Assembly (NCBI GenBank): GCA_032249135.1
Contig: JAVVGL010000020.1
Location: 1 to 35,834, forward strand
DNA length: 35,834 nt
Source: Candidatus Calescibacterium sp.
GTDB lineage: Bacteria; Calescibacteriota; Calescibacteriia; Calescibacteriales; Calescibacteriaceae
Direction of reading: 5' to 3'
Under the pieces are notes generated by a model that was not told the DNA's origin, searched no databases, and saw only the letters and a program-made list of their open reading frames with translations. Numbering within the stretch: position 1 is the stretch's first letter; each line of letters opens with the position of its first letter. Made by a program: the position numbers and the translations under genes. Of this stretch, positions 1 to 35,834 are shown one piece after another.

Positions 1-1019
1 TCTCCTATTACAATTTCTTTTACATTATACTTTAAAGCTAATGCCAAAATATACTTTGCTACCTTGTGCGCAAAATCCTCATTCACCTTTGCTATCTTAT
101 ACCATAAATTTGCTATTTTTTCTTCAAGTCTATGAACAAGAAAATATGGAGCAGGAAATAAAAAAATCAAGCTTTCTTGTGCCATCTTTTTTGCTTTGTT
201 CAAAATGTTGTCAAGTCTGCTTTTTAACTCTGATATTGTTTTCAACCTGAAATTTGTCAGAGATTTCCATATCTTTCCATCTATCAAGAAGCCTTTTTTC
301 ACACCTTCAATAACAACAGAGAAGAAATTTGAAACTCCCGGATCTAACGCCATCTTCCTTATTTTTTTCCTGCATACCAAATTTATTTCTTTTTTATCGT
401 TGTTATTGCCAACATCATTACTATGATTTGTGATAAGCGCATTTATTCCCTTCTTTTCTTTTCCTTCCTCTTTTTTCTTTTCCTTCTCCTTTTTCTTCTT
501 GTAAATGATTTGTAGCTCAAAGAATTTTCCATATTTTGGAACTATATTGACCTCTGATATATGTAGTTGAGATAAATCAAGATTTGTGTTTATACTTATA
601 AAATTCAAATCACTTTTTTTCCTTCTACCTTTTCCTGTTCTATGGTTTTTAGGATAGCAAAGAATAATTGTGGAGCCATCAATTTTTATATCTGGAATGA
701 TACAATATGGAGACAATTTTTCTTGCTTTTGAATTTGGGAGGCTTAACAGGATGAGGATATTTATGAGGGTTTTTGAGGTAATCAAAAAAGTTTAACCAA
801 CCCCTGACGACATGAGAGAATACTTTGAGTGTAGTTTTGGGAATGTAGGTTAATTTTGAAGAAGTTAGAAGAGAGTTTATTATAAAGGTCATAGATATTA
901 GGTTTAGCAGAACCAGTTTTGATGAGGTAGTTAGCACAGTTGAAAAGTTTTCCAGCGTTGAAGCAAAGCCATCTTATTTCACGAGAAGGTTTGATAGCAA
1001 TCTTCAAACACCTGTGCAT
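1..1019 (-). pseudogene. tnpB: IS200/IS605-family TnpB RNA-guided nuclease, frameshifted; C-terminus runs off the window
   Basis: Three joined frames: MHRCLKIAIKPSREIRWLCFNAGKLFNCANY...LHS, then KTTLKVFSHVVRGWLNFF...VKPPKFKSKK, then an open frame from about 700 to 1 with EVNIVPKYGKFFELQIIY, RuvC-I MALDPGVSNF, LIDGK and FAHKVAKYILALALKYNVKEIVIG. There is a +1 shift near 839-841 and a -1 shift between about 686 and 721. No tnpA upstream. Confidence 0.88.
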
Positions 1020-1094
1020 ACTAAAATCTTTCTATAAATAATTTTTTTATTTTAATGAAATAACAAATTTTTAACAATAGACTATTAATTAATA

Positions 1095-1120
1095 TTGAAT
1101 TCATTAATTGAGTTCATTAA
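1095..1120. repeat. 13-bp tandem repeat TTGA(A/G)TTCATTAA x2 in the divergent tnpB/helicase intergenic region
   Basis: ttgaattcattaa at 1095-1107 and ttgagttcattaa at 1108-1120; function unknown. Confidence 0.6.
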
Positions 1121-1178
1121 GATAATAATAGTTAAAGTTAGGGAGTAGCATTGGGCAATAATTGAGTGATTATAAGAT

Positions 1179-3521
1179 ATGTCTGAAATAATAGTCATAT
1201 CGGAAGAATCTTATTTTACCAAGCAGGGTGGATTTGCCGTAATTTACAGGGAGGGAAAGAAAAATCAGAGATTTGTCAAAGATTGTCCAAAAGTATCTCA
1301 GTTGGAATTTACTTTGCCTTATGATTTTCTCAATCCACTTCAAACTGCTTTCCTATATTTTTGGGATCCAGTAAAAGACAAATCTGCTTTGTGCGTTGCT
1401 CCGACATCTGCTGGAAAGACAGGAATAATTTACATTTTTTTCTCCAAATTCAAGGGTAGAAAAATTTATCTTGCTCCAACAAAATCTCTTTGTGATGAGA
1501 AATTCAGGGAGTTTCAAAAAATATTTGGTCGTGAAAATGTATCTTTGAGAACAGGAGATAGGTTTGATTTCAAACCACCTCAGACCGAATATGTGGTTGC
1601 AACATACGAAAGTTTCCTTTCTGCGATAAGGTCAAGAAGCTCATGGTTTGAAGATGCTGAAGCTATATGTATAGATGAGGTTCATTTTCTTATGTTTGGT
1701 GGAACTCGGGGAATAACTCTTGAGGAAATAATAGCCCATCTTAGAGCGAGAGGGAAAAATATTCTTGCTTTGTCTGCGACCGTTCCTCGTGAAGCCGCGG
1801 AAGAATATTCAGATTGGCTTTCTGCTAAACTTTTCTTCTCATCTTGGAGACCTGTTCCTCTTGAAAGGATAGTTGAACCGCTTTCTGAAATAGAGAAGAG
1901 AATTTTTGGTTCTAAAATAAAGGATGAGTTACCAAGAAGAATTTTTAAAGTCGCAGTTGCTCTTGCAAAAAGTCCGAAGGTTATAATCTTTGTGTATAAA
2001 AAATCTTTGGGATGGAAGATTCTTGAAGAATTTTACAAAGAGGGATATGGTATTGCAAACGAAACTGTTCCTTTTGAGAAAACGGTGAATGTTCCCCTAG
2101 AGGAAGCCGTTGCAGGTTTTCACAATGCAGATATTCCTTATGAGGAGAGAGTTAAAATAGAGGAGGCTTTCAGAGATGGTAATTTGAAATTTTTAATTTC
2201 AACTCAAACTATGGCTTATGGTGTAAATCTTCCCGCTGATGAAGCCTTTATTATTGTCAGAAATTGGATGGCAAAAGTTCTACCAGATACATCTACTATA
2301 ATTCAGATGGAGGGGAGGGTAGGAAGATTTGGAATTTCTCAGAAAGGGATTTCTCGTATAATACCACTTTCCGGTGAGAGTTTGCTCAAAAGAGAACTTA
2401 AAAATTTTTTTGAATCCCCAGATACCAGAACTTCTTTGCAGAAACTTATTCAGGGTGAAGATAGGGAAAGGAAGATAACCGATCTTGATGCGATAACACT
2501 TATTACCTTGGGAATTATTGTATCATCTGATATAGAACTGAAAGATAAGAAAAGAGCCGAGGAGGAAATAAAGAGAGTTCTTTCTTTTATGAAAACTACT
2601 TTTAACTATGATATCGGAAAAGTTATATCTATTTTAGAAGACGCTGGATGTATAAGGAATGGAAAAATTACGCCGCTTGGTAGGGTCCTTGCATCTACTC
2701 TTATTCCTCCGTCAGCTTATCGGGAATTTAGAAGAAGGTATTATGGTGTTTCACCTTCTGATCGTCTGAACGCAATAGCTTATATAATAAGACCAATATT
2801 ATTTTTCAGAGATTTCCAGAAAGGTTTTATAGATCTCCTACCTGAAAGGCTCAGAACAGATATTGAAGCGAAAATAAGTGATGTTTATGAGGAAGAAAGC
2901 ATTCTTGAACTTTGGATGATGGGGGAAATATGGTGGTATTTTAGGAATCCGCCTGCACAGTTTTATTTGAGACCCGATGCTTTACAATTTGTAAAATTCA
3001 TCTCACAACTCAAATTTTACGGATACATAGACATATCTTTGAAAGAGATAATGAAGATTGCTCTTTCATTGTCTTTTGGGGTTCATCCTGATTTTTCTCT
3101 CCTGTGTGGTAAGGGGAATATAGGTTTTGGTAGGGGGAATTCCATCTATTATGCTGCAAAACAGAAAAATTTGAGCCTTGGCGAAGTAATTGAGCTTATG
3201 AAAAAGAAAGACAAAGGATTTGCCAAAGCGCTTTATGATGTTATGTTAGCTCGGGCAGAATTTTTGGATCCATCTTTGAGGTCTGAGTGGGCAAAATACG
3301 ACAAATCAAAAGAGATTGAAAGAATAAAAATAATTGAAAGGATAAACCAGGAGATAAATACCATCTTATCATCATTTGATGATGTTCAGAATGAGGATGA
3401 TTTATTTGATGAAGAAATGGCTCGTGTTATGGTTTTCGTGAAGCTCGGAATTGAACCAGCTTTACAGATGTCAAAAGATGATCTCAAAGTTTTTCTCCAA
3501 CAAGACGGGAAAGTAATGTAG
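1179..3521 (+). CDS. SF2 DExH-box helicase, Ski2/Hel308-like
   Basis: Motifs APTSAGKT (I), LAPTKSL (Ia), VATYE, IDEVH (II), LSAT (III), FHNA, STQTMAYGVNLPA (V), QMEGRVGR (VI); ITPLGRVLA and a C-terminal GNIGFGRG segment resemble Hel308. Confidence 0.88.
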   Translation: MSEIIVISEESYFTKQGGFAVIYREGKKNQRFVKDCPKVSQLEFTLPYDFLNPLQTAFLYFWDPVKDKSALCVAPTSAGKTGIIYIFFSKFKGRKIYLAPTKSLCDEKFREFQKIFGRENVSLRTGDRFDFKPPQTEYVVATYESFLSAIRSRSSWFEDAEAICIDEVHFLMFGGTRGITLEEIIAHLRARGKNILALSATVPREAAEEYSDWLSAKLFFSSWRPVPLERIVEPLSEIEKRIFGSKIKDELPRRIFKVAVALAKSPKVIIFVYKKSLGWKILEEFYKEGYGIANETVPFEKTVNVPLEEAVAGFHNADIPYEERVKIEEAFRDGNLKFLISTQTMAYGVNLPADEAFIIVRNWMAKVLPDTSTIIQMEGRVGRFGISQKGISRIIPLSGESLLKRELKNFFESPDTRTSLQKLIQGEDRERKITDLDAITLITLGIIVSSDIELKDKKRAEEEIKRVLSFMKTTFNYDIGKVISILEDAGCIRNGKITPLGRVLASTLIPPSAYREFRRRYYGVSPSDRLNAIAYIIRPILFFRDFQKGFIDLLPERLRTDIEAKISDVYEEESILELWMMGEIWWYFRNPPAQFYLRPDALQFVKFISQLKFYGYIDISLKEIMKIALSLSFGVHPDFSLLCGKGNIGFGRGNSIYYAAKQKNLSLGEVIELMKKKDKGFAKALYDVMLARAEFLDPSLRSEWAKYDKSKEIERIKIIERINQEINTILSSFDDVQNEDDLFDEEMARVMVFVKLGIEPALQMSKDDLKVFLQQDGKVM

Positions 3522-3572
3522 CAAGTAGTGGAGCAAAGATAATTCAAAACAGCAAAAAGAGTTAGGAGACGG

Positions 3573-3606
3573 ACTTTTGAGAATTAAACCATAAGACCTT
3601 TAATTT
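3573..3606 (+). repeat. Orphan copy of the 3' end and trailer of the downstream coiled-coil genes
   Basis: acttttgagaattaaaccataagacctttaattt matches 4249-4280 and 4688-4705. Confidence 0.75.
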
Positions 3607-3695
3607 GTCCAATAAAGTAATAAATTTATCACGAATACACAAGAATTTTTTAACTTCTTTTGAATTTGTATTTTAGAGTTTTAAATTTTACATTT

Positions 3696-4268
3696 ATGAG
3701 AGAAGTTTCACAAATAGAGGTTTATGAGGTTTTAAAGGAAAAAGTAGGGGAAGATGTAGCAAAGCTTCTTATTGAGTATATAGAACTCAAAAAGAAAGAA
3801 GTCGCTACGAAGGAGGATATTCAGAGGTTAGATATTCAGAGGTTAGAAGAAATTGTAAGAAGGTTAGAAGAATTCGTAAAAGAAGAGCTTCAAAGAATAG
3901 AAAAGTCTACAAAGGAGGATATTCAAAGAGCGGAGCAATCTACAAAAGAGGATATTCAAAGAGCAGAACTATCTACAAAAAAGGATATTCAGAGATTAGA
4001 GGAGATCGTAAGGGAGCTGAAAAAATCCACGAAAGAAGATATTCAAAGATTAGAGAAATTCGTAAGAGAAGAAATTCAAAGATTAGAAAAATCTACGACG
4101 GAAGAAATCCGGAGATTAGAAAGGAGGGTAGAGAAAGTGGAGAGTGATATAAATGATTTGAAAAAAGAACAAAGGAGGAACCTTTACTGGATTTTGGGGG
4201 TATATATAACTTTGTGGGCAACTACTATTGCCGGAATTATTACTCTGTTTTTGAGAATTAAATCATAA
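3696..4268 (+). CDS. Membrane-anchored coiled-coil protein (DUF1640/CCDC90/Bdr-like), paralog 1
   Basis: Short head, ATKEDI neck motif, repeated 11-aa STKEDIQRAEQ-type units and a C-terminal TM helix LYWILGVYITLWATTIAGIITLFL. ATG 3696 preferred over the TTG at 3660. Confidence 0.8.
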   Translation: MREVSQIEVYEVLKEKVGEDVAKLLIEYIELKKKEVATKEDIQRLDIQRLEEIVRRLEEFVKEELQRIEKSTKEDIQRAEQSTKEDIQRAELSTKKDIQRLEEIVRELKKSTKEDIQRLEKFVREEIQRLEKSTTEEIRRLERRVEKVESDINDLKKEQRRNLYWILGVYITLWATTIAGIITLFLRIKS

Positions 4269-4325
4269 GACCTTTAATTTTTAAGTTTTTTGAATTTGTA
4301 TTTTAGAATTTTAAATTTTACATTT

Positions 4326-4709
4326 ATGAAAGAGATTTCACAAATAGAGATTTACGAGGCTTTAAAGGGTAAGTTAGGGGAAAATGAGGCAAAACTTCTC
4401 ATTGAGTATATAGAATCAAAGAAAAAAGAAGTGGCTACAAAAGAGGATATTATGAGATTAGAACAATCTACAAAAGAGGATATTATGAGATTAGAACAAT
4501 CTACAAAGGAAGATATTCAGAGGTTAGAACAATTCGTAAAAGAAGAAATTCGGAGACTGGAAAAAAGAGTGGAGAAGGTGGAGAACGAAATAAGTGAGCT
4601 AAAAAAGGAACAAAGAAGAAATCTTTATTGGATTTTGGGAGTATATATAACTTTGTGGGCAACCACTATTGCCGGAATAATTACTTTACTTTTGAGAATT
4701 AAACCCTAA
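4326..4709 (+). CDS. Membrane-anchored coiled-coil protein (DUF1640/CCDC90/Bdr-like), paralog 2, shorter stalk
   Basis: Nearly identical head and TM to paralog 1; exact 33-bp tandem repeat at 4435-4500; ATG 4326 preferred. Confidence 0.8.
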   Translation: MKEISQIEIYEALKGKLGENEAKLLIEYIESKKKEVATKEDIMRLEQSTKEDIMRLEQSTKEDIQRLEQFVKEEIRRLEKRVEKVENEISELKKEQRRNLYWILGVYITLWATTIAGIITLLLRIKP

Positions 4710-4730
4710 AATTCAAAGTTTCAATTTTAT

Positions 4731-5087
4731 TCAACAAAAAGCAATTATGGTATCTGAGTTTTCTATCATGTAAGAGAGTTCGTATTGGCTTGCAAAATTT
4801 ATAAAAGGTAAATCATTTTGGCTTAATGAGAATTCAGAGGCATTTCTTGAACACAAAGCTGTGTTTTCTCCCTGGAATTTGTGAGCGAACTTTACGCCTC
4901 TGCTCATCAGGAAAAAATGGATTTGTGCTCCTTTTTCTTTGAGCTTAGCTGAAAGTTCTTTTACAAAATTTATCTCTTCTTCTTTATCTGTATGGATTAT
5001 AAAAAGAATATTTTTTTTGCTGTTTTTGGTTTTGCTTTTATTTGTTTTTTGTTTTTCAGTTTGTTTTTCTTCTGTTGTGGTTAGCAT
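4731..5087 (-). CDS. DsrE/DsrF-like family protein
   Basis: NILFII beta strand, IHFFLMSRGV, LCSRNA cysteine, ASQYELSYMIENSDTIIAF C-terminus; K/T/N-rich N-terminal extension. Confidence 0.75.
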   Translation of the reverse strand: MLTTTEEKQTEKQKTNKSKTKNSKKNILFIIHTDKEEEINFVKELSAKLKEKGAQIHFFLMSRGVKFAHKFQGENTALCSRNASEFSLSQNDLPFINFASQYELSYMIENSDTIIAFC

Positions 5088-5096
5088 TTAGGTAAG

Positions 5097-5169
5097 TGGA
5101 GCCGAGGGGATTTGAACCCCCGACCTCCGGAGTGCGATTCCGGCGCTCTCCCATCTGAGCTACGGCCCC
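5097..5169 (-). tRNA. tRNA-Ala(CGC), CCA not encoded
   Basis: GGGGCCG/CGGCTCC-A acceptor stem with G3:U70; anticodon arm CCGGA-ATCGCAC-TCCGG; T loop TTCAAAT. Confidence 0.96.
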
Positions 5170-5191
5170 ACTTACATATAGTTTATAATTT

Positions 5192-5521
5192 TTACTCACC
5201 AGTTATAACAATGCAGTAAGTTCCATAAAACCCAAGAACATTTGACATTTTGTAGTCAATAGATGTTATTTTCTTTATACCAGCTTTTCTTGCTGCCTCC
5301 AAAACGCTCGCATCGCCAGTTGATATCAATCCAAGAACGTTTGAAACGCATGTTTCGGCTTGTTTGGAACCAATTTCCTGCGGGAAAAAACCAGCATGTG
5401 CATTCCATTCAGTATATATTAGTCCAACCAAGGGATGAGCTATACAACCCATCAGAGTTAGTGAACCAACTAATATTCCTGCCAAGGTTAAAAACTTTAC
5501 TCTTTTAAGCTTTTCTTTCAT
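5192..5521 (-). CDS. TRL-like family lipoprotein
   Basis: Lipobox LMGC; GLIYT...GSKQAETCVSNVLGLISTGDASVLEAARKAGIKKITSIDY...YCIVITGE pattern; SD AGGAGG 9 nt before ATG. Confidence 0.85.
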   Translation of the reverse strand: MKEKLKRVKFLTLAGILVGSLTLMGCIAHPLVGLIYTEWNAHAGFFPQEIGSKQAETCVSNVLGLISTGDASVLEAARKAGIKKITSIDYKMSNVLGFYGTYCIVITGE

Positions 5522-5551
5522 GTTTTTTCACCTCCTTCTTTTTATTTTTAA

Positions 5552-6067
5552 TCAAAATCCCCACCAACCGAGGTGCTTAAATAACCAACTCACTCCTATA
5601 ATACTGCTGCAATAATTTCTATAAAATCCTGAAATATTCAATCTTAGTAGGTTATTAGTATTAGTGAGAGTTGTAATTTGAGTTGTGGTATTACTAATAT
5701 TTAACCTCTGTGTAATTTCTGGTAATGTTAAATCTAATAATGATGTTGATATGATTCCAAAAACTCAGTTTGCAGTTAGTCGTGGTCCTAATTCTGGTTG
5801 AAAAAATAAAGTTTCAACATTCCATCTTGTATATAAACTGTACGACAGTGCAGGAATACTGAATGGAGATGTACACGCTGATATTATTAATAAGCTTCCT
5901 AATATTCCCCCGCAGCAAAAAAATTTTATTCTATTAGGTTTTTCTTCCTTTTTCCTTCCTGCTTTCCTGAATTTTAGTTTATTTAGGAAGTCAACTCCAA
6001 TTGCTAATCCAGTTCTTGATGAAGGTGATATGCTGATACCCATAACACTAATTTTGATCTCATCCAT
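5552..6067 (-). pseudogene. Diverged TRL-like paralog interrupted by an in-frame TGA (5765-5767)
   Basis: GGILGSLLIISAC...LYTRWN...FFQPELG aligns with the neighbouring gene; the same frame continues after TGA as VFGIIST...GFYRNYCSSIIG to a stop at 5552. Confidence 0.7.
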
Positions 6068-6281
6068 ATTTTTTCTTTTCACCTCCTTTTTGTTTTTATT
6101 TTTTGTCTTGCTACCGCATAGAGCAAATAGCAAGACAAATTTACTTCTATTTATTCTGATTTTATTTTAAAATTTTCAAAAAAATTTTTGTGAAAAATTT
6201 TGAGTTTTTCTTCATTCGTTTTTTTCATTTTCTTTTTCTTTCCTTTTCAATTCTCTTTTTCTTTTCGTTTTTCTTTCCTTT

Positions 6282-8132
6282 TCAATTTTCTTTTCTTTTT
6301 ATTTTTTCAAAGGTCTTTTTGAGAAATTTTCCAATACCTCCTATAAACATCACAATTGTTCCAATCCATATAAAAGATACTGCTGGATTGTGCCAAGCTT
6401 TCACAAAAACTTTGCCTTCTTCAAGTTTTACAAAAACTATGTAAAAATCTTCAAACAAGCCGTATTTTATTCCCGCTTCCGTTGTTGGTTCATCCCATGT
6501 AAGATACATCCTTTTTTCTGATGAAATTTTGAATTTTTTTGAGTTCTCTTGAACCTCAAAATTTGCCTTCAAACCCTGCCAATTCGGACCTTTTGAATTT
6601 TCCAATCCCAAAAACTTTATTTTGTATTTGTGAAATTCCACTTGCTCGTCGGGGAGCATCCCGAATTCTCCTTCTTTATAAAGAAGTTGAGAGAAAGCAA
6701 TTCCAGAACACAAAATGAAAAATCCAATATGAGAAATCATAGGAAATATCCTCCCCGGTTTTATCCCGTCTCTTATGAATTCCCGCAAAATTACAAAAAT
6801 TCCAAAACTTATAAAAAGTATGGCTGAGGCTACTTCAAGGTCAAAGAAAATAATATGGAGTATAAAAACTATCAGTGCAAGCAAAAACGGAGTGATATAA
6901 TTTTTGAGTCTCCATTTTCCTTCACCCCAGGGCAAATATTGTCCAATAGACATAAAAAGTATAAGAAATAAAGATAAGGGACCGAAAATTTTGTTGTAAT
7001 AAGGTTTCCCAAAAGATATTTTATCGCCCGTTATTGACTCGTAAATCACAGGGAAAATCGTTCCTAAAACTACTGTTACCCACATCGTAAGCAAAATAGA
7101 TGTCCCCAGCAGGATAAAAAACTCTCTTGAAAAAATGCTTTTTACTTTCAATTCTTTTCCTTGAAACTTTTCTCTTTGCGAAAAATAAATGTATATAGAT
7201 GAGGATATGATGACTGCAACGAATACCAAAAAGGCTATTCCAAGTTCAGGATTTTGAACAAACGAATGAACAGAGATAAACATTCCGGTCCTTACAAGAA
7301 AAGTTCCTATCATCGCTGTTATGAATGTGAGAACAACAAGGATGAAGTTGAAAGTTCTAAGTTGCTTAAATTTATCTTCAAGCATTGAGGTGTGAAGGAA
7401 TGTTGTAAGAGTGAGCCAGGGGATAAAGGAAGCATTTTCTACTGGGTCCCAAGCCCAGTATCCACCCCAGCCAAGCTCTGAGTAAGCCCACCATCCACCA
7501 ACTACTATACCCAAAGTAAGCCAGCTCCAATTGAACACAGCCCATTTTCTGTAATTTTTCTCAAAACCTAAAATTTTGCTTATGTAAAGCGAAAAGGGGA
7601 GGATAGTTCCTGTTAATCCAAGATATAAAAAAACTGGATGAAGAACCATTCCAAAGTGTTGAAGCAAGGGATTAAGTTCTCGTCCATCTTCTGGTGGTGG
7701 ATAGATGAACTCAAATGTTTTTGCTATGAAAGTTGTTAAGAACAAAAAAAAGGAGAGCGAAAAAAAATTTAGCGCATAAGATATATGATGTTTTTTCCCT
7801 GATATTGCGAGTTGAATTGAAAGAAGGAGCGACCAGAACAAAAGCGAGCCTTCCTGTCCGCCCCACAAAGCTGTTATCTTATAAACCAAAGGTAAATGTG
7901 AGTTTGAGTGTTCGGCTACAAACTTTATGAAAAAATCTCCTCTCACAAGTGCTATCACGAGATTTGCGCAAGAGAGCAAAATAGGAATAACAACAAGTTT
8001 TTCTATTTTTGAAAGCGTATTTACATCTGCATCTTTTTTCACTGAGAGAATAAGTCCGAAAATTGAGGTGAAAAGCGAAATATAAAGAAAAATCTGACCA
8101 GATTTTAGAGTCAGAAAACTGGAACTATCCAT
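6282..8132 (-). CDS. ccmF: Cytochrome c biogenesis heme lyase CcmF/NrfE family
   Basis: LWGGQEGSLLFW, LNPLLQH, LHP, WWAYSELGWGGYWAWDPVENASFIPW (WWD domain), SVHSF, TTEAGI. Confidence 0.95.
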   Translation of the reverse strand: MDSSSFLTLKSGQIFLYISLFTSIFGLILSVKKDADVNTLSKIEKLVVIPILLSCANLVIALVRGDFFIKFVAEHSNSHLPLVYKITALWGGQEGSLLFWSLLLSIQLAISGKKHHISYALNFFSLSFFLFLTTFIAKTFEFIYPPPEDGRELNPLLQHFGMVLHPVFLYLGLTGTILPFSLYISKILGFEKNYRKWAVFNWSWLTLGIVVGGWWAYSELGWGGYWAWDPVENASFIPWLTLTTFLHTSMLEDKFKQLRTFNFILVVLTFITAMIGTFLVRTGMFISVHSFVQNPELGIAFLVFVAVIISSSIYIYFSQREKFQGKELKVKSIFSREFFILLGTSILLTMWVTVVLGTIFPVIYESITGDKISFGKPYYNKIFGPLSLFLILFMSIGQYLPWGEGKWRLKNYITPFLLALIVFILHIIFFDLEVASAILFISFGIFVILREFIRDGIKPGRIFPMISHIGFFILCSGIAFSQLLYKEGEFGMLPDEQVEFHKYKIKFLGLENSKGPNWQGLKANFEVQENSKKFKISSEKRMYLTWDEPTTEAGIKYGLFEDFYIVFVKLEEGKVFVKAWHNPAVSFIWIGTIVMFIGGIGKFLKKTFEKIKRKEN

Positions 8133-8214
8133 AATTTTGAAATTGTAATTGAAATAAAATTCAATACAAGAAAATCACAAGAAAATCAGATGAAACTTTA
8201 TTAAACTTTTTTGT

Positions 8215-9816
8215 ATGAAAATTTCGGATTTTGTATATTCAGTCAAGGTTTTGAGGTGGTTCACAAGACAGCTTGGGTTAAGCTACAAAGATTTTTTCAC
8301 TGATGTATTCAAAACAATGATGGGTAGTATTGAACCCTTAAGGAAAACGGCTCAGAGGAGAGGGAATAAACCCGCTGTTTTGTGGGATGGTGGTATGAGA
8401 ACCCATCTTGAACTTTTTCAAAGGGCAGAAGCTTTGGCAAAATTTCTACTTTCAGAAGGAGTAAAACCAGGAGAAAAATTAGCCTTCATTTCTATAAATA
8501 CGCCAGAAGCTCCGGAAGTTTGGCTGTGTTCAGTTATGTTGAGACTTTCTCTTATTCCAGTTAATTGGCATTTCAAATCAGAAGAGATAAAATACATAAT
8601 GCAAAATTCGGGATGTAAAAATGTGATATATCATGCCGATGTCAAAGATGAGGTAAAAAAGAGCGATGAATACAAAATCATGCTTGAAATAGATGGTACT
8701 GAAAGCTCATCTTATGAGCAAGCTATAAATTTGGGTATGCTTCTTAAAAGAGATATAAGAGTTTCTCCACGAGCAAGATCTGGGATTTTGATTTATACAT
8801 CTGGGACAACTGGGAAACCGAAGGGAGCTCCGAGAAAGTTAAATCCTCTTTATGCCTTTTTATTTGTTGCTACTGCTGCCTATGAATTTGGTATAACAAA
8901 AGATGATATCCATCTTGTTGTTGCTCCGCTATATCATAGTGCGCCTTTCTTTTTTGCTCAACTCCACATATCTTTGGGTGGAACTCTCGTTATACTTCCA
9001 AGGTTTAGGGTAGAAAGCTTCTTTGAAGCTGTTACAAAATTCAAGCCTACTACAACTTTTGTTGTACCGTATATGATTTATGAAATAATGGATAATCTTG
9101 ATTCTTTTGGGAAAGAAAAACTTTCATCTTTGAAGAAAGTAATTTCAGGGGCTGCGTATCTTAATCCAGAAACCAAGATAAAATTTGTAAATACTTTTGG
9201 ACCGATTTTATATGAGTTTTATGGATCAACAGAAACAGGGATAAATACAATTTTGAGACCTTCTGATATTCCTAAGAAAGCAGAAAGCGTCGGAAAACCT
9301 ATGCCTCTTAATAAAATAAAGATATTAGATGATAGTGGTAGAGAATGCCCGCCAGATACTCCGGGTGAGATTTTTATAAAATCTCCATTTATTATAAGAG
9401 GATATTACAAAGATCCAACCTATACAAAAGAATGGACAAAGGGAGGATATTTTTCCGCTGGTGATATTGGAAAGATTGATAAAGACGGATATCTTTACAT
9501 TTTAGATAGGAAGAAAGATATGATAATAAGTGCAGGGGTTAATATATATCCTGCTGAGATAGAGCAGGTACTAATGCAACATCCGGCTGTGAAGATGTGC
9601 GCAGTGGTTGGTGTCAAAGACGAAAAATGGGGTGAGAAAGTGAAAGCATTTATTGTTTTGAGAAAAGGATACGAGGTTTCAGAGAAAGAACTTGAAAAAT
9701 TTTTGCGTGAAAGAATAGCAAATTACAAAGTACCAAAGGAATGGGCTTTTGTAGATGAATTACCCATGACTCCATCTGGAAAAGTTCTAAAAAGAGTTCT
9801 GAGGGAAATGAAATGA
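8215..9816 (+). CDS. AMP-binding acyl-CoA synthetase/ligase
   Basis: YTSGTTGKPKG, FYGSTETG, GDIG, DRKKDMIISAGVNIYPAEIE, LPMTPSGKVLKR. Confidence 0.93.
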   Translation: MKISDFVYSVKVLRWFTRQLGLSYKDFFTDVFKTMMGSIEPLRKTAQRRGNKPAVLWDGGMRTHLELFQRAEALAKFLLSEGVKPGEKLAFISINTPEAPEVWLCSVMLRLSLIPVNWHFKSEEIKYIMQNSGCKNVIYHADVKDEVKKSDEYKIMLEIDGTESSSYEQAINLGMLLKRDIRVSPRARSGILIYTSGTTGKPKGAPRKLNPLYAFLFVATAAYEFGITKDDIHLVVAPLYHSAPFFFAQLHISLGGTLVILPRFRVESFFEAVTKFKPTTTFVVPYMIYEIMDNLDSFGKEKLSSLKKVISGAAYLNPETKIKFVNTFGPILYEFYGSTETGINTILRPSDIPKKAESVGKPMPLNKIKILDDSGRECPPDTPGEIFIKSPFIIRGYYKDPTYTKEWTKGGYFSAGDIGKIDKDGYLYILDRKKDMIISAGVNIYPAEIEQVLMQHPAVKMCAVVGVKDEKWGEKVKAFIVLRKGYEVSEKELEKFLRERIANYKVPKEWAFVDELPMTPSGKVLKRVLREMK

Positions 9817-9840
9817 AGTTTTAAATTGCATTTCTTCTCT

Positions 9841-10023
9841 TTAACTCTTCATTCTTCTTTTTTTCTCTTCTTCTTTTTTCTTCCTTTCAAGATATCTTCT
9901 TATGTAGCAGGGGCAAAAATCTATTTTTTTCTGATATTGACTTTCGTTATGTTCTTCAACTATTCTCCCTGCTATTCTGTAAATCCCTTTTTTGATTGTA
10001 AGTCTTTTTTCCCACTCTCTCAT
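9841..10023 (-). CDS. Possible small basic hypothetical protein (60 aa, MREWEKRL...FCPCYIRRYLE...)
   Basis: Fills the gap between the acyl-CoA ligase and adk and has the purine-rich bias of coding strands here; no recognisable motif. Confidence 0.3.
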   Translation of the reverse strand: MREWEKRLTIKKGIYRIAGRIVEEHNESQYQKKIDFCPCYIRRYLERKKKEEEKKRRMKS

Positions 10024-10099
10024 TCTTATAAATATTGATAATTCCCCGTCTATTTTAGTAGAAAATGAAATTTTTTTAAAGATAACATAATGTTTTTTC

Positions 10100-10765
10100 A
10101 TGCAAGAGGGGAAAATCGTTGTTATACTTTTTGGACCTCCGGGGAGCGGTAAGGGAACGCAAGGGAAAATGATAGCAGAAGAAATTGGGATACCTCATAT
10201 TGCAACTGGTGATATAATGCGGCAAGCAATTTCAGATGGAACTGAACTCGGATTAAAAGTAAAAGAATTTGTTGGGAAAGGTCTTCTTGTTCCAGATGAA
10301 ATAGTAATTCAGATTATTGAAGAGAGGCTCAAAAAAGACGATACAAAAAACGGTTTTATATTAGATGGTTTCCCAAGAACAATTCCGCAAGCAGTTGCTC
10401 TTGATGAGCTTTTCCAAAAAATTAACATACAAAATTACAAGGTTATATGGTTAGATGTTCCAGATGAGGAGATAGTAAAAAGAATAAGCGGGAGGAGAAC
10501 CTGTAAAAATTGCCAAGCTGTTTATAACATATACTTTAACCCTCCAAAAGTTGATGGAATTTGCGATGTATGTGGTGGAGAGCTTTTCATCAGGGAAGAT
10601 GATAAAGAAGAAAAAGTAAAAAAAAGGCTTGAAGTTTTCAGGGAACAAACTCTACCTCTTATTGACTATTACCAGAAAAAAAGGAGAAAGATAATCAGAG
10701 TGAGCGGAGTAGGGAGTGTGGATGAGATAAAAGAGAGAATAAAGATGGAAATTTTTAGAGAGTGA
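10100..10765 (+). CDS. adk: Adenylate kinase with Zn-binding LID
   Basis: GPPGSGKGTQ, HIATGDIMR, LDGFPRT, CKNC...CDVC, REDD. Confidence 0.97.
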   Translation: MQEGKIVVILFGPPGSGKGTQGKMIAEEIGIPHIATGDIMRQAISDGTELGLKVKEFVGKGLLVPDEIVIQIIEERLKKDDTKNGFILDGFPRTIPQAVALDELFQKINIQNYKVIWLDVPDEEIVKRISGRRTCKNCQAVYNIYFNPPKVDGICDVCGGELFIREDDKEEKVKKRLEVFREQTLPLIDYYQKKRRKIIRVSGVGSVDEIKERIKMEIFRE

Positions 10766-10807
10766 AAATGGAAATAGAATGAAAAAATAGAATGAAAATT
10801 GAAATTA

Positions 10808-12205
10808 TCAAATGGCTCTGATTAAGCTTTTGTAAATTTGAATATATTTTTCAGCCATAGTTTCTGATGAGAAATCGAGCGTCATAACGGTTTTGACTTT
10901 TTCAATAAATTTTTCTTTGTTATCATATAAATCTATTGCTCTTTTTATTGCGCACATAAATTCACCTTTTGTCGGGTTATCAAAAACAATACCGTAACCA
11001 CCTTCTGCTATATCCTTTACTGTTTCCTCCAGTCCCCCCGTTTTTCTGACAATAGGAACACAACCATATCTCATTCCTATCATCTGAGTTATTCCGCAAG
11101 GTTCAAACATAGATGGCATAAGGATAAAATCAGATGAGGCGAAAAGTCTTCTTGAAAGTTCATCCTGAAATTTAGTTGAAACACGAATGTTTTTATATAT
11201 GTTTGCAAAATCTGAAAAAGCCTGCTCATATTCTCCTGAACCAAGAAAGAAAAAGTTTGCATCAAGGTAAGCTATGTCTTTTATAGATTCTAATATCAGA
11301 TGAACTCCTTTCTGATACGATAATCTACTTATGAAAGATATGAGAGGCTTTGATGGGTCTAAATTGTATATCTCGCATAGTTTTTCTTTGTTCAAGAACT
11401 TACCTTCAATACTATTTGCTGAGAATCTGAACCATAACTTGGAGTCCGTTTCCGGATTCCAGGTATCATAGTCTATACCGTTTATTATACCTTTGAGTTT
11501 AAATTTATATTTGTTCAAAACTCCTTCCAAACCCCATCCATATTCCTGGGTTAAAATTTCGGTAGCATATTTTTCACTTACTGTTGTGACAAAATCAGAA
11601 AAAACAATTCCTCCTTTCAAAAGATTTGTAAGTCCCCAAAACTCCAAAGCTTCCATATGATAAAGATGGGGAGGGAGATTGAGGCGATAAACTAATCTGC
11701 TGTCAAAATATCCCTGATAGGCGAGATTATGGATGGTAAATACGGTTTTGACGGATGAATGAAAAACCTCCTTCAAAATAACTGGTATGAGTGCGGTTTG
11801 CCAATCGTTAGCATGAATTACATCGGCATAAATTATTCCTTCTGATACTGCCTTTGAGACAGCCCATGAAAAACCTCCAAACCTTATGTCATTATCAGCA
11901 TATGCTATTCCGGGGGGACCGTAGATGTAATCCCTTCCAAAAAGTTCCTGATTTGCAAAAAAGTATGTATCTTCTGATTTGAAGATTTCAAAAATATATT
12001 CTCTCTGCTCTAAAATAACTTTTACACTCATTCCTGTACTTTTTATTGAGAATTTCTCTTTATCTATTGTTTTGTAAAGCGGAGTTATACCCATAGCATT
12101 TATTCCTTTTTTTCTCAGATTTTTTATAAGTGCATGAGCAAAATCAGCAAGTCCTCCCGTTTTTGAATAAGGATATATTTCAGATGATGCGACTAAAACT
12201 CGCAT
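10808..12205 (-). CDS. glgA: Glycogen synthase
   Basis: SKTGGLAD, HANDWQT, FTIHNLAYQG, GIINGID, PSMFEPCGITQM, RKTGGL; SD GGAGG upstream. Confidence 0.95.
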   Translation of the reverse strand: MRVLVASSEIYPYSKTGGLADFAHALIKNLRKKGINAMGITPLYKTIDKEKFSIKSTGMSVKVILEQREYIFEIFKSEDTYFFANQELFGRDYIYGPPGIAYADNDIRFGGFSWAVSKAVSEGIIYADVIHANDWQTALIPVILKEVFHSSVKTVFTIHNLAYQGYFDSRLVYRLNLPPHLYHMEALEFWGLTNLLKGGIVFSDFVTTVSEKYATEILTQEYGWGLEGVLNKYKFKLKGIINGIDYDTWNPETDSKLWFRFSANSIEGKFLNKEKLCEIYNLDPSKPLISFISRLSYQKGVHLILESIKDIAYLDANFFFLGSGEYEQAFSDFANIYKNIRVSTKFQDELSRRLFASSDFILMPSMFEPCGITQMIGMRYGCVPIVRKTGGLEETVKDIAEGGYGIVFDNPTKGEFMCAIKRAIDLYDNKEKFIEKVKTVMTLDFSSETMAEKYIQIYKSLIRAI

Positions 12206-12217
12206 AAAAATACCTCC

Positions 12218-13210
12218 TCAAATTATAGCAGGGACTCTTTTCCAATACCACATAATAGATTGCCGCAACCCCTGGTAAGCCTCAAAATCTGGCTTGAAAC
12301 CAAGCTCCCTTTCAGCTTTCTCATAGGTGCAATACCAATTTTTCTGAGCAATTCTTACAAGAGTATCTGGAGTGATGAGTTTGAGACGCTTTGAGATGCG
12401 AGCTGGTATAAGTCTTATTAAATTTGCAATAGCTATTACAAACTCTCTTGGTAACTCAACCTTTTTTAACTTTCTTGATAGAACTTCAACAGCGATTCTG
12501 TTCAGAATTTCATAGATTTGCTCAAAAGTATATTTGTTCCCGTCAGATAGGTGATAAGCTTCCCCAGATTTTACATCTTTTTCAGCAACAAGGATATGAA
12601 GTTTTACAACATCAGCTACATGCACGAGCGAAAAAAGACATCCGCGTATAAGAGGAAATGCAAATTTTAGCGAAACCTGAAAAAGAGGCAAAAAGCCAAG
12701 ATCTAAACTCCCATATATAGCAGTAGGTCTTATTATTGAAACATTAAGAATATTTTTGTGAAGCAAAACATAATCCTCCGCTTCTCTTTTGCTCTTTCCA
12801 TAGAAATCTACTGGATGAGGTTCATCACTTTCTTTTATTGGTTCAGAATCTTTACCCGGACCAACGGACGCAAGCGTAGAAGTGTAAATAAATTTCACCC
12901 GATTTTCTGATTCCAAAATTGCTTTTATCAAGTTTTTTGTGCCATCCACATTCACCCTAAAATAATCAGAAGGATTGTAAGAAGAAATAAGACCAGCAAC
13001 ATGGAAGACAACATCTATTCCTCTAAAATAACGAGGATCCAGAGTTTTTGGATCCATAATGTCTCCTATAACAATTTCAACATCTTCCGGGAGCTGCCTT
13101 GCTTTCTGAGGAGACCTTGCAAGGCAGCGAACAGAATATCCTTTTTTCAAAAGCTGACCAATAAGATTTCTGCCTAAAAAACCGGTACCTCCGGTGACAA
13201 AAGCTCTCAT
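12218..13210 (-). CDS. NAD-dependent epimerase/dehydratase (extended SDR)
   Basis: VTGGTGFLG, FHVAG, NVDGTKN, YGKSK, RPTAIYG; ATG 13210 preferred. Confidence 0.9.
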   Translation of the reverse strand: MRAFVTGGTGFLGRNLIGQLLKKGYSVRCLARSPQKARQLPEDVEIVIGDIMDPKTLDPRYFRGIDVVFHVAGLISSYNPSDYFRVNVDGTKNLIKAILESENRVKFIYTSTLASVGPGKDSEPIKESDEPHPVDFYGKSKREAEDYVLLHKNILNVSIIRPTAIYGSLDLGFLPLFQVSLKFAFPLIRGCLFSLVHVADVVKLHILVAEKDVKSGEAYHLSDGNKYTFEQIYEILNRIAVEVLSRKLKKVELPREFVIAIANLIRLIPARISKRLKLITPDTLVRIAQKNWYCTYEKAERELGFKPDFEAYQGLRQSIMWYWKRVPAII

Positions 13211-13316
13211 AAACAAAATCTTTTAATTGATTTTTTGCTAAATTGAATATTTATAACAAATTTTTTGTAAATTCGTCTTATAAATTCAGCCCGCCCCAAT
13301 TCCAATCACAGATAAA

Positions 13317-14192
13317 TTAAGGTTTCTGTTTTGAGAACAAAACAAAAGCCAAAAAGAAAAAAATGACTCCCATCAAGAATAAAGATAGTGCAAAAAATAT
13401 CCACATCATCTCTCCAAAGGAGTAGTATATATAGAGACCAAAAGGTCCTAAAACATCAAGAGTTTGAGAGAAAAAGGAGATTACCGCTAATCTGAAAGTT
13501 TCGGCAGGATTAAGAAGAATAAATAAAATAAAAGCAAAATTTGGAACACGAGCCAAAGATATAAAACTTAAAACTCCAACCTCACTGAAAACAGTAAAAA
13601 AAAAGAGAAAAAAAAGTGCGAAAGAGATAGCTCTCAAACGGCTGAGAGAAGCAACCGATATCAACAATCCCAGAGAAACAAAAACAAAAGAAAACAAAAT
13701 CAGAAAAAACACAATCTTGAAAAACAAAAGAAAATCTCCCTTATCATACTTTAAGATGAAGAAAAAGAGAGGCAAAATTAATATCGGAGGCAATATAATT
13801 CCAGAAAATATTGAGATAAACTTTGACAAGAAAAACTCTATTTTTTTGATTGGGAAAGAAAAAACATATTCTAAAATGAGGTTTTCGCGAGCTGAACTTA
13901 TTGACAAACTTGAAGGCAATAGCGAAAAAGCCGGAACCAAAAGGAATGATATATTTACAAATGAAGCTAAAAATTTCCCAACCCCTGAGAATCCGTAAAT
14001 TCCCTCACGCCAACCCGCCCAACCCAAACCTACCAATACAAAACCAAAAACAACAAAGTAAAACAAAAACCACCTTGAATACAAAACTTCCTTAAAATCA
14101 ATTATAAATAAGCTTGAAAATCTCTCAAAAGAGAACTTACTGCTGTTTGAAGCTAAAAATTTTTCAGAAGATCTGACTTCTTTATTTCCCAT
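13317..14192 (-). CDS. nosY: NosY ABC transporter permease
   Basis: Multi-TM protein with RENLILEYVFSFPI...FLSKF and LLNPAETFRL; last gene of the nosDFL run. Confidence 0.85.
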   Translation of the reverse strand: MGNKEVRSSEKFLASNSSKFSFERFSSLFIIDFKEVLYSRWFLFYFVVFGFVLVGLGWAGWREGIYGFSGVGKFLASFVNISFLLVPAFSLLPSSLSISSARENLILEYVFSFPIKKIEFFLSKFISIFSGIILPPILILPLFFFILKYDKGDFLLFFKIVFFLILFSFVFVSLGLLISVASLSRLRAISFALFFLFFFTVFSEVGVLSFISLARVPNFAFILFILLNPAETFRLAVISFFSQTLDVLGPFGLYIYYSFGEMMWIFFALSLFLMGVIFFFLAFVLFSKQKP

Positions 14193-14207
14193 TTTTTATT
14201 TCAAGCT

Positions 14208-14681
14208 TTACTCCTCATGATGAGTTCCTGCAATCTTTTTTATGAGCTCTTCAAATGGTATGCAATCACCTTTACAATTTTGTTTTTTGAAAGCAACAAA
14301 TCCATAATGCATAGGAGTAGTAAAACCCGAGGAAAAAAGAGCATTTTCAGTATCAAGCCATTCACCAGTTTCAAAATCTGCAACCCAAATCTTTTTAACC
14401 TTCTCTTTTTCTTTGATGTAAGATGAAACAAGACAGCCAATATCATCAAACTTTTTGACTTTTCCGTCAGATGTTATATATTGACCAGAGAATTTTTTTT
14501 CTGTTATGTGCATTCCACAAGAAGAATATACATCACCCGGCAGAATATCAACTGGTCCTGTCCTTTGGGGACACTTACCTTGAACTAAAAGAGTTGAAAA
14601 TAAAAAAAGAAAGAAACCAAAAAAAGTAAGAAAAAACCTTCTGCTATTTCTTTGGATATTTTTATTTTTTCTTTTCATCAT
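14208..14681 (-). CDS. nosL: NosL copper chaperone
   Basis: YSSCGMHI, KFDDIGCL, IWVADF...W, TPMHYGFVAF; nos context. Confidence 0.88.
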   Translation of the reverse strand: MMKRKNKNIQRNSRRFFLTFFGFFLFLFSTLLVQGKCPQRTGPVDILPGDVYSSCGMHITEKKFSGQYITSDGKVKKFDDIGCLVSSYIKEKEKVKKIWVADFETGEWLDTENALFSSGFTTPMHYGFVAFKKQNCKGDCIPFEELIKKIAGTHHEE

Positions 14682-15300
14682 TTTCTACCCTTCCGTTTTT
14701 CATATATATTACTCTTGTTGCAAAAGAAACATCTTGAATTCTGTGAGTAGAAATTAGCAAGGTTGAATTCAAATTTTGCAAAAAGTCAAATAGTTTTTCC
14801 TGAGCTGATGTATCAAGGTGAGAAAAAGGTTCATCAAGCAGAAGTATTTTCGGATTTCCCAAAAAAGCAAAAATCAAAAGAAGTTTTTGTCTCATTCCTC
14901 CCGAGAGTTCATTCATTTTTTTTCTGTATATAGAAGACAAATTGAGCTCAAAAATATCAAGCAGTTTATCAAATTCTGAAAAAGTCGCCCCACGAGATGA
15001 ACAAACAAGGTTTATAACATCTTGAACATGAGCTGACCAGAGAGGATGAACCTGCAGAACATATCCAAGATAATTTTTTATTGACTGAAAATGGTGAGAA
15101 TTCACACTAAAACCTAAAACTTGAATTTCACCTTCAAAGCTTTCAAATCCCATAATGCACCTCAGAAGAGTTGTTTTTCCTGAACCGTTATGCCCAAATA
15201 AAACAACTTTTTCACCTTCAACAATATCAAAAGATACATCATCAAGAACTTTCTCTCCATTAAAGCTTTTCTTCAAATTCTTTATCTTGACTGCAATCAT
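14662..15300 (-). CDS. nosF: NosF ABC transporter ATPase
   Basis: GHNGSGKTT, LSGGMRQKL, LLLDEP, ISTH. ATG at 15300; the frame is open upstream to a TTG at 15366. Confidence 0.88.
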   Translation of the reverse strand: MIAVKIKNLKKSFNGEKVLDDVSFDIVEGEKVVLFGHNGSGKTTLLRCIMGFESFEGEIQVLGFSVNSHHFQSIKNYLGYVLQVHPLWSAHVQDVINLVCSSRGATFSEFDKLLDIFELNLSSIYRKKMNELSGGMRQKLLLIFAFLGNPKILLLDEPFSHLDTSAQEKLFDFLQNLNSTLLISTHRIQDVSFATRVIYMKNGRVENDEKKK

Positions 15301-15362
15301 ACTGCAAAGAAAAAATAAATAACAACTCAGAAATAAAGAATAACTACAAAAAAATAAAATGC

Positions 15363-16712
15363 TCAATGGAAAAACTCAATTTTGTAGTCTTTCAATTTCA
15401 TTTTCCTTTCAGCAAACATATTTTTATTTTTAGGTTCTATTTTTTCCCATCCAAAAAAATTTGGGTTTATTGATGGTCTGATATCAATGAAAGCAGGATC
15501 AGGTTTGAAGAAAGGTAAAATCAAAGAAAGTTGTTCTATGAAAAATTTCAAAGGAGAGATATAAAAGAAACTCAAATTTGGATTATCAGCCAGAACTTTT
15601 AGAAATAAAGATGAATACTCAAAAGGTATATCACCATATCCATCTTTATTCATATCAAAGCCTCTGTAAATATCATAAAAGTTTGAGTACCATAAATTTT
15701 TGTCCTGTGAAACCCCTTGATATTCCGCGATGAATATGTTTGCCCAGAAAGTGTTTTCAGATATGAGGTTAGGATATGCCGGTGGTAAAAAGCTCATGCA
15801 TTTTGTGTTGAAAGCAAAAACATTTTTTCTTATTATATTCCCGTAAGAAACACCTTCAAGAACTTGAGAGTCTTCAAGGTCAGAGTTTATAATTTCACCT
15901 GTAAATTCTGGGGAATTTGCGAGGTAAATTCCTATTGTGTTATCTGCAATAAGATTTTGAGTTATTACGATATAAGATGCATCTTTCAAACCTATTCCAA
16001 TTCCAGTAAGAAATTTTGAGCTTCCAAAAACATTATTTTTCACCAGTATTCTTCGAGAGAACATAATAAAAGCCCCCACAATATTACCGATAAACTCATT
16101 ACCTTCTAAAATATTACCATTACTATACATATAGTGCAACCCATACCTTGAATGAAAAACTTTATTACCTTTTGCCAAAACATCATAAGAATACCAAATG
16201 ACTACATCTCTTACTCCAACAACAGTATTGTTTTCTAAGGTAACAGAACGAGAATACCAAAGACGAATTCCATCTCCTCTCATACTCAAAGGCAAGTCCT
16301 TACCGGAGATGAAATTATCTTTTATAACAACGCCCTGAGAGTTTTTAAGATATATGCCAAAAAGAACATCCTCAATCTTATTACCTTCAATAAAAACTCC
16401 TGATACATTTTCAACCATAATTCCGGAATCTTCTGAAAGAAGGTTTGTTCCAGAATTTCTCAAAGTAAAACCAGAAATTTTACACGGAGCTTTCACAAGA
16501 ACAACATGTCCCTCCCCTTGCCCATCTATAATCGGATAATTTTTCCCTATCAACTCCAAAGGTTTATCTATTACAATTTTACCTTTATAAACTCCACCAT
16601 TTACTATGACACGAGAATTTGGAGGAACTTCTTTCAAAATTGAAAGGTTATTCGCCTTTATCTCAAATACTTGACCGAAAACCGGAAAAACTCCAAAAAA
16701 ATACTCCAACAT
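15363..16712 (-). CDS. nosD: NosD N2O reductase maturation protein (beta-helix)
   Basis: IDKPLELIG...PIIDGQGEG, LFGIYL, RGDGIRLWYS, SRYGLHYMYS, GAFIMFS, GFDMNKDGYGDIPF. Confidence 0.94.
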   Translation of the reverse strand: MLEYFFGVFPVFGQVFEIKANNLSILKEVPPNSRVIVNGGVYKGKIVIDKPLELIGKNYPIIDGQGEGHVVLVKAPCKISGFTLRNSGTNLLSEDSGIMVENVSGVFIEGNKIEDVLFGIYLKNSQGVVIKDNFISGKDLPLSMRGDGIRLWYSRSVTLENNTVVGVRDVVIWYSYDVLAKGNKVFHSRYGLHYMYSNGNILEGNEFIGNIVGAFIMFSRRILVKNNVFGSSKFLTGIGIGLKDASYIVITQNLIADNTIGIYLANSPEFTGEIINSDLEDSQVLEGVSYGNIIRKNVFAFNTKCMSFLPPAYPNLISENTFWANIFIAEYQGVSQDKNLWYSNFYDIYRGFDMNKDGYGDIPFEYSSLFLKVLADNPNLSFFYISPLKFFIEQLSLILPFFKPDPAFIDIRPSINPNFFGWEKIEPKNKNMFAERKMKLKDYKIEFFH

Positions 16713-16816
16713 AATAGATAAGCCGGTTTGGTATTTATCAGAAAACCAAAATAGATATTAGGATAAAAACTGTTAGGAGAAATAAATCCTGAAAACTTTA
16801 ATAGAACAAATCAATC

Positions 16817-16915
16817 AAAAAAGTAAAATATAACTAATAAACGAGATATTTTATTTTGTACTAAATAAGTAGTACTAAATAAGTAAAATGCAAGACAAAA
16901 TTTTGGAATGAAGAA
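16817..16915 (+). repeat. Conserved ~85-100 bp leader shared by both Rpn-family genes (second copy about 35160-35239)
   Basis: AAAAAAGTAAAAT(A)TAACTAATAA(A/G)CGAGATA(T/C)TTTATT...AATAAGTAAAAT(G/T)CAA(G/A)ACAAAATTTTGGAATGAAGAA at both loci. Confidence 0.85.
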
Positions 16916-17882
16916 AAGAAGAAATCATAAAAGGGAAAAAAGAGAATATAAGCACAAAAAAGAGCTGAAAAGGTTTGACCTGATTTTAAAAGAAATTTTC
17001 TCAAAAGCAGTTGGTATAATTTTTTGGTTAGCAGCTGGTCGGAAAATAGAGGGAAAAGCGAAAGTCTTACCGACTGAAATAAGATTTGTTAAATCTTTTT
17101 ACCCTGATATTTTGCTTGAAATCGGTGGAAAAATAATCCACATAGAAATCCAAGTTCAGCAAGACAAAACTTTGCCTGAAAGAATGCTTGACTATTTTTA
17201 TGCTATAAGAAAAAAATATGGGAAAACCCCAACACAGATAGTTTTATTCATAGGCAAAGGAAATCCTCCACCAAGCAAATTTGAACTGAAAGATCAATTT
17301 CAAATGCAAAACTTATATTTCAACTTCGTAGTGTTGGATATGAAAAAAATAGACCCCGATGTTTTCATAAAAAGTGAAAAGCCAGAAGAGGTCATCGTCG
17401 GGATTTTAGCTGGCAAATTCAAAGATAAACCCGAAATAATAAAAAAGGTCAAAGAAAGAATTGTAGAAATTGTGAAAGATGAGAAAGAAATTGCTAAATA
17501 TATAGATAGTGTAAGCTTTTTAGCAAGTTTATTTGATATTGAAATAAAGGTAAAAACTATGCCAATACAAGTTGATATAAGGAAAACCTTTCTTTATAAG
17601 TGGGGAAAAGAAGAAGGTCTGAAAGAAGGAGAAAGAAGAGGACTTGAAAAAGGGAAACAAGAGGGAAAACAAGAAGGCTTGAAGGAGGCAATTTTATTAG
17701 ATGTTCAAATCAAGTTTGGCGAATCAAAGACAAAAGAGGTAAAAACTCTCTTGGAAAAAGTTGACGATTTAAATAGACTCAAAAAAATAAAGAGAAAAAT
17801 AATAGAGGTAAAAACCTGGGATGATTTTATCAAATTTCTCAAAAACTCAAATCCAAAAAATAAAAATTCAAAAGGAAAATAA
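16908..17882 (+). CDS. Rpn/YhgA-like PD-(D/E)XK nuclease family protein, copy 1
   Basis: FDLILKEI, YPDILL...IHIEIQ (D...ExQ), LPERMLDY, QIVLFIG, C-terminal EGLKEG/EGKQEG repeats. Confidence 0.82.
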   Translation: MKKRRNHKREKREYKHKKELKRFDLILKEIFSKAVGIIFWLAAGRKIEGKAKVLPTEIRFVKSFYPDILLEIGGKIIHIEIQVQQDKTLPERMLDYFYAIRKKYGKTPTQIVLFIGKGNPPPSKFELKDQFQMQNLYFNFVVLDMKKIDPDVFIKSEKPEEVIVGILAGKFKDKPEIIKKVKERIVEIVKDEKEIAKYIDSVSFLASLFDIEIKVKTMPIQVDIRKTFLYKWGKEEGLKEGERRGLEKGKQEGKQEGLKEAILLDVQIKFGESKTKEVKTLLEKVDDLNRLKKIKRKIIEVKTWDDFIKFLKNSNPKNKNSKGK

Positions 17883-17975
17883 GTAAGCAATAATTATCAG
17901 TTATATCAGCCTTTCTTTTTTCTTTCTTCTCCGACGATTGGAAAAAGTTAAAAGCAGGGGAAATGTATTAATGTA

Positions 17976-18023
17976 AGAGCAGGTCCCAAGGTGTTTCATT
18001 TTCATGCCCCCGGGACCTGCTTT
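17976..18023. terminator. GC-rich inverted repeat between the convergent nosZ unit and the Rpn gene; probable terminator or RNA stability hairpin
   Basis: AGCAGGTCCC (17978-17987) pairs with GGGACCTGCT (18012-18021), 24-nt loop, about 20 nt after the stop at 18044. Confidence 0.6.
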
Positions 18024-18043
18024 GTTCTAACTTGTATCCTGAT

Positions 18044-18439
18044 TTATTTTAAGCCAGCGGCTCTACCTGCATTGATAGCTTGGGTTGCACATTTTACAAG
18101 AAGTTGCCAAGCCCAATTAGCTGAATGGGAGCACTCAGCCCATTTCCCTTTTGCACATAAGTCCTCTGCCTTTTTGAGCTCTTCTTTCGCAAGAGAAAGC
18201 CAACCCTTTGCAGATTCCCATTCCCCTTTTACCGCTGGGTTCTTTTGAGCTATATTTTCTATTCCACCCTGAACAAGCTCTCCTGCTGTCTTTTCAACAA
18301 GAGCAAGGGTATCTTTGGCGGTTTTCAACCATTTTTCAGCATCCTCACGAGTTTGAGCAAAAACCCCTGAAATATGGAGCGAAAAAGTCAAGAAACAAAG
18401 AATAAGAAAAGTTCTGATCGCTAATTTACTGACCACCAT
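18044..18439 (-). CDS. Secreted helical protein of unknown function co-transcribed with nosZ
   Basis: SD AAGGAGGTG with AGGAGG 9 nt before ATG; Sec signal ending VFA-Q; Ala/Lys/Trp-rich amphipathic helices; three Cys in the mature part; starts 19 nt after the nosZ stop. Confidence 0.85.
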   Translation of the reverse strand: MVVSKLAIRTFLILCFLTFSLHISGVFAQTREDAEKWLKTAKDTLALVEKTAGELVQGGIENIAQKNPAVKGEWESAKGWLSLAKEELKKAEDLCAKGKWAECSHSANWAWQLLVKCATQAINAGRAAGLK

Positions 18440-18458
18440 ACTACATCACCTCCTTTCT

Positions 18459-20468
18459 TTATTTTTTGGGTTTCACAATAAGGTATCCTGCCATTTCAAG
18501 GTGTAATGCCGAACAGAATTCAGAGCAGTAGAACGGGAATACACCCGGTTTATCTGCAACGAACTCAACAACTCCTGTTTCACCAGGTTCTATTGAAAGG
18601 TTTATGTTGTATCCGCCAAGAGCGAATCCGTGCGTAGCATCTCTTGCTCTTTCAACATTAGTAATATACATAACTACCTTGTCACCTTGCTCAACCTCAA
18701 TTATTTCCGGTGTAAAGTGGCTACGAATAGCAGTAGCATAAACATAAACAGTTTTTCCTTTCCTCTCTATCTTTTCCTTCCCAAGAGTCGTAGCATATGG
18801 AGATTTGGATTGCTTTATCGGATCCCAACCAACATCAGGATATACTGTCCAAGGTTTGAGTTTATCTGCTTTTATAATTTGAGCATAGTGAGGTTCTCCG
18901 AGAGGAATTGGCATATCATATACAAGCTTCATCTTATCTCCTGATATATCAATAAGTTGGAAGTTCTGCGGGTGAAGAGGTCCAACTGGATTGAACCTAT
19001 CAATTGACCATTTATTAAGAGCAACAACCCATTTTCCATCTGGTGCTACCGTATCTCCTTCGGCAGCTGCTATATGACCTATGTTGTAGTGAACTGGAAG
19101 TTTCTCATAAAGTTTCCACTCTCCGATCTTCCACTTTGCAACAACAGACTCTATAAAAACAGATGTGTAAGCAAAACCTCTGTTATCAAAAACAGTGTGA
19201 AGAGGACCAAGACCTATTGGTACCTGAGCCTCGACTGAATCCTTGAAGGCTATAATTGGAACACCGAACTTGTCTTTACCCTCAAACTTACCTTTTTCTA
19301 TTGCATCTTTTATCTTTTGAATTGAGTAAACCGTTGCGTGAGTGTCAAGCTTACCACCAACAACTATCCATTTACCATCCGGGGAAACATCTACACCGTG
19401 CGGAGATTTTGGTTCAGGTGTGAAAACAAGTATTTTCTCTTTCGCAGCAACATCCAAAGGAATAACTTTTATTTTGAATCCACCTATACCTACCACCTCT
19501 TTTGCTCCACCTCTGGCAACAACCTCCTCAGCTTTTTTCCAGTTGATTATGTGAAGATAATCCATATCATTTTGGGAAGCACCAACTTCAAAGAAAGGAT
19601 TAGGTGAACCCAAAGGTTTTCCGGTAGCCATTTCAGAGTTGAAAGAGTTGCAGAAAGCAAAACCATAGCTTTCAAGTTTTCCAGCATCGCAGAGGTCTTG
19701 CCAGTAAGGTGGAGCTTCAACTGCAAAAGATTTTTCAGGTATTATTCTTCCCGCTTTTCTATCAAAGTACCAGAATGTTATGTAGCCTCTATATTTTTCT
19801 GCATACTCGCTCAGAGGAGCATAACCTCCACCTTGCGGAACAGCATACTGCGAAGGTTCTATTATGTATTCGGAGTTCGGAGTTACAAACGCTGCACCAT
19901 GATTTGAATAACCAAGCGGGTTGCAGACTATCTGCTTGGTTTCAAAGTCACGAAGGTCTATAACTGCAACACGAGAGTTAGCTTTATCTCCTATAAAGAG
20001 GAACTGACCATCGTAGTCACCGTTAGTTTCGGATAATGCAGGGTGGTGAGTGTCAGCCCATGTAAGTTTGGCTCTGAGTGGATCACAGTTTGTTCCCTGA
20101 AGTACCTTTCTGTTCTCTGCATCAAAACCGTATCCTTGCCACGGTTCGGGAGTAAAAACAGCTATATATTTGAGTATTCTCATAGATGGTATTCCGATAA
20201 CTATGACCTGACCTGAGTGTCCGCCGGAGGAGAACATAATGTATTCATCAAGAACACCTGTTGGATGATATGTTTTGAGAGCTGCTTCAACTGCATCCGG
20301 ACTGAGTTGGCGAGCTTTGGCTATTTCAAGAGCTCTATCGTACGGACCTTGAGCTGTAATGTTGCCTAATAACAAGCTGCCTATAAAAAGACCTGCTATA
20401 AACAGGCCTATACCTCCTAATACTTTACTTACTTTTTTATTTTTATTTTTGTACCCATAAAAAGCCAC
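18459..20468 (-). CDS. nosZ: Nitrous oxide reductase, clade II (Sec-dependent); true start ambiguous (see findings)
   Basis: FSSGGHSGQV...IPSMRILKYIAVFTPEPWQGYG; CuZ His motifs DTHH, SNHG, SPHG, GPLH, IGH, EPHY; CuA THGF...CSEFCSALHLEM; no twin-arginine motif and no fused cytochrome c. Confidence 0.97.
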   Translation of the reverse strand: MAFYGYKNKNKKVSKVLGGIGLFIAGLFIGSLLLGNITAQGPYDRALEIAKARQLSPDAVEAALKTYHPTGVLDEYIMFSSGGHSGQVIVIGIPSMRILKYIAVFTPEPWQGYGFDAENRKVLQGTNCDPLRAKLTWADTHHPALSETNGDYDGQFLFIGDKANSRVAVIDLRDFETKQIVCNPLGYSNHGAAFVTPNSEYIIEPSQYAVPQGGGYAPLSEYAEKYRGYITFWYFDRKAGRIIPEKSFAVEAPPYWQDLCDAGKLESYGFAFCNSFNSEMATGKPLGSPNPFFEVGASQNDMDYLHIINWKKAEEVVARGGAKEVVGIGGFKIKVIPLDVAAKEKILVFTPEPKSPHGVDVSPDGKWIVVGGKLDTHATVYSIQKIKDAIEKGKFEGKDKFGVPIIAFKDSVEAQVPIGLGPLHTVFDNRGFAYTSVFIESVVAKWKIGEWKLYEKLPVHYNIGHIAAAEGDTVAPDGKWVVALNKWSIDRFNPVGPLHPQNFQLIDISGDKMKLVYDMPIPLGEPHYAQIIKADKLKPWTVYPDVGWDPIKQSKSPYATTLGKEKIERKGKTVYVYATAIRSHFTPEIIEVEQGDKVVMYITNVERARDATHGFALGGYNINLSIEPGETGVVEFVADKPGVFPFYCSEFCSALHLEMAGYLIVKPKK

Positions 20469-20576
20469 CTCCTTTCTTTTATTTTTTATTTTTTAAAGAC
20501 ATTTTTCCTCTAAAAAATCTAAAATCTCGCAAAAAAACGAATTTCAAAAACCAATCAATAAAAAACTCCAAATCAA

Positions 20577-21313
20577 CTAACCTTTTTGCTGGCGCAAAAT
20601 CAAAGCTTTTTCTTTCATTCCAGCCCTTTCAAACTCCTCGGGTTTCCCTGGCCACTTCCACAGATTTGGGAACAAAACAGAACATTTTTCTTTCACAGGA
20701 CATGCATTGCATACTCCAAGACGCAAAACAAAAGCCAAAAATACAAAAACAAATCCCAAGATAGCAAGATAAAATCCCAACCCAAAAGTTGCATAAGTTT
20801 TAAATTGAGCAACAATCCCCTCACCAAAAATTTTTGGAGTAAACGGAGCTATTTTTATAGGAGCATTAGGATCAAGTTCGTGACCGAACTTATACATCCA
20901 AAAGAAAAGGTCCCCGATAAAGATAAGAGGAAAGGCAAGCGAGGGTAAAACAAAAAGGATTGCCCCTTTTCTTCCGGAAAAGAGGAAAAACAAAGAAATA
21001 AGTGAAAGAACAACAAGACCAAATAAAGCAATTTTCTTTCAAATTGAGCGGCTTCTTCCATTTTTTTCATACCTATATAATGATTGAGTATATCAAGTTC
21101 GGAAACATCTCCTTTTAGTTTTGAAAGGTAAACTTGAACCCTCAGCCCCTGCGGGTACTGAGGAGCGACAAGGGTAAATTTCCAGTAAGGGAAAAAGTAA
21201 GAAGATAAAATAAGAGCAGCAGATAAAATCGCAAACAAAGCAACCAAGATTCTTCTATTTCTCTGAATCATCGGTCCCGGGATCAATCTTTCAATTTTTT
21301 CTAAAACTCCCAT
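20577..21313 (-). pseudogene. nosB: NosB membrane protein split by a one-base frameshift at 21032-21035 (245 aa if repaired)
   Basis: PYWKFTLVAPQYPQGL...LNHYIGM in frame 1 and FFWMYKFGHELDPNAPIKIAPFTPKIFG in frame 2; one extra A gives ERKIALFGLVVLSLISLFFLFSGRKG; SD AGGAGG 9 nt before ATG 21313. Confidence 0.85.
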
Positions 21314-21341
21314 TTCCAATCACCTCCTCTTTCAAAAAATA

Positions 21342-21358
21342 AGCAAAAAATGTTCCAG
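21342..21358 (-). promoter_or_regulatory. Sigma54 (-24/-12) promoter of nosBZ
   Basis: CTGGAACATTTTTTGCT has GG-N10-GC spacing, is close to consensus TGGCAC-N5-TTGC and lies about 30 nt before the nosB ATG. Confidence 0.78.
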
Positions 21359-21527
21359 CTTTTGCTCCCGTTTTTTGGATTTTTTTTCATTTCTTCATTT
21401 TTTAATTTAGCCCGTTTTTTCATAGAGTCATTTTTTCAGCTATTTATGAGCGAAAGAAAAAGTCAAATCTATGGAGATATAATATTGAATTTGATTAAAA
21501 GAACAGGATAAAAATAAGGGACGAATT

Positions 21528-21564
21528 AGTCTCAAAAATGAGACTGAGTCTCAAAAATGAGACT
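21528..21564. promoter_or_regulatory. Two tandem palindromes AGTCTCA-AAAA-TGAGACT; candidate enhancer-binding-protein sites
   Basis: Identical 18-mers at 21528-21545 and 21547-21564, about 170-205 bp upstream of the -24 element. Confidence 0.7.
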
Positions 21565-21652
21565 GGAACTTTTTGTAGGGAAAATTTTTTCGGTGGTTAG
21601 AGATTTGGTTGAAAATTAACAAAATTATATCTCGCTTTGTTGCAATGATATT

Positions 21653-22245
21653 TTAAATGGTGAAAATTAATCGCAAGTTCTCTTTTCCATCAAATCCTCT
21701 GGCCATGATCTTCAAGCGCGCTCCGAACGGGTTTTGTTTTTCTAAGATTTCAAGATAATGCGCATCAGAACCTATTCCTCCTGCATGCTCAAACCGCATG
21801 CTTCTTTGTATCCAAATTCTGTTCAGTTTCTTTTTGATCTTGTGCGAGTTCTTCAACCCTTTATTCAGTTCTTTTTTGAACATCTGCAAGTTCTCTTATG
21901 GCGGTCCATACTTTATTGAATTTTTCTTCTGTTGTCTTTCTGAATAATGCGGGTTCTTCCTTGATTCTCCTTTGAGCCTCTTCGGTTCTTTTTTGAGCTT
22001 CCGTGAGCTCTTTTATTGCATTCCATATTTTTTCTATTTCCTGTGCAGGCCTCCTCTGAGCCTCCGTGAGCTCTTTTAGCACCTCCCACGCCCTGCTTAT
22101 CTGATCTTTTATCTCTCTTGTTTCTTTGAGGAGTACATCTTCTTTGAAAGATATGAATGCTTCATATATCGGACCTCTTATATTTTCATGGAGCTCTCTT
22201 ATTATTTCTCTTCTAATTTCCTCATATGCTTTAATTTAAACATTT
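21653..22245 (-). pseudogene. Decayed coiled-coil repeat protein (ELTEAQKRTEE type)
   Basis: Open frame IKAYEEIRREII...KELTEAQRR...KELTEAQKRTEE...RELADVQKRTE*RVEELAQDQKETE with no in-frame ATG and a TAA inside a repeat unit at 21861-21863. Confidence 0.65.
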
Positions 22246-22300
22246 TAAACTATGAAATAAAAATTATGGAAAAGATTTTGGGAAAAATTCACTTTATCTT

Positions 22301-24097
22301 TTGAGGGTTAAAATTAAAATGATGAGAATGAAAATCATTATCAATTTCTCTTTGGCACTCCTTCTCACTTTAGCTCAAAAATCTTTCGCAGATTCCTCAA
22401 GACTTTTTATGCTCGCAAGCTATATAGCATCCGACTACCAGAACGCAGTAAAGGATGGAAAAGTCATTTCAGATTTTGAATACTCTGAAATGAAAGAATT
22501 CTGCTCAGAAATTGTTTCACTCGTTCAGGGAACAGAAGTTGAAGATGTAGCCTCGGAGCTCTGTGAGGCAATAGAAAATAAAGAGGATGTAAAAGTAGTA
22601 AGACAACTTGCAAATAAAATAAGTGAATTTGCTTTAAAAAAAGGAGACCTGAGACCTAACTTTATACCTGATTTCAAGCTCGGAGAAAAAATTTATAAAT
22701 TAAATTGTGCCTCTTGTCACGGCGAAAAAGGTGAAGGATATAAGGTTGAATTCCAAGATTCCCCTCCACCATCTCCTCTGACATCACCAGATATATCTCC
22801 TGTTAAAGTTTTCACAATAACGAAATTCGGTATTGATGGAACTCATATGACACCATTTGAGATGTCAGATAAAGAAAGATGGTCCCTTTCTTTCTTCGTA
22901 TCTGCTATGAGATATCAAGATATCAAAATTGAAAACAAAGAAAAAGAAAACGACTTTGATGATTTCTCATTACTCTTTCAGCTCTCACATCTTTCAAATT
23001 CTGAACTTGAAAATAAATTTGGTTTTGAGAAAGCAGGAAAGTTGAGGTTATCGGTTTTCTATCTTGATGAGTTAGATGTTTTCTCTTCGGGATTAAAAAA
23101 TGTTATCCGTTTTCTTGATGAAGGTAAAACTTCTGAGGCAAAAGATACATTAGATTTAGCTTATTTTATATTTGAGGGTGTAGAAAGTAAAATTGCGATA
23201 AGAGATTTTTCATCGGTCAAAAAAATTGAGATTCTTTCAAGATCTGCTCACACAAAAATAAAGGAGGGAAAAATTGAAGAAGCCAAAAAAAATATAAATG
23301 AAATTTTATCGGCGGTGGATAAAATAAAGGGAAGGGGAGATGTAGGTGAAGTTTTTTCTGCCTTTGTTATTGTTTTCAGGGAGGGTTTTGAGGCTATTTT
23401 GATAATTTCTGCTATTTTGGGAATAGTCTCTATTACTCGGGCGAGTAGAACGCCAGTTTATCTTGGTATTGTATTAGGAATTATTTTCGGAATTTTGCTA
23501 TGGATTATTTTAGGTAATGTAGTTTTGATTAATCCTGAATTTATGGAGGGGTTTTTGACTTTGGTAGCAGTTTTTGTTATACTTTATGTGAGTTTCTGGC
23601 TCCTTGAATATTCAAGGCGGGAAAAAATAAGGCAATTTATTGAGAGGACAAAAAGTTATGCAAATTTGAAAAACTATACTGCTTTATTTTTACTATCTTT
23701 TTTTGCTGTTTCAAGGGAGGCGGGAGAAGCAGCACTTTTTCTCAGAGCTCTTGGTGATGTTCAATCTGCGTTTTATGGAATAATTTTTGGTTCAGCTTCT
23801 CTTTCTATTGTTGCATTTTTAATTTATTTTTTGAGAATAAAACTTGAACCCCGAATATTCTTTATTGTAACTAATATCATTTTGAATTTGGTAGCGGTTG
23901 CTCTTTTGGGTAAAGCTATTGCTGAATTTCAAGAAGCAGGCATTATACCTATAACTTTTATCAACATACCCTCTCTTGACTTTTTCGGTATTTTCCCAAC
24001 TTTACAAACAATTATTCCACAGATATTTTTATTCTTTTTCTTACTCTCAAGTACATTCTACTATCTTATTGTGAAGCACAAAGTAGCCTCTCAATAA
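22301..24097 (+). CDS. Cytochrome c / FTR1-family iron permease (PbrT/EfeU-like)
   Basis: Signal peptide, YIASDYQNAV...EYSEM, heme motif CASCH, GIDGTHM, REGFE and REAGE (RExxE) in the TM domain; real start probably an ATG at 22319-22328. Confidence 0.9.
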   Translation: MRVKIKMMRMKIIINFSLALLLTLAQKSFADSSRLFMLASYIASDYQNAVKDGKVISDFEYSEMKEFCSEIVSLVQGTEVEDVASELCEAIENKEDVKVVRQLANKISEFALKKGDLRPNFIPDFKLGEKIYKLNCASCHGEKGEGYKVEFQDSPPPSPLTSPDISPVKVFTITKFGIDGTHMTPFEMSDKERWSLSFFVSAMRYQDIKIENKEKENDFDDFSLLFQLSHLSNSELENKFGFEKAGKLRLSVFYLDELDVFSSGLKNVIRFLDEGKTSEAKDTLDLAYFIFEGVESKIAIRDFSSVKKIEILSRSAHTKIKEGKIEEAKKNINEILSAVDKIKGRGDVGEVFSAFVIVFREGFEAILIISAILGIVSITRASRTPVYLGIVLGIIFGILLWIILGNVVLINPEFMEGFLTLVAVFVILYVSFWLLEYSRREKIRQFIERTKSYANLKNYTALFLLSFFAVSREAGEAALFLRALGDVQSAFYGIIFGSASLSIVAFLIYFLRIKLEPRIFFIVTNIILNLVAVALLGKAIAEFQEAGIIPITFINIPSLDFFGIFPTLQTIIPQIFLFFFLLSSTFYYLIVKHKVASQ

Positions 24098-24235
24098 AAA
24101 ACGGATTTATTTTTTTACTTTCTTTTCTTTTTTCTCTTAATTTTGTTATTAATATTAAAATCTTATTTTTTTTAGATTTTTGTTTGTATTATATATTTCT
24201 CTGTTTCCAGTTAGTATTTATTTTTTGTTGTTCAT

Positions 24236-25507
24236 ATGGCTGAGCTGATAAAGATTTTTATTACTGTATTTTTTGGTTTAGTTTTGTTTTTCATCATAAA
24301 ATTTGTTGAAAATAAGTCCTATGCATTTTTATTTTCATCTTTGATTTTTATCGTCTATTTTGCGCTTTTTGGCTTGATAAGTGGAGCTGATATTTTTTAT
24401 GTTGTTACCACACTCTTTTTACTTGCCCTTTTTTTATATCTTATTTTCAACTCATATGTTTCAAGATTTGATAGTATTGTGAAAGCTTTGGATTCTGCCG
24501 AAAAGGAAATTAAAAAATCACAAGGTTTAAATTTTGATTTGGAACAATTTAAAGAAAAAAAAGTTTATGATTTGTTATCTTTGTTGCTTTCGCGTGTGCA
24601 GAGTGAACTCAGTAAAGCTAAAAACATGAACAATTATTTGATATATCTGACGAATTTCGCAAGATACTCTGTTATTGAATCAGATAAGCGAAAGGTTCTA
24701 CTTGAGGTTGGGAACTTTCTTGAATATGTTTTCCCAAAAAAGAAAATTTCCGTCGTCATCTTACAAGATTCAGAGCATGAAATATTGAAGGGCAAAGAAT
24801 TTGTTGAACCTTTTATAAATCAGATAACACGTGGTAAGCTTGAAGATGATAGCGGTGGATATATATCTTTCCCTCTTTTAAAAAATGGAGGGTATCACGG
24901 TTTTATAGTTATTTTTGGAGATCTCAGTAGTGCAGAAAGAAATTTTGTGTTTATAGTTTCAAAATTTGCTGAATCTATTATGAAAAGAATAGATAAGGAA
25001 AAAGAAATAGAGTTAAAAGCCATAACAGATCCGCTCACCGGAATTTATAACAGAAGGTATTTTATCTCAAGGTTGGAACAGAACTTTGAAAAATTCAAAA
25101 GAACAGGAAGAGGCTACGCAGTAGCTATATTTGATATAGATAAGTTCAAATCAATAAATGATACTTATGGACATATTGTCGGTGATGGTGTTTTGAAGAC
25201 CTTCTCTTCTGTTTTAAAAAGTAGTGTGAGAAAATATGATGTTCCTGCAAGATTTGGAGGAGATGAGTTTGTGTTATTACTTGATGAGATAGAAAAAGAA
25301 AATGCAATAGGAGCTGTAAAAAGAATTTCTACTCGGTTTTCCATGTCAGAGGATTTGAGAGCTATTATTAATGAAGGAATATCTGTAAGCTGGGGACTTG
25401 CAAGTGTAAATGAGGCTCCATCTTCTTATGATGAAATAATAAAGCTTGCAGATAAAAGACTCCTTAAAGCGAAAGAACTCGGTGGTGATAGAGGAGTTTG
25501 GGAATGA
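24236..25507 (+). CDS. Membrane-bound diguanylate cyclase
   Basis: N-terminal TMs, degenerate GAF-like middle, TDPLTGIYNRR, DIDKFKSINDTYGH, I-site RKYD, intact GGDEF. Confidence 0.93.
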   Translation: MAELIKIFITVFFGLVLFFIIKFVENKSYAFLFSSLIFIVYFALFGLISGADIFYVVTTLFLLALFLYLIFNSYVSRFDSIVKALDSAEKEIKKSQGLNFDLEQFKEKKVYDLLSLLLSRVQSELSKAKNMNNYLIYLTNFARYSVIESDKRKVLLEVGNFLEYVFPKKKISVVILQDSEHEILKGKEFVEPFINQITRGKLEDDSGGYISFPLLKNGGYHGFIVIFGDLSSAERNFVFIVSKFAESIMKRIDKEKEIELKAITDPLTGIYNRRYFISRLEQNFEKFKRTGRGYAVAIFDIDKFKSINDTYGHIVGDGVLKTFSSVLKSSVRKYDVPARFGGDEFVLLLDEIEKENAIGAVKRISTRFSMSEDLRAIINEGISVSWGLASVNEAPSSYDEIIKLADKRLLKAKELGGDRGVWE

Positions 25508-26666
25508 TTTCATCTATATCAATTGGCATTTTTTCTGCTAACTCATAAAAGAACCCTTCTACTATTATTTTCTCTGCCAAATCAGGCTCTATGCCTCTTG
25601 ATGTCAGGTAGAAAATCTCGTTTTCTCCTACTTTTGCAACAGATGCCGCATGTTTTGCACTCACTATGTTAGTATCTATTTGCATTGATGGAACGAGGAA
25701 AACTTTTGCATCAGGGGAGAAATTGATTGCTTTGCCTTCTATGTAGGAATCAGACCATTTTGCTTGATTTATTATTTTAGCGTTTTGCAAGAAAAACACT
25801 TGTGATTTGTCTTTTGTTAATGCTCTCACTATAACTTCTCCTTTTGTTTTTTCTCCTTTATGTTCCATATTGTATATTACTTCAAGGTTTTTTGAACCAA
25901 AGGAAGAAATTATGTGGTAATCGTAAGCTGAACTTTCTTTTCCCTCAAGTATTACATCTTTAATTAAAAATCCTCTCCCTTCTCCCCTCCATATATTTCC
26001 TTCTTTAATTTCGGATTTTTCCTCTAACAGAATTTTCATTCTTTCAAAGAATTTCGCTTTTTCTCCGGATTCTTCAAAAGAGAATAATTCTACCTTTGAG
26101 TTTTCTCCAACTAATATTTTAATTGATGAAGCTTCCCATATTTGAGCCTCATCAATATATACTTTGAATATTCTTACATAGCTCCCTTTTTCTGTTTCTA
26201 TTTTTAGCGAATTTGGTATGAGATCAAATCCGTTTTCTTTATCTGCAAAAATCAAAAACACATTATCACCATCTTGCAGCTTTATATTCAAGCTTTTTGA
26301 ATGTTCTTTTATTATATTTTCAATCGGTTGAGAAGATGTTGTGTTGATTTGTGTTTGAAAGTCTATTTTCTTATTTTCTTTGTTCTCTTTCTCTTTTCTC
26401 TTATCTTCTATTATGATTTTTTCTTTCTTTTTTCTCTTATCTCCTATTATGATTTTTTTTTCAGCTGGAAAAATGAATATGGAACCTTCTTTGGTGTTTA
26501 TTTTAAAAGTTGAACTTATTTTTTCTACTAAATTCTTTTGTTCTTCTGATAGTTTTTCAATTATTTCCCATTTAGTTTGAGTTTTTACCTTTATGTCCTT
26601 TGGAACTTTGACTTTTGAATATTTCGTCCTTATAATTTCTATTGTTTTTTCTTCTCTTTTTTCCAT
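25464..26666 (-). CDS. sufD: SufD-like Fe-S cluster assembly protein (SufB/SufD family)
   Basis: Beta-helix region, VPSMQIDTNIVSAKHAASVAKVGENEIFYLTSRGI...IIVEGF. Confidence 0.82.
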   Translation of the reverse strand: MEKREEKTIEIIRTKYSKVKVPKDIKVKTQTKWEIIEKLSEEQKNLVEKISSTFKINTKEGSIFIFPAEKKIIIGDKRKKKEKIIIEDKRKEKENKENKKIDFQTQINTTSSQPIENIIKEHSKSLNIKLQDGDNVFLIFADKENGFDLIPNSLKIETEKGSYVRIFKVYIDEAQIWEASSIKILVGENSKVELFSFEESGEKAKFFERMKILLEEKSEIKEGNIWRGEGRGFLIKDVILEGKESSAYDYHIISSFGSKNLEVIYNMEHKGEKTKGEVIVRALTKDKSQVFFLQNAKIINQAKWSDSYIEGKAINFSPDAKVFLVPSMQIDTNIVSAKHAASVAKVGENEIFYLTSRGIEPDLAEKIIVEGFFYELAEKMPIDIDEIIPKLLYHHRVLSL

Positions 26667-26689
26667 AAAGATTTGGTTTTTATTATTAT

Positions 26690-27010
26690 TTATGAATTTT
26701 TGAGAGTTTCTTCTATAAATTGGAGCAATTTACTTTTTGGAGCTGCTCCGACCATTCTGCCGAGTTCTTTACCATCTTTGAATATTATAAGTGTTGGAAT
26801 AGAAAAGACTTTATATTTTGAAGCTATATCTGGGTATTCATCAACATTCAGTTTGCCTATTTTTATTTTATCATTTTCTTTCTCTATTTCTTCCAAGATT
26901 GGAGCTATTGCCCTGCAAGGGGCACACCATGCAGCCCAGAAATCAATCAATATAGGTTCAGATGATTTTATATATTGTTCAAAGTTTTTTTCGTCAAGTT
27001 GAATTGCCAT
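26690..27010 (-). CDS. trxA: Thioredoxin
   Basis: MAIQLDEKNFE...IDFWAAWCAPC...SIPTL; true start is ATG 27010 because the longer ORF overlaps the tRNA. Confidence 0.95.
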   Translation of the reverse strand: MAIQLDEKNFEQYIKSSEPILIDFWAAWCAPCRAIAPILEEIEKENDKIKIGKLNVDEYPDIASKYKVFSIPTLIIFKDGKELGRMVGAAPKSKLLQFIEETLKNS

Positions 27011-27019
27011 TTTTTTGTG

Positions 27020-27091
27020 TCGGGGCGACCGGATTTGAACCGGCGACCTTTGGCCCCCCATGCCAATGCGCTACCTCTGCGCCACGCCCCG
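27020..27091 (-). tRNA. tRNA-Pro(GGG), CCA not encoded
   Basis: CGGGGCG/CGCCCCG-A acceptor; anticodon arm TTGGC-ATGGGGG-GCCAA; GCCGG-TTCAAAT-CCGGT T arm. Confidence 0.95.
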
Positions 27092-27173
27092 ATTATACAA
27101 AAAATTATAAACATAAATTGCCATTTACCAGAAAATCAAAAATAAATAATAAGATTTAAGATTGGTTGGAAAC

Positions 27174-28286
27174 ATGAAAAACGAAAACAATAATAACGAA
27201 CAAAAGCTAATTGAAAATATACAAGAAAAAGAGGAGAATAGGAGGGAAAAGTACATACCAGAAAAATTTGTAGATTTTGTTAAAGTTTTTGTAAAGGGGG
27301 GTGATGGTGGAGATGGAGCGATAGCATTTCTGAGAGAAAAATTCAAACCAAAGGGTGGTCCAGCCGGTGGAGACGGAGGAAAAGGAGGAGATGTCATCTT
27401 TGTAGCAACATCACAAAAAACAACCCTTATTGATTTCAAATATAAAAAACATCTTATCGCTCAAAATGGAGAGAAAGGAAAAGGAAAAAATCAAAAAGGA
27501 AAAGATGGAGAAGACCTTATCGTCTTTGTTCCAGTAGGAACAGTAATAAAAGACGCCGAGACAGGTGAAATTCTCTGTGATCTTGATGAAGACGGGAAGA
27601 GCTTTGTCGCAGCAAGAGGGGGCAGAGGAGGGAGGGGGAACGCAAGATTTGCTACTCCGACAAATCAAGCTCCAAGATTTGCAGAAAAAGGAGAACCAGG
27701 AGAAAGAAGATGGCTTGTGCTTGAACTTAAACTGCTTGCAGATGTAGGAATTGTTGGACTACCTAATGCGGGGAAATCTTCACTTATAAGAGCTCTGACA
27801 CGAGCAAGACCAAAAGTAGCAGATTATCCATTTACAACTTTAACTCCGCAGCTTGGAATCTTGGAGATTGATGATCTCAAGATATGTGTGGCAGACATCC
27901 CAGGAATAATTGAGGGAGCATCTGAAGGAGCAGGTCTTGGATTAGATTTTCTTCGCCACATTCAAAGAACATCACTTTTAGTTTTTGTGATAGACCTTGC
28001 AAGGGAAGATATAAAGCCAGATAGAGCTTTTGAGATTCTAAAAAAAGAAATTAAAAACTACGATGCTGAAATTCTTAAAAAACCTAAAATCATAGTAGGT
28101 AATAAAATTGACCTTCTGAAAGAAGATGAGATAAAAAATTGGGAAAAATATTTTTCTTCTTTTGGATTAAAATTTATACCAATATCTGCCTTGCACAAGA
28201 TAAATATAGATGAACTCAAAAAAGTAATTGCTGAAGAGATAAAAATCATAAAGGAAGGGGGAAAAGAAAAAACAAACAAAAGATAG
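27174..28286 (+). CDS. obgE: GTPase ObgE/CgtA
   Basis: FVDFVKVFVKGGDGGDG, GGPAGGDGGKGG, GLPNAGKSS, YPFTTL, DIPG, NKID; N-terminal charged extension; ATG 27174 preferred. Confidence 0.97.
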   Translation: MKNENNNNEQKLIENIQEKEENRREKYIPEKFVDFVKVFVKGGDGGDGAIAFLREKFKPKGGPAGGDGGKGGDVIFVATSQKTTLIDFKYKKHLIAQNGEKGKGKNQKGKDGEDLIVFVPVGTVIKDAETGEILCDLDEDGKSFVAARGGRGGRGNARFATPTNQAPRFAEKGEPGERRWLVLELKLLADVGIVGLPNAGKSSLIRALTRARPKVADYPFTTLTPQLGILEIDDLKICVADIPGIIEGASEGAGLGLDFLRHIQRTSLLVFVIDLAREDIKPDRAFEILKKEIKNYDAEILKKPKIIVGNKIDLLKEDEIKNWEKYFSSFGLKFIPISALHKINIDELKKVIAEEIKIIKEGGKEKTNKR

Positions 28287-28312
28287 TAATGAAGAAAATA
28301 TAAATTGATCGA

Positions 28313-29008
28313 ATGAAAATAAAAGTAAGAGTGATGGATAATAAAGAAAAGGAAACAGAAAGAGAAAAAAGACAAGAATCAGAAATAAAAGATTACAGGG
28401 AAGAAACAAAAAAAATTCTTTTGAGCTTAGCAAGAAAAGCAATTGAAAGATACCTTGAAAAGGTTGAAGAAGGAATTATCGTTCCTCCACATGAAATAAT
28501 AGAGGAAAAAATAAGTGAAAAGGTAAAACGAGAAGCAAAATCAGAAGAAGAAATATCAATAAGCGATGAAATTCTCAAAGAGTTAGACGATGAAAAAGGG
28601 GTTTTTGTAACTTTGAGAAAAAATGGTGAAGTTAGAGGATGTATAGGAACACTGAAAGAAGATAAATTATGGATTCAGGTTCAAAAATATGCTGTTTTTT
28701 CTGCATTCAACGACCCCCGTTTCCCACCCCTTAGAAAAGATGAGTTACCCCAAATAAAAATAGAAATATCTGTAATAGAGAATATAGAAGACGTAAAAGA
28801 TGTTTCTGAAATAAAACTCGGCGAACATGGAATAATTTTAGATATGGGAGGGAAAGGAGGGGTTTTGCTTCCGGAGGTAGCAATAGAACATAATGTAAAA
28901 ACTCCTGAAGATTTTCTTGATATGCTCTGCAAAAAAATTGGGGTTCAAAAGGGGTTATGGAAAAAAGGTAAAATAAAAAAGTTCAAAACAAAAAAAATTT
29001 CGGAGTGA
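28313..29008 (+). CDS. AMMECR1 / AmmeMemoRadiSam protein A family
   Basis: LARKAI, GVFVTL...RGCIGT, AFNDPRFPPL, GEHGI, GVLLPEVA, LCKKIG. Confidence 0.9.
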   Translation: MKIKVRVMDNKEKETEREKRQESEIKDYREETKKILLSLARKAIERYLEKVEEGIIVPPHEIIEEKISEKVKREAKSEEEISISDEILKELDDEKGVFVTLRKNGEVRGCIGTLKEDKLWIQVQKYAVFSAFNDPRFPPLRKDELPQIKIEISVIENIEDVKDVSEIKLGEHGIILDMGGKGGVLLPEVAIEHNVKTPEDFLDMLCKKIGVQKGLWKKGKIKKFKTKKISE

Positions 29009-29074
29009 ATCAAAAAGTCAAATAAAATCTCTGATCAATTTTTGTAAAATTATTTTAAACGAAAATATCTGAAA

Positions 29075-29863
29075 ATGAAAAAGTATCACACGATAGTAAG
29101 GATAATCTCTTTTGTCAGTTTCTTTATTTTTTTTGTGATTTGGAGCGATAAAGGATTTGGGGCAACGCCGCCTGACCGTCCAACACCACCCATACCACCT
29201 ATAAATATTCAGGTTGGTGAAGGTCGTGAAGGTTTTCTTAATGCAATAAGGATAGTTATACTTTTAACTATACTAACACTCGCTCCATCTTTGCTTGTGC
29301 TTATGACTTCTTTTACAAGAATAGTTATTGTTCTTTTTCTTTTGAGGCAAGCAATAGGAGTTGTGCAAGTACCACCAAATCAGGTCCTTATTGGACTTGC
29401 TCTATTTTTATCTATTTACATAATGAAACCAGCGTTAGAGCAAAGTTATAATTCAGCTTACAAACCTTATGCGGAGGGAAAAATAGATGAGAAAGCTTTC
29501 ATTCAAAAAGCTTTTGAACCAATAAGGAAATTTATGTTAAACCAAGTTGGGGAAAAAGAACTTGATGTTTTTCTGAAAATAGCAGGAAAACCCAGACCAT
29601 CAAATCCATCAGAAATTGGAGCAGATGTTCTTATTCCGGCATTCATAATATCAGAATTGAAAAAGGGATTTGAAATAGGGTTTCTGATTTATATACCATT
29701 CATAATAATAGATATAGTGATAGCTTCAATACTTATGTCTATGGGAATGATAATGGTTCCGCCTATAATGTTGTCCGTTCCTTTCAAACTTATAGCATTT
29801 GTTTTAGCTGACGGATGGACCTTACTTGTAAATTCCCTTGTCGTAAGTTTTAATGTAAAATAA
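29075..29863 (+). CDS. fliP: Flagellar export pore protein FliP
   Basis: LTLAPSLLVLMTSFTRIVIVL, PPNQVLIGLALFL, LIPAFIISELK, SILMSMGMIMVPP, PFKL...DGW; N-terminal signal. Confidence 0.95.
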   Translation: MKKYHTIVRIISFVSFFIFFVIWSDKGFGATPPDRPTPPIPPINIQVGEGREGFLNAIRIVILLTILTLAPSLLVLMTSFTRIVIVLFLLRQAIGVVQVPPNQVLIGLALFLSIYIMKPALEQSYNSAYKPYAEGKIDEKAFIQKAFEPIRKFMLNQVGEKELDVFLKIAGKPRPSNPSEIGADVLIPAFIISELKKGFEIGFLIYIPFIIIDIVIASILMSMGMIMVPPIMLSVPFKLIAFVLADGWTLLVNSLVVSFNVK

Positions 29864-29901
29864 AATTGTAAAAAAATAAAACAAAAGTAAATCTTGATTT
29901 A

Positions 29902-30285
29902 TTAAATGAATAATTCTAAAACTTCAAAGTTCCCATATACAAATTTATCTACCAGAAAGCAAGATTTGATTTTACCTCCAAACCTACAAATTACAAGAAC
30001 ATTATTATGAGATACAGGACGGGATAAAATTTGAAATTTATTTTCATCCACAAAAATAAAAAGATCAATACCTAAAAAGTTTTTACAAACCTCAATTTTG
30101 AAATCTTCAATTTTTGAAATGACTTCTTTTATAGAACTTGGAACCTTGCCGCGTAAAATAAAGTTGAGTTTTTCATCACGGGTGAGGAAATTTGTAAAAA
30201 ATGCATCATATCTTTTGAGGGGAATGTTTTTGAAAATTCCATCTTCGTCGTAAATAAAAGCTTTTTTCACTTTAAATTTTTTCAT
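29902..30285 (-). CDS. Hypothetical protein
   Basis: 127-aa ATG ORF filling the gap, co-oriented with the upstream barrel gene; no motif recognised. Confidence 0.6.
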   Translation of the reverse strand: MKKFKVKKAFIYDEDGIFKNIPLKRYDAFFTNFLTRDEKLNFILRGKVPSSIKEVISKIEDFKIEVCKNFLGIDLFIFVDENKFQILSRPVSHNNVLVICRFGGKIKSCFLVDKFVYGNFEVLELFI

Positions 30286-30309
30286 TTATATAAATTTCTT
30301 GAAATCTCA

Positions 30310-31926
30310 TCAGAAAAGGTAAGTAAATCTGAGTTGAGCTTTAAATGTGTTTTTCTTTTCAGGTAAAGCATCGCGAAGCGCTCTACCCAAAATAAGGTAT
30401 CCAAGTTGTGTCCCGAACTCAAAATTTTCTGTTCCTATCCTGACTCCCCAATCTATCTCAACTCCTAAAAGACCTTTCTTTGCTTCTCTTCCGAACAGAG
30501 GATTACCAGATATTGGGTCTATCAAAGTATTTTGATTTGAGAAAGCTAAAAGAACGCTCAAATAAGTTCCAACAGCTTCAAATGGGAACAAACCAAATGT
30601 TGGCATCAAAAACCATGCTCCGGATACCCCTCCCTTTGTCCCAAAAAATTCCCCGCCTTTCTTATATATATTATCAATTCTTGCTGCTATACCCTGACCT
30701 GTATATCTTGCCATAATATCCTCAAAGAGTATGAAACCTGCATTATAATCTGGGTGAAAACTCCAACTTTTGATTTTATTGTCTTTTGGATTATCGTCTC
30801 CGCTTGCCCATCCACCATCTAACATCAATTTCAAAAGTCCAGTCTCATATTTTACTCTTCCTGCAAAGTTTAAAGCAAAAATGCTATATCTTCTGAAAGA
30901 ATCAAGAATTGGGATTAAGTCTTTTCCTATATTTCCTGATATAATGTTTGCCTCAGCCTCAAATGAAAAGCCGGTCCAAGGAGTCAAAGATATATAAGGA
31001 AGTAAAAAGTAGTACTCTGTTTGTTTTGATGATGAATAAACTGCTCCTCCATACAAAGATGCTGAAAACTTATCTGACACAAAAGAAGGGACCAAAAATG
31101 GATTTACTAAATTTTCTCTCGTCTCACCGAGTTCAGATAAAAGGAAATCAAAACCTGTATCTACTTTGAAACTATCTGATACTTTTACTCCGAGTTTTAA
31201 TCTATCTCGTGTTGAGCCGAAATGAGCATCTCCCCACAAGTTTCTGAACCAGTTCCCATCGTTGTAAAAAATTCCTAAACCATAATGAACAGGTTGTCTC
31301 CCAATACTTACGCTCAAAGGCAAGGTTAAGATTGAATCTATCTCACCCCAGAATCTTTTTACTGCAAATATACGAGGAATACCTTTACATTCGGCAAAAT
31401 TATTACCTTCGTTGTAATTTTCACATAGTATTTCCCCTGGTGTAAAGCCTTTAATTCCTTCTCCCCAAACTATATCATCAAAAACATCAACCTGGCCTAC
31501 CAGCCTTAATGTTGGAGAGATATTAAAATGTGGGTCAAGTCTCAATCTTGATTGTATATAAAAAGGATTTTTATATTTTAACTCCAAATTTTGAACTTCC
31601 GGTATTCCAGAGTAAAAGAAAAATCTTGACCTGAAATACCCTTTTAAAGTAAGAAGTTCTGGCTTTTCTTCTTCTCGTGCAACTTCATAAGGCAAAGATG
31701 GTTCTTCTTCAATTATTGTTTCAATTTCTTCTTCTCCCTCCTCCTCACCTACATCTTCTTTTTCGGGTTGTTCTTTGGATTGTTCTTCTTGGTTCTGCTG
31801 CAATACTAATCCTTTTATATTATTTTCTCTCTCCTCAATTATCTGAGAAGCTTGATTATGAGTTATCTTGTAGTTGAAAAGTGAATTTCCTAATGTGCTA
31901 AAAATAAAAACGATTTCTGGTATCAT
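30310..31926 (-). CDS. Outer-membrane beta-barrel protein (alginate-export/TIGR04551-like)
   Basis: Acidic N-terminal linker, GYFRSR, RLRLDP, IGRQPVHYGLGI..NDG, GWASGDD, FHPDY, C-terminal AQLRFTYLF beta-signal; SD GGAGG. Confidence 0.7.
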   Translation of the reverse strand: MIPEIVFIFSTLGNSLFNYKITHNQASQIIEERENNIKGLVLQQNQEEQSKEQPEKEDVGEEEGEEEIETIIEEEPSLPYEVAREEEKPELLTLKGYFRSRFFFYSGIPEVQNLELKYKNPFYIQSRLRLDPHFNISPTLRLVGQVDVFDDIVWGEGIKGFTPGEILCENYNEGNNFAECKGIPRIFAVKRFWGEIDSILTLPLSVSIGRQPVHYGLGIFYNDGNWFRNLWGDAHFGSTRDRLKLGVKVSDSFKVDTGFDFLLSELGETRENLVNPFLVPSFVSDKFSASLYGGAVYSSSKQTEYYFLLPYISLTPWTGFSFEAEANIISGNIGKDLIPILDSFRRYSIFALNFAGRVKYETGLLKLMLDGGWASGDDNPKDNKIKSWSFHPDYNAGFILFEDIMARYTGQGIAARIDNIYKKGGEFFGTKGGVSGAWFLMPTFGLFPFEAVGTYLSVLLAFSNQNTLIDPISGNPLFGREAKKGLLGVEIDWGVRIGTENFEFGTQLGYLILGRALRDALPEKKNTFKAQLRFTYLF

Positions 31927-32100
31927 TTTTTGACCTCCGTTCTTTTTTATTATCTTTATTATCTTTATTTAATTATCTTTACTATTCTTATTTACTTATT
32001 CTCATTTTTATCTTTTTTCTTATTTTCTTTAATTTTACTTTTTTCAATTATATTTTTCATATCTTGTGATTAGTTTTTTAATAACTAGCAACTTGGGTTA

Positions 32101-33594
32101 TTAATATTTTTCTCCATGTCTTTTTACTCTAAAGTGTATGGGAGAGCCGTAAAATCCGTAAAGTTGTCTTATTATTTTTTGGATATGCATTATCTGATGT
32201 TTTCTCAGGTGTTCGGGTTCATTTACATAAACCAAAAAGGTTGGAGGTTTTATACCTACCTGAAATATTTTCGGGTTCTGATTTTTCATAAAATCAAGTT
32301 GAATGAGTTTTTCTCTTATTTTGAGAAGCTCGGAAGGTTTCAAAGCTTTTGTCCACTCCTTATAGCTTGAATATATAGCTTCTAAAAGAGAGGGAATTCC
32401 GTATCCTGTTTTCGCAGATACTGGAATAAAGTAAGCCCATTTTATGAATTTCGCTGAATTTTTCAAAGCTTCAACTATTTTACCTATACCTCCTGCCGGT
32501 TTTAGCTCACGTATAATATCTATCTTGTTGAGAGCTACAACTAAGGCTCTACCCCTTCTTTCTATTAAAGATGCAATATGTTTATCCTGATGTGTTATTC
32601 CTTCAAGTGAATCTATAACCAAAATACATACATCTGATACAAAAATTGCTGTCAAGGACCTTCCTACTGATTTAAATTCAACTCCTTCTTTATCTATTTT
32701 TGATTTCTTTCTTATTCCGGGAGTATCTACAAGAATAAATTTTTTCCCTTCGTATTCAAAAGGAATTCTTACTGCATCTCTTGTAGTTCCAGGTTCATCA
32801 TAAACTATACATCTTGGATAACCTAATATTTTGTTTATGAGAGAAGATTTTCCAACATTTGGTCTTCCGACAAACGATATTCTTATTTTCTCTGCTCTTT
32901 CTTTTTTTACCAAAGTTTTCCCTTTTTCTATTAATTCTTTTGAAATTTCTTCTATTTCTTTTTCTCTCTGTTTTTCAATTTCAAGTTCAAGTTTGCTCAA
33001 ACTCTCTTTGCCTATAAGGATTTGAGTTTCGTCTTCAAGGATTTTCTCTTTCTCGTTGGAAATTTTTTCTTTTTCACGAGAGCTTTTCCCTTTGCTTTCA
33101 ATCTTTTCTGAAATTTCATCAAGCTTTTCAAAGATTTTTTCAATATTTTTTTTGTGTAGTGCAGAAACTGCAATAAAATCATCTCCTAAAATGTGAAAAT
33201 CTTGATAAATAAGTAGCTCTTCTTTTTTTGAATCTACTTTATTTACTACGAATATGTAGGGTTTTCCTGATTTTATTACTCTATCTCTTATTTTTTTATC
33301 TATCTCTGAAAAACCAGATTTTGCATCAAATACGCAAATCAATATATCAGCTTCATTTATAGCTTTTTCTGTTTGTTCTTCCATAATTTTTTGTAAGGGA
33401 TGACCTTCATATGGTGCATAGCCAGCTGTATCCATAAGAACATAGTCTATTTTTTTTGAGTGAGCTATTGCCTCTACTATGTCTCTTGTTGTCCCAGGTT
33501 CTTTCCATGTTATTGAAACGGAGGAACCGACCATAGCGTTAAAAAGGGTTGATTTTCCTGAATTAACTTTACCTATTATTGCAACTTTTACCAT
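32101..33594 (-). CDS. der: Ribosome biogenesis GTPase Der/EngA
   Basis: Two G domains (GKVNSGKS...TTRD...DTAG...NKVD and GRPNVGKSS...TTRD...DTPG...NKID) and a C-terminal KPPTF...YGFYGSPI domain. Confidence 0.95.
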   Translation of the reverse strand: MVKVAIIGKVNSGKSTLFNAMVGSSVSITWKEPGTTRDIVEAIAHSKKIDYVLMDTAGYAPYEGHPLQKIMEEQTEKAINEADILICVFDAKSGFSEIDKKIRDRVIKSGKPYIFVVNKVDSKKEELLIYQDFHILGDDFIAVSALHKKNIEKIFEKLDEISEKIESKGKSSREKEKISNEKEKILEDETQILIGKESLSKLELEIEKQREKEIEEISKELIEKGKTLVKKERAEKIRISFVGRPNVGKSSLINKILGYPRCIVYDEPGTTRDAVRIPFEYEGKKFILVDTPGIRKKSKIDKEGVEFKSVGRSLTAIFVSDVCILVIDSLEGITHQDKHIASLIERRGRALVVALNKIDIIRELKPAGGIGKIVEALKNSAKFIKWAYFIPVSAKTGYGIPSLLEAIYSSYKEWTKALKPSELLKIREKLIQLDFMKNQNPKIFQVGIKPPTFLVYVNEPEHLRKHQIMHIQKIIRQLYGFYGSPIHFRVKRHGEKY

Positions 33595-33625
33595 GGGAGC
33601 TCAAATTATTTTCTGTTTTTACTTT

Positions 33626-34942
33626 TTATTGCAGAAGCAACGAGTAAATATAGATTATATATGTTGGATTTTTCTCTAATATTTTTGGTAGCAAAGATTT
33701 TATAATCTCGTTTGCTTCTTTTTCTTTTCCCTGAAATTTGAAAAATTTTGCTGCTTTTATATTTCCTAAAATATCTATTTTTCTTTTTTTCAGAGCACCA
33801 AAACCGTCTTCTTTATAATCAAAGAAAAGATTTTTTCCTCTTTTTGAATACAGAATTTCCTCTAATTCTTTTATTTTTTCTTCTGGATAATTTTTCATTT
33901 TTGAAAAAGTAATAAGTGCTTGGGTTAAATCTGCTGTCATATTCTCTACATTCTTTTTTTCTGAGTGAAATACTTTTTTCCCTGATATCAAAGATTCAGA
34001 AACTTTATTTACTACCTTTTGAGCAAGGTCTAACTCTCCAAGATCTATTAACATTTCTGCAATTTCAAGGTTTTTTCCTGAAAATAATCTTTCATCTTTT
34101 GGAGGTTTTTGTCTTATTTCTCTTATGCTTTTTGTTGATTTGTAGTATTCTTGATCTTCACCTATAAGGTTTATAAAGTATTCGCCGTTGAAAAATGTTT
34201 TTGAAAAATCAAGTTGTTTTTCTGCTTTTTCTTGTATGGCTTTATCGTTAAACTTTTCTCCAAATCTTTTTAGTTCAAGAGCATATCTTACATTCTCGTC
34301 TGAACTTTTAAATGTTGAAAATTTTAACGGATTTTCATATGAGCTACCGGAAAATATTCCACCTTCTACTTTATCCTCTGCCATTTCAAGTAAATTCAGA
34401 GTTTTTCTTGCTTCCGTTTCGTTCCCAATTTTTATCCACATACTTAATATTTCCAGAAGAAGTTTTGTTGACGGAATTTTAGCTTCTACCACTCTTTTTG
34501 CGACATTTTGAGCTAAATCTTGTAGTCTTATTTCTGAAATATCTATATCATTTTCCGGTTCTTCATCTTCCTCTAATTCTTCTGCTCCATATTTTTCTAT
34601 TATTTCTTTTTCTCGTGTTATGAGTGTTCCTAATTCAATCATAAACTTTATGAAACTTTCATAATCACACAGTGTTCCCCCTCCTAATGTTCTTCCATCT
34701 TGTGTGGTTATTGAAACAGATGGAGTTGCTCCAAAACCATATCTTATGAAAACATCTGGTCTTTCATCTACATCTACTTTTACGGGTATGTATCTTGATG
34801 TTAGCGTTTCTATTCCTTTTCTGCCGAAAACTCCTTTTTCCATAAATTCGCTTTCTTCTTCTCCAAATCTCCTTATGAATATGAGTTTATATCTTTGGTC
34901 TGCTTTTAGTTTCTCATCATTCCATTCTTCCCAATTTATCAT
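33626..34942 (-). CDS. DUF255/YyaL-like thioredoxin-domain protein, degenerate
   Basis: INWEEW, YIPVKVDVDERPDV..RY, DKVEGGIF, PPKDERLFSGKN; CxxC absent. Confidence 0.7.
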   Translation of the reverse strand: MINWEEWNDEKLKADQRYKLIFIRRFGEEESEFMEKGVFGRKGIETLTSRYIPVKVDVDERPDVFIRYGFGATPSVSITTQDGRTLGGGTLCDYESFIKFMIELGTLITREKEIIEKYGAEELEEDEEPENDIDISEIRLQDLAQNVAKRVVEAKIPSTKLLLEILSMWIKIGNETEARKTLNLLEMAEDKVEGGIFSGSSYENPLKFSTFKSSDENVRYALELKRFGEKFNDKAIQEKAEKQLDFSKTFFNGEYFINLIGEDQEYYKSTKSIREIRQKPPKDERLFSGKNLEIAEMLIDLGELDLAQKVVNKVSESLISGKKVFHSEKKNVENMTADLTQALITFSKMKNYPEEKIKELEEILYSKRGKNLFFDYKEDGFGALKKRKIDILGNIKAAKFFKFQGKEKEANEIIKSLLPKILEKNPTYIIYIYSLLLQ

Positions 34943-35231
34943 AATTATTCAACTTTATTACTTTGATTTTGTAGCTTGAAAATTCCTGTTGTTTTTGTTT
35001 TGTGTGTTTATTTTAACAGCCTACCATTAAAATTGCATAGACTTTGTAATTTCAAATAAAAAGAGAGAATTTTCTGGGATTTTCCATGCAAAATCTGGTA
35101 TTTCAAAACAAATCAAAAAAATTTTAGAGATAAAACATATGATATAAGTCTCTAAAACAAAAAAAGTAAAATTAACTAATAAGCGAGATACTTTATTCCG
35201 GAATAAGTAAAATTCAAAACAAAATTTTGGA

Positions 35232-35834
35232 ATGAAGAATAAAGTAAAACAACAAAGAGAAAAAAGAGAATATAAGCATAAAAGAGAATATAGGCATAAA
35301 AAAGAGCTGAAAAGATTTGACCTTATTTTAAAAGAGATTATCTCAAGAGCCGCAAGCAAAATTATATGGTTAGCAACTGGCAGAAAGATAGAAGGCAAAC
35401 TCAAAATGTTTCCAGCAGAAATAAGGTTAGCGAAATCTTTCTATACGGATATTTTGTTTGAGATAGGAGGCGAGATTTTTCAGATTGAAATCCAAGCTCA
35501 GCAGGATAAAACCATGCCAGAAAGAATGTTCAAGTATTACTATGCAATAGTAGAAAAATACAAAAAAGAACCTACGCAAATTGTTTTATTCGTTGGAAGA
35601 GGGAAACCTCCTCCCTCAGATTACAAAACTCCCAAACTAACTTTAAAATATGAAGTTTTAGATATGAAGAGGATAGACCCTGATGTTTTCATAAAGAGCC
35701 GGAAGCCGGAGGAGGTCATCGTCGGAGTTTTAGCTGGAAAATACAGAGAAAAACCAGAGGCATTCAGGAAAGTTGTGAAAAGGATTTCAGAAATTGTCAA
35801 AAGCGAAAAAGAAGTTATAAAATATATGAATGAT
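35232..35834 (+). CDS. Rpn/YhgA-like PD-(D/E)XK nuclease family protein, copy 2 (truncated by window end; absent from the ORF track)
   Basis: 201 open codons: MKNKVKQQREKREYKHKREYRHKKELKRFDLILKEI...FYTDILFEIGGEIFQIEIQ...MPERMFKY...; clear paralog of 16908-17882. Confidence 0.88.
   Translation, partial: MKNKVKQQREKREYKHKREYRHKKELKRFDLILKEIISRAASKIIWLATGRKIEGKLKMFPAEIRLAKSFYTDILFEIGGEIFQIEIQAQQDKTMPERMFKYYYAIVEKYKKEPTQIVLFVGRGKPPPSDYKTPKLTLKYEVLDMKRIDPDVFIKSRKPEEVIVGVLAGKYREKPEAFRKVVKRISEIVKSEKEVIKYMND

Follow-up and report, generated by a model that had tools for sequence, protein, structure and literature searches.

The start of nosZ in the window, the whole 35,834-nt stretch of DNA analysed here, looks more like a site of gene decay than a built-in frameshift switch. 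The Shine-Dalgarno sequence (SD) of the gene leads an ATG, at 20458, with which the nosZ body is one base out of phase, and we consider a recent inactivating or strongly attenuating mutation in the nos cluster, not a programmed gate, to be the probable, if far from certain, explanation. Little or no NosZ would be made from this short allele; leaky, unprogrammed −1 slippage yielding some NosZ is possible but unproven.

The layout of the start region (Table 1) had been described in a sequence-only reading of the window, and this description proved accurate. The GTG that formally opens the nosZ ORF does lie inside the SD, AAGGAGGTG, and the ATG does lead through nine codons (MGTKIKIKK) into A_AAA_AAG and directly on to a stop. 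The product predicted for a −1 slip on this heptamer, MGTKIKIKKVSKVLGG..., does begin with a Sec signal peptide in the nosZ frame, and corresponds exactly to the N-terminus of the in-frame alleles of other strains (the ORF of contig L021; P0001 and others). The spacing of SD and ATG recurs as well, AGGAGGTG followed by 7 nt and an ATG (AGGAGG-N9-ATG) being found on the minus strand ahead of 21313, 18439, and 5521, as had been claimed. Genome-wide, an ATG 9 nt past GGAGG is the modal class, accounting for 39 of 85 GGAGGTG sites with a start at the right spacing. There are 24 GGAGGTG sites at which no start but the GTG within the SD opens a long ORF, but since these are mostly internal Glu-Val codons, they are of no use as a test of GTG starts. 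Read in this way, the nine-codon ORF appears to be what is left of the true nosZ start after the loss of frame.

Table 1. Coordinates of features in and around the nosZ start region (window positions)
Feature	Position	Strand	Basis or remark
SD of nosZ, AAGGAGGTG	20474-20466	minus	read from sequence
GTG formally opening the 669-aa nosZ ORF	20468-20466	minus	part of SD AAGGAGGTG
SD-led ATG (20458-20456) and 9-codon ORF, MGTKIKIKK then stop	20429..20458	minus	direct reading
Heptamer A_AAA_AAG, site of one-base loss	20438-20432	minus	in phase with ATG 20458
TAA stop of 9-codon ORF	20431-20429	minus	directly after heptamer
nosZ ORF, 669 aa, GTG-opened	18459-20468	minus	ORF list
nosZ body, predicted Sec-dependent (clade II type), otherwise intact	18459..20431	minus	TIGR04246, Pfam
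Small hairpin in signal-peptide coding region	20409-20389	minus	shared with in-frame strains
Membrane-protein gene (245 aa, conserved), immediately upstream of nosZ	20577..21313	minus	split into two frames
Second one-base deletion, A5 to A4	21035-21032	minus	short-allele lineage only
TTC (Phe) replacing fourth cysteine of C-x-x-C...C...C motif	20670..20672	minus	window's haplotype only
nosD, nosF, nosL, nosY-like permease, ORFs intact	13317..16712	minus	Pfam

Translation of nosZ from the GTG at 20468 would produce MAFYGYKNKNKKVSK..., with a Lys-rich N-region and a still usable Sec signal peptide. This codon is the sole in-frame start of the ORF, and gene callers annotate it accordingly; in public databases the protein (P0121) appears as a seemingly intact NosZ of 669 aa that starts at GTG. 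We nevertheless find such a start highly unlikely. The GTG forms the last three bases of the SD, and its spacing to GGAG is therefore zero; the same SD-embedded GTG precedes three other genes that use the ATG 7 nt on, which is the modal arrangement in the genome; and the in-frame strains carry it too, in a phase other than that of nosZ. When a ribosome docks on this SD, it is the ATG that comes to lie in the P site rather than the GTG.

Three alleles are present at this spot in the species. The short allele, A6G, is carried by the window and by the metagenome contigs L017, L019, and L022, while the A6GG allele, AAAAAAGG, is found in L018, L021, and L023, and the A7G allele, AAAAAAAG, in L016. 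Both longer alleles are in frame, the ATG running straight into nosZ, which makes four of the seven same-species contigs in frame, together with three sister-species sequences. The SD-led ATG is also in frame with nosZ in 5/5 related genomes, and the heptamer is present as ordinary Lys-Lys codons in the in-frame relatives L002 and L004. At the protein level, 15 of 87 cluster members were listed; of the seven distinct full-length same-species proteins in this list, six begin with MGTKIKIKK, and only the window's own begins with MAFYGYK. In a tree, the short allele groups with the A7G strain inside the A6GG species (support 82/98) and is therefore derived. On these comparisons, the frame break at the nosZ start is a derived feature, absent from close relatives, some of which have the extra base and in-frame ATG that the earlier reading had named as the observation that would overturn it.

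That the missing base reflects a real deletion, one of the options in the sequence-only reading, is supported by the recurrence of the short allele in independent assemblies and by its link to a strain haplotype. The source genome is a draft metagenome-assembled genome (51 contigs, 87% completeness) and the site is a mononucleotide run, which is where an assembly or sequencing error might be expected. Such an error is, however, effectively refuted, and we give it next to no credence. The short allele is seen in L017 and L019 and also in L022, a distinct haplotype (16 SNPs); L022 shares its record prefix with the in-frame contig L023; and the allele is invariably accompanied by one set of linked variants, co-segregating with a second specific deletion and linked SNPs. 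In sequencing runs X1 and X2 (depth 348 and 62, respectively), each with one dominant strain, the Logan contigs spanning 20424-20495 are 72 nt long over this stretch, with the same tract length as the window. In run X6, the stretch measures 73 nt, the extra base lying somewhere within it. These run data are assembled contigs, the lengths of which were inferred from record coordinates. The short-allele lineage is common, since four runs from four studies contain 96 to 100% of the sampled words. Of the 20 runs listed, none is recorded as RNA.

The same data bear on phase variation, in which the A-run would be a contingency tract toggling nosZ by slipped-strand mispairing. The occurrence of three alleles at one spot among eight same-species sequences would fit, as would the length differences among strains of A/T runs in nearby intergenic DNA and the behaviour of run X4, in which both flanking contigs end at ~20432, as a polymorphism at that very position would predict. 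However, one indel and one G/A substitution suffice to account for the three alleles, each of which is found with linked variants of its own, and X1 and X2 each yielded a single spanning contig of window length. Run X4 also has leader sequence of the in-frame strain type (with a loose end at 20512), and strain mixture therefore explains its contig break. As in phase-variable contingency genes, a run in the first codons sets the reading frame, but in contrast to these genes, no within-haplotype variation is seen in the assembled contigs, and here a short tract lies in a respiratory rather than a surface gene. Classical contingency tracts are longer than six to seven bases. Since the alleles follow strain background, this option finds no positive support, and we regard it as extremely unlikely.

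The headline of the sequence-only reading, programmed −1 frameshifting, was not borne out. Although an in-phase slippery heptamer of the form X_XXY_YYZ is present, A_AAA_AAG in the phase of ATG 20458, there are 513 in-phase copies in the 1323 long ORFs of this genome (34% G+C). The heptamer is therefore not avoided, and its presence at the nosZ start is by itself no more than chance. Nothing that could serve as a stimulatory structure was found. The 92 nt that follow the heptamer did not fold better than shuffled versions (z = −0.19), and the sole hairpin, previously placed ~22 nt downstream, starts about 23 nt 3′ of the heptamer and is not a credible stimulator. Typical downstream stimulators begin some 5 to 9 nt past the slippery site. 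The SD ends 27 nt ahead of the heptamer. Scanning of 20150-20750 against Rfam, with E up to 10, returned five matches scoring 11 to 17 bits against gathering thresholds of 50 to 100, which we have taken as chance. Nor is tRNA-Lys(UUU) the sole lysine tRNA, since the 45 tRNAs predicted by ARAGORN include one each of tRNA-Lys(CUU) and tRNA-Lys(UUU). According to passages of PMC5009743, tRNA-Lys(CUU) should let AAG pair tightly and shift poorly. The out-of-frame arrangement is not conserved, relatives and most same-species contigs being in frame, and the lineage that carries it has a second frameshift next door. Recoding of nosZ was not found in the literature searched.

Comparison with known recoding sites leads in the same direction. 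Like Escherichia coli dnaX and IS3/IS911, the nosZ start has the identical in-phase heptamer, on which −1 re-pairing of tRNA-Lys would yield a defined trans-frame product. However, those sites are conserved, whereas the nosZ arrangement is strain-specific; they have an SD ~10 nt upstream and/or a downstream stem-loop or pseudoknot, whereas no stimulator was found here; and they depend on tRNA-Lys(UUU) as the sole lysine tRNA, whereas this genome also has tRNA-Lys(CUU). Where a genome is rich in AT and in lysine, nearly every one-base indel in an A-run will fall on a “classic slippery heptamer,” and because this coincidence is near-inevitable, it is alone no evidence of programmed recoding. Taken as a whole, the sequence-only reading was correct in its observation and in the deletion it offered as one interpretation; programmed recoding and phase variation found no support, and assembly error was rejected.

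The second frameshift lies in the gene directly upstream of nosZ. This gene is a single ORF in L016, L018, L021, and L015, and one in-frame match is found 5′ of nosZ in all six relatives' loci (L002-L006 and L015). In the window, it is covered by two ORFs in different frames, 20855-21319 and 20577-20993. The base missing at 21035-21032 is absent from the window, L017, L019, and L022, and present in L016, L018, L021, and L023. Two of the three substitutions unique to the window's haplotype in this gene lie 3′ of the break; both are protein-changing, and one is the loss of the fourth cysteine of the motif, which is found in 22/22 motif-bearing homologues aligned. Beyond nosZ, the nos cluster of the window thus has a one-base deletion and a Cys-to-Phe change, both in the adjacent gene. 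Frameshifts are rare elsewhere: a screen against the sister species gave one true case among 157 orthologous ORFs; the five split matches comprised two antisense ORFs in rRNA, one fused query in which two neighbouring genes were joined, one same-frame repeat, and the one true frameshift. Across ~8 kb of synteny, every other indel is intergenic.

Apart from its start, nosZ is well preserved. The in-frame L021 version scores 866.5 bits with TIGR04246 (cut-off 625), whereas the TAT-type NosZ model gives 422 bits, below its cut-off of 625, and Pfam identifies nos_propeller and cupredoxin domains. The signal peptide, MGTKIKIKKVSKVLGGIGLFIAGLFIGSLLLGNITAQG, read directly from the sequence, has a Lys-rich N-region, a hydrophobic core, and A-Q-G, with no RR. 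The full-length score above the family cut-off and the lack of a twin-arginine motif point to a Sec-dependent NosZ of clade II type. The window's gene has 654 stop-free codons, the same as in-frame strains, and no further lesions in nosZ itself were found by codon comparison. In our own reading of the codon table, the short-allele lineage has 15 synonymous and two conservative non-synonymous changes of its own, on a branch along which the break is not datable; by this count nosZ itself is free of decay, a pattern that would fit a very recent mutation, and continued function equally well. Within nosZ, the two short-allele haplotypes do not differ. In the nosD, nosF, nosL, and nosY-like region, comparison with L021 revealed intergenic indels only. 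Whole-locus global alignments were uninformative outside the syntenic block from 21628 to ~17950, and local alignments were used instead.

There are observations that count against loss. The nosZ body is fully intact, as are nosD, nosF, nosL, and the nosY-like gene, and the lineage is common. Moreover, a −1 slip, or the addition of one A by RNA polymerase, would restore the exact wild-type preprotein. The deletion might be real but compensated, in a “pseudo-pseudogene” where −1 slips with UAA in the A site still give useful NosZ or, by an alternative route, RNA polymerase inserts an extra A at the run of six, with output probably reduced. We view this as plausible but unlikely. A shift would yield the very protein that the in-frame alleles encode, and the heptamer is in phase with the stop immediately after it, an arrangement at which slippage is known to occur in E. 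coli. The intact body and nosDFLY genes, with substitutions that are mostly synonymous, and the abundance and wide distribution of the lineage are also in its favour. On the other hand, six A's are short for transcriptional slippage, no stimulator was found, tRNA-Lys(CUU) is encoded, and the lack of avoidance of the in-phase heptamer, with its 513 copies, points to little intrinsic slippage in this organism. The deletion in the neighbouring gene, furthermore, is at a much weaker A_AAA site, and the loss of a conserved cysteine after the break suggests that the reading frame of this gene is not being rescued.

Published cases can be cited on both sides. Low-level frameshifting that compensates for an indel is recognised as a class in PMC5009743, and PMC1851650 reports that, in an overexpression vector of E. 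coli, one-base deletions near a start were rescued at C-AAA-AAA at 25 to 60%, a strong rescue. However, passages of PMC4066793 put E. coli heptamers without stimulators at only 2- to 10-fold over a 0.055% background. The “problem” and “savior” indels in the G-run of herpesvirus thymidine kinase, as presented in PMC5009743, and the rescued one-base deletions at C-AAA-AAA in pDEST17 (PMC1851650) resemble nosZ in that a mononucleotide run near the 5′ end carries a one-base indel and itself allows perfect re-pairing. In both, the rescued product is wild type, as predicted for nosZ, but rescue has been demonstrated for them, whereas for nosZ it is only possible in principle. A more specific proposal, that the short allele is a naturally fixed attenuator making nosZ dependent on unprogrammed −1 slippage at A_AAA_AAG followed by UAA, or on polymerase stuttering, seems to us distinctly unlikely. 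If it were true, a widespread hot-spring lineage would make a trickle of N2O reductase from a perfectly kept gene, a respiratory “pseudo-pseudogene” for which polymerase stuttering at high temperature would be one route.

According to the reading that we prefer, recent loss, a hot-spring strain lineage has lost one base from the Lys-codon run at the nosZ start, by a change from AAAAAAAG or from AAAAAAGG to AAAAAAG. Replication slippage in mononucleotide runs yields one-base indels. The ancestral SD-led ATG now runs into a stop after nine codons, leaving the nosZ body without a properly placed start, and A_AAA_AAG would be the ordinary Lys-Lys coding of the signal peptide's charged N-region, with no evolved signal. 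The meeting of mutation and slippery motif at one spot would be a trivial coincidence because the Lys-Lys A-run is also the indel-prone run. In the same lineage, the second one-base deletion has hit the adjacent conserved membrane-protein gene of the nos cluster, and the outcome would be recent loss or strong attenuation of N2O reduction, with incipient pseudogenes. As in lineage-specific bacterial pseudogenes that arise by homopolymer indels, the break is derived and haplotype-linked, a second break lies in the linked neighbour, and a conserved residue has been lost after the break. In contrast to such pseudogenes, the nosZ body is so far without further lesions, and the decay, if it is decay, would therefore be very recent.

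Counts of nosZ in metagenomes are a common proxy for community N2O consumption capacity. With the SD-led start out of frame and the neighbouring gene broken, strains of one species living in the same hot springs may differ in N2O reduction, and this difference may be hidden by annotation.

The 245-aa protein encoded upstream of nosZ has no family match in Pfam or NCBIfam. Its homologues carry conflicting names (“cytochrome C,” “copper chaperone NosL,” and “hypothetical”), and “nosB,” as the gene was called in the sequence-only reading, is that reading's own label.

The start of nosZ (minus strand) is laid out as the sequence-only reading had described it. An ATG led by a Shine–Dalgarno sequence (SD) is found at 20458, seven bases past AAGGAGGTG, and opens an ORF of nine codons (ATG GGT ACA AAA ATA AAA ATA AAA AAG, then TAA), while the sole start codon of the long nosZ ORF is a GTG formed by the last three bases of the SD. 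An identical arrangement, AGGAGGTG followed by 7 nt and an ATG (AGGAGG-N9-ATG), is found ahead of three further genes of the window, and an ATG nine bases past GGAGG is the commonest layout genome-wide (39 of the 85 GGAGGTG sites whose start is properly spaced). Judging from this spacing, a ribosome docked on the nosZ SD would begin at ATG 20458, and we consider initiation of nosZ at the SD-embedded GTG quite unlikely.

Features of the nosZ start region
Feature	Coordinates	Strand	Basis or remark
nosZ Shine–Dalgarno AAGGAGGTG	20474-20466	minus	sequence
A_AAA_AAG heptamer, end of nine-codon ORF	20438-20432	minus	sequence
TAA stop directly after heptamer	20431-20429	minus	sequence
Long nosZ ORF, 669 aa	18459-20468	minus	phase differs from ATG 20458

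When nosZ 5′ ends were compared, each of the five related genomes that gave a match (three from the same genus, two from the same family) had the SD-led ATG in frame. The closest of these (locus L002) reads ATG GTA AAA ATA AAA AAG GTA AGT AAG GTA TTA GGA GGT, relative to which the window is one base short directly after the A-run. Since A_AAA_AAG is in phase as plain Lys-Lys codons both in L002 and in a second in-frame relative (L004), the heptamer is ancestral coding sequence of the charged N-region of the signal peptide, rather than something that arose with the frameshift. The in-frame version of NosZ scores 866 bits on TIGR04246, the Sec-dependent nitrous-oxide reductase (cut-off 625).

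Nine loci were recovered by scanning metagenome contigs for an exact 32-nt stretch that begins 9 nt past the heptamer, seven from the same species and two from the sister species. The window's AAAAAAG allele is present in three of the seven (L017, L019 and L022); L018, L021 and L023 carry AAAAAAGG and L016 carries AAAAAAAG, both in-frame forms that encode MGTKIKIKKVSKVLGG... Across 4360 and 2455 nt, respectively, L017 and L019 match the window base for base, and their independence from it is uncertain. L022 represents a distinct short-allele haplotype, with 16 SNPs and one indel relative to the window, all within 21607-20671, and has the same record prefix as the in-frame L023. The region is also present in twenty sequencing runs from 17 studies; tract lengths at 20424-20495 were deduced from the record coordinates of assembled contigs. 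Spanning contigs in runs X1 (depth 348) and X2 (depth 62) measure 72 nt there, as in the window, while X6, from a strain ~98% identical to the window, has 73 nt, the extra base lying somewhere within the 72-nt stretch and being either the frame-restoring base or a leader A-run variant. In run X4, both flanking contigs end at ~20432, with a loose end carrying leader sequence of the in-frame strain type, which fits a strain mixture. Among the 15 members listed of an 87-member protein cluster, an MGTKIKIKK start occurs in six distinct same-species full-length variants, and MAFYGYK is the start of the window's own protein only.

The window forms contig 20 in a draft assembly of 51 contigs (87% complete). 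The recurrence of the short allele in metagenome loci, the window-like tract lengths in X1 and X2 and the protein-cluster data together rule out an assembly or sequencing error at the A-run, an option of the sequence-only reading that retains next to no probability. Its alternative of a real 1-nt deletion is borne out by the in-frame relatives and same-species loci, which show the out-of-frame state to be derived and limited to one lineage; phase variation of nosZ, which it had also raised, we regard as very unlikely. In a tree built from nosZ codons 1 to 435, the short allele groups with the strain carrying the in-frame A7G form (support 82/98), and outside this group the species has A6GG, as does the sister species. 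Plausibly, a synonymous AAG-to-AAA change first created a run of seven As, from which one was then lost, but other two-step paths are just as parsimonious.

The central claim of the sequence-only reading, a programmed -1 frameshift gate, finds no support: no stimulator was found, both tRNA-Lys species are present and the out-of-frame state is not conserved. The fold of the 92 nt past the heptamer is no better than that of shuffled sequence (z = -0.19), and the sole hairpin starts ~23 nt downstream, in sequence common to in-frame strains. The distance from the end of the SD to the heptamer is 27 nt, and an Rfam scan around the nosZ start (20150-20750) returned no family near its threshold. The genome encodes tRNA-Lys(CUU) in addition to tRNA-Lys(UUU). 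According to an excerpt of PMC5009743, slipperiness of A_AAA_AAG in E. coli depends on the weak AAG pairing of the only tRNA-Lys in that species, and poor shifting is expected with a dedicated AAG reader, as in Thermus thermophilus. Moreover, the 1323 long ORFs (564,320 codons) contain 513 in-phase copies of A_AAA_AAG, with no depletion against the number expected from codon pairs, which argues against high intrinsic slippage in this organism. For E. coli heptamers without stimulators, an excerpt of PMC4066793 gives values 2- to 10-fold above a 0.055% background. Literature searches turned up no published account of nosZ recoding.

A second lesion affects the gene directly upstream of nosZ, which encodes a 245-aa membrane protein belonging to no curated family (Pfam, NCBIfam) and having 292 homologues in the protein collection; source names for this family conflict ("cytochrome C," "copper chaperone NosL," "hypothetical"). 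The gene is a single in-frame match immediately upstream of nosZ in 6/6 relatives' loci (L002-L006 and the sister-species L015), which cover all five related genomes having the locus, at 50-93% identity. In all four short-allele sequences, one A is missing at 21035-21032 (GAAAGAAAAATTGC to GAAAGAAAATTGC), which divides the gene into window ORFs 20855-21319 and 20577-20993, while it is unbroken in L016, L018, L021, L023 and the sister species. The window haplotype has three unique substitutions in this gene, two of them 3′ of the break and both protein-changing: F to I at 20999 and C to F at 20671 (codon 20670-20672). This Cys, fourth in a C-x-x-C...C...C motif, is present in 22/22 motif-bearing homologues (27 aligned).

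Frameshifts are otherwise rare. Apart from the two lesions, every indel in the ~8 kb alignable with in-frame strains falls in intergenic A/T runs, and when 157 orthologous ORFs, taken from 260 kb of sister-species sequence, were compared with the window's genome, a single true frameshift emerged; four further flagged cases were artefacts. Frame breaks in two neighbouring, functionally linked genes of a single lineage thus exceed chance expectation, and point to relaxed selection on N2O reduction or selection for its loss. We consider it rather probable that the nos cluster was recently inactivated or strongly attenuated in one strain lineage. The break falls on the heptamer because mononucleotide runs both give rise to one-base indels and allow tRNAs to re-pair. 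The true frameshift of the screen (contig C1 of the genome, ~68,660-68,690) leaves a methyltransferase-like gene a single base short close to its 3′ end, outside any simple homopolymer, and alters the last ~30 residues. A/T runs in the nosZ leader (20476-20565), where length varies at six places, and upstream of the membrane-protein gene (21414) differ by 1-5 nt between strains, which shows that homopolymer indels are frequent in the population wherever harmless.

Unprogrammed, leaky rescue of the nosZ frame is possible, though we hold it to be improbable. A -1 slip or one added transcript A would yield exactly the wild-type preprotein, and an excerpt of PMC1851650 reports 25-60% rescue of one-base deletions at a C-AAA-AAA near the start in an E. 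coli expression vector. Elsewhere the nosZ body is free of lesions, the downstream nosD, nosF, nosL and nosY-like permease genes are all intact, and the short-allele lineage is abundant in several studies. By our reading of the codon table, changes of this lineage in nosZ comprise 15 synonymous versus 2 conservative non-synonymous. However, an intact nosZ and a synonymous excess are equally compatible with a very recent mutation. The window and L022, the two short-allele haplotypes, show no difference between 20670 and 17584 (~3.1 kb covering the leader, nosZ and the small ORF), so there is no polymorphism for testing selection after the break. Their 16 SNPs, many common to other strains, lie in the adjacent 0.94 kb (21607-20671), suggesting that a recombination breakpoint lies near 20670.

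The small ORF after nosZ (18044-18439, minus strand; 131 aa) has a signal-peptide-like N terminus, starts from a AGGAGGTGA-ATG of its own and is conserved in L021; its sole match is a sub-threshold HEPN hit (19 bits vs 22). Between it and nosD, ~1.3 kb (16722-18038) is missing from L021 and L015. Its ORF 16908-17882 (plus strand; 324 aa) has a sub-threshold match to Rpn-family recombination-promoting nuclease/putative transposase (34.5 bits, cut-off 52). At this site, L018 and L023 carry insertions that are related to it but differ; L023 has an additional 1.8 kb, which codes for a repeat-rich secreted protein. Divergent from the nos cluster, 22301-24097 (plus strand) encodes a 598-aa protein with N-terminal cytochrome c and FTR1-type iron permease domains.
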